Shown here: positions 1 to 64,000 of the stretch, one piece after another
How the letters are laid out: every line of letters starts with the position of its first letter
Position numbering within the stretch: position 1 is the stretch's first letter
From: Verrucomicrobiota bacterium
GTDB taxonomy: Bacteria; Verrucomicrobiota; Verrucomicrobiia; Opitutales; Cerasicoccaceae
Reading direction: 5' to 3'
NCBI GenBank assembly: GCA_039818205.1
Contig: JBCBUK010000002.1
Coordinates: forward strand, 160,001 to 224,000
DNA: 64,000 bases
Translations under genes and position numbers: made by a program
The notes under the pieces: generated by a model
Databases searched by the model: none
What the model was told of the DNA's origin: nothing
What the model saw: the letters and a program-made list of their open reading frames with translations, nothing else

Positions 1-1
1 C

Positions 2-625
2 GGCAAGCCGGGGGAGGAGGGTGAATACCGTCTGGTCCTTAAAACCATTGCCGATTGCGGCTTGGTTGGTTTTCCCAATGCGGGAAAATCGTCGATCATG
101 GGCTTGATCACCAAGAAGCGGCCCAAGGTCGGGCACTACGCCTTTACCACCCTCGAGCCGAGTGTTGGCGTGGTTCATTTCCCGCATTCCTACGAACGGC
201 TAACGATTGCCGACATCCCAGGATTGATTGAAGGCGCTCACGAAAACAAGGGGCTTGGCCACCGTTTTCTGCGCCACGTCGAACGCTGTAACCTGCTCAT
301 TTTCATGATCGATATGGCGGGCGAGGATGGCCGCGATCCGCTGGAAGATTACCAGCAGCTGTGCACCGAGCTAGAACTTTATCAGGCAGATATCGCGGAT
401 CGGTCTCGGATCATTGTCGCCAACAAGATGGATGAGCTCCCGATTGCGGAGGAGAATTTGCAACGATTCCGCAAGGCCCACGAAGATTTGCAGATTTGTC
501 CGATTTCGTGTCTCAGTGAAGAAGGTATCCCCGAGTTGTTGGACGCGCTCTACGAGGGGATTCTGCGCCGCCCGAATCTGGAGGATACGGAAGATACCAG
601 CCCGACGTCAGTGGAAGAGGATTAA
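2..625 (+). CDS. obgE: GTPase ObgE/CgtA, 5'-truncated by window edge
   Basis: Frame open from base 2: LVLKTIADCGLVGFPNAGKSS (G1), YAFTTLEP (G2), DIPGLIEGA (G3), ANKMD (G4); GLGHRFLRHVERC is typical of Obg. Confidence 0.95.
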   Translation, partial: GKPGEEGEYRLVLKTIADCGLVGFPNAGKSSIMGLITKKRPKVGHYAFTTLEPSVGVVHFPHSYERLTIADIPGLIEGAHENKGLGHRFLRHVERCNLLIFMIDMAGEDGRDPLEDYQQLCTELELYQADIADRSRIIVANKMDELPIAEENLQRFRKAHEDLQICPISCLSEEGIPELLDALYEGILRRPNLEDTEDTSPTSVEED

Positions 626-1470
626 TCGCTCAGGTGATGCTCGGTGAGCTCGCGGATAATCCAATCGCGGGCCTCTTCGACATCGTCCATGATGCGGAAG
701 AGATCCAGGTCACTTTCGCTGATGACGCCCCAATCGACAAAGGATTGGAAGTTGATGATGTCGTGCCAGAAATCGGACCCGAGGAGTACGGTCGGCATGG
801 GTTTCATGATCTTCTGCGTCTGAATGAGCGTCATTAGCTCGAAGAATTCGTCCATGGTCCCGAAGCCGCCCGGAGTAACCACCATGGCCTTGGCCAAGTA
901 GGCGAACCAGTATTTCCGAATCATAAAATAGTGGAACTCATACTTTAGTTCGTGGGGAATGTAGGGGTTCATCTCGGGCTCAAAGGGTAGGCTGATGCCG
1001 AGACCGAGGCTGGGCATGTCCGCCAGGTAGGCTCCGTGATTGGCTGCTCGCATCATGCCGTCGCCCCCACCGGTACAGATGTAGAAGCGCTTCTTGGGGT
1101 CGGGAATGGTTTTCGACCATTCGGCGAGCAGGCGGGCAAGCTCCGTGGCTTTGTCGTGAAACGGCGCTGCTTTGACGTGGCGCTGGGCCACGCGCAAACG
1201 GCGGGCGAGGGCCTCATCTCCGGGTTTGCCGGCGGCCGCATCCTGAATCGCCTCTTCGAGGCGTTCGCGCGCTGTCTCTGAGTCGGGTATCCGCGCAGAG
1301 CCAAAAAAAGCGATCGTATTGTTGATGCCGCTCTCTTTGAGGCGGCGCTTGGGTTCAGCAAGCTCACAAAGGATACGGATGTGACGGGCGTCGGAGCTAT
1401 TGAGAAAGTCAGAATTGTTATAGGCCTTGATTGGCCACTCGGGCGGGGAATCAGAGGTTTCGTCAATCAT
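622..1470 (-). CDS. LOG family (Rossmann-fold, putative nucleotide phosphoribohydrolase) protein
   Basis: FFGSAR, TGGGDGMMRAANHGA, GISLPFE, FHYFMIRK and the PGGFGTMDE LOG motif. Confidence 0.9.
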   Translation of the reverse strand: MIDETSDSPPEWPIKAYNNSDFLNSSDARHIRILCELAEPKRRLKESGINNTIAFFGSARIPDSETARERLEEAIQDAAAGKPGDEALARRLRVAQRHVKAAPFHDKATELARLLAEWSKTIPDPKKRFYICTGGGDGMMRAANHGAYLADMPSLGLGISLPFEPEMNPYIPHELKYEFHYFMIRKYWFAYLAKAMVVTPGGFGTMDEFFELMTLIQTQKIMKPMPTVLLGSDFWHDIINFQSFVDWGVISESDLDLFRIMDDVEEARDWIIRELTEHHLSD

Positions 1471-1604
1471 GTGCAGTAGGTGATTATCACTGATGCCCCC
1501 AATAGCAACGCCTTTTAGCGCAGAGAACTAGTCTGAACTCGCTTCAGGTCATTCAGTGTCTTGGGTTGAATCTTCGGGCTATGTCCTGTCTAGTGATTGT
1601 CGAT

Positions 1605-3098
1605 ATGACCGCCTATACTGAACTGACCGCCACCTTGAAGCACATCGCCCTGCTAGATTCCATTTCAGGAATTGTTGGTTGGGACGAGCTTGTGAACTTG
1701 CCGCCTGGGTCGGCAGAGTTGCGAGCGCAGCAAAATTCGGCATTGGCGGCCTTGATTCACCGAGAATTTACGGTGCCAGAGATTGGTGAGTTGATTGCTG
1801 AGCTGGAGGATCAAGATCTGGATGCCGATCAACGCTGCGTGGTTCGGCAAGCCAGCCGTGAATATGACCGCGCCGTCAAGCTGCCGCCGGATTTCGTCCG
1901 GCGCAAATCGGCAGCCTCAAGTGAAGGCTATCATGCATGGACGGAATCTCGTAAAAAGCAGGATTTCGACGGTTTTGCGCCCAAGCTACAGGTCCTGGTT
2001 GATTTGGCCAAAGAGGAGGCAGCCTACCTCGGGCAGGAGGACCATCCCTACGATTATTGGATCGATCGGTTTGATCCTGGCATGAATGAAGCGCTTTTTT
2101 GTGGTCTATTTGACCAGCTGCGTGAACCCTTGAAGGCTCTGTCGGCGGCGGTATTGGACGCGCCGCGCCAAGCTGATGTGTCGATTTTCAAAGGCTTTCC
2201 AGTCGCCGCCCAAGAGGCATTCTTGCGGGAGGTTCTGGAGCGTATTGGCTTTGATTTTTCCTACGGGCGCTTGGATACATCGGTCCACCCATTCTGTGGC
2301 GGCAGCGCTTGGGATACGCGGATGACGACGCGCTTTGACCCCGAGAACCCTTTGGACTCGTTATTTAGCGCAATTCATGAAGCCGGTCATGGCCTTTATG
2401 AGCAGGGGCTGCGGCTGGGCAACCCGGATTCATTTGGTTTGGCTCTGGCGGATTCCGTTGGCATGGGTGTGCATGAGTCACAAAGCCGCTTGTGGGAGAA
2501 CCAAGTGGCGCGCAGTGATGCTTTCTGGACCTTCTATGAACCGCGATATCGTGAGGCATTTTCACACCAGTTGGCCGGTGTTGCCTCAGAGGATCTGCGT
2601 TTGGCAATTAACGCCGTGCAACGCCAACCAATCCGGGTAGATGCCGACGAGGTGCATTACAACCTTCACGTCATTTTGCGTTTTGAGATCGAGCGGGCTT
2701 TGTTCTCTGGTGACCTAGCGGTGCAGGAGGTGCCGGCAGTTTGGAATGAATTGAGCCAGGACTTGTTGGGATTAACGCCCGAGCACGTTGGCGTCGGGTG
2801 TATCCAGGATGTTCACTGGTCCGAAGGTCTGTTTGGTTATTTCCCGAGCTACACCTTGGGGAATGTCTTGTCTGCGCAGCTTTGGACGGCAGCTCGCCGA
2901 GCGCACCCGCAACTAGATGCCGAGTTTGCCGAAGGGAACTTCTCGAACTTACTTAAATGGTTGAGAGAAAACGTCCACCAATACGGCAAGCGCTACAGCA
3001 CCCCGGATTTGATCGAGAAGGTCACCGGTGAGGAGCTCTCGCCGCAACCGTTGATTGACTACCTTCAAGAGCGCTACGGCGCGTTGTATGGCCTTTAG
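1605..3098 (+). CDS. Carboxypeptidase Taq, peptidase family M32
   Basis: HPF, HEAGH (HExxH), HESQS, IRVDADE, GCIQDVHW and GYFPSYTLG motifs; ATG at 1605 preferred over TTG at 1566. Confidence 0.93.
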   Translation: MTAYTELTATLKHIALLDSISGIVGWDELVNLPPGSAELRAQQNSALAALIHREFTVPEIGELIAELEDQDLDADQRCVVRQASREYDRAVKLPPDFVRRKSAASSEGYHAWTESRKKQDFDGFAPKLQVLVDLAKEEAAYLGQEDHPYDYWIDRFDPGMNEALFCGLFDQLREPLKALSAAVLDAPRQADVSIFKGFPVAAQEAFLREVLERIGFDFSYGRLDTSVHPFCGGSAWDTRMTTRFDPENPLDSLFSAIHEAGHGLYEQGLRLGNPDSFGLALADSVGMGVHESQSRLWENQVARSDAFWTFYEPRYREAFSHQLAGVASEDLRLAINAVQRQPIRVDADEVHYNLHVILRFEIERALFSGDLAVQEVPAVWNELSQDLLGLTPEHVGVGCIQDVHWSEGLFGYFPSYTLGNVLSAQLWTAARRAHPQLDAEFAEGNFSNLLKWLRENVHQYGKRYSTPDLIEKVTGEELSPQPLIDYLQERYGALYGL

Positions 3099-3102
3099 GA
3101 TC

Positions 3103-3399
3103 CTATCTGCTATCTGGATTTTTTCGAATGGGCTTCGCGATGAAATATACTGCGAGGCCAAGACCCAGCCCGGTTCCAATCAAGGTCGATCGTCGAACAT
3201 CGCTCAGGTATTCCTCTCTTGAAACGGGCGTAAATGCTCGGTCGCGATAATTCTCCCGGCTAATCCTGGATTTCTCAATGGACGATCTCGCTAAATCGAA
3301 CGCACCGGCGCCGTACAGGTAACCTAAGCCAGCTCCTAGCATGACTAAAAAGGTGACGATCGCGATGTGATCCTTTACCTTCTCGATATCCAGTGACAT
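3103..3399 (-). CDS. Small hypothetical membrane protein (two hydrophobic segments)
   Basis: 98-aa ORF filling an intergenic gap; hydrophobic stretches IAIVTFLVMLGAGLGYLYG and LIGTGLGLGLAVYFIA. Confidence 0.55.
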   Translation of the reverse strand: MSLDIEKVKDHIAIVTFLVMLGAGLGYLYGAGAFDLARSSIEKSRISRENYRDRAFTPVSREEYLSDVRRSTLIGTGLGLGLAVYFIAKPIRKNPDSR

Positions 3400-3551
3400 T
3401 GGCGGGTCCAGTGATTATTGAATCCGTGTTGGGTCGGGAAACGTGTTGTCCCGACATTACTTGCTCAAGGACTTCATGATTTTGGGCTCACTTGTCAAAC
3501 CATGATGATTTGTAACCTCAATTTCGACGAACTTGAACAGGCGACAGGGCT

Positions 3552-4013
3552 CTAGCCCTCGTAGCCGTAGCGATCGAGCATGTCGGTGAGGACGTCGGGG
3601 AGAGATTCCTGATGGGGTAGGCTGGATTGGGATTCGGCGCAACAACTCAGGTATTCCAGCATTGAGAGCAGGCCGGGGGCTTTTTGTTTTTGCTGGGCCA
3701 GCCAATCGTAGAAATATTCCAAGGCGGCGACCCATTCAGAAAGGTTGTGGTTGGACTCGTCGACATGGTCCACTAGCAGTTGGTAGGCGTTGGGCATGTC
3801 TGGGTGTTCCTTGGCATGCTCGTCAAAGGATTCCACAATAATGGCGAACTGTTTGGGGCTAGTGCAGGCACGGGCCATCATCTCAAATCCTTCTTCCCCA
3901 AGATTGGCTTCTTCTTGCAGGAAAGCACCCTCGGACAGGGCTTCTAGCCACCCCATATAGAGTGCCTTATCATCTCCCGCAAACTGGTCAGCCAATGATT
4001 CGATATCTGGCAT
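3552..4013 (-). CDS. Hypothetical acidic protein
   Basis: 153-aa ATG ORF with protein-like composition, divergent from pyrG; no recognised motif. Confidence 0.7.
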   Translation of the reverse strand: MPDIESLADQFAGDDKALYMGWLEALSEGAFLQEEANLGEEGFEMMARACTSPKQFAIIVESFDEHAKEHPDMPNAYQLLVDHVDESNHNLSEWVAALEYFYDWLAQQKQKAPGLLSMLEYLSCCAESQSSLPHQESLPDVLTDMLDRYGYEG

Positions 4014-4160
4014 AGGGTCAGAATAGAAGATGCGACGGCTAAATCAATATTAGATTTTCCCTCTGATTATCAGGTATTTAGGGATTTCTCCTTACAAATT
4101 TCCGATTCTAACTCAAATTCGAGTTGCGCTCTCAGGTTGGTAGGGTTTTGTATTGAGACC

Positions 4161-4193
4161 CGGGCAGCGGTTAGCTCCGCCGTCCGTTTTTTT
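4161..4193 (+). terminator. Intrinsic-terminator-like hairpin in the pyrG leader (possible attenuator)
   Basis: CGGGCAGCGG-TTAGCT-CCGCCGTCCG (10-bp stem, one mismatch, one G-U) followed by T7, about 30 nt before the pyrG ATG; no + strand gene lies upstream. Confidence 0.55.
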
Positions 4194-4224
4194 ATTTATT
4201 GCGATTGATAAGTTTTACTGACCT

Positions 4225-5880
4225 ATGGCTGAGCAGGTTGACGCTTCAAAGACAAAGTATATTTTTATAACCGGTGGTGTGGTTTCGTCACTCGGCAAAG
4301 GGCTGACTGCGGGCGCATTGGGTGCGCTTCTCGAGCAACGTGGGTTGACTTGTCGACTGCAGAAATTTGATCCGTACCTGAATGTTGACCCGGGCACGAT
4401 GAGCCCGTTTCAACACGGTGAAGTTTACGTGCTGGACGACGGTGCGGAAACTGACCTCGACCTGGGTCACTACGAGCGCTTCACCTGCGGAACCCTTTCC
4501 AGCAACAACAACCTGACCTCAGGGCAGATCTACGAAGCGATCATCCAAAAAGAGCGCCGGGGCGACTTTTTGGGCAAGACAGTTCAGGTTATTCCGCATG
4601 TCACCGATGAGATCAAGAAGCACATTTTCGGTGGCGGAGGCGACGTTGATGTCCTCATCACCGAGATTGGTGGCACGGTTGGTGACATCGAAGGTCTCCC
4701 GTTCCTGGAGGCCATGCGTCAGTTTGCCTTGGAAGTGGGTTTTGAAAACGTCCTCTTCATCCACGTGACCTTGATTCCATTCCTCAAGGCAGCGGGCGAG
4801 TTGAAAACGAAGCCCAGCCAGCAGTCCGTGGCCAAATTGCGTGAGATTGGTATTCAACCCGATATCTTGGTCTGCCGCACCGAGCAGCCGATCTCGCATG
4901 ACATCCGTCAGAAACTAAGCCTATTTTGCAACATCCCGGTTAAGGCCGTCATTGAAGAAATGGATGTTGAGACTTCCATTTACGAGCTCCCGATCCGATT
5001 GGCGCAGGAGAATCTCGACGATCTCGTCGTGGATCACCTTCGACTCGATGCGCCCGATAGCGAGATGGATGAGTGGAAGTCAGTGGTCCGCCGTTTGAAG
5101 TATCCGGCTAACCGCATCGACATTGGTGTTGTTGGTAAATACATTGAGCTGCAGGATGCCTACAAGAGCGTCTACGAGAGTTTAACTCATGGCGGTGTCG
5201 CTAATGATTGCGGCGTTAACATTGTGCGCATCGATTCCGAAGCGATCGAAGAAGATGGCGCAGCGGCTCACCTCGAAGGCCTGGGCGGTGTCCTGGTGCC
5301 CGGCGGTTTTGGTGACCGTGGGATTGAAGGCAAGATTGCCGCGGCTGAATATGCGCGCGAAAAGATGATTCCATACTTTGGTTTGTGCCTGGGGATGCAG
5401 ATTCTCGTCATCGAGTATGCGCGTCACGTCGCCGGATATCCCGAAGCCAATAGCGCGGAATTCGCACCGAACTCTGAGCATGCAGTGATCAATCTGATGG
5501 CGGACCAAGTGGACGTCACAGATAAGGGAGCAACGATGCGCTTGGGTTCCTGTCCCTGCAAGCTGACGCCAAAGACTCACTCATGGGAAGCTTACGCCAA
5601 GGTCTTTGACCCGCCCACGGAAGGTGATTTCATCATCCATGAGCGTCACCGTCACCGCTACGAATTTAACAACGACTTTCGGGAAATCCTGGAACGTTGT
5701 GGCTTGCGTATTTCCGGGGTCAATCCTGAGCGCGACCTAGTTGAAATTGTTGAAGTCTTTGACCATCCATGGATGGTCGGCGTGCAGTTCCACCCGGAGT
5801 TTAAATCTAAGCCGAATAAGGCACATCCGCTCTTTGCTGCGTTTGTTGCTGCCGCACTTAAGCGCCGCAAAGAAAGCTAG
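4225..5880 (+). CDS. pyrG: CTP synthase
   Basis: [35 protein letters not shown], GATase [14 protein letters not shown] and QFHPEF. Confidence 0.99.
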
Positions 5881-5884
5881 TTTG

Positions 5885-7099
5885 CTAGCGTTTTAAGCTG
5901 CGCCCGAAGGCAAGCATGTCACGGGCGTAGTCGGCCCAGTTGCGGAAGGTTCGTGCTTTGGCTTCGGATGATAGTTTTGCCCGCAAATCCTCGTCTTCAA
6001 TGAGCCGTCGCATGGGTCCGGCAAGCTGTTCAGCGCTTGGCTCTGGTACCATTAGACAGCCGCCGCCAACGGCGACTTCGCCCAGGGCGTGTTTCTCGCA
6101 AACAACGCAGGGTTTGCCGTAGTGGAGGCTCTCGATCACAGGTAGGCCAAAGCCCTCCATCAGCGACGGGTAAACCGTGAAATCTGCCCGATGGTAAATC
6201 TCGGTTAGTCGTTCGTCGTTGGGGGTGCCCAGGTATTCGACATGGCGCCCGGCTGCCTTGAGTTCCTCAAGTCGTTGCATTGCTTTCGTACCGGTTTCCC
6301 GGTTGAGCATACCGACAAACTGAAGTCGGAAATCAACGCCTTGAGACCAGAGAATCTCCGCTGCCTCAAGTAACGCGATCTGGTTTTTCCGGCCCTCGAA
6401 GGTACTAACGAATAGTGCCGTTGGCGGTGCGCTGGCGTCGCCTTGGGTGGACGTGTCTCGATCGCGATCGATGCTGGAGAAATCGACCCCTAAAGGCACG
6501 GCTTCGACGACGGGATGATCCGTGATGCCTTGGCTGCGCCAATGGTCAATGAGGTCATCGCGCGAGGCCTCCGAAATCGCTGCAATACCATCGAAATCAC
6601 GCAGTTCATTCAGGTAGGTCTCAAAGCGCTTGACCGTGCCCGCCGGCGTAAACTGGGGCAACCGCAGTGCAATCAAATCGTAGAAGATCGCGACCTTGGG
6701 GCCCGACAAATTCGGAAATATGCTTTGGTAAGATTGATAGCTTTCCGGGAAAAATATCTCGGGAGCAAAAAATATTTCGGCTGATTGAAACTCTTCATTC
6801 GAGATCTCTTGATACCCGACAGGTAATCCCACGCTGGCGAGTTGGCCTCGTAACTTATCCTGGAAGCGCCAACGCGCGCCACGCTTCTTTCCGGGTAACT
6901 TATTGGGGGTCCAATCGACGAAGAGGTTTTCGTAGTCCGTGGTGCGGCGCCATTGTTTCGCGAAGCGGTCATAGATAGTTGGCCGGCAATTGTCGCGGCC
7001 TTCAAGCTGCCGCGCCTCACGAAAAAATGCGCGGCAAACGCGTTGGATGCCAGTGTTGCTTGGGCAGCGGGCTGTGTGCGATAGATCAACCAGGAACAT
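5885..7099 (-). CDS. Glycosyltransferase, GT-B fold (GT4-like)
   Basis: TGIQRV N-terminus, FYDLI, VSTFEGRKN and PSLMEGFGLPVIES (Ex7E) motifs. Confidence 0.9.
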   Translation of the reverse strand: MFLVDLSHTARCPSNTGIQRVCRAFFREARQLEGRDNCRPTIYDRFAKQWRRTTDYENLFVDWTPNKLPGKKRGARWRFQDKLRGQLASVGLPVGYQEISNEEFQSAEIFFAPEIFFPESYQSYQSIFPNLSGPKVAIFYDLIALRLPQFTPAGTVKRFETYLNELRDFDGIAAISEASRDDLIDHWRSQGITDHPVVEAVPLGVDFSSIDRDRDTSTQGDASAPPTALFVSTFEGRKNQIALLEAAEILWSQGVDFRLQFVGMLNRETGTKAMQRLEELKAAGRHVEYLGTPNDERLTEIYHRADFTVYPSLMEGFGLPVIESLHYGKPCVVCEKHALGEVAVGGGCLMVPEPSAEQLAGPMRRLIEDEDLRAKLSSEAKARTFRNWADYARDMLAFGRSLKR

Positions 7100-7231
7100 A
7101 GTATGAGCCGTCTACTACTCAGAATTAATGCGACTTTGTCAACGGCGGTCATTTCGCGGCATCGATAGTACTTACAATCACGGAACGGAATTGTAATTTA
7201 CCCATAACCAGCAATTGGCTAAGCTGGGTTC

Positions 7232-7687
7232 ATGACCACACATGTTAAATACATTTCCGATAGCCTCTTCACCGATGCAAGTGTCTTAGCTGATCAATTA
7301 CTGGAGCGTAGTCCCGTGATGCGGGGCAAGATTGCTATGGCGGTCGGTTGTCGGCCCAACCAGGTGCATGAACACCTTGTGGAGGTGATCCGATTTATGC
7401 AGCTGGTGTCGAATAGTCCAACCACCTTAACGCCTTCGCTGCGGGTGGATTTGGTCTGGCACGAGTTCATCCTCTTCACCCGCGAGTATGCGCGTTTTTG
7501 TGAAGAACAATTTGGCCATTTTATCCACCACACGCCGGGTGGTTCCCGCGCGGACAATCACCAGCAATACCGCAATACACTGCGTCAATATAACCAAATA
7601 TTTGGGCCGCCTAAGATGAGTTTCTGGGCTAATCCATTTTTGGATCCAGATACCTCAGGATGTGGGGCCTGTGATGGGTATGCTTAA
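7232..7687 (+). CDS. Stand-alone glycine-rich-domain-protein-like (GRDP/DUF1399-like) protein
   Basis: Pattern EVIRF...TPSLRVDLVWHEFILFTREYARFC...GHFIHHTP...YRNTLRQY...FG...W; C-terminal SGCGACDG. Confidence 0.75.
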   Translation: MTTHVKYISDSLFTDASVLADQLLERSPVMRGKIAMAVGCRPNQVHEHLVEVIRFMQLVSNSPTTLTPSLRVDLVWHEFILFTREYARFCEEQFGHFIHHTPGGSRADNHQQYRNTLRQYNQIFGPPKMSFWANPFLDPDTSGCGACDGYA

Positions 7688-7704
7688 CTCAACAACTACT
7701 CGCT

Positions 7705-8778
7705 ATGATCTATAAAGGAACGATTACGGTTGATCCCGGACAACTAACGCACATCGAACGGCGAAAGCCGACTAAGGCTTTTGCCAAGATGGCACACTTT
7801 TTAACCATGGGCTTGTCATCGCCTATGGAAGAGAAAGAGACGTTTTCCGCAGTGGCCATTCTCCAAGAGCTCAACCGGGCGCTATTGGCTGCGGGCATCG
7901 ATAATATCATTCGACTCTCGAAGGATGACGTAGATTTCTATTTCGACGCTGAAGGGCGCCGTCAGGATCTGCGGGTGGCAATGGATGAGTTCGAGCAGAA
8001 AGCTGGGCCGCGCGAAATCAGTGTCTTTAACGAACTGCGACTGGTCCTTGAGCATGACACCTACGATATGTTTTTCATAGTCGAAATACGCGTGTTTCGA
8101 AATCATGCGGTTGGTGCGCACCCGATTGAGATTCATGTTGATGGGGTTGTGAACGAGTTTCAGGTTGATGATCCCGCCAACCCCGGCGCTCTACGCGAGC
8201 GAATGGAGCCCTACTTTCGCAAGCAGGAAATCTACGAGGCGTTTTGTGGCCGTGCTCAAGGGAACTTTGATCGCTTCATGGGAGACCTCATTCTCGCACT
8301 TCATGATCATATGCACGTCGAATCGTCACGCACCGGCTCGACCAAAAATATCATTACGCGTGGGGAGCGCCTCGATCGCAATTCGCCGACAAGCAGCGAA
8401 GCCCTGGCTGAGGTGCCCGGAGGTCGCGCCATGTTTGAGCCCTACCATGGAGTTGCTACCGTTGCACTCGCCGCCTGGCTTTGGGCTGATATATGCCACG
8501 AGAACGGCATCATGAACAGTCAAGTGGAATTGATCGACGGCTCCGGTGCTACGATTGGATCTATCGAGGAAACCCCGATGATGGTTGGTAGTGCCGAGGA
8601 AGTTCGAGAAGAAGCCACCCACTCATCTTCATTCTTCGGCGGCTCTGGTGGTGATGGCGGCAGTAGCAGCGATAGTGGTGGCTGGTTTAGCTTCGATTTC
8701 GGCGGCGACGGAGGAGACGGCGGAGGGGACGGCGGCTCTGGCTGTGGTGGAGGCTGCGGCGGCGGTTGTGGCGGTTAA
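7705..8778 (+). CDS. Hypothetical protein with C-terminal Gly/Ser/Asp/Cys low-complexity tail
   Basis: 357-aa ATG ORF 17 nt after the previous gene; ends GGDGGDGGGDGGSGCGGGCGGGCGG. Confidence 0.8.
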   Translation: MIYKGTITVDPGQLTHIERRKPTKAFAKMAHFLTMGLSSPMEEKETFSAVAILQELNRALLAAGIDNIIRLSKDDVDFYFDAEGRRQDLRVAMDEFEQKAGPREISVFNELRLVLEHDTYDMFFIVEIRVFRNHAVGAHPIEIHVDGVVNEFQVDDPANPGALRERMEPYFRKQEIYEAFCGRAQGNFDRFMGDLILALHDHMHVESSRTGSTKNIITRGERLDRNSPTSSEALAEVPGGRAMFEPYHGVATVALAAWLWADICHENGIMNSQVELIDGSGATIGSIEETPMMVGSAEEVREEATHSSSFFGGSGGDGGSSSDSGGWFSFDFGGDGGDGGGDGGSGCGGGCGGGCGG

Positions 8779-8788
8779 GCCCTTGAGG

Positions 8789-9889
8789 TTAACCGCCAAC
8801 TTTGAATAGGGCGACGTCGCCGTCTTTGAAGTGGTATTCTTTGCCTTCGAGGCGGTATCGTCCGGCGTCGCGAGCCGCGGCAACGGAGCCGGCCGCGACA
8901 AGATCTTCGTAGCTGACGACTTCTGCCTTGATGAACTTCTTCTCAAAGTCGGTGTGGATGACTCCGGCGCATTGCGGGGCCTTCATGCCTTCGTGGAAAG
9001 TCCACGCGCGGACCTCCTTTTCACCAGCGGTAAAATAGCTGGCCAGGCCGAGTAGTCCGTAAGCAGCGCGAATAAGTCCGGTGACTCCACTACCCGAGAC
9101 CCCGAGGTCGGCCAGATAGTCCTTGGCTTCGGCGGGGTCCAATTCTGACAGCTCCTCTTCGATGCGGGCGCAGATCACACAGGATGACGCTCCGTGGTGC
9201 TCGGCAGCCCACTGGGCAACTTTTTCAGTAAACTCATTACCTCCAGCCGCTAGGTCGTCTTCGGCAACGTTGCAGGCGTAGAGAACACGCTTGGCGGACA
9301 GGAGACAATAAGTCTTCATGCGCTCCCGCTGGTCGTCGTCAAGCTCGAGCGTCACCACCGGTTTACCCTCATTCAGGTGCTCGACAATAATTTCTAGCAG
9401 CGCCGTGTTCGCTTGGGCTTCCTTGTCGTTGCCCTTTGCCCGGCGCTTATTCTTGTCGAGTTGGCTTTCGGCACTCTGCAGGTCGGCGAGGATCAACTCG
9501 GTGTTGATTACCTCAATGTCGCGAATGGGGTCAACCGAGCCCATGTTGTGGATGACGTCGTCGTCCACAAAGCATCGGACGACGTGCACGATGGCATCGA
9601 CCTCGCGAATGTTGGCCAGAAACTTGTTTCCAAGACCTTCGCCTTCGCTGGCACCGGCTACGAGGCCAGCGATATCGACAAATTCGATTGCTGCCGGGAT
9701 TACTACCTGGGTTTTTGCGATCTCGCGCAGCGGTTCCAAGCGGTCATCTGGGACCTCCACGACGCCGACGTTGGGCTCGATGGTACAGAATGGATAATTC
9801 GCCGCCTCCGCCTTGCGGGTGCGGGTCAGGGCGTTGAAAAGAGTACTCTTGCCCACGTTGGGCAAACCGACGATGCCTGCTTGTAACAT
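8789..9889 (-). CDS. ychF: Redox-regulated ATPase YchF (Obg family)
   Basis: [49 protein letters not shown] and C-terminal TGS ([19 protein letters not shown]). Confidence 0.97.
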
Positions 9890-10007
9890 AATGCTAAAGG
9901 CGGGGGATAATGAGGTCTCGCGCCAGCGGGGCAACCTTTTTGCGCGATTCGGCTAAATCGGGCCCAAAAGCTTGTCCCAAGCACAAGTTCGGTCATAGAT
10001 ATACGTT

Positions 10008-11126
10008 ATGGTTGGGAGAAAATGGGTCGTTCGCGGGATGGCGATGATGTCGCTAGCCCTGCTATGCGCCTGTTCGCCCTATCCGGATAGCGGAACCGGG
10101 GTTGCAGATTTGCCGGATAGCTCCCGCTACGAAGGCGAGTTTCTTGACGGCCTGTTTCATGGAAAGGGCAAACTGGTCTGGCGCCACGGCGGTTATTACG
10201 AGGGGACTTTTACCCATGGTTTGATTGAGGGCGATGGCGTCATGATTCTTCCAGAGGGGACCCATAAGGAAGGCCAGTTTAAGAATGGCCAGCTCCACGG
10301 GGTGGGAAAGATTCGCTATGCGGATGGCTCCACCTACGAGGGTTCGTTTGTGGCTGGTAAGTATACGGGTATCGGGATGTATCGTTCCGGGGATGAGTTT
10401 TACCAGGGAGAATGGCTCAACGGTAAAAAGCAGGGCAAGGGCCACTACATCAAAGAAGGCTTTGGCGAATACGTTGGGCAGTTTTATGATGATGAGATTG
10501 CGGGTCGAGGAGTCTTGGAAACCGAAGCCGGTGCCCGGTATGAAGGGCAATTCGATAAAGGCAAGCCGCAGGGGCAAATGGTGATCACGACCCCAGGCGG
10601 CGGGTTGCTCAAAGCCCGTTTTGTATATGGGCAGGCGGTTGGGCCCGGAGAACAACGAATGGAGGATGGATCTGGCTACACCGGTGATTTTGCCGGTGGT
10701 GAGTGGCACGGCAAGGGCGAGCATATCGACTCTCAAGGGAATATTTATCGCGGTGAGTTTCAGCATGGAGCTTATCACGGATACGGAAAAATTCTCTTTA
10801 CGGACGGGCGCGAGTTTCACGGGAGTTTCGAGGCTGGCGATCCCCACGGTAAAGGATCGATTGAATACCCGGATCGGTCGCGCTATGCGGGTGACTTCGA
10901 GAACGGTCTGCCGAACGGAGAGGGCATTTTCGAGTTTCCAAATGGCGACCGCTATGTCGGGGAATTTGAGGATGGTTTGTTCGAGGGAACAGGCACGCTC
11001 GTTTTTGATCCCGATTCTGGGCGTTTACCAATCAGTGGGGTCTGGAGTGATGGCGAATACATCGGGAAACCGTTGGAGCGATCTGAGCAAGCACCAGGTG
11101 AACGGATACGGATTAAGGTAAAGTAG
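10008..11126 (+). CDS. MORN-repeat lipoprotein
   Basis: Lipobox-like LLCAC followed by many YEGEF..G..HGKG repeats of about 23 aa covering nearly the whole protein. Confidence 0.88.
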   Translation: MVGRKWVVRGMAMMSLALLCACSPYPDSGTGVADLPDSSRYEGEFLDGLFHGKGKLVWRHGGYYEGTFTHGLIEGDGVMILPEGTHKEGQFKNGQLHGVGKIRYADGSTYEGSFVAGKYTGIGMYRSGDEFYQGEWLNGKKQGKGHYIKEGFGEYVGQFYDDEIAGRGVLETEAGARYEGQFDKGKPQGQMVITTPGGGLLKARFVYGQAVGPGEQRMEDGSGYTGDFAGGEWHGKGEHIDSQGNIYRGEFQHGAYHGYGKILFTDGREFHGSFEAGDPHGKGSIEYPDRSRYAGDFENGLPNGEGIFEFPNGDRYVGEFEDGLFEGTGTLVFDPDSGRLPISGVWSDGEYIGKPLERSEQAPGERIRIKVK

Positions 11127-11228
11127 TGCAGGGGGGTGATTACCCTGTTTTTACATGGTTATACCAGAATTTACTTGCTCCTTTACACGAATGATGTTCA
11201 CAATCACGTTCGAATCTACTCATACCTC

Positions 11229-11975
11229 ATGTACAGTGTTTTCTCCCCTATACGTATTGCTGTTGTAGCAACTACGGCAGCTGTTTGCATTGCAACCACT
11301 GCCTCAGCGCAAGTCACTGTTTACGAACAGGATTTTTCGACCAATGATGGCGCGACGCTCACGCCCGCTGGTAACTTTGTAAACATTGCTATCGGATCAG
11401 CCGGTGGTAGCGGAACTTTCCAAAACAACTATTCTGCCTTCAATGGTGGTGGTTTAGGGCTCACCATTACCGAAGATGTTGGTGGCTTCCTTTCGATCGT
11501 CGGGACGGCTGACGGATCTTTGAACGGCTCGGAAGCAACCTCTTTTACGGGCCCCAATGGTGGCATCCCGCTTAACGGTCTCATCAGCGGATCCAACTTG
11601 GCAGACTTTACCCTTTCGTTTGATTATTCGGCTTCTAATGGCGTCGCCGTTGGTTTGCGTCCGCGTTTGTCCGCTGGAAGCTTCTCGGCTTCCTTGGTTG
11701 GGCCCACTCAGTTGAGTGCAACTTCATCGGTTCAGACCTTTTCGGCATCTCTCGACACCTGGACTGATCAGGGTACATTTGTGACCACGATCGATGACGG
11801 TAGCCCAGACACTTTCTCGATCCGTCTCGGATCCGCCCAAGGCAACACCATTGGCGGTGGCTGGATAATCGATAACATCAGAATTACCCAAGTTCCGGAG
11901 CCAAGCACCTATGCACTGATTGGTGGTTTGGTTGTCCTGGGAGTTGGTTTTATCTACCGTCGGCGTCAGCGCTAG
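11229..11975 (+). CDS. PEP-CTERM sorting-domain surface protein
   Basis: Signal peptide (ending ASA/Q), Gly/Ser/Thr-rich body, C-terminal VPEPSTYALIGGLVVLGVGFIYRRRQR. Confidence 0.93.
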   Translation: MYSVFSPIRIAVVATTAAVCIATTASAQVTVYEQDFSTNDGATLTPAGNFVNIAIGSAGGSGTFQNNYSAFNGGGLGLTITEDVGGFLSIVGTADGSLNGSEATSFTGPNGGIPLNGLISGSNLADFTLSFDYSASNGVAVGLRPRLSAGSFSASLVGPTQLSATSSVQTFSASLDTWTDQGTFVTTIDDGSPDTFSIRLGSAQGNTIGGGWIIDNIRITQVPEPSTYALIGGLVVLGVGFIYRRRQR

Positions 11976-12000
11976 GGTAGTCTTTTAGTTCATTAATGAG

Positions 12001-12040
12001 TTTTTCCCCGCCTTCCTCTTAGAGGAGGCGGGGATTTTTC
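12001..12040 (+). terminator. Rho-independent terminator after the PEP-CTERM gene
   Basis: TCCCCGCCTTCCTC-TTA-GAGGAGGCGGGGA stem followed by TTTTT. Confidence 0.8.
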
Positions 12041-12108
12041 TTGTCGCTTTGACTTTAGGGACGAGATTGGTATGAACACGGACAGAAACGACCACTATTT
12101 CAATTACC

Positions 12109-13053
12109 ATGGACCAGTCCGTAATTTCGACGCTAACGCGTCTCCGTCAGAATCTTGAATCGGTTATCGTGGGAAAGCCCGGTGCGATGCAGGGCGTAGT
12201 TTTAGCATTGGTCTGTGACGGCCACCTGTTGATTGAGGATCTTCCTGGCGTTGGCAAAACGATCTTGGCGCGTACTTTGGCGAAATCGATTGAGGGAGAT
12301 TTTAAACGCATTCAGTTTACTCCGGATTTGTTGCCTTCGGATGTCACCGGTGTCTCGATATTCAATCGGCAATCGAACGAGTTTGAATTCCGGGCTGGGC
12401 CGATTTTTGGTAATGTGATTTTAGCCGATGAGATCAACCGGGCGACGCCGCGCACCCAATCCAGTTTGCTGGAGGCGATGGAGGAGCGCACGGTTACAGT
12501 TGATGGCGTGACTCATGTGCTACCAAAGCCATTTATTGTCGTGGCGACCCAGAACCCGATTGAGTTGAAGGGAACCTTTGCGTTACCTGAGGCCCAGCTT
12601 GACCGGTTTTTCGGTAAGCTTTCAATTGGTTATCCTTCCGTTGAGGAAGAGGCGCGGGTGATGCAGATGCAGTTGCGGCGTCATCCGGTTGAAGATGTGC
12701 AACCTGTGATCAACGTTGACGATGTGCTAGCGGCACAGGCTGCAGTGCGCGAGATTCACGTTGAGCAGAACATCTTGGAATACATTGCGAGGATTACCGC
12801 TGCGACACGTGAGGATGCCCGCGTGGCCGTTGGCGCGAGCCCTCGGGGGTCGCTTGCCTTGGTCCGCGCTAGCCAGGCTCAGAGCCTGTTTAAGGGGCAT
12901 GACTACGTAACTCCGGATACCGTTCAAGAGGTTGCGAGCTTTGTCTTGGCCCACCGCATGATGCTGAAGACAAAATCAGTCGTCAATGTTGAGTCCGCTT
13001 CGACGGTTCTTCACTCGATTCTCCACCAGGTTGAGGTTCCCATCACCCAATAG
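12109..13053 (+). CDS. MoxR family AAA+ ATPase
   Basis: [54 protein letters not shown] and LPEAQLDRF. Confidence 0.95.
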   Translation: MDQSVISTLTRLRQNLESVIVGKPGAMQGVVLALVCDGHLLIEDLPGVGKTILARTLAKSIEGDFKRIQFTPDLLPSDVTGVSIFNRQSNEFEFRAGPIFGNVILADEINRATPRTQSSLLEAMEERTVTVDGVTHVLPKPFIVVATQNPIELKGTFALPEAQLDRFFGKLSIGYPSVEEEARVMQMQLRRHPVEDVQPVINVDDVLAAQAAVREIHVEQNILEYIARITAATREDARVAVGASPRGSLALVRASQAQSLFKGHDYVTPDTVQEVASFVLAHRMMLKTKSVVNVESASTVLHSILHQVEVPITQ

Positions 13054-13059
13054 ATTGGC

Positions 13060-14327
13060 ATGAATTTCAGCGAACAGAAGCGTCAGCGTTTGAGTCGCTC
13101 ACTGACTCTGTTGGCTTGCGGCATGTTGATTTTTCTGGGCTGGAACGCGGGAAGTCCAGCGGTCTTGCTGGCGGGATTGTTTATTCCATCCTTCGGGTTT
13201 CTCTGTGCCATGGTGGTGATGAAGCAGCGTGATCTGCTTACGGTGAAACGGGCATGTGTCGATGGTGCTTGTGAAGGCGAACGGGTTGACATCGTGTTAA
13301 CCGTGACCAACCCCCATTGGTTTCCCGTGTTTCGGATGGTGGTTCACGATCGCTTTGAGCCAGACCTTGAGTCGGACAAGCTTTTCTCATTAACGGGTGT
13401 CCTACCTGCTCGCTCGTCGGTTGATTTTCCCTTCGAGGCAGAGTGTTATCTGGATCGTGGAGAATATACGCTTGGCCCGGTTACGTTGCGGATATCGGAC
13501 CCCTTGGGTTTGTTCATCTTTAATCGCACGATTGATCTACCGCAAACTTTCTGGGTGTATCCTGAAGTCGTCGGGATGCCGCCTCCTCCGCCGGCGGAGG
13601 GCAGCCCGGATATCGTACCAGAGGGCATGCCAGTTGCCCGGTCGGGAGACAGCGATTTACAATACGGCGTGCGCGAGTATGTTCCCGGGGATCCGTTTCG
13701 GCATATTCATTGGCCGCAGACCGGGAAATGTGGAGAGCTGATGGTGCGAGAATATGAACAGATCACGCCGGCCAATACGTATCTGCTCCTGGACCTGCCG
13801 CTGATCGGGCGAGCAGGAACTGGCAAGTTTTCAACCGAAGAGTACGGGGTGCAACTGGTAGCGAGTATCGCGGCACAGATGCTTCATGGTGGCCAGCCGG
13901 TTGGAGTATTGGTAAACGCGATGCCGGCGGTTTTTGTCGAGCTTGACTACGGGCATCAACACTTGATCGGAGTCCTGGGTTCGCTAATTCCGGTTCGAGA
14001 GAAAAGCACTCGAAGTATCACGGACGAGCTTAATGAGCATCCCGAGGTGGCCCGTGAGGGGTCAACGTTTTGGCTCATTTTGAGTCGGGTCAATTTTTCA
14101 ATCGACTACCTTGAATCGATCACAAATCAGTTTGCATGGAAGGCGTGTCGGATATTCCTGATCATTATTGATGACGAAGGCATGGTTGCTTACGAGTCTT
14201 CGCCAGAACAGCGCTCGATCCGGCCGGATCGTGATACTCTCGCGGCGGAGATCGGAAATCGTGTCGATGGTGTTTGGTGGGTGGATATTACCCGGGGTGT
14301 CAAACAGTCGATGAAATCGGGACCGCT

Positions 14328-14331
<4 letters not shown>
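13060..14331 (+). CDS. DUF58 family membrane-anchored protein
   Basis: Two N-terminal TM segments; RGEYTLGP..L..SDPLGLF and VREYVPGDPFRHIHW..T.K.GELMVREYE. Confidence 0.88.
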
Positions 14332-17454
<3,123 letters not shown>

Positions 17455-17469
17455 GGAAGCTCAATTCGC

Positions 17470-20400
17470 TTAGTCTGTGTCCACGATCTTGATTTTGACT
17501 TCCGAGCTGTTTCCGCGAATCTCCGGAACATACATCGCCTCGGCGAGCGTAGGGAGCGCGCTGAATTGGCCAGGTGCTTCTGCTCTTAGTTCATAGCTGA
17601 TTTCCCATGTGCCTTGCGGTAGGCTGTCGATGAAACAGGCGATCTGGCGATCACGCAGTTCTTGGTAAACCCACTGCCGGCGACCCGTGTAGCGATCTTT
17701 GCTGTCGAGCGCTCCGATGCGCACTTCTCGGGCGTAAATTGGTGCTCCGCTTTGCAAGGCAACTGCTTCAAGTCCTGCGGGTTTCAAGTCCTCAATCAGC
17801 ACATATTCCAGGTTGTTTTTCGCCTCAATCGTAACCGTTGCTTGAATGCGGTCGCCGGGATTGACCGTGTCGCCACTGTTAAGTCGAACCGAGCGTGAAC
17901 GAAATCCGTCCAGCAAGGTTTTGACTGGATAGACACGATCATAGCTTCGCTTCACAAAGAGTTCATTGCCAGCGGCAGTTACCGGATCCTCCGTTGAGAA
18001 GAAGGAAAAATGAGCGGAAAAATATAGATCACTATCTCCTGCTTTGCGTTGCAAAGTGAATGTATTTTTTCCCTCGTCTAATTTTTCGACTGGGATGTTG
18101 ATGGCTGCCGGGGAGCTTATGACGGTTTCCGGTGTTACTGATATTTCGCCGATCGATTCCCCGTTGAGTACTGCTGTGTAGGTGCCTCCAGCGTCGAGCT
18201 CACCACTTTTTGTTAGCCATTCATTGAGCGCTAGAACAACGATAGCCGTGTCTCGGGTATTGCTCCACTGGCCGCCACGGCGATTCTTAACGAGCCAGTT
18301 CATTGTAGGTTCGACCAATTTGCTGTCGGGTTTGATCTCCACCAGCGCCATCAGCACGAATGCAGTGGCTTCAACACCTCCTTTGGACCAGCGCCAGAAA
18401 ATGCCATCCTCACCCCAGTGAGCGGTTGCTAAGGAGGCCCCACCGTCAGGTTGGGCCTCGCCATCGTCTAATAACGCGGAAGCCTGCGGGTTACCATCAA
18501 CCTTAGCTCCATTCTCAAGGTTCTCCGCCAGGATAGTTGCCTCTTCCTTGAATCCGAGCCAGTGTGCGCTCAGCGCAGTCAATGCACGGGAGTAGGCGTT
18601 TAACTGCTCACGGTTTTTCCAAAGATTCGCGAAGGCGCGTGCTTCGAAGCGATTGGGCTTTGGGTTGGTGTCTCCCTTCCGGGCCGAAGCGAGTGCGTGC
18701 ATCAACCACGCTTGCATATCCAACCGATCTTCGAAGTTCACAAGTTCTTCGCCCAGGTAGTCCCGCGCTTGGTTAATGATCTTAGAGTCGATCTCTTGGC
18801 CGGACTGCTGAGCCAAGGTTAATCCCCAAGTCACGTATGCGGACATGAACGGATCGGTTTCGCCGGTTTTCCACCAGCCCCATCCTCCGTTCGGATGCTG
18901 AAAATCTGTTAGCCGCTTGAGCCCAGCGGCGACCATCGAATCCAACTCATCAAGCTGACCATCATTCTTCTTGCGATTCTGGTTTTGCTCGACAATTCCT
19001 GTCGGGGTTGATGCTTCGATTCCGCCGAATGACTCGTTCATGACCGCGGTTGGATCGAGACCCAGCCCATTGAGTGTGTTGGCGACGACCACGGCCGGAA
19101 GGAAGCGGCTCATCGTTTGCTCCGTGCAGCCGTATGGATACTGAGCCAAGTAGGGAAGGGCATCCAGCATGGTTACGGCAATACTCGGGGTGAGATAGAG
19201 TTTCATCTCAGCGCCTTGTTTGCGAAATGCCGGAACGTTCAAGGCAAAACTGAGTTCGTCGGTTTTCATCTTTCCAGACTGGGCGAGAAATTTTTCGATA
19301 CCTCGTTCAAATGCCGGAATTGTCAGTTGCATAGCATCGGCTGTGTTGTTCGATTTCCCAACGAGCTTGATCACAGAATCGCCGGGTTTGTCGACGCTTA
19401 CGGTCCAGTTGATGCGTTTGCTGCTTTGTGGTGGAATTGAGATGCTTTGTGTTGCAGAGTCAATGAGGGTTAGACCGCCATCGATTTCTATTGAGCCCTC
19501 AACGGCCAACTCCGATTCAGTGTTGTTAGTGAAAACGCCCGATAGCGTGACGGTGTCGGTGGTGACGAAAAAGCGCGGGGTTTGTAACCGTGCGATTAGC
19601 GGCAGGCGAGTCTTGGCCTCGGCTGTGCCTTCGCCAAACTTAGCGGTCAAGCCGACTGCGGTGGCATCCATTTCCCAGGTCGTTAGGCTATCTGGGAATG
19701 TGACCTCGACTACGGCTTCTCCGGCGTCGTTCGTGATAATTGCCGGTTTCCAAAGAGCGGTGGCGCGGAAGTCCTGCCGGACAACGACAACCGGCGCTTG
19801 AGTTTGGCCACCCTGCTCGGCCAATTCCATGAGCCCGCCCGCTGGAGGTCCCGCAAATGGGTCGCCTGCAACTTTGCCCATTGCCGCGACTGGTGAGGGC
19901 GATTGTGATCTGCTCATTGCAAAGGCGTCCAATTGAAATGATCTTTCCCCCCGGTTTTCACGCATTGGGGCAGAGGCCTGGCGCTCGATCGCCTCGGTGG
20001 GATCGATGACGCGAAATCCACGCGTTTGAAATGAGGTCGTCGTGTGCACCGCCTGGTAGCGTTTCTCGCCGTAGAAAAATTCTCGAGGATCGGGAGCGAG
20101 TGACGGCTGAATCGCAAGAACCGATTGATCGAACACCGAGAGAGAGACCTCAGCGGGCAGCGGCTTGCCATCGACGTCGGTCGTTTTGATGGTGATGCTC
20201 CCAGTTTCTTGAGGTTCATAATTGTTAGCGTTTGGCTCGATGCTTACGTCGATAAATTCCTTTTCGGGTGGGATAACAATTTCCTTTCGATCCTGATGCG
20301 GCCTCAGGTCAAAATTCGCGTCGGCTTGCAGCCAGACGTTTGGGATCCACTCATCGGTCACGGCGTTTTGGATCAGCTTTACGTTGCCCTCAAGATATAG

Positions 20401-23352
20401 CACCTGCGCATGAAGAACCTTTCCGTTGTCAACCGAGTACAGGACCCAGCGTCCCGGCTGATCGGACGTTAGCATCACGGGAGCCTGTTGTCCTGCCCGG
20501 AACGCTTCCTCGTCGGTAATGATCTCCAGGGGGCCGTGATAGCCGATGTCGACGGAAGATGTGTCCGCCACCCATACGGCAGCATCTCTCCTGATTGGCG
20601 GATTGTTTTCGGGCCGGCTTACCCAGTAGACCCGATAGTATCCTGCCTGATTGACATCAAAACTGAAAGTCGCTTCGCCATTGGCGTTCGTTTTGAGCGT
20701 CGTATCGGTAATGTCTTCAGCAACAAACTTCCCACTTATCCGGGTCCATTCCGTTGGATCCAACTCGCTGGAAAAGAGACCGCTGCTGTGTTGGCGTTTT
20801 CGAAATTCTTTCCCGCTTAGTTGTTTGCCGTCCGGTCCTCGCCAGACCTCCTTCCACTCTTCGCGAACGAGCCAGATCTTTCCTTCAACCGAAACGGCAA
20901 TCTCGTTGGCGTTGACCGTTTTTATGTTGAGCACGGCTTTTTCTCCTGGCCGATAAAGGCGTCGTTCAGGATTGAGGTAGACGAAATAGGGTTCGCGCGT
21001 GACCTTGACTGTTGTGCTTCCCGCCACTTCGCGTCGAGATTCATCAGTCACGCGTGCTTCGATTGTGAACTGTTGGTCTTCGCGTTCATTCGCATTGGTA
21101 TCGAGAGAAAAACTCACCCGACCCTTTGCATCAGTTTTCATCGTCTCCTGTTTGATTACCCGTCCGTAACCGCCATGAAAACGGGTTGATTGATGGCGAT
21201 AAAGCCAAGGATAGCGCGTTGGTCGGTGCCAGTAATGATAGTATGGGCTTTGGCGAACGATGATCGTAACGTCGGCGTTGGCGACCGCGCCACCAAAGTA
21301 ATAGTCTGCCTGAATCTCGATATCCACGGAGTCACCGAGCTGATAAACCTGGTTCGCTTTACCATCGGAGCTTTCGGCACTAACGGATACCTTGTACTCT
21401 GGAAGCTTGTACTCTTCGAGTCGGAATAACTGGGCCGCACCAATGCTTCTCCCTGTTTTACTTTTACGAAATTCGATCGTGTACATACCGAGTGCCCAAT
21501 CGGGCTTTGCGGTCAGGTCGCCCCAGATACTTCCGAAATCATTAAGGGTCATCGTGCCCTCGGCGACATCGACGCCTCGGGGTCCGTAGATACGGTAGTA
21601 GACATCGACTCCGGCCGGGTTGCTCCAAGTGCTTTGGTCGATCCGTGTCCGAGCGGTGGCTTTCCAATGGATCGTGTCCTCGGGCCGGTAAGCTGGTCGA
21701 TCGGTCGACGCATAAACTCTCCACTGGTCGGCGAAGTTTGAGTGGTTCCAATAAAAGTTGTTCTGTTGGCTGATGACTGGCTGGCCGTCTGCGTACGCTA
21801 ATATCGCATGAGTGGGGTAGTTGGACAGATCGGTGTTGTCGGCTAAGTTGAGTCCATCTGAGGTAAAGCGAACGAGCCCGTCTTCACCGGAAACTGCCGT
21901 GTCAGGGATCCACTGAAGCGTTCGTTTTCCATTCTGGTTAATATACCGTCCAACCCATACGAGAACATTTGCCTTTTCGGCTGGTTCGCCAGTAATCGCG
22001 TTGGTCACCCATACGAGCAAGGTTTCACGGTCGCGCAGCACCGTCAGCGCATACTCGGTGACGAAAAGAAGTGCCTCCTCGACCTGATCTCCCGCTTTGG
22101 CTCGAACGACATAGGTACCCGCCGCCAATCCCTTGGGTATCTCAATGGTGCTACGCTGCATTCCGTAAGGCACCTTGTCCGATTGTCTGGTTAATGATTC
22201 GATTGGTTTGATGGCACTTAGGTCAAACAAGTGATCGTCTCGTTGATAAAACGGCATCTGCTGATCGCCAGGTTTGAAGACCTTTTCGAGGTCGATTGGA
22301 AATACCTCGACCGAGACCGACTCGAGGTTACGCCAAGAGACATCAAACTGGACGATCGAATCCGGCAGGAAGTTTTGATAGAGATTGAGGTCTAGCGATT
22401 CGTCAGTAATCGACTTGAGTTGATCTTGAGCCTGATTCCAAAACCGGGATTCTCCCTTGTCATATTCATTCAAAAATTGCCGATAAAGTTTTACCGCCAG
22501 TGAATAGTCGGGCTGTTGAACCAGGTTGCCTTGGTCGTTGTAATGGAAACTACCCCTTAGCGCTGCCCACCGTGCGTATTCGAAGAGGGCATCATCCCGC
22601 CATTCCGTGTCCTTTCCTGCGGCAAGTGCGGCTTCATAATACGCCCCGGCATCATGTCGCTCGTCGCGGTAGCTGGTCAAAACCGTTTCCGCGAGCATGT
22701 AGTTAGCAAATGCCTTCTGCTCCGGCGTCTCGGCAAGGTCCAGGGTATTGAAGAGAACCTCACGAGGAAGGTTTGCACCGTAATAGCCATAGCGCCAATA
22801 GGGATCAATCTGTGGGGGCTTCGCGGCTCGAAGAACAATGTCCAAATACTCCTTGCGGGCGATAATCAATTTGGTTGAGCCAGCCCACCAGTTGAGCGCT
22901 TTCTCGTAGTGCGGCCAAGCGAGGTCCCACCGGCGGTTTTGTCGCGGAATCCAATACGAATCACCCAGGGATTCCTGAATCTTGGCCCAAAGAACGGGCG
23001 GACGTGCGCCTTGAGTGTTCTCGATCAGCTTCTCTGCAAGTTTATTGAGCTGTTGGCGAGCGGCATCGAATACCTTGGGATCACTTTGCGAAGTCGAGGC
23101 GAGGTTTCGCCATGTCGCGTCTGCCTGACGATAGATCAGCTCATCCTCGTTAATCCCTTCCGGCAGTTGGCTACCGCTGAGGAGCTCACCATAAATTTTT
23201 GCGGCTGCCGCGTAGTTTTGTTTGTCGAATTCTTTTTGTGCCTGCGTGAAGGACGGATCCGCCGCTTGAGCCGTAGCGCCCGCCAAAAACAGCAGCAAAA
23301 AGAGACACAATCTAGAAAAACCGGGGGTTCGATAGCGCATGATAAGAAGCAT
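17470..23352 (-). CDS. Bacterial alpha-2-macroglobulin family protein (1960 aa)
   Basis: Signal peptide; TDRPAYRP (MG2), EEYKLPEYKV, RQDFRATALW, FPDSLTTW, YPYGCTEQT thioester motif, FSALPTLAEAMYVPE; alternative start 23340. Confidence 0.93.
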   Translation of the reverse strand: MLLIMRYRTPGFSRLCLFLLLFLAGATAQAADPSFTQAQKEFDKQNYAAAAKIYGELLSGSQLPEGINEDELIYRQADATWRNLASTSQSDPKVFDAARQQLNKLAEKLIENTQGARPPVLWAKIQESLGDSYWIPRQNRRWDLAWPHYEKALNWWAGSTKLIIARKEYLDIVLRAAKPPQIDPYWRYGYYGANLPREVLFNTLDLAETPEQKAFANYMLAETVLTSYRDERHDAGAYYEAALAAGKDTEWRDDALFEYARWAALRGSFHYNDQGNLVQQPDYSLAVKLYRQFLNEYDKGESRFWNQAQDQLKSITDESLDLNLYQNFLPDSIVQFDVSWRNLESVSVEVFPIDLEKVFKPGDQQMPFYQRDDHLFDLSAIKPIESLTRQSDKVPYGMQRSTIEIPKGLAAGTYVVRAKAGDQVEEALLFVTEYALTVLRDRETLLVWVTNAITGEPAEKANVLVWVGRYINQNGKRTLQWIPDTAVSGEDGLVRFTSDGLNLADNTDLSNYPTHAILAYADGQPVISQQNNFYWNHSNFADQWRVYASTDRPAYRPEDTIHWKATARTRIDQSTWSNPAGVDVYYRIYGPRGVDVAEGTMTLNDFGSIWGDLTAKPDWALGMYTIEFRKSKTGRSIGAAQLFRLEEYKLPEYKVSVSAESSDGKANQVYQLGDSVDIEIQADYYFGGAVANADVTIIVRQSPYYHYWHRPTRYPWLYRHQSTRFHGGYGRVIKQETMKTDAKGRVSFSLDTNANEREDQQFTIEARVTDESRREVAGSTTVKVTREPYFVYLNPERRLYRPGEKAVLNIKTVNANEIAVSVEGKIWLVREEWKEVWRGPDGKQLSGKEFRKRQHSSGLFSSELDPTEWTRISGKFVAEDITDTTLKTNANGEATFSFDVNQAGYYRVYWVSRPENNPPIRRDAAVWVADTSSVDIGYHGPLEIITDEEAFRAGQQAPVMLTSDQPGRWVLYSVDNGKVLHAQVLYLEGNVKLIQNAVTDEWIPNVWLQADANFDLRPHQDRKEIVIPPEKEFIDVSIEPNANNYEPQETGSITIKTTDVDGKPLPAEVSLSVFDQSVLAIQPSLAPDPREFFYGEKRYQAVHTTTSFQTRGFRVIDPTEAIERQASAPMRENRGERSFQLDAFAMSRSQSPSPVAAMGKVAGDPFAGPPAGGLMELAEQGGQTQAPVVVVRQDFRATALWKPAIITNDAGEAVVEVTFPDSLTTWEMDATAVGLTAKFGEGTAEAKTRLPLIARLQTPRFFVTTDTVTLSGVFTNNTESELAVEGSIEIDGGLTLIDSATQSISIPPQSSKRINWTVSVDKPGDSVIKLVGKSNNTADAMQLTIPAFERGIEKFLAQSGKMKTDELSFALNVPAFRKQGAEMKLYLTPSIAVTMLDALPYLAQYPYGCTEQTMSRFLPAVVVANTLNGLGLDPTAVMNESFGGIEASTPTGIVEQNQNRKKNDGQLDELDSMVAAGLKRLTDFQHPNGGWGWWKTGETDPFMSAYVTWGLTLAQQSGQEIDSKIINQARDYLGEELVNFEDRLDMQAWLMHALASARKGDTNPKPNRFEARAFANLWKNREQLNAYSRALTALSAHWLGFKEEATILAENLENGAKVDGNPQASALLDDGEAQPDGGASLATAHWGEDGIFWRWSKGGVEATAFVLMALVEIKPDSKLVEPTMNWLVKNRRGGQWSNTRDTAIVVLALNEWLTKSGELDAGGTYTAVLNGESIGEISVTPETVISSPAAINIPVEKLDEGKNTFTLQRKAGDSDLYFSAHFSFFSTEDPVTAAGNELFVKRSYDRVYPVKTLLDGFRSRSVRLNSGDTVNPGDRIQATVTIEAKNNLEYVLIEDLKPAGLEAVALQSGAPIYAREVRIGALDSKDRYTGRRQWVYQELRDRQIACFIDSLPQGTWEISYELRAEAPGQFSALPTLAEAMYVPEIRGNSSEVKIKIVDTD

Positions 23353-23429
23353 ATTGATTAATCCTAAACCTTCGACAAATTAATCCCTCAAATTGTTCGT
23401 TTAACATTGTAAAGGTTTTGTCAGCTCTC

Positions 23430-23747
23430 ATGCAGCCTCCACCCGAAGATTTGCAACTAATTGGTAACGTTCTCGCAATCCGCTGGCCCGATGGCTCGGA
23501 GGATTACTTCCCGACGGAATTTCTCCGCAAGTTTAGCCCAAGTGCTGAGAACTTGGGTGAAAAGGATATCTTCGGCACCCAATACGGCGGCAATGGTCCG
23601 ACCGAGTTTCCTGGCGTTACGATCGAAGGCTGGGACTATCAAGGCAACTATGCCGTTCGCTTTGACTTTAGCGATGGCCACCGAACTGGAATCTTCTCCT
23701 GGGAATACCTGATAGGATTGCGGGAAAAGCTATCCTCCGAAAAATAG
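23430..23747 (+). CDS. DUF971 / gamma-butyrobetaine hydroxylase N-terminal-like protein
   Basis: LAIRWPDG, FLRKFSPSAE and GNYAVRFDFSDGHRTGIFSWEYL signature. Confidence 0.88.
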   Translation: MQPPPEDLQLIGNVLAIRWPDGSEDYFPTEFLRKFSPSAENLGEKDIFGTQYGGNGPTEFPGVTIEGWDYQGNYAVRFDFSDGHRTGIFSWEYLIGLREKLSSEK

Positions 23748-23752
23748 TTATA

Positions 23753-24523
23753 TCATGATTGCTCATCCCGTTTCTTCAGGGCTTCCTTCAGTAGGAGACC
23801 AATGAAGCGGGTGTTGTTCGTTAAGTATCGCGAAGCAAGTCGACGAGGCTCAGTCACGGTTCGAAATAGCCACTCGAGGCCAGACCGTTGCATCCAAACT
23901 GGAGCCTGGCGTTTGAGTCCGCTATGAAAATCAAAGGCCGCGCCCACTCCGAGCATGATGTTAGCATCTAGTTTATGCAGCCACTCGTCCATGAATAGCT
24001 CTTGCTTCGGTGTGCTTATGCCGACCCAAAAGTAGTGTGGCTTAGTCTGGGCAACGTGAGCGATCAACTCGGTGCCTTCGGCCTCATTCAGTGGGCGAAA
24101 GGGTGGGGTATAGGTTCCGGCAACTTGTAAGCCGGGAAAGCGCTGAACCAATTTCTCTGCGAGCAAGGGTGCGACTTGATCACCGCCGCCGAAGAAGAAA
24201 TGTCGGTGCCCTGAGGCGACGGAAGCTTCACAGATAGAAAGCATTGCATCCGGACCATAGACGCGCCCCACTTGATCCCCGGCTGCCCGCCGGCCGAGCC
24301 AGACGAGCGGCATCCCATCGGCGCCCGTAAGCAATGATTTGTTTAGAATCTCCCGAAACTCCGCGTTGTCCTGAGATTCAATTACCCCATGTACCCCGGT
24401 GAACGTCGCATAACCTTTTCCACCGGCTTCGGCGGTGTCGTGAATCAATCGAGTCGCCGTTCCGAGATCGAGTGTATTGACCTTTACCCCAAGGACATCA
24501 AAACGCTGTGACGAAACATCCAT
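23753..24523 (-). CDS. WecB/TagA/CpsF family glycosyltransferase
   Basis: DGMPLVW, RVYGPD, WVGISTPKQE, GVGAAFDF, APVWMQRSGLEWLFR..EPRRL. Confidence 0.93.
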   Translation of the reverse strand: MDVSSQRFDVLGVKVNTLDLGTATRLIHDTAEAGGKGYATFTGVHGVIESQDNAEFREILNKSLLTGADGMPLVWLGRRAAGDQVGRVYGPDAMLSICEASVASGHRHFFFGGGDQVAPLLAEKLVQRFPGLQVAGTYTPPFRPLNEAEGTELIAHVAQTKPHYFWVGISTPKQELFMDEWLHKLDANIMLGVGAAFDFHSGLKRQAPVWMQRSGLEWLFRTVTEPRRLASRYLTNNTRFIGLLLKEALKKRDEQS

Positions 24524-24679
24524 CAGCCCCGTAGCTTGGTATCAGTAATTGGCATCAGCAAATCAATTTCAGGTAACAGGCATGATAAATCGAGCCGTTT
24601 GGCGCCTTAATGGAAGGGGTTTCTCGATTTTTATCTTGAGGCTATCCACTCAGCTGGTAACGAATTGGGTGACGGTTTT

Positions 24680-25744
24680 ATGGCTGCTGCAACACTCTCA
24701 GAGCTTATTGATATTGCTACATCAAGCGAAGGCTTGGATGCGACGAACGCCCGGAAAGCGGCTGAGCTACTTGTGCTTGCTGAAGTTCCGGCCCAAGAAA
24801 AGGCTGATCTGCTTAAGGCGATGAACCTGCGCGGCGAAACGCCGGTCGAACTCGCTGCCTTCGCGGGAACCTTTCGCGAGAAAGTGCGCGACCCTGGGTT
24901 GGATGACTTGGCTGAACGTTCCATCGACATCGTTGGCACTGGCGGAGACAAGTCCGGCAGTTTCAATATTTCAACGACATCAGCATTTGTAGTGGCTGCC
25001 GCAGGCGTGCCCGTTCTCAAACATGGTAATCGATCAATCACCTCAAAATGTGGCAGCGCCGATTTGTTGTCCGCGGCTGGGGTGGATATCGAAGCCGATT
25101 TACCAACGCTGCGGCGCTCAGCTCAGGAATTGAACTTTGCCTTCTTCTTCGCTCCGGCTTTCCACCCGGCTTTCAAGGAGATCGTTCCCGTTCGAAAGGC
25201 CTTGGCGGAACAAGGTCACCGCACCATTTTCAATCTTTTGGGTCCCTTGATCAACCCAGCTAAGCCGGCCTACCAACTTCTCGGGGTCTACCCTTCCCAC
25301 TGGGTCGGGGCGATTGCTCAGGCGCTTGAGGCTGTCGGGCTGAAGAGTGGAATGGTCGTTCATAGCGTTCTTGGTGAGGACCGAGGCATGGACGAGTGGT
25401 CGACCGCCGGTTCGAATCTAGGGGCCGGGGTGGGCGAGCTTGCTTCACATCAGTGGAACGAGGATAACCCATTCCCCTTGGCGGAACTTGATTTGGAGCC
25501 ATGCGACTTTGACGAACTCAAAGGTGGCGATCTCAATCAGAATTTGAATTTACTCCAGCGGCTGATGGACGGCAAGGCGCCCAAGGGGCTGGAAGATACA
25601 GTCAGCTTGAATGCGGGTGCTGCATTGTGGATCGCTGGCCGCTGCGGCTCGCTCAAGGACGGCGTGGTTGCTGCGCGCGAAGTTCTTACCGGAGGTGCGC
25701 TTCAGCGCTGGAGGACCCAACTTAAGGAATTTTACGCTGGATGA
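24680..25744 (+). CDS. trpD: Anthranilate phosphoribosyltransferase
   Basis: DIVGTGGD, FNISTTSAFV, KHGNRSITSKCGSAD and RTIFNLLGPLINP. Confidence 0.95.
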   Translation: MAAATLSELIDIATSSEGLDATNARKAAELLVLAEVPAQEKADLLKAMNLRGETPVELAAFAGTFREKVRDPGLDDLAERSIDIVGTGGDKSGSFNISTTSAFVVAAAGVPVLKHGNRSITSKCGSADLLSAAGVDIEADLPTLRRSAQELNFAFFFAPAFHPAFKEIVPVRKALAEQGHRTIFNLLGPLINPAKPAYQLLGVYPSHWVGAIAQALEAVGLKSGMVVHSVLGEDRGMDEWSTAGSNLGAGVGELASHQWNEDNPFPLAELDLEPCDFDELKGGDLNQNLNLLQRLMDGKAPKGLEDTVSLNAGAALWIAGRCGSLKDGVVAAREVLTGGALQRWRTQLKEFYAG

Positions 25745-27105
25745 AGCTAAATTATTTCGGAACGGATGGTATTCGAGGCAAGGTCGGTGACGGCTGTCTG
25801 CTTAACGACGATTTCGTGCGACGGGTTGGCTATGGCCTGGCGGCCTTCCTCAAAAAGCACAACCAGGCTAAGCCAATTACAGTCGTCATTGGTCGCGATA
25901 CCCGTGAATCGGGTGAGCACCTTGAGGCTCTGGTGACCGAAGGGTTGTGCATGAGCTCGATCCATATCGTTCGACTTGGCGTCACGCCAACGCCCGGTGT
26001 TTCGATGAGCCTGCGTGATCTCCACGCCGACCTAGGGATCGCGATAACGGCATCTCACAATCCCGCCTCAGATAACGGAATAAAGCTATTTGATAATCGC
26101 GGATTAAAGTTTCCGGCTGAGGCGGAGGTCGAAATTGAGGGCTTTATCGATACCGCGCAGGTTGATCCCAAAGGTCATTCCTGTAGATGCGCCCACGACT
26201 ATGATGGTGCGGCATTCTATATCAATGTATTGCGGTCAATGATGCACCACGGCTGCATGAAGGGGTGGGACGTTGTCTTGGACACCGCTAATGGTGCTAC
26301 ATCAAAAACATCGCCTGAAGTTTTTCGTCATTTTGGGGCCAACGTTTTCCAAGTTGGTGCTGAGCCAGACGGCCAGAACATCAACGATGGTGTCGGCAGT
26401 GAGCATCCCGAAAAGCTTGCCGCGCTGGTTCAAGAACAGGGTGCTCATCTAGGTATCGCCCATGATGGCGATGGCGACCGTTTGGTCGTATGTGATGAGC
26501 TAGGCCGGATTGTCGACGGTGATCAGTTATTAGGTGTCCTTGCCATTTACGGCATTCGGACCGGGCGTTTGCGGCACCAAACATTGGTCACCACGGTCCA
26601 GAGCAACATGGGCTTGGACCGCGCAATCGAGAGTGCCGGTGGGCGGGTTGTCCGAACCTCGGTAGGCGACCGCAATGTTCTCCACCACATGCTGGAGAAA
26701 GATTTTAACTTTGGCGGTGAGTCCTCGGGCCACCTTATCTTTCGCGATTATTCGGTCGCGGGCGACGGCTTGCTCGGTGCTATTCAATTGATTGCACTGC
26801 TTTTAGAGGTCAAACGCCCGCTCTCGGAGCTTGTCGATGCGATCGAGTTATTTCCCCAGGTCAGCACGGCGGTGAAAGTAGAAGAAAAGATCCCCCTCGA
26901 TGAATGCCCAACGATGTGCCGGGTGATGGGTGAGCTCAATGAAACGCTCGTGGGCAAAGGCCGAATCCTGGTGCGCTACTCCGGAACTGAACCAAAGTTG
27001 CGTTTGCTCGCCGAAGGTGAAACTCAAGCGCTGGCCGAGGAGGCGATCGCCAAGCTGAAAGCAGCAGCCGAGGCGGATCTATCGGTTATTTCACAACCTG
27101 TTTAG
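25741..27105 (+). CDS. glmM: Phosphoglucosamine mutase
   Basis: YFGTDGIRG, ITASHNP (phosphoserine site), DGDGDR, GGESSGH and VRYSGTEP. Confidence 0.93.
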   Translation: MKLNYFGTDGIRGKVGDGCLLNDDFVRRVGYGLAAFLKKHNQAKPITVVIGRDTRESGEHLEALVTEGLCMSSIHIVRLGVTPTPGVSMSLRDLHADLGIAITASHNPASDNGIKLFDNRGLKFPAEAEVEIEGFIDTAQVDPKGHSCRCAHDYDGAAFYINVLRSMMHHGCMKGWDVVLDTANGATSKTSPEVFRHFGANVFQVGAEPDGQNINDGVGSEHPEKLAALVQEQGAHLGIAHDGDGDRLVVCDELGRIVDGDQLLGVLAIYGIRTGRLRHQTLVTTVQSNMGLDRAIESAGGRVVRTSVGDRNVLHHMLEKDFNFGGESSGHLIFRDYSVAGDGLLGAIQLIALLLEVKRPLSELVDAIELFPQVSTAVKVEEKIPLDECPTMCRVMGELNETLVGKGRILVRYSGTEPKLRLLAEGETQALAEEAIAKLKAAAEADLSVISQPV

Positions 27106-27895
27106 TGGTCGTTACCACGATTGGCCGATTCGGCGTCGTGATGCAGCCAATGCCAGAGCCGTAGCCGCTGGTATATGTCAGATTAAAATTGCCGGTGTTT
27201 ACGTTGGCTCGCACCTTAGGCTGGTTGTTCCGATAGGGGATCACGCATTTGCTGCCATCAGTGACGACGACAACGGAGCGCGGCGCCGAATAATAGGCGG
27301 GCCAATAGTAGTTCGAGCGCTGGGCATCGTATGCCTGCTGCTGGGCGGACGCGGCTCGGCGCTCAGCATCGGCGACACGGCGTTCAAGTGCGGCGATGCG
27401 GGCTTCTTCCCGCTGCCGGGCAATGTCATCGGCATGGGCTTCTGCTAGCGCCAGGGTTGCCTCATAGTCGGCGGTGACGTCAGCATCAGGAAAATCGCTC
27501 CGAAGGCGGCTCCAATGGGCCAGGATACCTTGCATCTGCCGTTCGGTGACTTGGGTGACGCCGTTTTCCAAGGAGGCCAGCCAAGTCTTACCTTTTTCGA
27601 TACGGTTTTTCAGGTCCTCCTCACGGACTCCAGCCCAATACTCGGCCTGCTTGGCTTTGACGTTAGCTTCATGGGCCAACTGAGCATCGGATTTTAGGTC
27701 AAATTTCACGACGACTCCCTCTTGGAAGGTCACGTCACCATTGGCGAACATTACTCGAACTTTGTCCCCAAGATCTAACTCACCGATCGGAAATCCAAGC
27801 TCTGCGACCACGGTTTTTCGGGTGTCACCGACTTCAACCGCTGACATTGAGACGCTTGCAATCGACAGTAGGCACACCGTAAGAAACTGTTTCAT
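27086..27895 (-). CDS. Hypothetical secreted protein with coiled-coil region
   Basis: Signal peptide MKQFLTVCLLSIASVSMSA; Ala/Glu/Arg-rich coiled coil in the centre. Confidence 0.7.
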   Translation of the reverse strand: MKQFLTVCLLSIASVSMSAVEVGDTRKTVVAELGFPIGELDLGDKVRVMFANGDVTFQEGVVVKFDLKSDAQLAHEANVKAKQAEYWAGVREEDLKNRIEKGKTWLASLENGVTQVTERQMQGILAHWSRLRSDFPDADVTADYEATLALAEAHADDIARQREEARIAALERRVADAERRAASAQQQAYDAQRSNYYWPAYYSAPRSVVVVTDGSKCVIPYRNNQPKVRANVNTGNFNLTYTSGYGSGIGCITTPNRPIVVTTTKQVVK

Positions 27896-27991
27896 AGATA
27901 TAAGATAGCTGAGTTTAAGAAAAATTGCAATCCATCACTGATGGGGCCCTTTGCGCTTGAGCATTCTTCAATCCTGGTTGTGCTTTCGATA

Positions 27992-28678
27992 ATGGGAGAT
28001 CAGCCACATCATTCCGGGCACCGCGCTCGTTTGCGGGAGCGGTTTGCAACCGGTGGTTTCGACCATTTTGCGGACCATGAGGTCGTGGAGCTTTTGCTGA
28101 CCCTTTGCATCCCACGTCGAGACGTAAAACCGTTGGCCAAGACCCTCTTGGCCAGGTTTGGTTCACTCAAGGGAATCTTGGATACCCCGATCGAGGAACT
28201 CCGGTGCATCGACGGAATTGGTGAGGTGACGCCGGTTGCACTACGAATCATCAAAGAGACGATGCTGCTCTACCTGCGTCAGGAAGCCGAAGAGCGTCCG
28301 TCTTACGACAGTGTAGATGCTCTGGTGGATCTTTGGCGTGCGCGGCTTGGAGAGCTTTCCCATGAGGTGTTTGAGGTCGCTTACCTGGACAACAGCTACC
28401 GCTTGATGAAGAACGGAATCGAGCGCCTGGAAGAGGGGGTCGCCAACCGCGCGAGTGTGTATCCCCAGAAGGTGGCTCGCGCCGCGCTCCAGCGGCACGC
28501 CGTTTACGTAGTTGTCGCTCATAATCATCCGACGGGAGAGCTCGAGCCTTCGCCCCAAGACATCCGCCTGACCGAGGCGATTAAGACGGCTTGCGATGCG
28601 GTCGGGATACAGCTGCTGGACCATCTGATAGCCACATCAGATGACGCAACCTCGTTTCTCGATCGAGGCCTTCTGTAA
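27992..28678 (+). CDS. radC: RadC (UPF0758) JAB-domain protein
   Basis: GHRARLRERF, ELLL..IPRRDVKPLAK.LL..FGSL, HhH IDGIGE and JAB motif AHNHPTG..PS..D...LLDH. Confidence 0.93.
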   Translation: MGDQPHHSGHRARLRERFATGGFDHFADHEVVELLLTLCIPRRDVKPLAKTLLARFGSLKGILDTPIEELRCIDGIGEVTPVALRIIKETMLLYLRQEAEERPSYDSVDALVDLWRARLGELSHEVFEVAYLDNSYRLMKNGIERLEEGVANRASVYPQKVARAALQRHAVYVVVAHNHPTGELEPSPQDIRLTEAIKTACDAVGIQLLDHLIATSDDATSFLDRGLL

Positions 28679-28730
28679 AGATGTGCGAGGTGCGCATTGC
28701 GGGGATTTTGCCCGCTCGGCCCAAAATTAT

Positions 28731-29291
28731 CTATTCCTCAAGGATCAAGGTGTACCCGCCCGCTGAGATACCGTTCCGGAAAATGCCACTGCCTAAATTT
28801 CCATCGTCGATCTTTTCGTCGAGTTTTCGGGCTTGGTCATCATCCATGATCGAGTTCCGGATCGAAATTCCGGCACTGAAAGAGCCGAATGCTCCTGGGC
28901 CTTCCCAATCGTAGTTCCCTCCAACAACGGTTCGACTAGCGAAGTGGTCGCTGACGATGTATCCGTTCATTCCCGCGGGCAAGACGCCTTCGTTAACGTC
29001 TGGCGGCCAATCGCCGTTTTCCAAGTTATAGGTTTCGAATGCACCTCGAAACTGACGTAAGTCGTTTGCTAAACGGGTGTTTTGGCTTTGCGTGCGGGCA
29101 TTTTGGAAGGCTGGCAGCGCGATGACTGCGAGCAATCCGATAATAACAACCACGATCATCATTTCCACGAGAGTGAAACCACGACGATGGTTGGCGAGGC
29201 CCAGATTTTGAATGCTTTGGGCTAATGGCGCGATTGAATTAGAAGGGAGAAGGCCGCCGCGCCGAGCGTCTCTCCTGTTTATGATACACAT
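28731..29291 (-). CDS. Type IV pilin/pseudopilin-like protein (prepilin N-terminal methylation motif)
   Basis: RRG/FTLVEMMIVVVIIGLLAVIALPAF class III signal; exact start uncertain. Confidence 0.88.
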   Translation of the reverse strand: MCIINRRDARRGGLLPSNSIAPLAQSIQNLGLANHRRGFTLVEMMIVVVIIGLLAVIALPAFQNARTQSQNTRLANDLRQFRGAFETYNLENGDWPPDVNEGVLPAGMNGYIVSDHFASRTVVGGNYDWEGPGAFGSFSAGISIRNSIMDDDQARKLDEKIDDGNLGSGIFRNGISAGGYTLILEE

Positions 29292-29634
29292 GGTCGATAT
29301 GATAAATGTATGAAGTCGGTCAGCTTTATAATAATCTAGGGTTTCGAATTTATATCATGACTGTTTCGTCCTCAAGTGGCATCTAATCAACCCCTATGAT
29401 AGGCGTAAATTACCCCTGTTAACGATTCGTTAAGTTGTTGTAAAGCAGTTGATTGTAGAAGTTATAAAATAACGTAAAAATAAGGTTTATTCATTAAACT
29501 ATAGGGGCGTTATTTGTCTTATTTGAAGGTTCAACCTGATTGTATGAAATACTTGTAAATAACGCGATCATCGGGACACCTCTTTTCTGACTGGAAAAAT
29601 GAGGAAAAATAGTCCTTTTTGTTCGGTTTGCTCT

Positions 29635-30897
29635 ATGGAAACCCTTCGCAATTTCAGTCCTGAAGACGCTGTTACCGCTCGCGACCTGGCGGGTTCGGTA
29701 GCCTTCGTATACGACGAGGCGGCATTGCGTCAGCAAGCCGAACAGGCACTCGCCTTCCCGAATGCATTCGGATTGACCGTTCGCTTCGCGATGAAAGCGG
29801 CTCCCAATGCGGCGATCTTGAAATTGTTTACGCAGCTTGGCTTACACGTCGATGCATCTTCGGGCTGGGAGGTGCGTCGGGCTTTGCTCGCAGGTGTGCC
29901 CGCTGGGAATATCTCCCTTAGCACCCAGGAGTTGCCCGCAAATTTCAAAGAATTGATCGATGAAGGTATTGAGTTCAATGGCTGTTCGCTGAGCCAGTTG
30001 GATCAGTATGGCGCGGCTTTTCCGGGAAGCGCTTGCGGGGTCCGATTCAACCCAGGATTGGGCTCTGGAGGCACTGGTAAGACAAATGTTGGCGGGCCAC
30101 ACTCGAGCTTTGGTATCTGGCATGAATGGGCCGATGAGGTTGCTGCCATCGCAGAGAAGCATGGCCTCACGGTGAAGCGGATTCACACCCACATTGGTTC
30201 TGGAAGCGATCCCGCCGTCTGGGAGCGTGTTTCCCACCTGAGTTTAAATCTTGTTCGCCGATTTGGGGACGTGACGATCCTGAACCTGGGAGGCGGCTTC
30301 AAAGTCGCCCGGATGGCGTCGGAAGTCTCAACCGATCTCCAAATCGTCGGTGAGCCGGTAAAGCTAGCATTTCAAGCGCTGGCGGAGGAAACCGGCCGGA
30401 GAATTCATTTGGAGATCGAGCCTGGGACCTTTCTGGTTGCGAACGCGTGCTCCTTAGTCACGTCGGTTCAGGATCTGGTGGAGACTGGTGGCCCCGACGG
30501 GCGATCATTCTTGAAGCTCGATGGCGGGATGACTGAGATTCTACGCCCGTCGCTTTACGCTGCCCAGCACCCGATTATCGTGATCCCTCAGGAGGCGACT
30601 GACGAAACGGCCGAATACCTGGTGGTTGGACATTGTTGCGAGTCTGGGGATGTCTTGACCGTGGGCGAAGACGATCCTGAATCACTGCTGCCTCGCCAGC
30701 TGGCCAAGGCACGTATCGGCGACGTTTGCGTTATCGAAGGCGCTGGTGCTTATTGTTCCTCGATGAGTGCTAAAAACTACAACAGTTTTCCTGAAGCACC
30801 CGAACTTATGCGTGGGCTTGATGGGAAGTTTCGATTGATCCGCCGACGCCAGAGCTTGGAACAGATCCTGCAAAACGAAGTGGACGAATCTCTCTAA
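29635..30897 (+). CDS. lysA: Diaminopimelate decarboxylase
   Basis: FAMKA (PLP lysine), [24 protein letters not shown] and GAY..SMS.NYNSFP. Confidence 0.9.
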
Positions 30898-31724
30898 TGG
30901 GTAAATTGAGCAGCAAACTGCGACGAGATCCAATGACGGCGGTGCGACATCGAATCAATGCCGGGCGTGTCGCAGTCCAGCAGCAGATTGACTTTTTTCA
31001 GAAGCAGTGTGGCCAGGTCGCAAGTGATTGGAAGGCCGACGACTCGCGGGTCACCTTTGCTGATTTTGCCATTTCGGAGAAGCTCTTCGCCGAGTTACGA
31101 GGGAGTTTTCCAGAGGACGATTATTGTAGCGAAGAGTCGAACCCCGAAGATGAGGTCATGGCGCTCGATGCCGAGTTTGCTTGGGTACTCGATCCAATTG
31201 ATGGGACCAACAATTATTTCTTTGGTTTGTCGATGTGTGCGATATCCTTGGCGCTACTTCGCAACGGCGAACCCATCTACGGGTTTGTCTACGATCATTC
31301 ACGGCAGTGTTTGGTTGAGGGTGGCCCGGGATTCGGAGTCTTGGATGGGCGTGAAAAATCGACGGTGAAAGATGCACCGTTGGATCGGCATTGTATTATC
31401 GCGATGCATTTTCCGCTGAAGAATCCGGATTCAACCGTGCTACTTCCCTGGATCGAGAAGTATCGCCTCCGCTCACTGGGTAGTAGCACCCTAAACGTGA
31501 CTTACGCCGCGATTGGCAAGATTGATGGTTGCCTGGATTTTCGGGTCAAAGTCTGGGATATTGCTGCCGCCTATGCTCTGACGATGGGGGCGGGAGGCCA
31601 ATTCCACTGGTACTCGGAATCGCCGTTTCCACTTCGCACCTTTCATGTTGAGCAGCCGCTATTGCGATTTGCTGCTGGTTCGGAGGCCTTTATTGAGGCT
31701 GCGAAAGAGTTGCCGCTTAGTTGA
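30897..31724 (+). CDS. Inositol monophosphatase family protein
   Basis: SEE, WVLDPIDGTNNY, RSLGS and WDIAAA motifs; TAATG overlap with lysA. Confidence 0.9.
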   Translation: MGKLSSKLRRDPMTAVRHRINAGRVAVQQQIDFFQKQCGQVASDWKADDSRVTFADFAISEKLFAELRGSFPEDDYCSEESNPEDEVMALDAEFAWVLDPIDGTNNYFFGLSMCAISLALLRNGEPIYGFVYDHSRQCLVEGGPGFGVLDGREKSTVKDAPLDRHCIIAMHFPLKNPDSTVLLPWIEKYRLRSLGSSTLNVTYAAIGKIDGCLDFRVKVWDIAAAYALTMGAGGQFHWYSESPFPLRTFHVEQPLLRFAAGSEAFIEAAKELPLS

Positions 31725-32334
31725 AGACAAAAGTCCGGCTGATCAGGTCAAACCCAGGCAAAGCATCGGGCAGATCGTCCGACATGTAGAACTCCGTGAC
31801 GAGAAGGCCTTTGCCTTTCCCGGGAATCGTAGTTGCAAAAATCCGGCAACCGCCAGGAATGATTCGCATGATCTTGCCTTTGAGGTGCTTCCCTTCGCCT
31901 TGGAAACTACCCCAGGATTCGAAATCACCGTAGGAGTAGGTGTCAATCGCCGGACCATCCAAGGCCTCAAGAACGCCGGACATGGTTTGCTCGAGATTCA
32001 CGCTGCCATGGACATCAAACACCTCAATAACGATGTGTGACTGACCAGGAGTTTCAATGGTGAATAGGCGGTCGGGATCATAGTCGGCCTGGTGGGAGGC
32101 GACTTTCCAATTGCTGGGGTATTTGAGACTGAAACCAGGGCGACTAATGGTGCTCACCTCAGAGTCAGACCAATCGCCTGCGGCTTCGATTGCGTCCTCG
32201 CGATCGTCCTCAGGGTCATCGAAGAAGAACGCCATTGGCAGGATCGGCATCGCCTGCACACTCAAGACGGTCAACGTTGCGAATAGGGTGAGGATGCCAG
32301 CTACTCGGTAAATGCTTTTGCCCTGCTTCTCCAT
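31717..32334 (-). CDS. Hypothetical exported protein (possible PsbP/DcrB-like fold)
   Basis: N-terminal hydrophobic segment; GFSLKYPSNWKV motif; AGGAG RBS upstream. Confidence 0.65.
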   Translation of the reverse strand: MEKQGKSIYRVAGILTLFATLTVLSVQAMPILPMAFFFDDPEDDREDAIEAAGDWSDSEVSTISRPGFSLKYPSNWKVASHQADYDPDRLFTIETPGQSHIVIEVFDVHGSVNLEQTMSGVLEALDGPAIDTYSYGDFESWGSFQGEGKHLKGKIMRIIPGGCRIFATTIPGKGKGLLVTEFYMSDDLPDALPGFDLISRTFVFN

Positions 32335-32393
32335 ATTAACTCCTTAGATTAACAGATTGTTAAGCTAGCTCAATGTTCAAAAGTGTAAAAAAT

Positions 32394-33749
32394 TTACAAA
32401 TGGACCGTTTCGTTGGGTAACAAGTCATAGACTTGGCGCTTAGGATCGATATCGATAAAATGATCAAAGAACCATTCGCGGGCCTCCTCGTCGCCGTGGG
32501 TCAGGGCAATCGCGCGTGGGTCCAAACGGGCTGCAAAATCGGCAAGTTCTTGGCGATCGGCGTGACCACTCAGATCGAATTGATCAATCTGTGCGCGAAT
32601 GTTGGCGGAATGGTCGAGCACGTTGAAGAGAAAATTTTCCCCATGGGCCGTTGCGAGCAACTCGCCGCCTGGTGTTTCCGGGTCGCTGTAGCCGACAAAA
32701 CAAATCGAGTTTGCGTGGTCTTCCAGCATGGCGGCGGCTGCTTGGTACGAGGGCGTATACTGGACCATCATGCCGCTTGAGAGTAGGTAGATGCCGCGCT
32801 CACCTGGATTTCGGCCTGGTTTGAATTCCGGTGGGCGTTGAACGTCGAGTGACTTCAGGATGGATCGCCGAAAATGGAGACCGCCGATCTTTCGCGCGAT
32901 CGTGTCAAAATAATCGACGAGGTCCATGCCCAGCCCGGAACAGAATACTGGACACTTGGGAATCGCTCCGCGGTGTTTGGCGTCGTTTAAAACGTGGAGT
33001 AGCTCTTGCATCCTTCCAAGGGCAAACACTGGGATGAGCACCGAGCCGCCGCGCTCAAGCGTGTGGGTGATCGTGGTCAACAAACGCTCGATCTCGCTCT
33101 TGCGGGTTTTTTCCGGAACACGAGCGGTGGCACCGCGGGTGGTCTCCATAACCAAGGTGTCCGTGGGCACGATTGGAAAGTCGGCACCTTCGATCGTTGC
33201 CTGAGGCTGAAACATGACGTCGCCCGTGAAGAAAATTCTGCGGTGCTTGTAGACGATACTCAGGCCGGCGGCTCCAACGATGTGACCAGCACGGTGTAGC
33301 ATGAAGGTGAGTTCCTCACCGTCTCGCTCAATCGTCTTTTCCTGGTTAAAGGGTAGGCCAATCATGGCGGTATCCAAGGCGTCGACCTCCGCGAAGGTAT
33401 AGAGCGGCAACTCATTGTTGCGGGTCTCATCGCGCTGGCGTTTCATCACGTTTACCGAATTGCGCAACATGCGCTGGGCGAGCATGTGTGATGCCCGGCT
33501 GCTGACAAACATGGCCGTGGGATGTTGCCGGAAAACAATCGGCAATGAGCCAAGGTGGTCGAGGTGGCAATGTGTCAACACCACGAGGTCGAGGGAGACA
33601 TCCCTCAACAAGTCAAAGTTTGGAGTCGACTCTCGTCCAATTGATTTGGGATCCAAGCCAGAATCGATGAGGATGCGGAACGGTCCAATCTCGGCGAGCA
33701 AGCAGTTGGCCCCAATGCGACGTTGTCTGCCGAGATCGGTTAATTTCAT
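32394..33749 (-). CDS. MBL-fold beta-CASP family ribonuclease
   Basis: IGANC, THCHLDH, AGHIVGA, FTGD, IPVFALGRMQE and LSGHAD motifs; alternative start 33806. Confidence 0.9.
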   Translation of the reverse strand: MKLTDLGRQRRIGANCLLAEIGPFRILIDSGLDPKSIGRESTPNFDLLRDVSLDLVVLTHCHLDHLGSLPIVFRQHPTAMFVSSRASHMLAQRMLRNSVNVMKRQRDETRNNELPLYTFAEVDALDTAMIGLPFNQEKTIERDGEELTFMLHRAGHIVGAAGLSIVYKHRRIFFTGDVMFQPQATIEGADFPIVPTDTLVMETTRGATARVPEKTRKSEIERLLTTITHTLERGGSVLIPVFALGRMQELLHVLNDAKHRGAIPKCPVFCSGLGMDLVDYFDTIARKIGGLHFRRSILKSLDVQRPPEFKPGRNPGERGIYLLSSGMMVQYTPSYQAAAAMLEDHANSICFVGYSDPETPGGELLATAHGENFLFNVLDHSANIRAQIDQFDLSGHADRQELADFAARLDPRAIALTHGDEEAREWFFDHFIDIDPKRQVYDLLPNETVHL

Positions 33750-33814
33750 GACGCTTGAGTCTGAATTGATTGGTTCGCTAGTCGATGGTTGAATGCTGGA
33801 ATGCATGAAAGTTA

Positions 33815-34234
33815 TTAGATTTCGGCCGGCCCGAATCCGGGATTCGGGATGATCAATTGAAATTGCGGAATGCGGGTGAAAATTTTGGCTCCCTGGTCGT
33901 CTTTGCCGTGGAACGCACCTTCGGCCAAGGCGTTCTGGCTGGTGACGTGGTAGCTATTATAAGAGAAACTCTCACCGGGCGCTAGCTTTGGAGTCTGTTG
34001 AACAATTTTGTCTCCCTCCACAATCAGCTTACTCCCATCCGCGTTGGTGATGATCCATTTCCGCCCCAGGAGCGTCACCGTCCGGTCGGACAGGTTGCTA
34101 ATGGTGATGAAATAGATGAATGCGTGTTGTTCATCATCGGCAGGTTCTTCCATCTCTTGATGGATTATCTTGTCGATCGTTACCCGCAGGCCTGGTAGCT
34201 CTTCGGCGCTGCTGTTGTTTTCGGAAGGAGTCAT
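33815..34234 (-). CDS. apaG: ApaG domain protein
   Basis: FIYFITISN..TVTLLGRKWIIT..G..VEG...P.LAPGESFSYNS..IPQF. Confidence 0.88.
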   Translation of the reverse strand: MTPSENNSSAEELPGLRVTIDKIIHQEMEEPADDEQHAFIYFITISNLSDRTVTLLGRKWIITNADGSKLIVEGDKIVQQTPKLAPGESFSYNSYHVTSQNALAEGAFHGKDDQGAKIFTRIPQFQLIIPNPGFGPAEI

Positions 34235-34283
34235 CGATAGCTTGCAAAAGTGGCTGTAGAAACGATTCAGAGCATTTTTCGTT

Positions 34284-34487
34284 CTAACCACCCGCCACAA
34301 TCCGCACGATCTCAAGAACATCGCCATTTTCGAGCACCGCTGCGCGTGCTTCCGATTGTGTCAGGGCCTCCCCATTGCGTTCGACCAAGACCCGTTCCGG
34401 TGCCTGTCCACGTTCTTCCAGGAACTTGGGCAACGCAATTGGCGAGTCGAGCGTGAAGGTTTCTCCGTTGGCAGTCACTTCTATCAT
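34284..34487 (-). CDS. thiS: Sulfur carrier protein ThiS
   Basis: 67 aa, VTANGE, VLVERNGE, LENGDVLEIVRIVAGG with C-terminal di-Gly. Confidence 0.9.
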   Translation of the reverse strand: MIEVTANGETFTLDSPIALPKFLEERGQAPERVLVERNGEALTQSEARAAVLENGDVLEIVRIVAGG

Positions 34488-34570
34488 TGGCAAAACCGAG
34501 ATAGATGGCCGAATTCTCTGTTGAATGCGAATGAAAATTGCTTGGCTGGTTGTCGATTGCGGCTTCTCAG

Positions 34571-35239
34571 CTAGACCGCACGAGGATGCTCTTTCCAGGC
34601 CTCCCCGGGATCTTCAATCTGCGCAATGCCGTCCATAATGCGTTGGACTGCGACCTGATAGCGCTCGGGCTCACTTTTCCCGGGGTCGTAGGTGGCGGCG
34701 GGAATCGGCGGGCCAAAGCCAACGCGGAGTGGCTTGAGTGGGCGGGGTAGCTTGTGATGGCGGTTCCACATTTCGTAGCTACCAAAGATCCGCGCTGGAA
34801 CCACGGGCACCTGGGCCCGGCAAGCGATCAGGCCGACGCCTTTTTTCCCGTCGTGTAGTTCTCCGTCGGGGGTTCGGGTTCCTTCCGGGAAGACAAGGAG
34901 GGCGCCTCCGGCTTTGAGCGTTGCAAACACGCGGCGAAAGGCTTCGAGGTCGCGTTCACCATCCCGGTCGATGGGGATCGCATTCAGCTTGGTAATCAAG
35001 GAACCAAAAGCACCCTTCCAGAGGGTCTTGCGGGCAAAAAAGTGTAGCTCACGGGGGCACGCTGCCGCGAAGACTGGTGGATCAAGGAAGCTGGCATGGT
35101 TGCAGGCCAAGAGAAATGAGCCCTCTTTCGGCAGATGCCCGGTGCCAGCAACTTGTAGATCATTCCAGATGCGGAACCATCCAGCGAGGCTTGCCTGACA
35201 CTGGGCATAAAATGGTCTCATCTGAATGGCCTCAGACAT
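34571..35239 (-). CDS. plsC: 1-acyl-sn-glycerol-3-phosphate acyltransferase
   Basis: NHASFLD (HX4D) and FPEGTR motifs; overlaps the end of cmk. Confidence 0.9.
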   Translation of the reverse strand: MSEAIQMRPFYAQCQASLAGWFRIWNDLQVAGTGHLPKEGSFLLACNHASFLDPPVFAAACPRELHFFARKTLWKGAFGSLITKLNAIPIDRDGERDLEAFRRVFATLKAGGALLVFPEGTRTPDGELHDGKKGVGLIACRAQVPVVPARIFGSYEMWNRHHKLPRPLKPLRVGFGPPIPAATYDPGKSEPERYQVAVQRIMDGIAQIEDPGEAWKEHPRAV

Positions 35240-35891
35240 GTGTCGCCTTTTCTACTACGATGTCGACGACCTCCTCGAGGGTAAGGCTAGAGTTATCCAA
35301 TCGAAATGCACCTTCGGGGCAGGTGAGCGGAGCAGTTTTTCGGGAGGCGTCGAGCTTGTCACGAGCTTCAACGGAATCCTGTTGGCCCTCGGCAGCCCGG
35401 CGTTTGGCCCGGGTGTCGGTGTCGGCTTCGAGAAAGACGCGCAAGTCCGCATCCGGGAAGATCACCGAACCGATATCGCGGCCTTCCATGATTAAGCCGT
35501 TGAATTGGCTTTGGCGTGCGAGGTCGGCTTGGCTGCGCTGATAGTCGAAAAGAAACTGACGAACCGCGGGGACTGCAGCGAATTTTGAGACGCTGGCATT
35601 GACCGCTTGGCTGCGCAGTTGGCTATCGCTTGGGATTTCGCCATGCACGGCAATGCGGGCCGAACGTCCATCGATGTTGGTGCCCAGGGGAATCGACCTG
35701 AGGCTGTTTTTTACCGAATCGAGGTCATCACTGGAGACGCCGATCTCCATCAACGCAAAGGTGATGGCACGGTAGTGCGAGCCTGTATCAACGTGCATAA
35801 GGTTCAAGCGCTCGGCGACGGCGCGGGAGGTCGAGGACTTGCCACTGGCAGCTCCACCGTCGACGGCGATTACGATAAAGTCAGGATTCAT
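35232..35891 (-). CDS. cmk: Cytidylate kinase
   Basis: IAVDGGAASGKSS, DTGSHYR, MEGRDIGSVIFPDA and RDKLDASR. Confidence 0.95.
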   Translation of the reverse strand: MNPDFIVIAVDGGAASGKSSTSRAVAERLNLMHVDTGSHYRAITFALMEIGVSSDDLDSVKNSLRSIPLGTNIDGRSARIAVHGEIPSDSQLRSQAVNASVSKFAAVPAVRQFLFDYQRSQADLARQSQFNGLIMEGRDIGSVIFPDADLRVFLEADTDTRAKRRAAEGQQDSVEARDKLDASRKTAPLTCPEGAFRLDNSSLTLEEVVDIVVEKATHV

Positions 35892-35944
35892 GGTCGGGAT
35901 TACCTTGCAGCACGTTCTTGGGGCAGCGCCACCCAAAATCTCGA

Positions 35945-37165
35945 TTATTCACCACGGCGAAGTGTGACGACGTTCTCAATATGCCGCGTTTGGGGAAATA
36001 GATCGAAGGGTTGGACACGCTCGATGATGTAGCCTCCCGCACGCAGAAACTTAAGATCGCGGGCCTGCGTAGAGGGGTCGCAGGAGACATAAACAAGGCG
36101 GGCTGGGCCGAAGTTCAAAAGTTGCTGCAGGAAGAGCTCATCGCAGCCGGCGCGCGGCGGGTCGATAATCATCGCTGATTGGTCACCCGGGAAGCTCAGC
36201 GATTGAAAGATCTCCTCCGATTTTCCGATGGTAAACTCAGCGTTCTCGATTCCGTTGGCGGCCGCATTGACGCGTGCTTGCTCCACGGCCTGCGCATTGA
36301 TTTCGACGCCGGTCACTTGTTCGAACTGCCGCGCAGCACACAAGGCGAAAACGCCGACTCCGCAATAGGCGTCGACCAGATATTTCAAACCATCTTGCTT
36401 AGCCTGCTCCAACACATAATCGATGAGCTCAGGCAAGATGAACGGATTGTTTTGAAAGAAGTCGCCTGCTTTGAATTGAAAGACGATGTCTTTGACTTTT
36501 TCGGAAACGCCTTCTCGCGGATCCGTGATTACGCCTTCCAGGGTGTGGCGCAGCAGCAAGGTCGATCCGCGCTTAAATTTATCCTTCCGCGCAATGAGTT
36601 TGGCCCGCTCTTGCGGCAGGGCTTCGTTGATCGCCTCGGTGGCGATTGGGCATTGGGCAACATCGACCATCTGGTTACGGCGCCCATACTTCAGAAATCC
36701 AATGTGAAACTCCCGTGACTTGCCGCCCGGATGATGGGGCGTAAGCTTGGAGCGATAGTTAAACTCGCGGGGCGACCCATGGGCGGGCTCGACGTCGATA
36801 TCGGTAATCTCGCCAATGCGTTCCAACAACTCGCGAACCTGGCCACGTTTCCATTCTTTTTGTCCCTCGTAGGCAAGGTGCTGGTATTGGCATCCACCGC
36901 ACTCCCCGAATAGCGGGCACTTGGGGTCGACTCGTTGCGGAGAGTGCTCGAGGACTTCGATGAGATCGGCATCCGAGTAGTTTTTGTGGTTGCGAAAGAT
37001 TCTTGCCCGCACGCGCTCACCCGGCAGGGCAAAGGGGATCATGATCACCCAGCCATTGTCGCGAGCGAGCCCATGGCCGAGGTTGGTCAAGGTCTCGATC
37101 GTCAGCTCGATCTCATGGTGGTAAGGATACGGGTCTGGATTAAACTTTCGCGGGATTTCGCTCAT
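35945..37165 (-). CDS. TRAM-domain RNA (uracil-5)-methyltransferase, RlmD/TrmA family
   Basis: ALPGERV (TRAM), CPLFGECGGCQ Fe-S motif, FFQNN, DAYCGVG, DPPRAG, YVSCDPSTQARD and DLFPQTRHIE. Confidence 0.92.
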   Translation of the reverse strand: MSEIPRKFNPDPYPYHHEIELTIETLTNLGHGLARDNGWVIMIPFALPGERVRARIFRNHKNYSDADLIEVLEHSPQRVDPKCPLFGECGGCQYQHLAYEGQKEWKRGQVRELLERIGEITDIDVEPAHGSPREFNYRSKLTPHHPGGKSREFHIGFLKYGRRNQMVDVAQCPIATEAINEALPQERAKLIARKDKFKRGSTLLLRHTLEGVITDPREGVSEKVKDIVFQFKAGDFFQNNPFILPELIDYVLEQAKQDGLKYLVDAYCGVGVFALCAARQFEQVTGVEINAQAVEQARVNAAANGIENAEFTIGKSEEIFQSLSFPGDQSAMIIDPPRAGCDELFLQQLLNFGPARLVYVSCDPSTQARDLKFLRAGGYIIERVQPFDLFPQTRHIENVVTLRRGE

Positions 37166-37284
37166 CCTGCACATCCGTATGCGGATGCAGCCCGACAAAC
37201 GAGCACTTTTTTATCCTCTACGATTTGCGTGGAGGCGGTAAATAGAGTCGCATTCGCCAACTGGATGCCTAACTTGCATTTCCG

Positions 37285-38094
37285 ATGTCCCGCTTTCCCC
37301 GAATTGAATCGCGACAAAATCCGCGTATCAAGAGCCTGGTTCGATTGAAAAATGCCCGGGATCGGACGACGCAGGGACGTTTTATCGTCGAAGGAGAGTT
37401 GGAAGTTGCTCGCGCGTTTGCTGCAGAGCGGATTATTCCTGAGCTCTTTCTGTGTCCGGATCATTGGCGGGATGGCGACCGTGTGGAGACGATCATTTCG
37501 CAGGCGCGCTTGCAGCACACTAAGATCACTGAGTTGCCACCGGAGGTGTTTGCCAAAGTTTCTTTACGGGAAGGCGCTGATGGCGTGTTGGCCGTCGCGT
37601 CCCACAAGCCGCTTTTGATGAAGTCACTGAAGTTGCCGGATGAGCCGCTTCTTGTAATTGTCGAGAAGATTGAGAAGCCGGGCAATTTGGGTGCGTTGAT
37701 TCGCACCGCGGAAGCGGCGGGCGCCCATGCGCTGATTGCGTGCGATGCGGTAGCGGATTTCGAGAACCCCCAGGTCATCCGCAATTCGCGTGGTTTGGTG
37801 TTTTCGCTACCATGCGTACATTCCGATCGTGAGCAGTTGGAGAGTTTCCTGGAAGAGAAGGGAATCCGCACGATTGCGACCACGCCCCATACGGAGCTTG
37901 AGTATTGGGACGCTCCAATGGCGGGTCCACTCGCAGTTCTGGCGGGAGCCGAGCACGACGGCTTGAGCGACTATTGGCTGGAGCGCGCATCCGCGAAGGT
38001 TCGCATCCCGATGGAGGGCTCTGCGGACAGCCTCAACGTGAACATTGCGACGGCTGTTGTCTTGTTCGAAGCGCTGCGTCAGCGGCGAGATTAG
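37285..38094 (+). CDS. TrmH/SpoU family RNA 2'-O-methyltransferase
   Basis: KPGNLGALIRTA, GAEHDGL and IPMEG..DSLNV SPOUT motifs. Confidence 0.92.
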   Translation: MSRFPRIESRQNPRIKSLVRLKNARDRTTQGRFIVEGELEVARAFAAERIIPELFLCPDHWRDGDRVETIISQARLQHTKITELPPEVFAKVSLREGADGVLAVASHKPLLMKSLKLPDEPLLVIVEKIEKPGNLGALIRTAEAAGAHALIACDAVADFENPQVIRNSRGLVFSLPCVHSDREQLESFLEEKGIRTIATTPHTELEYWDAPMAGPLAVLAGAEHDGLSDYWLERASAKVRIPMEGSADSLNVNIATAVVLFEALRQRRD

Positions 38095-38098
38095 GTGA

Positions 38099-38455
38099 TT
38101 ACTCGGCCTCGTTGGTCTCTACGACGTCCTCTCCATGGCCCAGGTAATGAGGGGGCGGCTCGTAGGCGGGTGGAGGCGTATAGGAAGTGTTCCCATCGCC
38201 GCGCATGCCGCGATACGAATCAAATTGGCCTGCTCCTCCCGCCGTTTGCCGATGGGCCGTTGGGCTGAGGGGCGAGCCGTTATTCACAATGCCCCGAGAC
38301 GTGTTTCGGGTGGGATAGGCGCCGCGCGTTTGATCTGCGCCTGTATCATAAGCCTCTTGGTAGGGATCACCCATCTCGGCATTTTCGGAAATCGACTCGT
38401 CTTCCGAACAGCCAAGGATCAGGGCGGCCGCTAAGATCAGGAGAAGGTTTTTCAT
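38099..38455 (-). CDS. Hypothetical lipoprotein
   Basis: MKNLLLILAAALILGC lipobox followed by a low-complexity polar body. Confidence 0.7.
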   Translation of the reverse strand: MKNLLLILAAALILGCSEDESISENAEMGDPYQEAYDTGADQTRGAYPTRNTSRGIVNNGSPLSPTAHRQTAGGAGQFDSYRGMRGDGNTSYTPPPAYEPPPHYLGHGEDVVETNEAE

Positions 38456-38662
38456 GAGGAAACTTTAGCCCATCTGACGGCCAGGAATCAATCCATTACG
38501 CGCCGGATTCCGGCTCTTGGTTCTTTGCGATGGGGCGATTTTGGCGCAAATGTGCACAAATGTGTTGGTTATCAAAGGTAGCGGATTCCATGGGATTTGG
38601 TTTATATTATCAGATGCCTGAACCGTCCAGTTTCCTGGAGAGGTATCAACCTAGAGGCCCCA

Positions 38663-39961
38663 ATGAAATACAATCGACGAAGCTTCCTCAAAGCCGCTGG
38701 ACTCGCATCAGTGGCGTTTCCGACGATCATTCCGTCACGCGTTCTCGGTGACACCGCGCCTTCCAAGAAGATTACCTTGGGTTTCATTGGAGTGGGCTAT
38801 CAGGGAACGAAGCGAAATCTAACCACCTTCCTGAACCAGTCGGATTGCCATGTGGTCAGTGTTTGCGACGCCTATATGGACCGGACTGAAAAGGCCCAGA
38901 AACAGGTCAACGAGGCCTATGGAAACCAGGATTGTAAAGGCTACCAGGATTTTCGTGAGATCATTAACGATCCATCGATTGACGCCGTAGTCATTTCGAC
39001 GCCCGACCATTGGCACGTGCCGATGTCGATCATGGCGGCGATGGCGGGAAAGCATGTTTTTTGCGAGAAGCCGACTTTGTATATCGACGAGGGGCGCGAA
39101 CTGGCGGACGTATGCGAACGACAAGGCATCGTTTTTCAGGCTGGCATCGAAGATCGGTCGCTCGTGCACTACCACAAGATGGTCGAGTGGGTGCGCAACG
39201 GGGAGATTGGTGATCTTGAGCGTGTTATTGTGGGCGTTCCCGGTGGCCTCAGCTATCCCAAGGAGAAGCCCGTCGCTGTGCCAGCGGATCTGGACTGGAA
39301 CCTTTGGCAGGGGCCGGCCGCCTTTCACGATTTTACCGCGAACCGCACCGGCTTTTGGCAGTGGCGGAGCATCGGTTCCTATTGTCAGGGTGCGATTTTG
39401 GATATGGGAACCCACCTGGCAGATACCGCGCAGCTCGGCGTGAACGATCCGAATGTGGTGCCGATCGAAGTTTCAGGGACTGGTGAAATCCCACAAGACA
39501 GCATGTCGAATGTGCCCGTAAGCTTCGATTTGCTCTACCGTTACAGCAATGGGGTTGAGATGCAGCTCAAGAATGGCCCCAAGGGAGGCTGGGATCCGGA
39601 TAGCTGCTTCTTGGAATTCCAGGGCAGCAAGGGGTGGATTCGGCGCAAGTCGTGGAGTGCGGGGATTGAGGCAAGTGATCGGAACATTTTGCGCACCCGC
39701 TATGCAGACGGGGAGAGTGTCTATTGGCCGCTCCCGCCCAATGAACAGCGCGATTTTCTCGACGGTATTATATCGGGCAAGCGGACGACCTATCCGGCGA
39801 TCGACCTGCACGACATGTCCACGATGCTGCACATGGGCGTGATCTGCGTTGAGCTGGGTCGCCCGCTTAAATGGGACCCCGAGGCCGAGGTATTCGTCAA
39901 CGACGACGAGGCAAACCGCCTGCGACAAGGTCCAGTTGCCCGCGACTGGGAAAATGCCTAG
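38663..39961 (+). CDS. Tat-exported Gfo/Idh/MocA family oxidoreductase
   Basis: NRRSFLK Tat motif, [26 protein letters not shown] and DMGTH. Confidence 0.92.
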
Positions 39962-40092
39962 ACCGAAGAGGTTTTCATGGAGCAATCCAATTCCCGGTTG
40001 CCTAGGCTGGCGAAACAAGTGCCGTGAGGATTTTGTTTTCCACGGCCCTGCGCCCATGGTTTTGGCGAGGAAACGAATTGATTCCTTTGCCT

Positions 40093-40120
40093 TTGACAGG
40101 CGTGCTAGAGCGGTTCTAAT
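40093..40120 (+). promoter_or_regulatory. Putative sigma70 promoter of leuC
   Basis: TTGACA-N16-TCTAAT ending 26 nt upstream of the ATG. Confidence 0.5.
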
Positions 40121-40146
40121 TTGGAACGTTTCTAAGTAATCGCGAT

Positions 40147-41571
40147 ATGGGTAAGACGCTATTTCACAAAGTCTGGGAAGATCACGCCGTCCGGCAATTG
40201 CCGAATGGTCAAACGCAGTTGTTTATTGGCACGCACCTCATTCACGAGGTGACCTCGCCACAGGCCTTCGGTATGCTGCGCGAACTCGGGCTGCCCGTGA
40301 AATACCCGCACCGCACCTTTGCGACCGTCGACCACATTGTGCCGACAGATGAAGCGGTTGAGCCCTACAGCGATCCCTTGGCTCAGGCCATGATTGAAGA
40401 GCTGCGCAAGAATTGCGCCGACAACAAGGTTGAGTTCTTCGACACCAATACTGGTAAGCAGGGCATCGTCCACATTGTTGGCCCGGAGCAGGGGATTACC
40501 CAGCCGGGAACCACCATCGCCTGTGGTGATAGCCACACCGCGACTCATGGAGCCTTTGGCGCAATCGCCTTTGGCATCGGCACCAGCCAGGTGCGTGACG
40601 TGTTGGCCACTCAAACGCTGGCCCTAAACGAACTCAAGGTTCGCCGGATTAATGTGAATGGCCGCTTGAGCCCCGGTGTATACGCGAAGGATGTTATTTT
40701 GCACATCATCCGCGTGCTTGGTGTGAATGGTGGTTTGGGATATGCCTACGAATATGGCGGAGAAGTCTTCGACCGCATGACCATGGAAGAGCGGATGACG
40801 GTCTGTAACATGGCGATTGAAGGTGGAGCCCGCTGTGGATACGTGAACCCGGACCAAACGACTTTTGACTATTTGAAGGGCCGCCCCTATTCGCCAAAGG
40901 GTGCTGAGTGGGATGCCGCGGTCGAGAAGTGGGCGAGCTACGCGAGTGATGCAGACGCCGTTTATGACGACGTTTACAACATCGACGCAGCCGACATTAA
41001 ACCAACTGTGACTTGGGGCATCAATCCTGGCCAAGCGGTCTTCATTGACGAAATCATGCCTTTGCTCTCTGAGCTGGGTGGTTCCGACCGAGCGACCGCG
41101 CAGGAAGCCTACGAGCACATGAAGTTTCAAGAAGGCGAACCCATCGCTGGAACCAAGATCGATGTCGCTTTCCTTGGCTCCTGCACCAACGGGCGCCTGA
41201 GTGATCTCGAAGAAGTTGCCCAATATTTGAAGGGCAAAAAAGTGGCTGAGCACGTCAAGGCGATCTGCGTTCCTGGTTCGCAAATTGTGGCCAAGATTGC
41301 GGAAGAGAAGGGCCTCGATCAGATTTTCCGCGATGCTGGCTTCGAATGGCGCGGTGCGGGTTGCTCCATGTGCCTGGCCATGAATCCAGATAAGCTTGTT
41401 GGCGATCAGCTCTCAGCGAGCTCTTCGAACCGCAACTTTAAGGGGCGCCAAGGCAGTGTCACTGGTCGGACCCTCTTGATGAGCCCCGTGATGGTGGCTG
41501 CAGCCGCAATCGCTGGCGAAGTCACCGACGCGCGCGAACTCTTCCAGGTGGAAGCTGCCGTGACGGCCTAA
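40147..41571 (+). CDS. leuC: 3-isopropylmalate dehydratase large subunit
   Basis: [36 protein letters not shown] and [10 protein letters not shown]. Confidence 0.97.
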
Positions 41572-41603
41572 CGGGATTCATCGCGAATCGCTTAGATTTA
41601 CCG

Positions 41604-41640
41604 GACCCGAGGATTCATCGATCTTTGGGTCTTTGTTTTT
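41604..41640 (+). terminator. Rho-independent terminator after leuC
   Basis: GACCCGAGGAT-TCATCG-ATCTTTGGGTC stem followed by TTTGTTTTT. Confidence 0.75.
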
Positions 41641-41901
41641 GAGAAAGGAGCCCGCCCATTGTTTTGGGTAAAACTTTTGCACACCGTGTCCGTGAAAATT
41701 CTGCCTGGATGGGAGCAATCTGGATTCGCTCGGCGCTTGACCTTAGTGTGGTGAGAATTTTTTTTGGAAAAGTTGGAAATAAATTAAGAGATGATTAACT
41801 CTTTTTTCGTGAAACCAACGCCTTGAACCACTGTCTCGGGAAACAAGATTCACGTTTACTCGAGGTGGCCGTTTGGGGATCACCTGAAAACCTCTTCCAT
41901 T

Positions 41902-42894
41902 ATGACTGCAAGCACCCTGTCCGAAGTTAATGATCAAGTGAAGGAGGCTTCCTCCTGGGTCCCGCTCCTGCGCGAGGAAATCGCGAAGGTCATTGTGGGC
42001 CAACACTACCTTGTCGACCGATTGATCGTCGGTATGCTCGCCAATGGGCACGTCCTCCTCGAGGGGGTTCCTGGTTTGGCGAAAACATTGTCGGTGAGAA
42101 CGCTGGCCAGCGCGGTTGAAGCGGATTTCTCCCGTATCCAATTTACGCCGGATCTCTTGCCCGCAGATATTGTTGGGACTCTGATCTACAATCCGCAAAA
42201 GGCTGAGTTTTTCACGAAGCGCGGGCCCGTGTTCGCGAACATTGTCCTGGCGGACGAAATTAACCGAGCGCCGGCAAAAGTGCAAAGTGCGTTGCTTGAA
42301 GCGATGCAAGAGCGGCAGGTGACGCTCGGTGATGAAACGCACGCCTTGCCCGCGCCATTTTTGGTGCTAGCAACTGAGAATCCGATCGACCAAGAGGGAA
42401 CCTATCCGTTGCCCGAGGCGCAGGTCGACCGCTTCATGCTGAAACTCAAGATCGGCTACCCGAGCCGAGAGGAGGAGCGAAAGATCCTGGACAGCATGGC
42501 ATCCACCACGCCGAAGACCGAGGTCAAGTCAGTCATCAAACCGGAGGACATCATTGAGGCGCGGAAGGTTGTCGATCAGATCTACATTGATGATAAAGTG
42601 CGTGATTACGTCGTGGACCTGGTTTTCGCGACGCGTCGTCCGAGCGATTTCGGATTGAATATCGACAACTTCGTACAGTTTGGTGCGAGTCCGCGGGCCA
42701 CGATTGCGTTGACCTTAGCGGCGAAAGCTTGGGCGTTTTTGCAAGGTCGTGGCTATGTTACGCCTCAGGATATTAAGACAATTGGGGTGGATGTATTGCG
42801 TCACCGCGTGATCCCTTCCTATGAGGCGGAGGCGGAGGACTTCACCAGTGAGCATTTGGTCGCAAAGATCTTTGAAACCGTTCCCGTTCCTTGA
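41902..42894 (+). CDS. moxR: MoxR family AAA+ ATPase (bat operon)
   Basis: [45 protein letters not shown] and LPEAQVDRF. Confidence 0.95.
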
Positions 42895-42987
42895 TCGAGT
42901 TTCCGGTATGTTGGGCGCTGTCTGATCGGCAGCCTTCGGTCACGCCAGGTGCGTTCACGTTTTAACCTTTGTTGTCACGATACCGTT

Positions 42988-43911
42988 ATGCAATCGACCC
43001 GAGAGATATTACGTAAGGTTCGCCAGATCGAGATACGAACCAACCGTCTCGTCACGGATGCGTTGACTGGTGCTTACCACAGTGTATTTAAAGGACAGGG
43101 GATGGACTTTGAGGAGGTTCGCGAGTATGCCCCTGGTGATGATGTTCGCGCGATCGATTGGAACGTGACGGCGAAGATGGACCGCCCGTTCATCAAGCAG
43201 TTTCGCGAAGAGCGCGAGCTTACGATTATGTTGATGGTGGATCTTTCGGCATCGGGAGATTTCGGTTCGGCATCGGAGTCGAAGCGTGAGCTGGCGGCGG
43301 AGATTGCGAGTGTGCTGGCCTTCTCGGCCACTAAGAACAACGACAAGGTTGGCTTGATGTTGTTTACGGACGAGATTGAGCAGTTTATCCCGCCACGAAA
43401 GGGGCGTCAGCATGTGCTGCGGGTGATTCGAGAGATATTGTTTCATCAACCGCGTCGGACCGGGACTGATGTCGTTAAGGCATTAGACACCGTCAACCGA
43501 ATGATGAAACGCAAGGCAATCGTCTTTTTGTTAACGGATTTCTTGCAGGGACCAGATGGTCGTTTGCCGGACCCCATTGAGAAAACAGGTGATGCTCTAT
43601 TCCGTGCACTTGCATTGACGAATCGTCGGCATGATTTGACCACAGTCCTTTTGTCGGATCCACGCGAGTTGACCTTGCCAGACATCGGGTTGATCACTTT
43701 GGAGGACGCCGAAACCGGACAACTGGTTGAGCTTGATACTTCGAGCTCGAAGGTGCGCCAACTGTATGCACGCAGCAACCGCGAGCGCTTATCTGGGTTG
43801 CACCGTGGGTTGCGCCAATCCGGCGTCGGGGCCCTGCCGGTCGCAACTGGCGAACCCTACGTTAATAACCTCCGTCGCTACTTCGAAAGTCGCGGCCAGC
43901 GAAGGCATTAA
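42988..43911 (+). CDS. DUF58 / VWA-like protein (bat operon)
   Basis: GAYHSVFKGQGMDFEEVREYAPGDDVRAIDWNVTA, EEREL and DLSAS. Confidence 0.92.
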   Translation: MQSTREILRKVRQIEIRTNRLVTDALTGAYHSVFKGQGMDFEEVREYAPGDDVRAIDWNVTAKMDRPFIKQFREERELTIMLMVDLSASGDFGSASESKRELAAEIASVLAFSATKNNDKVGLMLFTDEIEQFIPPRKGRQHVLRVIREILFHQPRRTGTDVVKALDTVNRMMKRKAIVFLLTDFLQGPDGRLPDPIEKTGDALFRALALTNRRHDLTTVLLSDPRELTLPDIGLITLEDAETGQLVELDTSSSKVRQLYARSNRERLSGLHRGLRQSGVGALPVATGEPYVNNLRRYFESRGQRRH

Positions 43912-43924
43912 CTTTGCACTGCAG

Positions 43925-44503
43925 ATGAACTTTTTGTCACAAAGTAAATATATCGCCTTTCTTGTCTTGGTGCCCGTGCTGGCTCAGGCAGAAGGTTTGA
44001 AGCCGATGCGAGGATTGCGTCCGACCTCGTTTTGGGAGGTGAACTGGGCTTGGTTACTGCCGGTTTTGGTGGCTCTCGGATTGGGTGCCATCGGAGCGGT
44101 CGTATGGTTTGTTAGCCGCAAGCCAGCGGTGCCGCCTTTGACGCCGGCTGAGGAGGCTCGGGTGCGCCTGGGAGATGCCGCGGACCTAGCGGATGGTCAG
44201 GACGACAAGGCCTTTTCAGTATCGGTGTCCGATGCATTGCGACAGTATTTGGAGAAACGGTTTGAGCTGCGTGCTCCGGAACAGACGACCGAAGAGTTTC
44301 TTCAATCGGCGAAAGCGAGTGATCGCTTGCCCGCGGAATCGTTGGATACATTGGGGAAATTTCTCGAGTTCTGTGATCTAGCGAAGTTTGCCCAGCATGC
44401 CTTCGGTAATGAGGAACGGCAGGAGTTGTTAAACACTGCCCGAAGCTTTGTCGACGAAGCCGAGCGCCCGAAAGTATTCATGAAGGAGGTGGCAACGGTA
44501 TGA
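43925..44503 (+). CDS. Membrane protein, DUF4381-like (bat operon)
   Basis: Signal-like N-terminus, one TM, LRQYLE.RF...A.EQTTEEFL and DLAKFA; ATGA overlap with batA. Confidence 0.75.
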   Translation: MNFLSQSKYIAFLVLVPVLAQAEGLKPMRGLRPTSFWEVNWAWLLPVLVALGLGAIGAVVWFVSRKPAVPPLTPAEEARVRLGDAADLADGQDDKAFSVSVSDALRQYLEKRFELRAPEQTTEEFLQSAKASDRLPAESLDTLGKFLEFCDLAKFAQHAFGNEERQELLNTARSFVDEAERPKVFMKEVATV

Positions 44504-45540
44504 GCGAGAGCTTTGAGTTTCATGATCCTTTTTGGCTGTGGTTCCTTTTGCTGCTACCATTCTTGGTATTCTTGAAGGGGAAAACCGGTCGGGTTGCGTC
44601 GCTCTTATTTTCATCAACTGCGATCGCCCGCGACGTTTCAAAGCAGGCCAAGAGCCGGGCTGGTGGAATCCTGTTTTTCCTGCGTCTGTTGGCGCTTGCC
44701 GCGTTGATCGTTGCACTCGCCCGTCCGCAGATTGGTAAAGGGCATTCGGAAGTTGAGGCAAGTGGTATTGATATCGTCCTTGCAGTCGACGTTTCCGGCT
44801 CGATGGCTGCGTTGGACTTCGCTACGGAGCGAGATCTTGCGACGCGGCTGGATATCGTTAAGCGCGTTGTGGGCGACTTTATTGAGGAGCGTCCGAATGA
44901 TCGGATTGGTCTGGTGGCCTTCGGGAAGCAACCGTTCTTGGTCAGCCCGCTCACTTTGAACCATGATTGGTTGCGGAAGAATCTGGAGCGGCTGGAGTTG
45001 GGGTTGATTGATGGCTCGAGAACTGCGATTGGTCCGGCCATTGGAATGAGTGCAAACCGCCTGCGGGACTTGCCGGCGAAGAGCCGAGTGGTTATCTTGC
45101 TCACTGATGGCGAGGACACCGTTGGGCAGTTGCCGCCGATTGCTGCCGCCGAAGCAGCAGAGAGTTTTGATGTGAAGATCTACACCATTGCCGCGGGTCG
45201 CACGGGCCGAGTCCTCGTGCCGAAAACCGATCGCCGTACGGGAGCTGTTCTTCGCGATCGCAATGGCAATGTTATGCGTTCGCACTACGAACAGAGCTAC
45301 GTTGATGAAGAAACGCTGCAGCAGATTGCTGAAATCACCGACGGAAAGTTTTATCGCGCAACAAGCACTGAAGAGCTCGAAGCCATTTATTCCGATATCG
45401 ATGAACTGGAGAAAACTGAGGTCAAGCTAAGGCACTATGCTGAGTATGAAGAGCTGTTCTTTTGGCCAGCGTTGTTTGGTCTGTTTTTGGTCACCTTGGA
45501 GCAGCTACTCGGAAACACCCGCTTTAAACGTTTACCATGA
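44500..45540 (+). CDS. batA: BatA-like VWA membrane protein
   Basis: F..P.WLW..L, ALARPQ, MIDAS DVSGS and LTDGE, DRIGLVAF, SPLTL. Confidence 0.9.
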   Translation: MSESFEFHDPFWLWFLLLLPFLVFLKGKTGRVASLLFSSTAIARDVSKQAKSRAGGILFFLRLLALAALIVALARPQIGKGHSEVEASGIDIVLAVDVSGSMAALDFATERDLATRLDIVKRVVGDFIEERPNDRIGLVAFGKQPFLVSPLTLNHDWLRKNLERLELGLIDGSRTAIGPAIGMSANRLRDLPAKSRVVILLTDGEDTVGQLPPIAAAEAAESFDVKIYTIAAGRTGRVLVPKTDRRTGAVLRDRNGNVMRSHYEQSYVDEETLQQIAEITDGKFYRATSTEELEAIYSDIDELEKTEVKLRHYAEYEELFFWPALFGLFLVTLEQLLGNTRFKRLP

Positions 45541-47015
45541 ATTTTGAAGAAACTAGTTGGTTGCTTGTCATTCCCCTGGCTTTGGCGTTATTGGGCTGGC
45601 TATTCTATACCAACTCGCGGAGCCGCCGCGAGCTGGTGCGGAAGTTTGCTTCCGACCGTCTCGTTAAGCAGTTGCTCGCAAGCTACAGTCCGGCTCGCCG
45701 TAAGTTTAAGAATGGGCTGCTGATTGCTGCCGTGCTGCTGGTGCTTTTTGCCTTGGCTCGTCCGCAGTGGGGATTCAGCTGGCGTGAAACGAAGACGAAG
45801 GGCATCGATATCATGTTTGTTGTCGACGTCTCGCGTAGTATGCTGGCTCAGGACATTAAGCCCGATCGCTTGGAACGATCAAAGTTCGCGATTCTTGATT
45901 TTCTTGAGAAGCTGGAAGGGGACCGTGTTGGACTGGTGGCCTTTGCTGGGAATGCCTTTTTGCAGTGCCCGTTGACCTTGGACTACGACGCGTTTCGCCA
46001 GTCTTTGGAGGCGGTTGATACCAATGTGATTTCGCTCGGTGGAACCGATATCGCTCGAGCAATTACGGAGGCGGAGGCTGCATTTTCCGATGAAAACAAC
46101 CACAAGATTATGGTTCTGATCACCGACGGCGAAGACTTGGAAGAGGATGGAATCGCTCGGGCAAAAAAGGCCGCAGCCAATGGAGTGACGATCTACACGG
46201 TTGGTGTTGGAACCGCCGAGGGGGAGTTGATTCCAATGCGTGACAAGTTTGGCCGCCTTCAGTACCTTCGTGATGATAATGGCGAGTTCGTGAAGACGAA
46301 GCTCGACGCTGATACCTTGGCCGAGATTGCTCAGGTGACAGAGGGATTTTATACGCCGCTGGGCCCGACTGGATACGGACTCGAGGAGGTTTACGAAGCC
46401 GGGTTGGAAGCAGTTCCCGAGCAGGAGCTCGCCGCTAAGATGCAGAAGGTTTGGTTCGAGCGCTTCCAATGGCCGCTAGGCTTGGCAATCATTCTCCTGA
46501 TCTGGGAGCCGCTAATCGGAACTCGTCGAAGAGCTTTGCATCGCAGAGCAATGAGGGCTGGAGAACTGCCTCCACCCATACCAAAGCCAGTGAAGGCAGC
46601 AACCTGGTTGCTGTTAGGTGCGCTTTGTTGGGTTAGTGTTGGTGATTTGTCGGCTTCGGTTCGCCAAGGGGAACGATTGTTTCACCAAGGCGATTATGAT
46701 GGAGCCGCCGATGTTTTTCGTGAGGCGATTGAAGCCGATCCGCTCAATGCACGGGCCAGTTTCAATCTGGGCAACACGCTGCAAGTAATGGATGATTTTT
46801 CCGGTGCTCAGGAAGCTTATCTGCGAGCATTAGTAACAACCGATTTTGAACTGCAAGCGGATGCCTTTTACAATCTGGGATCGCTCCGCTATTTGCAGGG
46901 TGAAGAAAAGTTGGCAGACAATGATGTGCCTTCTCTCGTCAAGCAGAGCGATGAAGCAGTAGGTCGCAGCGATGATGTTTTGAGGGATGGTCGCAAAGAG
47001 GTTCGCGAAGTTTAA
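45537..47015 (+). CDS. batB: BatB-like VWA + TPR protein (N-terminal part of a probable BatB-BatC fusion, ends at in-frame TAA)
   Basis: ALARPQWG, DVSRS, ITDGED, ERFQWPL, then TPRs; the same frame continues after TAA 47013-47015. Confidence 0.85.
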   Translation: MNFEETSWLLVIPLALALLGWLFYTNSRSRRELVRKFASDRLVKQLLASYSPARRKFKNGLLIAAVLLVLFALARPQWGFSWRETKTKGIDIMFVVDVSRSMLAQDIKPDRLERSKFAILDFLEKLEGDRVGLVAFAGNAFLQCPLTLDYDAFRQSLEAVDTNVISLGGTDIARAITEAEAAFSDENNHKIMVLITDGEDLEEDGIARAKKAAANGVTIYTVGVGTAEGELIPMRDKFGRLQYLRDDNGEFVKTKLDADTLAEIAQVTEGFYTPLGPTGYGLEEVYEAGLEAVPEQELAAKMQKVWFERFQWPLGLAIILLIWEPLIGTRRRALHRRAMRAGELPPPIPKPVKAATWLLLGALCWVSVGDLSASVRQGERLFHQGDYDGAADVFREAIEADPLNARASFNLGNTLQVMDDFSGAQEAYLRALVTTDFELQADAFYNLGSLRYLQGEEKLADNDVPSLVKQSDEAVGRSDDVLRDGRKEVREV

Positions 47016-47048
47016 TCAGCTAAGGTAGCCGAGGGAGCGTTTTCTCAT

Positions 47049-48230
47049 TTGAGCGAACCTGATCAACGAGATCAGCAGAAGGCGATGGCGCGCGTTCAGA
47101 AGGTTCAGCAAGCGCTGCAGATGGCGGAGCAAGCAAAGTCTTTGACCGAAGAGGTGAAAGGAACGGGCGCTAGCACCCTTTCAGTTGGTAATCTAATTGA
47201 AGAAGCCTGGGCGCAATCGGCCCGTGATTTTCAAAGTTCGCTTGAATTGAATCCAATCGGTGATGACGCCGCCTATAATTTTAATTTTGTCAATGAACAG
47301 CTGGAGGCGTTGAAGCGGAACTTGCGGAAGCTGAAACAGGCGAACGAGCGACACGAGGAGAATATTCCGGCACTGGAAAAACTGATCGAGGAGTTGAAGG
47401 AACTGTTGGAACAAGATCAGCAGCAAAGCCAGCAAAACCAGGATCAGCAAAACCAGGATCAGCAACAGAACCAAGAACAACAGAGTCAGCAGAATCAGGA
47501 TCAGCAGCAGAGCCAAGATCAACAACAGAGCCAGCAGGATCAACAGCAACAAAGTCAGTCTTCGGATCAATCACAGCAACAAGATCAGCAAAACCAGCAA
47601 TCGCAGAATCAGGAGCAAGATCAGCAATCCGAAGGTTCTGAAGAACAGAATCAGGATGCGGATGAGCAGGAGGATTCTGAAGCTGGCCATGAAGAGCAAG
47701 AATCCGGGGAGTCCGAAAATCAAGAATCTGCTTCTGGTGAAGAGAGTGACCCCGAGCGTCAAGAGGGCGCATCGGATGGCGACGAGACTCAGGATGGTTC
47801 CGAGCAAGAGGGTGATGAATCGTCCAGTGACGACCGCGAAGGAGATTCTGATGAACAGAATGAAGGTCGGTTCAGCGAGGAACAGATCGACGATATGGTC
47901 GATTCGATGGAGGAGCAAGCCGAGTCGAGCGATGAAACTGCTTCAGGCGGTCAAGATAAGAGCCAGCAGAAGCAGGAACCAATGACTTTATCGGAAGAGG
48001 AAGCCGAGCAGGCTAAGAAAGAGATGGCCGCGAGCGTCGCTCAAGGCGGGGAAGCTGGCGAAGGTCAGGAAGGTGAACCCGGTGAGGGTCCGGTATTAGG
48101 CATTATGTCTCGCGAAGACGCTCGCCGCTTGTTGGAGTCGTTGAAAGGATCCGAGCGGAAGTTGCCGGTATCCGGATATGGCCGTCGGGAGTCTAATCGC
48201 GATGATGATGGCAAACGAAAGGATTGGTAG
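47049..48230 (+). CDS. BatC-like C-terminal part (TPR helix + Gln/acidic linker + MSREDARRLLESL...KDW end); probably part of the upstream ORF
   Basis: Same frame as batB, 11 sense codons after its stop, TTG start with no obvious RBS; FQSSLELNP..DDAAYN TPR helix. Confidence 0.65.
   Translation: MSEPDQRDQQKAMARVQKVQQALQMAEQAKSLTEEVKGTGASTLSVGNLIEEAWAQSARDFQSSLELNPIGDDAAYNFNFVNEQLEALKRNLRKLKQANERHEENIPALEKLIEELKELLEQDQQQSQQNQDQQNQDQQQNQEQQSQQNQDQQQSQDQQQSQQDQQQQSQSSDQSQQQDQQNQQSQNQEQDQQSEGSEEQNQDADEQEDSEAGHEEQESGESENQESASGEESDPERQEGASDGDETQDGSEQEGDESSSDDREGDSDEQNEGRFSEEQIDDMVDSMEEQAESSDETASGGQDKSQQKQEPMTLSEEEAEQAKKEMAASVAQGGEAGEGQEGEPGEGPVLGIMSREDARRLLESLKGSERKLPVSGYGRRESNRDDDGKRKDW
47410..47660 (+). 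repeat. CAG/CAA-rich imperfect coding repeat (QQQNQDQ-type units)
   Basis: Repeated CAGCAAAACCAGGAT/CAGCAAAGCCAG-like units encoding a Gln-rich tract. Confidence 0.8.
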
Positions 48231-48232
48231 TC

Positions 48233-50053
48233 ATGAAAGTCAGACAGTTTTCATTAGTGTTATTCGTTCTGTTGTCGGTTGGCGGCCTTGGCGCACAAGT
48301 CTCATCGAGCTCAAGTCCGGTCACCGCCCAAGCGCGCTTTGCTCCAAGTATTGTCAGGGCGGGCGAAGCAGCTCAGTTCGAACTCAGGCTGAGTAGCTCA
48401 AGCATCAGTCCTGCGTTAAGGGAACTCGAGTTGCCTGAGGTTCCGGGCTTAGAAATGCAGTATCGCCAAAATAGCTCCGGATCCGAGAACTACATGGGTC
48501 CACAAGGATTCAGGCAGATTGTTCACCGGTCCTATATCTTTCGGGTCGTTGCGGCTGAGCCCGGCGATTATACGCTGCCTGCATTCGAAGTCTATATTGG
48601 CGATATAACGGTCCAGGTGCCGGAGTCCTCTTTACGGGTATTGGAAGCCGCGGCTCCAACGACTCAGGGTGACTTGATTTTCGCTAAGCTGGAGTTTCCT
48701 CGAGAGCAGCATTACGTCGGAGAGGCGGTCCCGGCGAAGCTCAAATTAATTTATGATCCCGATCGCATTAAGGAGGTGCGTGCGGGAAGTAGCCGGCCGA
48801 TCCATGTTAAGGAGGGAGATGCGTTTACCGTGGGTGATTTCGTCAATGAGAAGATCGAGGCTACCGAGCACGAAGGGCAGATCATGAACCAGCTTAGCTG
48901 GGACGTTCTTGTAACTCCTCTCAAGACTGGTCCACAGCCATTGGTCGTTCAATTGGATTTAGTGGTGGCAACGAAATCCGCGCAGGGCTCGGCTAGAAAC
49001 GATCGGTTCATGCCCATGTTTGGAGGATCGCTTTTCGGTCCGAGGTATAATCGCGAGCGGGTCAGTATCTACACCGATGATGAGCTCGATGTTGCCCCAC
49101 TGCCTACCGAAAATAAACCCGACGACTTTGCCGGCGGCATTGGCATGTTCACGGTGGGCGCGCCTGTGCTATCCGACTCCGAAACCATGGCCGGTGAGCC
49201 GATCACCATGACTTTGGTAATCCGAGGGCAGGGCAATTTTGATCGGATGGAAGCTCCGGTCCTTGCCATGAGTGATGATTGGCGAGACTATCCGCCTGAG
49301 TCGTCCTTCCAACCGTCTGGCGAGCTTGGGTTTACCGGAGTGAAAACCTTCGAGTACACACTGATCCCTCGAACTCCGGGCGAGTTTGAAACGCCTGAGG
49401 TGCAGTTCAATTTCTTCGATCCTGAGTCAGCCCAGTACGTTGAGCTCCCGATCGCGGGTAAGTCGGTCACGATTATTCCAAACCCGGATGCGAAACGGCC
49501 GATTGCATCGAACCGCAATCGCTTAAGTGCGCGGGGCGGTCCAGAGCTGTTGCCAATTGCCGTAAGCACGGGCTCGTTCGTTCAAGCCATTCGTCCGGTG
49601 GTTACTCATCCGGCTTTTCTCGGAGCCCAGATCATCCCGGCGTTGCTGCTCGGGTATGTTGTGTTGCGGCGGCGCAAGGAGATTCGTTTGGAGACGGATG
49701 CCGTCTACGCGCGGCGACTTAAGTCCGACCGTGCGATGGCTGCAGCAATTGAGTCTGCCCAGAATGCGGCCGAGAAAAAAGATATCCAAGCTCTATACTC
49801 TGCAGCGCAAAGCGGAATTCAGGCGGCCGCCGGCCGCCATGTGGAAGCCGCTCCGGAATCCATGACCGAATCGGAGGTCGATGCTATCGCTGAATCGCGC
49901 GGTTTGACCGACGAGCAGCGACAAACGCTCCGGTCCTTTTTCGAAGCCTCAGATGCCATTCGCTTTGGCGGGATTGGCGGCAGCACAATCAATTTTACCG
50001 ATGAGCTCCGCAGGCTCGAGGCAATCATCAAGCAACTAGGAGGGGACGAATGA
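48233..50053 (+). CDS. batD: BatD family protein
   Basis: Signal peptide, PGDYTLP, YVGEAV, F.GGIG.F, GQGN, KTFEYTLIP..PG.F..P...FNFFDP and a C-terminal TM; position in operon. Confidence 0.85.
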   Translation: MKVRQFSLVLFVLLSVGGLGAQVSSSSSPVTAQARFAPSIVRAGEAAQFELRLSSSSISPALRELELPEVPGLEMQYRQNSSGSENYMGPQGFRQIVHRSYIFRVVAAEPGDYTLPAFEVYIGDITVQVPESSLRVLEAAAPTTQGDLIFAKLEFPREQHYVGEAVPAKLKLIYDPDRIKEVRAGSSRPIHVKEGDAFTVGDFVNEKIEATEHEGQIMNQLSWDVLVTPLKTGPQPLVVQLDLVVATKSAQGSARNDRFMPMFGGSLFGPRYNRERVSIYTDDELDVAPLPTENKPDDFAGGIGMFTVGAPVLSDSETMAGEPITMTLVIRGQGNFDRMEAPVLAMSDDWRDYPPESSFQPSGELGFTGVKTFEYTLIPRTPGEFETPEVQFNFFDPESAQYVELPIAGKSVTIIPNPDAKRPIASNRNRLSARGGPELLPIAVSTGSFVQAIRPVVTHPAFLGAQIIPALLLGYVVLRRRKEIRLETDAVYARRLKSDRAMAAAIESAQNAAEKKDIQALYSAAQSGIQAAAGRHVEAAPESMTESEVDAIAESRGLTDEQRQTLRSFFEASDAIRFGGIGGSTINFTDELRRLEAIIKQLGGDE

Positions 50054-50784
50054 AAACCTTATTGAGCATCGGACTGTTTTTGATTTCAGCACTTGGGCTA
50101 TCCGCCGCTGTTTCAAATCCTCAATCTATCTTTGAGGAGGCCAACACGTTCTATGGCAATGGCGAGTATACGGAAGCCATTGAAGCCTACCAACAGCTGA
50201 TCCCCGAACATCAGTCGGCGAATATTCACTACAACATGGGCAACGCCTACTATCGGCTCGGTGAGTTTGGTCCGGCGATATTGCACTTTGAGAAGGCACT
50301 TGCGCTGGATCCGCGGAATCCCGATATCCGGGCCAATCTAGAATTAACGCAGGAGGCTGCGGAAGTGATTCCGACATCACATAGTTGGGCAAACGGTTTG
50401 TCTGATCGATTCTCGGCCAATACGTGGGCTTGGTTGGCAGTTACAAGCTTTTGGGCCTCGCTTGGGTTGATTATTCTGGCACCTCTTTACCGCTGGCGTG
50501 GACCGATGCGAGGCGGAGTCACTTCGCTCGCTCTCGTCGTGCTGGTCGTCAGCTGTATCGGCCTATATGGCTGGCACGTTCGGGCTGGATACGGCGTTGT
50601 TCTCTCGGATGATGCGCGCCTTTCGGTCGCTCCTACCTCTTCGAGTCCAGCTGCCGGAACCGTTAAGGCTGGTGAGATGGCGAAAATTACCCAAAGCCAT
50701 GGAGATTATTACCTCGTGCGGATCGGATCTGACAAGGTTGGCTGGTTGCCGAAGGCTCAGTTTTCGCCGGTGTGGGATTCCTGA
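50050..50784 (+). CDS. batE: BatE-like TPR + TM + SH3 protein
   Basis: FEEAN..Y..GEY..AI..Y, YNMGNAYYRLG..G.AILHFEKAL.LDP, two TMs, C-terminal VGWL SH3b-like. Confidence 0.85.
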   Translation: MKTLLSIGLFLISALGLSAAVSNPQSIFEEANTFYGNGEYTEAIEAYQQLIPEHQSANIHYNMGNAYYRLGEFGPAILHFEKALALDPRNPDIRANLELTQEAAEVIPTSHSWANGLSDRFSANTWAWLAVTSFWASLGLIILAPLYRWRGPMRGGVTSLALVVLVVSCIGLYGWHVRAGYGVVLSDDARLSVAPTSSSPAAGTVKAGEMAKITQSHGDYYLVRIGSDKVGWLPKAQFSPVWDS

Positions 50785-50800
50785 CCGGTTGTTGGGCAAA

Positions 50801-51727
50801 CTAGGGCCAAAGCCAGTAAAGATAGCCACCATAGATCGAGAACAAAACCAGCCCCTCAATTCTGGAGATGCTGCGGTCGGTAAAAGCGAGAGGAAGGAGA
50901 ATGATGCTGGAGCCCAGCATGAAGGCGCCATCAATAAAGCTGATCCCGGTCGTGTCGATTGGCCTGACTGCGGCCGTGCTGCCGAGAATGAGCAGAATAT
51001 TGAAAATGTTGGATCCGACTATGTTGCCGACGGCTATATCGGTCTGACGCTTCAGGGCGGCGACAATACTCGTTGCTAATTCGGGCAAGCTAGTGCCTGC
51101 CGCAATAATGGTTAGGCCGATTACGGCTTCGCTGATGCCCAATTTAGCCGCAATGCCTACGGCGCCCGCCACAAACATTTCGGCACCCCATACGAGGACC
51201 CCTAGGCCAGCGATCACGAACACAATATCTCTCCAGAGTGGCCCTTCGGGTTTGGGCGTTACGTCGAATAGTTTGGTATTTTCCTTGGATTCTTTGCGGG
51301 CTAGGCGGAGCGTAAAAATGATATAGCCTCCCAGGAGGAGAAGGAGTAGGAAACCGACCCATCGAGGAACTAGATCAAAGCCAATTAGCCCAAAGCCGAT
51401 CAGCGATATGCCGATCATTATAGGAATGTCGCGTTTTAGCAGATTCACGTGGATGCTGAGTGGGTGAATGATCGAAGAAAGTGCCAAGATCACCACGATA
51501 TTAAACACGTTGGAGCCGATGACGTTTCCGAACGACACAGCACCCATTCCCTGTAGTGACGCCGTTAAGCTAACGGTCAACTCCGGTGCGCTGGTGCCAA
51601 AGGCAACCACGGTCAATCCGACCACAAGTGGAGAAATCCCTGCACGGATCGATAGATTCGTGCTCCCACGAACGAGCGCCTCGGCTCCGAAATAAAGCAA
51701 CAGAATCCCAACTACAATTTGCAGCAT
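50801..51727 (-). CDS. Calcium/sodium antiporter (YrbG/CaCA family)
   Basis: Two alpha repeats: GLTVVAFGTSAPE..GNVIGSN and GLTIIAAGTSLPE..GNIVGSN. Confidence 0.93.
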   Translation of the reverse strand: MLQIVVGILLLYFGAEALVRGSTNLSIRAGISPLVVGLTVVAFGTSAPELTVSLTASLQGMGAVSFGNVIGSNVFNIVVILALSSIIHPLSIHVNLLKRDIPIMIGISLIGFGLIGFDLVPRWVGFLLLLLLGGYIIFTLRLARKESKENTKLFDVTPKPEGPLWRDIVFVIAGLGVLVWGAEMFVAGAVGIAAKLGISEAVIGLTIIAAGTSLPELATSIVAALKRQTDIAVGNIVGSNIFNILLILGSTAAVRPIDTTGISFIDGAFMLGSSIILLPLAFTDRSISRIEGLVLFSIYGGYLYWLWP

Positions 51728-51900
51728 CGGCGGCAAACTGGCAGATTGGGGAACTTATGTCCAGCCTAGCGATGATGTCGGTACGCCAGCTAGGAGTCGA
51801 TCAATGGCGTTCTTTGATTAAGTCGTAGAAAGGAATGGCCTTCGTTAGAGGTGGCCGGGGTAGTAGGGTTTTCGGAAATTAACCTAGTGAAAACGGTAGA

Positions 51901-51933
51901 CAAAAATACCCACCGAATTACTCGGTGGGTATT
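51901..51933 (-). terminator. Rho-independent terminator after the desaturase gene
   Basis: AATACCCACCGA-ATTAC-TCGGTGGGTATT perfect 12-bp stem with a T-run on the minus strand. Confidence 0.8.
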
Positions 51934-51954
51934 CCTCCGGAAATAAAAGTCTAC

Positions 51955-53091
51955 CTAGATGGCAATTGGCTGGACGCCTGGGAGCTTTTCAAGGTGTTCG
52001 AGGGTCGCTCGGACTTCGCGCCGCAACTCGTTTACCTTGCTCTTCGAAAACTCGACGCGATCACGAACGGACTTTTCCAACTGGTAATACTTCGTTGCGA
52101 AGTCCTCCTGAGCGTCGTGGAGGCGATCCAGGGTCAGTTGAATATTGTGGCTAAGCTGTTCGCGTAGAGCAGGTTGCAGCTTATACGGGGCAAGACCGTG
52201 CTCGATGCGGTTACGCGCTTCGGTAAGTTCAGCCAAAAGAATTTTTGCATCAGATACTTCGCGGAGATGAGACGTTAGGCCAATTTTGGACAGCACGTAG
52301 ATGGTCCATTTGGTTGGGTCAAACTGCCAAGGCTTCACGCCGTTGCGGTAGTCGTGCTGAAACTCGTGGTGGTAGTTGTGGTAGCCCTCACCGAAAGTGA
52401 AGAGTGCCATGAACCAGCTGTCGCGTGCGCTGTGCTTGGTCGAGTATGGCTGGTTACCGACATAGTGGCAGGCCGAGTTAATAAAGAACGTTGCGTGCTG
52501 AACGACAACGGTGCGCAGGACACCAGCGATCAAGAATGTCCCCAATGCACCGATCCAGGTACCGTAGTAAGCATATCCGATTGCGGTCGGCAGGACGAAA
52601 CCGACAACGAAAGCTATTAGGTGGATGTAATTATGCTGCCAGACAACCATCGGGTCCTTGCGGAGGTCATTGATATTGTCCTGCGGTGGCTCGGGTTTGA
52701 GCTTGAAAAGAAGCCATCCAACGTGGGCGTAAAAGAAACCCTTGTTGATATTATAGGGGTCATCGTCGTGGTCGACGTGCTTGTGGTGGCGGCGGTGGTC
52801 GCTGCACCAGTCCATAATTGAATTTTCCCAAGCCGCTGCACCAAAGAGCGTTACGAACAAGCGCACTGGCCATTTCGCCTTAAAGGACAGGTGGGAGAAC
52901 AGGCGGTGGTAGCCCATGGTGATGCTCAGGCCCGTCGCGCAACAGAAGAAGAGAAACATCGCTACCTGGAACCAATCGATGCCAAAAGTAATGATATACC
53001 AAGGAACGGCAGTTAATGAGGTAATGAGGGTACCGCTTAGAAAAAAGAAGGTGATCCACTCGACGCGGTCGAAAGGGATGTTTTTAAACAT
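51955..53091 (-). CDS. Delta-9 acyl-CoA/acyl-lipid desaturase
   Basis: His boxes HRLFSH, HRRHH and HNYHH; INSACH, GEGYHN and DPTKW. Confidence 0.93.
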   Translation of the reverse strand: MFKNIPFDRVEWITFFFLSGTLITSLTAVPWYIITFGIDWFQVAMFLFFCCATGLSITMGYHRLFSHLSFKAKWPVRLFVTLFGAAAWENSIMDWCSDHRRHHKHVDHDDDPYNINKGFFYAHVGWLLFKLKPEPPQDNINDLRKDPMVVWQHNYIHLIAFVVGFVLPTAIGYAYYGTWIGALGTFLIAGVLRTVVVQHATFFINSACHYVGNQPYSTKHSARDSWFMALFTFGEGYHNYHHEFQHDYRNGVKPWQFDPTKWTIYVLSKIGLTSHLREVSDAKILLAELTEARNRIEHGLAPYKLQPALREQLSHNIQLTLDRLHDAQEDFATKYYQLEKSVRDRVEFSKSKVNELRREVRATLEHLEKLPGVQPIAI

Positions 53092-53266
53092 GTATGAAAC
53101 TTCTGGTCGGGGGGCGCCTTGTTTTTCGATGCCGAATCGGAATCCTGACAAGGAGCGAGTTTTGGTTCAGTTGCATGGGTCGCTTATCCACACGAGGAGA
53201 AAACAATGCGGAATTTTTGTTCCAAGGCAATAGTGGATAGTAGGTTCAGTACTTTAATAAGCGTTG

Positions 53267-53776
53267 CTATAGTCGAAGCATTAATCGCTGATGCGGGAGG
53301 GCAACTCCGTCTCGGAGTAGATCCTTGGACTTACCCCGCTCGAGACTAAAACCATGACGACTGTAAAAGCGAACGGCTCGGCGGTTTTCTTTGAGCACCC
53401 AGAGCACTACGCTCTGAGCATCCGTTTCAATTATGGAATTCAATGAAGATTGCCAAAGCTCTGATCCATAACCATTTCCCCAATATTCCTGAAGCAAATA
53501 GATGCCATAGAGTTCGGCTACCTTGTTCGGATTCAAGTCCTCATCGCGAGCTTTGCCGAATGCGGACCAACCGATGATTCTGCTTTCTAATTCCAGAACC
53601 AGATTCTGCCGGCATTGGGATTCGAGGATGCGCTGCCACATCTCTTCTCGCTCACCAACATCTAAGTTGTCGAGTAACCGTTGTGGCATGATGCCGCGAT
53701 AGGCCGAGCGCCACGATTGGACGTGGATTTCAGCAATCGATCTCGCGTCTCGGATTTCTGGCGTGCGGACTTTCAC
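53267..53776 (-). CDS. GNAT family N-acetyltransferase
   Basis: IAEIHVQSWRSAYRG, ELYGIYL..YWGNGYG, LWVLKEN.RA.RFY..GF; GTG start with GGGGAG RBS. Confidence 0.88.
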   Translation of the reverse strand: MKVRTPEIRDARSIAEIHVQSWRSAYRGIMPQRLLDNLDVGEREEMWQRILESQCRQNLVLELESRIIGWSAFGKARDEDLNPNKVAELYGIYLLQEYWGNGYGSELWQSSLNSIIETDAQSVVLWVLKENRRAVRFYSRHGFSLERGKSKDLLRDGVALPHQRLMLRL

Positions 53777-53796
53777 CCGAGCTCCCCCTGTATTTC

Positions 53797-55059
53797 TTAG
53801 GCTGGGCGCTGGAAAATGATGGTCGCGTTGTGACCGCCGAATCCGAGATTGTTGCTCATTGTCACGTCTACCGATTGTCCGGTGCGAGCCTCATTGGGCA
53901 CGTAGTCCAGATCGCAGTCTGGGTCCGGAGTTTCGTAGTTGATCGTGGGCGGAACAATACCGGTTTCGATGACCTTCGCGCAGATGGCAGCTTCGATTCC
54001 GCCGGCGGCACCGAGTAGGTGGCCAGTCATCGATTTGGTGCTGCTCACTGGGATCTTGTATGCGTAGTCGCCAAATACCTTTTTAATCGCAAGTGTCTCG
54101 AACTTGTCGTTGTAGGGGGTCGAGGTGCCGTGGGCGTTGATATAGTCCACCGCAGTTGGCTCGAGATCCGCCATTTTTAGGGCACGTTTCAACGCAACCG
54201 ACAAGCCTTCGCCTTCAGGATCCGGGCTGGTGATGTGGAATGCATCACAGGTTGCGGCATAGCCCGACAGTTCGCAGTAAATTTTTGCTCCTCGGGCCTT
54301 CGCGTGCTCCTCACTTTCGAGAACCAAAACGCCAGAGCCGTCGCCCATGATGAATCCATCGCGAGCCGCGTCAAATGGACGGCTGGCCCGCTGGGGGTCG
54401 TCATTGAAATTCGTGCTCATGGCTTTCATATTGCAGAAGCCCGCGTAGCCCACCTGAGTAATCGCGGCCTCGGAACCACCAGCGATCATCACATCAGCGT
54501 CACCGCGCATGATCATGTGAGCGGCTTCGCCGAGAGCATGGGTTGCCGTGGAGCAGGCGCTCACAACAGCAAAATTGGGTCCCTTCGCCTTGATGTCGAT
54601 CGCGAGCACGCCGGAAGCGATGTTGGCAATCAGGGAAGGAATCATGAATGGGGAAACGCGACGTGGTCCCTTTTCTTTCAGGCGCCAAGCCTGTTCCTGG
54701 ACGGTTTCCAAGCCACCGATACCCGATCCAATCAGAACGCCGACCCGGTAAGGGTCTTCGGCAGCCATATCGAGTTTGGCATCAGCCATGGCCTGTTTGC
54801 CCGCGCCCATGGTGTAATGCACGTAGCGGTCATTGCGCTTTACGTCCTTACCCTCGTTGAAGTAGGGCATCGGGTCGTAGTCGATGACTTCGGCACCAAT
54901 TTTACAGGCATAGTCCGTCGTGTCGAAGGTCTCCAGCTTGCGAATGCCGCTGCGACCTGCGATGATGCCGTTCCAGAAATCTTCGGTTGAGTTGCCGAGG
55001 GCATGGACAACACCTATGCCCGTGACAACAACCTTCTTTTGTGAGCGTCCGTCACTCAT
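53797..55059 (-). CDS. fabF: 3-oxoacyl-ACP synthase II
   Basis: VVVTGIG, SACST, SRPFD..RDGF, INAHGTST, KSMTGHLLGAAG and GFGGHN. Confidence 0.96.
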   Translation of the reverse strand: MSDGRSQKKVVVTGIGVVHALGNSTEDFWNGIIAGRSGIRKLETFDTTDYACKIGAEVIDYDPMPYFNEGKDVKRNDRYVHYTMGAGKQAMADAKLDMAAEDPYRVGVLIGSGIGGLETVQEQAWRLKEKGPRRVSPFMIPSLIANIASGVLAIDIKAKGPNFAVVSACSTATHALGEAAHMIMRGDADVMIAGGSEAAITQVGYAGFCNMKAMSTNFNDDPQRASRPFDAARDGFIMGDGSGVLVLESEEHAKARGAKIYCELSGYAATCDAFHITSPDPEGEGLSVALKRALKMADLEPTAVDYINAHGTSTPYNDKFETLAIKKVFGDYAYKIPVSSTKSMTGHLLGAAGGIEAAICAKVIETGIVPPTINYETPDPDCDLDYVPNEARTGQSVDVTMSNNLGFGGHNATIIFQRPA

Positions 55060-55103
55060 GATTTGCGAATGGGAGGGCAGTGAGCCCCAGAATTGAAAGC
55101 AGC

Positions 55104-55361
55104 TTAGCTGCCGGACTTTTCCTTGATGTAGGAAATGACGTTGCCGACGGTTTGAAGCTTTTCGGCATCCGACTCAGGAATTTCACCCTGAATCTCATCC
55201 TTAAATTCTTCTTCGAAGGCCATAACGAGCTCGACGGTGTCGAGCGAGTCGGCGCCAAGGTCGTCCAAAAAGGACGCTTCTGGAGTCACCTGCTCTTCAT
55301 TTACGTTGAGCTGGTTGACGATGATTTCTTTTACGCGATCTTCGATGCTTTTGTCCGACAT
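55104..55361 (-). CDS. acpP: Acyl carrier protein
   Basis: [20 protein letters not shown] phosphopantetheine motif. Confidence 0.97.
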
Positions 55362-55397
55362 TTTACGGGAATTCTATGGATTAAAGGGTAGAGTTGT

Positions 55398-56144
55398 TTA
55401 CATCGCCATGCCGCCGTCAACCGAAAAAGTTTGTCCAGTGATATAACCGGCTTCTTCACTTGCAAGATAGGTGCACATGTTGGCGATTTCCGAAACGTGG
55501 CCAAACCGCTTGAGCGGGATAATTTTGGTGGCTTCGGCTTTGATAGTATCATTCAGCTCGTTGGTCATGTCGGTGTCGATAAATCCTGGAGCAACGGCGT
55601 TGACCGTGATGCTGCGGGAAGCAACCTCACGAGCGGTGGATTTGGTGAAACCGATCATACCGGCCTTGGCCGCGCCGTAGTTGGCTTGACCTGGGTTGCC
55701 GATAAGTCCGACGACTGAAGTGATGTTGATGATTCGCCCCCAGCGTTTACGGGTCATCGGGCGCAGGAGGCCCTTTGTCCAATAGAAGCAGGAGGATAAA
55801 TTGGTATTTATGACATCGAGCCAGTCCTCGTCAGTCATGCGCAATAGGAGCATGTCGCGAGTGATTCCGGCATTGTTGACGAGGATGTCGATGTTTTCAT
55901 GATCCTTTAGGATCTTTTCGCAAGCGGCAGCGACGGCGGCCGCATCGCCTACATCGACGGCGAGCGCTTCGGCTTGCCCGCCTTTTTCGCGGATCGCTTC
56001 GGCGGCAGATCCGCAGGAGTTTTCGCTTTTGCTAACGCAAATGACCCGGACGCCCTCGGCGGCCAGGCTCTCGGCGATCGCGCGGCCAATTCCGCGTCCC
56101 GCACCGGTGACTAGTGCTGTCTTGTTCTCGAAAGTCAGATTCAT
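55398..56144 (-). CDS. fabG: 3-oxoacyl-ACP reductase
   Basis: TGAGRGIG, NNAGITRD, YGAAK and PGFIDTDM; adjacent to acpP-fabF. Confidence 0.96.
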   Translation of the reverse strand: MNLTFENKTALVTGAGRGIGRAIAESLAAEGVRVICVSKSENSCGSAAEAIREKGGQAEALAVDVGDAAAVAAACEKILKDHENIDILVNNAGITRDMLLLRMTDEDWLDVINTNLSSCFYWTKGLLRPMTRKRWGRIINITSVVGLIGNPGQANYGAAKAGMIGFTKSTAREVASRSITVNAVAPGFIDTDMTNELNDTIKAEATKIIPLKRFGHVSEIANMCTYLASEEAGYITGQTFSVDGGMAM

Positions 56145-56265
56145 GTAGGGGGCTAAGCCATGGGAATATGCTTCGATGCTGGCAAGCAAAAAGCAGCAGA
56201 TTCTAACCAAGTTTTATTAGTGTTGGCCTCTAGTCCCGGCTTTATCGGTCAAGATCGGTGAAGTG

Positions 56266-56703
56266 CTAGTGGTTGGTGAGAGTTTGGATTTGGTAAAACG
56301 CAAAAGTGACGGCGGTTTCGAAGATTGACGGTTCGCAGGTCATCTCGGCGGATTCATGGCCCAATTGTAGCGACAAGTGGTCGCTTTGAAACCTGGGCCA
56401 GAGCGGAGCGAAGGCTTCTCGCACTTTAGTACTATGGTCGCTCTGCGCTATTCTTGCGCCGCGTCCGATCCAGTTCAATTCTACCAAACCGACCAAGGAT
56501 TTCTGTGGGTCGAACACCTGGATCGCTCGACCCTTCTTGACGGTAGATAAAATTTCCTCGTCTTCCTCGCGGATCACGAATCTGCCGGCAATCAGGCTCG
56601 GTACGCACGTGCAATGAAGTCGTCTGCCATTGGATGCTTCAGCAAAGATTTTGATATTCACTAAGCCGGTTTTTGTAAACTTTGTCGTGAGCCGCTCCGA
56701 CAT
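56266..56703 (-). CDS. Hypothetical protein
   Basis: 145-aa ATG ORF filling the pyk-fabG gap on the same strand; no recognised motif. Confidence 0.5.
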   Translation of the reverse strand: MSERLTTKFTKTGLVNIKIFAEASNGRRLHCTCVPSLIAGRFVIREEDEEILSTVKKGRAIQVFDPQKSLVGLVELNWIGRGARIAQSDHSTKVREAFAPLWPRFQSDHLSLQLGHESAEMTCEPSIFETAVTFAFYQIQTLTNH

Positions 56704-56785
56704 CTATTGCCTTGTTGTCGTGGTTGGTCAGTTCCGCCGTTTCAACGGAGGGGCCTGCCGATCTCGAGCCATGATGCATAACGGA

Positions 56786-58219
56786 TCACTCAACCTGGCG
56801 CATCTGCACGGAGTCGACTGAGCGAGTACCCACAATGACATTGGTGATCACCACCATCCAATCGCCGGGAACGGCCCAGCGGTGGCGGCTGTTCTTCAAG
56901 CGCTCAAAGCTTTTTTGGATCGTTGTCTCAGTATCCTCATTAAAGTCCATCAAGAAGGGCTCGACCCCCCGCAGGATAAGCATCTGGCGGAAAAGGAGTT
57001 CTTGATCGGTGAAAAGAAAAATCGGGCTGTAGCTCGGGCGCAGCGCGCTGAGGACCTCGGGAAGGTAGCCCTTGCGAGAATAGACGACGATGCCGGCTTG
57101 CAGTTCTTCGGCGAGTTGGGCTGATGCCTTGAGCATGCGGGCTTTCGGCGTCTTTAACTGTACGTCGGAAACGAGCGGGTCGTGGCGGAGTTCGCGCTCG
57201 ATTTGACGAGAAATCCGGTCCATGACGTTCACGCACTCGACTGGATAATTGCCAGTAGTCGTTTCGCCCGAAAGCATGACGGCGTCGGCTTTTTCGAAGA
57301 CGGCGTTCGCGACATCGGAGACTTCCGCGCGGGTTGGCAGCGGGTTCTCAATCATCGACTCCAGCATGTGGGTCGCGATGATAACGGGCTTCTTCTGCTG
57401 GATACAGGTGCGAACCGCGCGACGTTGAATCACCGGAAGTTGCTCATAGGGGCACTCGACACCGAGGTCTCCGCGGGCGACCATTAGGCCATCGGAAGCG
57501 ACGATGATGCTGTCCAAATTGCTAATCGCCGATTGGTCCTCAATCTTAGCAATAATGCGGGCTTTGGAGCCTTTTTCGGCTAAGTGGCGGCGAAGGATAT
57601 CCAGGTCGTCTGCTTCCCGGACGAAGGAAAGAGCGAAAAAATCGACACCTTCCTCGACGCCCACGGCGATATCGCCAGAGTCCTTGTCCGTTAGGGCGGG
57701 GAGGCTGATACGGGTGCCGGGAAGATTGATGTGCCGGCGGTTGCCCATGGGTCCGGGGATCATGACTTCGCAGCGCACGCGGTCTTCCATGATTTCCAAG
57801 ATCTTCATGCGAACTAGGCCGCTGTCCACCAACAGATTCGAGCCAGCCTCAACGTCATGGATGAATTTTGGGTAATTGACGGTGACGCCGCGGATTCCTG
57901 GTTCCAGGTTGTCGTCGATGGTGCCCTTGACCAGGAAGTCGAAAGTCTCGCCTTTCTCAAGCATGATTGGCTCGGGCAAATCACCTGTTCGGATCTCTGG
58001 TCCTTTCACGTCCATCATGATCGCTATATGGCGGTTTATCCGATCGCAGACGGACCGAACCCGCCGAATGACATCGCGCGTCCACTCGTGGCTGGCATGG
58101 GCCATGTTCAGGCGACAAATATCCACGCCGGCGAGAATTAGCTCTTCGAGCTTCTCCTCATTCTGGGTGGCTGGGCCAATGGTAAAGACGATTTTGGTGT
58201 GACGATAACTTACGTTCAT
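56786..58219 (-). CDS. pyk: Pyruvate kinase
   Basis: [40 protein letters not shown] and DAVMLSGET. Confidence 0.97.
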
Positions 58220-58475
58220 TGTTGCTGCTCAATCCGGGGTAAGCATTCGTTATGCCGGGTTAGTGCCAAGATAAATCTGAGTTCTAGAATGATTTATCCG
58301 ACTGGTAGGTGTTGAAATGTTTACCAAATTTCGGCTTCGTTTGATTTTTACTTCCTCGTAACTCGAACCTGGGACATTTGGTTTGGCAAAGCATGGTGGT
58401 GGTGGCACAGTTTGTGGTTAATATTTTACTGATCGTGCTGTCGGGCGCCCTAATCAGTGAGATCTTCTGCTAGTG

Positions 58476-60617
58476 ATGACTCAAAATACGGCCAGTGAAG
58501 ATGCCAACTCACCCGTTAGTACGGATCTGGGTGCCCTGGTTGGTCACAATCATTGTGTCGCCGGAAGCACGAGCATCGCGAAGGTACAAAAAATCTTCCA
58601 GACTCATCGCTACAGTTTCATGGCGGTGGTCGATAATCACCGGGTTGTGGGAATGTGCTCGCGTGAGCGCATTGGCGGTATGCTTGGATCTCAGTTTGGA
58701 TTCTCAATATACGGAAAAAAACCGATCCGCGATTTTATGGTCCCCCATCCGGAGATCATCCGGATTAAGACTCCGGTTCATGAGGTCTTGGAGCGGGTGT
58801 TTGGTCGTAGTTCGGAACGTTTTTACGAGGATGCGGTTTTGGTGGATGATTCTCAGCACCTGTTAGGGCTCATCCCCGTGGATAATTTAGTCCGATTGCA
58901 AAACGGACTGCTGAGCGAGAAAATCCGTCTGTATAAGCACAGTGAGCGACAGTTGATCCAGCAGAAGCAGCAGCTGCAGCAATTGACCGAAGAGTTGGAG
59001 CGCGCAAATGCTGAACTGGAATCGGCTCGGGACCTGGCCCTTGAGGGTACCCGGCTAAAGTCGGAGTTTTTGGCCAATATGAGCCATGAAATACGCACGC
59101 CAATGAATGGAATCGTTGGTATGATTAGCTTGCTTCAAGAATCGAATCTCGACGATGAGCAGCGTGGATTTGCCGATACGGTTCAAGGAAGCGTCGATGC
59201 TTTGCTCGGCATTATAAACGACATATTGGACTATTCGAAAATCGAAGCCGGCAAGTTGGAGGTTGCCGAAGAGGACACTCCGGTTCGTGAGTTGGTCGAA
59301 GAGTGCGTCCAGCTGATGTCGAAAAACGCCTCAAACAAGAGCTTGGAATTTATCTTGGACATCGATCCCCATGTCCCTGATTGGATGCGTTTAGATCCCC
59401 TGCGCTACCGGCAGATTATTAATAATCTGATTGGGAACGCGATCAAGTTTACCTCCGATGGAGAAGTGGTTGTCGTGGTGGACCTCGCACATGATCCTGA
59501 GCGCGGCACATTTCTCCGAACCTTGATCCGCGACAGCGGCATCGGTATTTCGAGCGAGCAGCGGAAGCACCTGTTCAACGCATTCATGCAAGCGGACGGT
59601 TCCACCAGCCGGAAATACGGCGGGACCGGGCTTGGTCTCGCAATTTCGCGGCGCCTAGCGACTCTGATGAATGGCGAGCTGGAGTTTACAAGTGAGCTGG
59701 GTAAGGGCAGTGCGTTCTGGCTGGATCTTCCGTTTATTCGTTCACAGGGATCTGAGTTTGGGCCGGAGCGGAGTCGCGTTCACCGAGGTATGCGGTATTT
59801 GGTCGTCGATGATCATCCCCGCGTTGGAGAGGTCATTCGGCAGTGGATCGAAGCTGAGAACGGAACGGCCGAGGTCTTTTCGGACAATCTGACGGCTTTA
59901 AATCGAGTGAAGCAGGCTGCCGCCGATGGCGTATATTTTGATTTTGCTTTGATCGAGGCGGATCAGCCCGAGTTTCGCGGTTCGGCATTTTGCGAGGGTG
60001 TCTTTGCAGATCCGCTTTTGACGGACGTGCGCATAGTCCTCATGGGCGATGTTAATCAACATGCGAAAGCTTGCTGCGAGGGCGCTAATCGAATTTTCAA
60101 ACCAATATGCCCGGGTGCCTTGCGCCGGATGATTGAGAAGCTGCAACCGGAGTCGCCCGCTCAACAGTTGAGGGAGGAAGTGAGTCAGTTGGCTAAGGTT
60201 GCTGATGACGCGCAGGACCCGATTTCGCTGCGCGTCTTGGTTGTTGAAGACTCGGTGACGAATCAGGAGGTTGCTGCACGCATGCTTAAGCGACTTGGGC
60301 ATCATGCAAGTGTCGTTGAGAACGGATTGCAGGCACTGGAGTATTTACGTGCGGAGACCGTTGATTGTGTGCTGATGGATTGTCAGATGCCCGACATGGA
60401 TGGTTATGCATGCACGCGGGCAATTCGTGAAGGCTACCATGGTGTTCGTTGCCGAGATATTCCGATCATTGCGATGACGGCTCATGCAATGAAAGGCGAT
60501 CGCAAGAAATGCCTCGATGCCGGAATGAATGACTATTTACCCAAGCCCATTACTTTGAGTGATCTTGAGGAGGTTTTGGCACGAGCCGAAATCCCTCAGA
60601 TTCGGATTTCAGGTTAG
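58476..60617 (+). CDS. Cytoplasmic hybrid histidine kinase: CBS pair + HisKA + HATPase + two receiver domains
   Basis: N-terminal CBS-like repeats, [43 protein letters not shown]2 [12 protein letters not shown]; no TM segment. Confidence 0.92.
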
Positions 60618-60743
60618 CTCTAAGCTTTTCTTAGGCATGGTCGTGATTCCGAAGACTGCGATCCATGGCACCGCCGAGGTGTTCCGGCCTCGATCGTGGT
60701 TCTGATTGGCAAACGAATCGACCGCACAGAGCTTGCAATGCGG

Positions 60744-61355
60744 CTAGCGCTTAGTGCTGGAGGTTAGCAAAGATTCCTTTGCTTCAAGGCGAGTCTGCCA
60801 ACGGCGAAGTTGCTCTTCCTTGTTTGAAAGTTCGTTGTCCGTTTCGTAGTGACGCTGAGCAATTTCGGAAAGGCGATTCTCGCTTTCTTCGATGTATGAC
60901 TCGCGAACGGTCAACTCAGATTCACGGCGATCGAGTTCTTCTTCGCGTTGCTTGATGATTTTCCAAGCTTCGTCCATGTCGCGCGCTTCCATTACGCGAA
61001 TACGCTCTTGTTCTGCGACTTCCTGGGCGCGTTTACGCTCAGATTCGATGTGCGCCATCGCTGCGGCTTCAATGCCCTCTCGAGCCGCTTGTTCAAGGGC
61101 AAGGCATTTGACATAACCCACTGGCTCTAGGCCATCGATAACCAAATCCATGACGTCATCGAGCGAGGTATACTCGAGGCGAGGACCGACTGAAAGAATA
61201 GCTTTCTGGTCCATCCGCTTCTTCCCGAAGACCACCAGATAGTGAACGGACGTGTTTGCCCATAGCTCCCGAATGCCTTCATGGTGTTCGGGTTTCGATT
61301 CACTCAATAGTTCGTAGAGTGAGTATTCTCGGAAACTGTTTTTGCGTCCTAACAT
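60744..61355 (-). CDS. Hypothetical protein with C-terminal coiled coil
   Basis: 203-aa ATG ORF; Glu/Arg-rich heptad region in the second half. Confidence 0.7.
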   Translation of the reverse strand: MLGRKNSFREYSLYELLSESKPEHHEGIRELWANTSVHYLVVFGKKRMDQKAILSVGPRLEYTSLDDVMDLVIDGLEPVGYVKCLALEQAAREGIEAAAMAHIESERKRAQEVAEQERIRVMEARDMDEAWKIIKQREEELDRRESELTVRESYIEESENRLSEIAQRHYETDNELSNKEEQLRRWQTRLEAKESLLTSSTKR

Positions 61356-61663
61356 GCGGTAAATTCTTTAGATTAGTTTTCTCCTAAACTAGCTTCAATT
61401 TTACCCTAAGATACAGGCCAGTCGACTGGAATAAAAGATCAGCAATGACATTTAACCTGTTCGACACATTGGTCATTTTTGTCCGGGCTACAGTTTCTCC
61501 ATTATGGTATAAACTAGGCAATATTACCCATTCCTATGGTCTGCTGATAATGCGATCTTTTTAATAATCTGAAACGTTCCAGTAACGAATGTCAAAGTTC
61601 GGTAAACGGCATTGTTTGGGTTGGACACTCTAGGTGGGTAAGGCATTCGGTAAATGTCTAATC

Positions 61664-61987
61664 ATGGGGAAATCATCTCTGGAGGAAGATACTAGTTTGC
61701 GTCGATTGAAATCGCGACCCGGGCTTCGCAGTATGGTGGAGATACGGCAGGGTGGCGTTGTCGCTGCCAAGCGAGGCGAGCCAAACGAAGATCTAGTTGA
61801 AGCGACTCCGAATTTCTTGCGCGTGGGCAAAATGCTCGGTCGCAGTCTTGGACTGCAAGACCTCAAAGAGGTTCGTGTCATTGGTGATGAAAGATCCGTT
61901 ACCTTCATCGAAAGCGATGACCGCCGAGTAGGCGCGATTTACCTAGACGATCCAGCGCAGTCGATTAAGGCCGAACATGGAACTTAA
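61664..61987 (+). CDS. Small Roadblock/LC7-like protein
   Basis: L..L...PG...MV.I...G.V helix-strand start, then G..LG..LGL..LKEVRV and terminal beta strands; 11-nt overlap with the next gene. Confidence 0.6.
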   Translation: MGKSSLEEDTSLRRLKSRPGLRSMVEIRQGGVVAAKRGEPNEDLVEATPNFLRVGKMLGRSLGLQDLKEVRVIGDERSVTFIESDDRRVGAIYLDDPAQSIKAEHGT

Positions 61988-63899
61988 CGCCATCAGGGAC
62001 CTATTGGGTCGAACAAAGGGTGTTGAGGGTTTCGTGATCCTCGACAATCGAGGCGCTATTTTGAGTCAAGATTTGGGAAGTTATGCGAACGAGATTAAGC
62101 GCACTGAATTTGCAACTTGGATCCTCAACAGCTTTCACGCGCTAGACACTTACTACCCGCAGGCGTTTTTCCTTTTGCTGCGCTATGCGTCGGGTCAGGT
62201 CTACCTGACTCGCTCCGATTCCACACTGATAACGGTCATGTGCCGATATGGTGCTGACCTCCAATCTATTGAAACTGCTTTCAGCAAACACCGACAATCC
62301 ATGGCTAAATCGAACAGTTCCGGCATCGTCCGCGAGAAATCCCAGAAAGGCGAAACCGTCTTTCTTAAGATCAGTGAAACGGGCTCAGGCGCTACTTCTA
62401 GCCCAATTCCACAAAAGAAATCCGGGCCACCCGTTCCATTGATTATTGGTCTGGCCGTGGGCTTGTTAGTGATTGGCATAGGAGCCTTCTTTTTGACTCA
62501 GGGTCCTGGAGGCGAGACATCGCCGGAGGGAATTGAAACGCCGGTAACTCAGACTCCACCGACGACAGCCGCACCCGTGCCCTCGACTCCAGCGGGAGCG
62601 ACCGAGGCTGATGCGGCTACGGCTCGCGAACGGGCGGATTCGCTTGCGGTAATTGCCCGTCAGCACGACGGCTCAAATCGCGCTCCCAAGGATATGGCTC
62701 GGGCGGTGGCCAACTATCAAAGTGCTCAAGACGATTTTAGTGCGGGTCGTTATGAGGATGCGATCAAGCACTGGGATGATTCGGCGTCTTCGTATGGGCA
62801 AGCCTCGGTAAACTCGGCGGAGGTCGGGTTTCGCCAAGCCGTGCAGCAAGAAGGCTTGGAGGTTGCTTCCGACTACCCGATTCAGTTGTGGATTGAAGCC
62901 GAAGATTCAGTTGCTAAAGCCCAAGATATGGCGAATGCCGGAAACTATACCGAGGCAGTGGATCTGATCGTTGCCCAAGCTGATAAGCTTCCTCGATTGA
63001 AGGCCGGTATGCTGAAGCAGTTTCATCAGTTGGCGCTCGATGCCGACAAATCAAAGAACCTCGATGCCGCGCTCGATTTTTACCGAAAGGTCTTAGCCTT
63101 GGATCCAGATAATGCCACGGCGCGGAACTATTTTTATGCAAACCGTTATGAGCCCGGACAGGTAGTTTCCAACACGTTGGGTATGAGTTTTGCCTACATT
63201 CCGCCGGGCCGTTTTGAACGCGGTTCTCCTCCGAATGAAGCGTTCCGCGATGGCGATGAAACCCAATCAACGGTTACTTTGACCAAGGGCTTTTTCATGG
63301 CCACTACCGAAGTAACTCAGCACCAATGGGAACAAGTCATGGGCCAGAAGATGCGCATGGATGATCCGAATCCAGACTTTGTCGGTGGTCAGTTACCGGT
63401 CCACAGCATCACCTGGGAACAAGCGATTGAGTTTTGCCGTCGGCTTAGTGAGCAAGAAGGTAAAGTCTATCGTTTGCCGAGTGAAGCTGAGTGGGAGTAT
63501 GCGACGCGTGCCGGGACAACTGCTCCGTATAACAACGGGAAAATCCGCCTTACTAGTCGTGAAGCAAATATTTATGACCCTGCAGGCGAGGGTCTGGATT
63601 CCGTTGCCGCGGTTGCCTCCGTTGGAACACCAAATGCGTGGGGACTCTATGATATGCACGGTAACGTGTGGGAGTGGACCGCCGACTGGAGCGCTCCCTA
63701 CGCCGATGGACCGCAGGTGGATCCGGCCGGCCCAAATGAAGCTGAGGACCGAGTCGATTTGGCGATGAAGATTGTTCGCGGCGGATCGTTTCTCGATGAC
63801 TCGCATGTCGCTCGTAGCGCGAACCGCAGTGAAGCTTCCCCGGTCGTTGCCAATAGCTACACCGGCTTTCGCCCTGTCTTGGAAGTCGCCGACCTCTAA
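61977..63899 (+). CDS. Roadblock-like + TM + TPR + FGE-sulfatase (SUMF1)-fold protein
   Basis: N-terminal KGVEGFVILDNRGAIL; TM IIGLAVGLLVIGIGAFFL; Pro/Thr linker; ALDFYRKVLALDPDN TPR; TEVT..QW, PVHSITW..A..FC, RLPSEAEWEYA.R, NAWGLYDMHGNVWEW, RGGSF, GFR. Confidence 0.88.
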   Translation: MELNAIRDLLGRTKGVEGFVILDNRGAILSQDLGSYANEIKRTEFATWILNSFHALDTYYPQAFFLLLRYASGQVYLTRSDSTLITVMCRYGADLQSIETAFSKHRQSMAKSNSSGIVREKSQKGETVFLKISETGSGATSSPIPQKKSGPPVPLIIGLAVGLLVIGIGAFFLTQGPGGETSPEGIETPVTQTPPTTAAPVPSTPAGATEADAATARERADSLAVIARQHDGSNRAPKDMARAVANYQSAQDDFSAGRYEDAIKHWDDSASSYGQASVNSAEVGFRQAVQQEGLEVASDYPIQLWIEAEDSVAKAQDMANAGNYTEAVDLIVAQADKLPRLKAGMLKQFHQLALDADKSKNLDAALDFYRKVLALDPDNATARNYFYANRYEPGQVVSNTLGMSFAYIPPGRFERGSPPNEAFRDGDETQSTVTLTKGFFMATTEVTQHQWEQVMGQKMRMDDPNPDFVGGQLPVHSITWEQAIEFCRRLSEQEGKVYRLPSEAEWEYATRAGTTAPYNNGKIRLTSREANIYDPAGEGLDSVAAVASVGTPNAWGLYDMHGNVWEWTADWSAPYADGPQVDPAGPNEAEDRVDLAMKIVRGGSFLDDSHVARSANRSEASPVVANSYTGFRPVLEVADL

Positions 63900-63947
63900 T
63901 AGAATTTTCATTCCTCAATAGATTCCAAAGCAAAACCTACCATTGTT

Positions 63948-64000
63948 ATGAAAAACGATATGCTCAGCCGCATCGCTCAAACGTCACTTTTGGGCGCCCT
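63948..64000 (+). CDS. Probable start of the next gene (signal-peptide-like), truncated by window edge
   Basis: ATG AAA AAC GAT ATG... reading MKNDMLSRIAQTSLLGA and open to the end of the window. Confidence 0.4.
   Translation, partial: MKNDMLSRIAQTSLLGA

Follow-up and report, generated by a model that had tools for sequence, protein, structure and literature searches.

The window analysed here is a 64,000-nt stretch (contig JBCBUK010000002.1, positions 160,001-224,000, of assembly GCA_039818205.1) from a Verrucomicrobiota bacterium of the Opitutales, family Cerasicoccaceae. This genome, G000, is 99.97% complete; other G-numbers denote the other genomes compared. On the forward strand, two open reading frames that overlap by 11 nt encode a 107-aa protein, R1 (61664-61987), and a 640-aa membrane protein (61977-63899), as the first-pass annotation had it. 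A longer GTG start for R1 is available at 61634; its orthologues begin at the methionine equivalent to 61664. The operon had been expected to run past 63948, and it does: the next gene (63948-64000 in the window, forward strand, ending at contig position 225159) encodes a 403-aa lipoprotein of the PstS family. Upstream lies the gene for a 203-aa protein, here called protein X, transcribed divergently from the reverse strand (60744-61355).

R1 and the 640-aa membrane protein

R1 itself has no Pfam match, and three of 21 aligned homologues match Robl_LC7 weakly (best E 0.014); one homologue scores 23.3 bits, the PF03259 gathering score being 23 bits. The AlphaFold2 model of R1 (pLDDT 83.2) arranges its approximately 100 residues in the order a-b-b-a-b-b-b-a. 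Foldseek matches listed for this model were Roadblock/LAMTOR/MglB chains or large complexes containing them (best E 2.6e-6), and VIA-align against 48,161 chains gave Roadblock-type chains in the top 17 (best Z 9.8, rmsd 3.7, 92 aligned residues). By its predicted structure, R1 is a Roadblock/LC7-fold protein, as had been claimed from its sequence pattern. Its profile found nothing relevant among PDB sequences and compared weakly with that of the second Roadblock domain, R2 (probability 14.7). The R1 family counts 93 representatives, DUF4388+Roadblock fusions among them. Against five same-genus orthologues, 65-71 third-position and 24-33 second-position differences indicate that this small frame is conserved as a coding gene.

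R2 occupies residues 1-107 of the 640-aa protein (61977-62297, forward strand). Residues 6-87 match Robl_LC7 with an E value of 4.7e-4 and 20.3 bits, under the cut-off of 23; a second score was 22.2 bits, and 23.4 bits were reached with neighbours in the frame. The domain is matched by 16 of 21 aligned homologues. Structure matches in the Atlas over residues 1-110 have TM scores of 0.75-0.81, two of them named Robl_LC7, and the model of this block (pLDDT 49-80) has the matching secondary structure and recovers LAMTOR and Asgard Roadblock entries in Foldseek (TM by target up to 0.72). Judged from these models and matches, R2 is a second Roadblock fold, which upholds the assignment first made for about 105 residues.

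Hydrophobicity, the structure model and Pfam agree with the proposed remainder of the protein, namely one transmembrane (TM) helix, a Pro/Thr linker, a helical/TPR region and an FGE fold. The sole KD19 peak over 1.6 (2.79) falls at residues 155-173 (62439-62495, forward strand; model helix 153-171). We infer an N-in/C-out topology, with the Roadblock end cytoplasmic and the TPR-FGE part periplasmic; the claimed coupling of cytoplasm to periplasm is thus the natural reading of the single helix. Within the otherwise disordered cytoplasmic linker, the short motif KGETVFLKISE (residues 124-134; 62346-62378, forward strand) is conserved and is a candidate docking site. A regular expression for it matched six of 12 members and missed the copies of G000 itself and G170. 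A KKSV(L)xDLS stretch in four Roadblock-less members resembles it, as judged by eye. One idea, FHA docking on a phosphorylated linker Thr, was lowered, as FHA domains occur in only three of five genomes and are absent from the motif-bearing G207.

In the model, a disordered Pro/Thr linker follows the TM helix and leads to helices at residues 210-389 (62604-63143, forward strand; block pLDDT 85-97), a TPR-like region that is diagnostic for the subfamily and whose Pfam TPR matches (350-385) lie under the cut-off. Residues 407-634 (63195-63878, forward strand) match FGE-sulfatase with an E value of 4.2e-42. When aligned to Streptomyces FGE (6MUJ/2Q17), the segment RGGSYLCHDSYCNRY there corresponds to RGGSFL-DDSHVA here (63777-63827), and both cysteines are gone, as had been noted; C89 and C487 are the only cysteines of the protein. 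The RGGS segment lacks Cys in 10 of the 12 members checked, the others being the truncated protein of G007 and that of G329, where the regular expression matched another RGGS. The absence of both catalytic cysteines supports a non-catalytic FGE fold. Sequence relatives among Cys-less FGE folds are PvdO, PorK/GldK and the Treponema variable protein, and all curated models stay far under their cut-offs (PvdO 108.6 of 500, GldK 96.1 of 350). A protein combining a kinase with an FGE domain is encoded elsewhere in G000. Neither the 640-aa protein nor the receptor loci read contain a kinase domain.

A dedicated PstS paralogue and an optional Roadblock pair

The TM-TPR-FGE subfamily occupies at least 22 loci in 20 of 401 Opitutales genomes, a lower bound, since four candidates were scored per genome and more members are possible. 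A scan of genome contigs with a single protein gave two loci, and a phylum-wide search gave matches in 31 of 401 genomes, of which two weaker ones that we inspected (G075, G649) are unrelated TPR proteins. Of the 20 loci whose sequence extends past the receptor gene, 18 have a PstS-like gene immediately after it (two more, in G007 and G086, stop at a contig edge and were left out of this count); no other partner is as well conserved. Both exceptions, in G074 and G199, are second receptor copies, and the first copy in each of these genomes does have a PstS. Gene order is fixed across six families. The conserved core is not Roadblock plus FGE, as first proposed, but the TM-TPR-FGE protein with a PstS-like lipoprotein, often accompanied by protein X.

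The PstS paralogue has a lipobox (LVAG-C26), a Ser/Pro/Thr tether of about 80 aa and a complete phosphate-binding domain. It scores 206.8 bits for TIGR02136 (cut-off 206.6) and matches the Pseudomonas aeruginosa phosphate-binding protein (4OMB/4PQJ) with an E value of 1e-90. Its GSDT, GSS, MSR, RN and SGT segments, which we take to be the phosphate ligand residues, agree with 4OMB. In a tree, a single branch (support 100/99, length 0.95) separates 18 cassette PstS domains from seven canonical ones. A lipobox-like Cys is present, by eye, in all 18 cassette proteins and missing from the canonical PstS of G000, which is encoded on another contig, C14, in the order pstS-(one gene)-pstC-pstA-pstB-phoU (genes identified by sequence reading); none of pstC, pstA and pstB follows the cassette gene in the loci read. 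Tree and gene order together show a dedicated subfamily, predicted to be lipid-anchored, whose companion is the TM-TPR-FGE protein instead of pstCAB. A terminator-like hairpin follows the cassette PstS gene, in a scan whose total hairpin count was at chance level.

A complex model of TPR-FGE with PstS scored 0.56, against 0.00 for the best of three controls; its runs share at least 90% of contacts and the pLDDT of the partners is at least 90. In calibration, 116 of 157 solved and two of 215 mismatched pairs reached the mark, and a score of 0.56 falls at or below 0.60, where 18 solved pairs and both mismatches lie, so that support for docking is weak. Most scores in this range are wrong for pairs that were not already likely on other grounds, and the alignments used had only 15 rows. 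The PstS domain may thus dock on the TPR-FGE ectodomain, with this weak support from the model. The PstS paralogue, rather than the FGE fold to which this role was first given, is the likely ligand-binding component in the periplasm, and the FGE/TPR region would be the surface on which it docks.

The Roadblock pair occurs in 12 of the 22 loci, always with both halves: R1 is directly upstream in 12/12 Roadblock-bearing and 0/10 Roadblock-less loci. On this sequence evidence the pair is shown to be an all-or-none, predicted cytoplasmic add-on. The R1 and R2 trees divide into the same two paralogous groups, and co-occurrence and congruent splits lend indirect support to a likely R1/R2 heterodimer. 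In the ten loci without Roadblocks the cytoplasmic end is short or different, so signalling through Roadblocks cannot be the core function. None of the loci read encodes a catalytic or DNA-binding output domain.

A second, stand-alone and paralogous Roadblock pair precedes an NtrC-like response regulator in nine of 11 loci, with Amt in most of them. Two paralogous pairs occur in one genome, the first next to a phosphate binder and the second next to ammonium transport. A 579-aa TM-helical-FGE gene near the second pair was treated as unrelated, as its matches are confined to the FGE part and it is syntenic only within the genus.

Protein X combines a globular N-terminal domain of about 90 aa with a predicted acidic coiled coil. 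It has no significant match in Pfam or NCBIfam, and the Atlas gave leads only and no assignment. Its gene adjoins the receptor gene in 14 of 22 loci and is not adjacent in eight; it lies directly upstream of the canonical pstS in G086 and G207, and of a stand-alone Roadblock pair in G281. G020 has no match to it, and the matches listed do not include G074 or G199; homologues also occur in genomes without the receptor. Protein X is a probable cytoplasmic member of the system.

Between the divergent genes are two conserved sites. The first (61450-61467, forward strand), with two half-sites 11 bp apart, resembles repeats upstream of the canonical pstS, and its first half-site is nearly invariant in six of six same-genus genomes. 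It is a possible Pho box, scoring 8.4 with a matrix trained on six pstS sites; this matrix started from a half-site that we had guessed, and other OmpR-type sites would fit it too. The best score of the G000 region is unexceptional, being reached by 8.5% of long intergenic controls; among 15 upstream regions, whose kin are not independent, eight have repeats in the top 5% of these controls and seven miss. The second (61582-61606, forward strand) is a 25-nt motif with a 15-nt core invariant in six of six genomes, and may be an operator or promoter element. It was rejected as a regulon site, being the only strong copy in the genome (40.3, next 17.6). A sigma-70 scan was at chance level (four found, 4.7 expected).

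Proposed function and alternatives

The reading we tentatively favour, with a probability of roughly 0.45, is a phosphate-gated trans-envelope receptor or scaffold of the Opitutales, with the Roadblock heterodimer as an optional adaptor that works without a GTPase. Phosphate would close the tethered PstS and alter its docking on TPR-FGE, and the altered docking would cluster or release the single-pass protein. Its cytoplasmic part, made up of the conserved linker motif and, in loci that have it, the R1/R2 heterodimer, would be an adaptor platform like MglC, not a GAP, with the coiled-coil protein X as its likeliest client; what this finally brings about can only be guessed at, for example that phosphate uptake is tuned or positioned. 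A fuller version is doubtful: an undescribed receptor class in which the tethered PstS reads phosphate, docks on TPR-FGE and signals via one helix to a GTPase-independent, Ragulator-like Roadblock heterodimer and protein X, and in which the stand-alone pair does the same for nitrogen. Literature searches found no published description of such a module.

LuxP/LuxQ, TorT/TorS and ChvE/VirA are binding-protein-gated receptors, and PstS senses through PstSCAB-PhoU-PhoR. The proposed system is like these in that a periplasmic binding protein would be the sensor docking on a membrane protein. Unlike them, the membrane partner is neither kinase nor transporter, its ectodomain is TPR-FGE, and a long, lipid-anchored tether holds the binding protein. 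The receptor shares its fold and the loss of the catalytic Cys with PvdO, PorK/GldK and the SUMF1/EgtB/PvdO class, by which databases name its orthologues, and differs from PvdO and PorK/GldK in architecture, neighbours and its low scores. A precedent is the P. aeruginosa H1-T6SS, in which the lipoprotein TagQ and the FGE-domain protein TagR activate the single-pass inner-membrane protein PpkA, as a periplasmic complex proposed to dimerise it (PMC13713981). In the present system the FGE fold is built into the single-pass protein and a PstS paralogue takes the place of the lipoprotein TagQ; instead of a kinase, the cytoplasmic end has a Roadblock domain or a short tail, and T6SS genes were not seen in the loci. 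The MglA/MglB/MglC/RomR system, in the sections cited, likewise has two different Roadblock proteins acting together (PMC10329633; PMC4316618), and MglC is an adaptor binding an acidic helical C-terminus, as X might here (PMC10329633); in our case the searches gave no GTPase of MglA size, one of the two Roadblocks forms part of a membrane receptor, and MglB is not matched at the sequence level. Conservons CvnA-D of Actinobacteria, as outlined in the cited extracts, also encode a Roadblock protein with a membrane sensor (PMC4316618; PMC13343842), whereas our loci have no CvnA-like histidine kinase, CvnC or GTPase (CvnD), and the Roadblock is fused to the membrane protein.

A phosphate-capture scaffold without signalling would rest on the same co-occurrence and docking evidence. 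The TM-TPR-FGE protein would hold the second, tethered PstS at a particular site in the envelope, as a reservoir or relay to PstSCAB or TonB-dependent uptake, and the Roadblock pair and X would only position the assembly. A tandem double PstS domain in G207 suits such a capacity, a TonB-dependent receptor lies upstream in G020 and ExbB/ExbD/TonB-like genes (by eye) downstream in G227, G322 and G343, and the lack of an output domain in the loci fits as well. These TonB-type neighbours are not conserved in the genus of G000, however, nor are the prepilin-like and ExbB-like genes downstream in G000 conserved in relatives. The conserved cytoplasmic motif and a two-gene adaptor pair kept in 12 loci suggest regulated cytoplasmic binding, and the position of the stand-alone pair before a response regulator is a signalling context. 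We consider a pure scaffold unlikely.

That the FGE fold itself binds a ligand (glycan, peptide, metal or organophosphorus compound), with PstS merely a co-regulated neighbour in a phosphate-starvation operon, seems quite improbable. Its Cys-less relatives, the two second copies without PstS, and the possible Pho-like sites, which would account for co-location without contact, point that way, but the PstS subfamily is specific to receptor loci, the order of the genes does not vary across the six families, and the docking model did, weakly, better than its controls.

An MglB-like GAP or polarity module for a small Ras-like GTPase, the angle raised by the first-pass annotation, is very unlikely. 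The folds match MglB and MglC among many Roadblocks, and Group 5 MglA is reported in some Verrucomicrobia in the part of PMC4316618 cited; yet MglB (Z 6.3) ranked under dynein-type and Asgard Roadblocks (Z 9.8) in the R1 search, and no GTPase gene lies in the loci read. No single-domain GTPase turned up in G000 in four family searches, each over five genomes, or in two motif scans: all 15 matches to TIGR00231 lie in frames of at least 352 aa and Arf/Ras matches in frames of at least 454 aa, and ATP_bind_1 was never over its cut-off in five genomes. Shorter frames, of 229 aa in G281 and 275 aa in G277, matched below the cut-off. A motif scan of ORFs of 120-420 aa gave two proteins, which by eye resemble Obg and FtsY.

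A defence or immunity module (an FGE-like T6SS immunity protein) or diversified receptor with incidental neighbours is hardly credible: FGE-like immunity proteins exist, going by a title among the references of PMC13713981, and the receptor matches the Treponema variable protein in sequence, but the C-terminal segment of the receptor is nearly invariant among orthologues, the loci read showed no effector or reverse-transcriptase genes, and PstS stays in synteny.

According to the passage cited from PMC4316618, none of the orphan MglB-like Roadblock proteins had been characterised as of 2014, and the locus offers a concrete, testable job for those without a GTPase. A second PstS, one without a transporter, likewise gains a suggested role, and so does one of the numerous membrane proteins with a Cys-less FGE fold that are misnamed as enzymes in databases. 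Direct reading of phosphate by a binding protein on its own receptor, if it occurs, would be a route apart from PstSCAB-PhoU-PhoR. Cerasicoccus spp. are named relatives in culture, which makes the proteins expressible and testable. The two Roadblock pairs, one by a phosphate binder and one by ammonium transport, echo nutrient sensing by the eukaryotic Ragulator, and if the undescribed receptor class proved true, Roadblock heterodimers would be general nutrient-signalling adaptors in the Opitutales.

The receptor and its Roadblock partner

Two open reading frames overlapping by 11 nt lie where the first-pass annotation had placed them: R1 (61664-61987), of 107 aa, and a 640-aa receptor (61977-63899), whose N-terminal Roadblock domain we call R2. 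Pfam gives the receptor a Robl_LC7 match at residues 6-87 (E 4.7e-4, just below cut-off), TPR model matches at residues 350-385 (below cut-off) and an FGE-sulfatase match at residues 407-634 (E 4.2e-42); a single hydrophobic segment spans residues 155-173. Its AlphaFold2 model (mean pLDDT 67.7) contains a Roadblock-type N-domain, a TM helix flanked by two disordered linkers, a confident helical region and an FGE domain resolved in part. In Foldseek searches, the C-terminus retrieves PvdO and FGE, and the N-terminus LAMTOR and Asgard Roadblocks. Both Cys of the FGE catalytic pair are missing, as previously noted. R1 has no Pfam match; its model (pLDDT 83.2) best matches Roadblock chains in two fold searches, which agrees with the fold first proposed for it, and its substitutions relative to five orthologues cluster at third codon positions, indicating a conserved coding gene. 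Named homologues come from Cerasicoccus and Puniceicoccales, within the Opitutales (Verrucomicrobiota), and receptor orthologues bear generic names in the databases.

A signalling or polarity role for this pair was also suggested initially. An MglB-like role as GAP is left without a substrate, because family searches and a motif scan found no single-domain small GTPase in this genome (G000). R1 and R2 are orphan Roadblocks in the sense of PMC4316618, whose supplementary tables list orphan MglB sequences and could affect how new the module is.

A PstS lipoprotein inherited with the receptor

The operon extends past the window end, as suspected: the next gene (from 63948) specifies a lipoprotein of 403 aa that combines a long Ser/Pro/Thr tether with a PstS domain, and a terminator-like hairpin comes after it. 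G000 has three PstS-like genes, namely this cassette copy, one on contig C14 heading pstC-pstA-pstB-phoU (identified by sequence reading) and a distant one. In a tree of 27 PstS domains, one branch (100/99) parts 18 cassette from seven canonical domains; two ungrouped rows from the relative G011 group with the canonical side.

A profile of the receptor's TPR-FGE ectodomain (E 1e-55) matched 95 of 401 Opitutales genomes, mostly via the FGE part only. With four candidates scored per genome, the TM-TPR-FGE subfamily counts at least 22 loci, spread over 20 genomes. Of these, 20 are full-length; the G006 locus is divided between two contig ends, and that of G007 is truncated where its contig stops. 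We read all 22 neighbourhoods. PstS lies directly 3' of the receptor in 18, is missing at two second copies (G074, G199), and downstream DNA is out of view at two (G007, G086). Twelve loci from two families bear the N-terminal Roadblock (G000-G007, G011, G086, G207 and, as a weak match with E 0.0017, G277), each with R1 directly 5' of the receptor; R1 is found at none of the ten Roadblock-less loci, which come from four families (G020, G170, G227, G322, G329, G343, and two each in G074 and G199). Roadblock-less members nest within Roadblock-bearing ones in the PstS tree (unstarred support 86-87), which hints at Roadblock loss. The G020 receptor carries a different kind of N-terminal domain, of no assigned family, and sits between a TonB-dependent receptor and a PstS-like gene (L046:4892-10920), with divergent ExbB/TonB-like genes upstream. 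The G207 cassette lipoprotein (L076:4928-7072) has two PstS domains in tandem.

Complex models of the ectodomain with cassette PstS (15-row alignments) scored 0.65, 0.56 and 0.54, with contact agreement of at least 90% and partner pLDDT of 91; three controls all scored 0.00. When the method was calibrated, the pass mark was reached by 116 of 157 solved pairs and by 2 of 215 mismatched ones; of those passing, 18 solved pairs and both mismatches fall at or below 0.60, so that the predicted docking of PstS on the ectodomain receives weak support. It adds to a pairing already likely by gene order.

Protein X, regulation and a second Roadblock pair

The divergent gene at 60744-61355 (minus strand) encodes X, a 203-aa protein with a new N-terminal domain and a predicted coiled coil, for which Pfam, NCBIfam and Atlas gave no family assignment. 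Homologues adjoin the receptor in 14 of the 22 loci; four of these 14 lack the Roadblock and come from another family, and in G329 X is co-directional with the receptor. With an X profile, 40 of the 401 genomes gave matches, some via the coiled coil only. Among 20 further X loci opened, X lies directly 5' of canonical pstS in two (G086, G207), 5' of a stand-alone Roadblock pair in one (G281) and beside the receptor in two (G277, G329); no cassette genes were seen at 13. Such positions, beside the receptor or before canonical pstS or a stand-alone pair, are occupied at L171:6398-7081, L172:6059-6688 and L178:6240-7839. The other two, in G127 (L182:4315-9265) and G126 (L186:2981-6214), are clusters that by eye include PP2C-like phosphatase, kinase-like and ferredoxin-like genes.

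The X-R1 intergenic region holds two conserved motifs. At 61582-61606, an invariant 15-nt core with TTGACA on the minus strand is accompanied by no good -10 element and has no second strong copy in G000. A Pho-like matrix (half-sites 11 bp apart, trained on six canonical pstS upstream regions) was compared with 564 long intergenic controls: 8 of 15 cassette upstream regions score at their top 5% level, that of G000 standing at 8.5%, and a PhoB-like regulator occurs in five of five genomes, always below the curated cut-off. These sequence matches are no more than suggestive of Pho-type control. A hybrid histidine kinase gene (58473-60617, plus strand; N-terminal CBS domains, a receiver domain matched twice, no obvious TM segment) has an upstream region ranking 10th of 2271 for this matrix; in relatives, the kinase gene and the cassette are not adjacent.

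G000 has another tandem Roadblock pair (104 + 180 aa; G000:C8:107602-108497, or L005:9602-10497, minus strand), which lacks a membrane fusion. Downstream of it come an NtrC-like response regulator gene and then those for Amt and GlnK. The regulator follows in 9 of 11 such loci, the exceptions being G090 (contig edge) and G281 (another gene); Amt comes next in seven of the nine, and GlnK in four same-genus loci. The pair-regulator-Amt order recurs in other Opitutales families, and this pair may be a nitrogen counterpart of the receptor module. In the R1 tree and in the R2 tree, of 23 rows each, the 12 receptor-type copies part from the 11 stand-alone ones (support 98/92 and 100/100; long branches were flagged), the pattern predicted for two genes that are duplicated and passed on together. 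Clustered at 50%, the R1 family comprises 93 representatives; among the 49 scanned, DUF4388 is present in 15 and a receiver domain in 2, which are signalling contexts too. Proteins P0059-P0108 include many 216-321-aa DUF4388+Roadblock and also receiver+Roadblock fusions whose Roadblock part Pfam misses. Two genes upstream of the second pair, beyond a PIN/TRAM-like gene, lies a 579-aa protein with a TM segment, long helical repeats and a degenerate FGE fold (L005:11811-13550, minus strand), its synteny limited to four same-genus genomes.

How the module may work

What the analysis shows goes no further than the parts, the way they are inherited together, and a genome in which no MglA was found. 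In the reading we consider most likely (probability about 0.45), tethered PstS would bind phosphate and dock on the ectodomain, altering the assembly of the single-pass receptor, whose cytoplasmic motif, with the optional, predicted R1/R2 heterodimer, would recruit X or another client. Beyond parts and docking, this mechanism is drawn by analogy with two precedents, TagQ/TagR/PpkA (PMC13713981) and MglC/RomR (PMC10329633). Its chief rival, a scaffold that captures phosphate and does not signal, appears rather unlikely. A 1055-aa protein with, by eye, a kinase-like N-terminus, TM segment, repeats and FGE fold (L006, G000:C5:68184-71351) is a possible cross-talk partner; FGE frames of similar size occur in many relatives.

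Among the results listed by full-text searches of a collection with few subscription papers, we found no description of a Roadblock/PstS/FGE module. That the module forms a new receptor class is rather unlikely; it would work like a binding-protein-gated receptor and is a member of none of the families tested.
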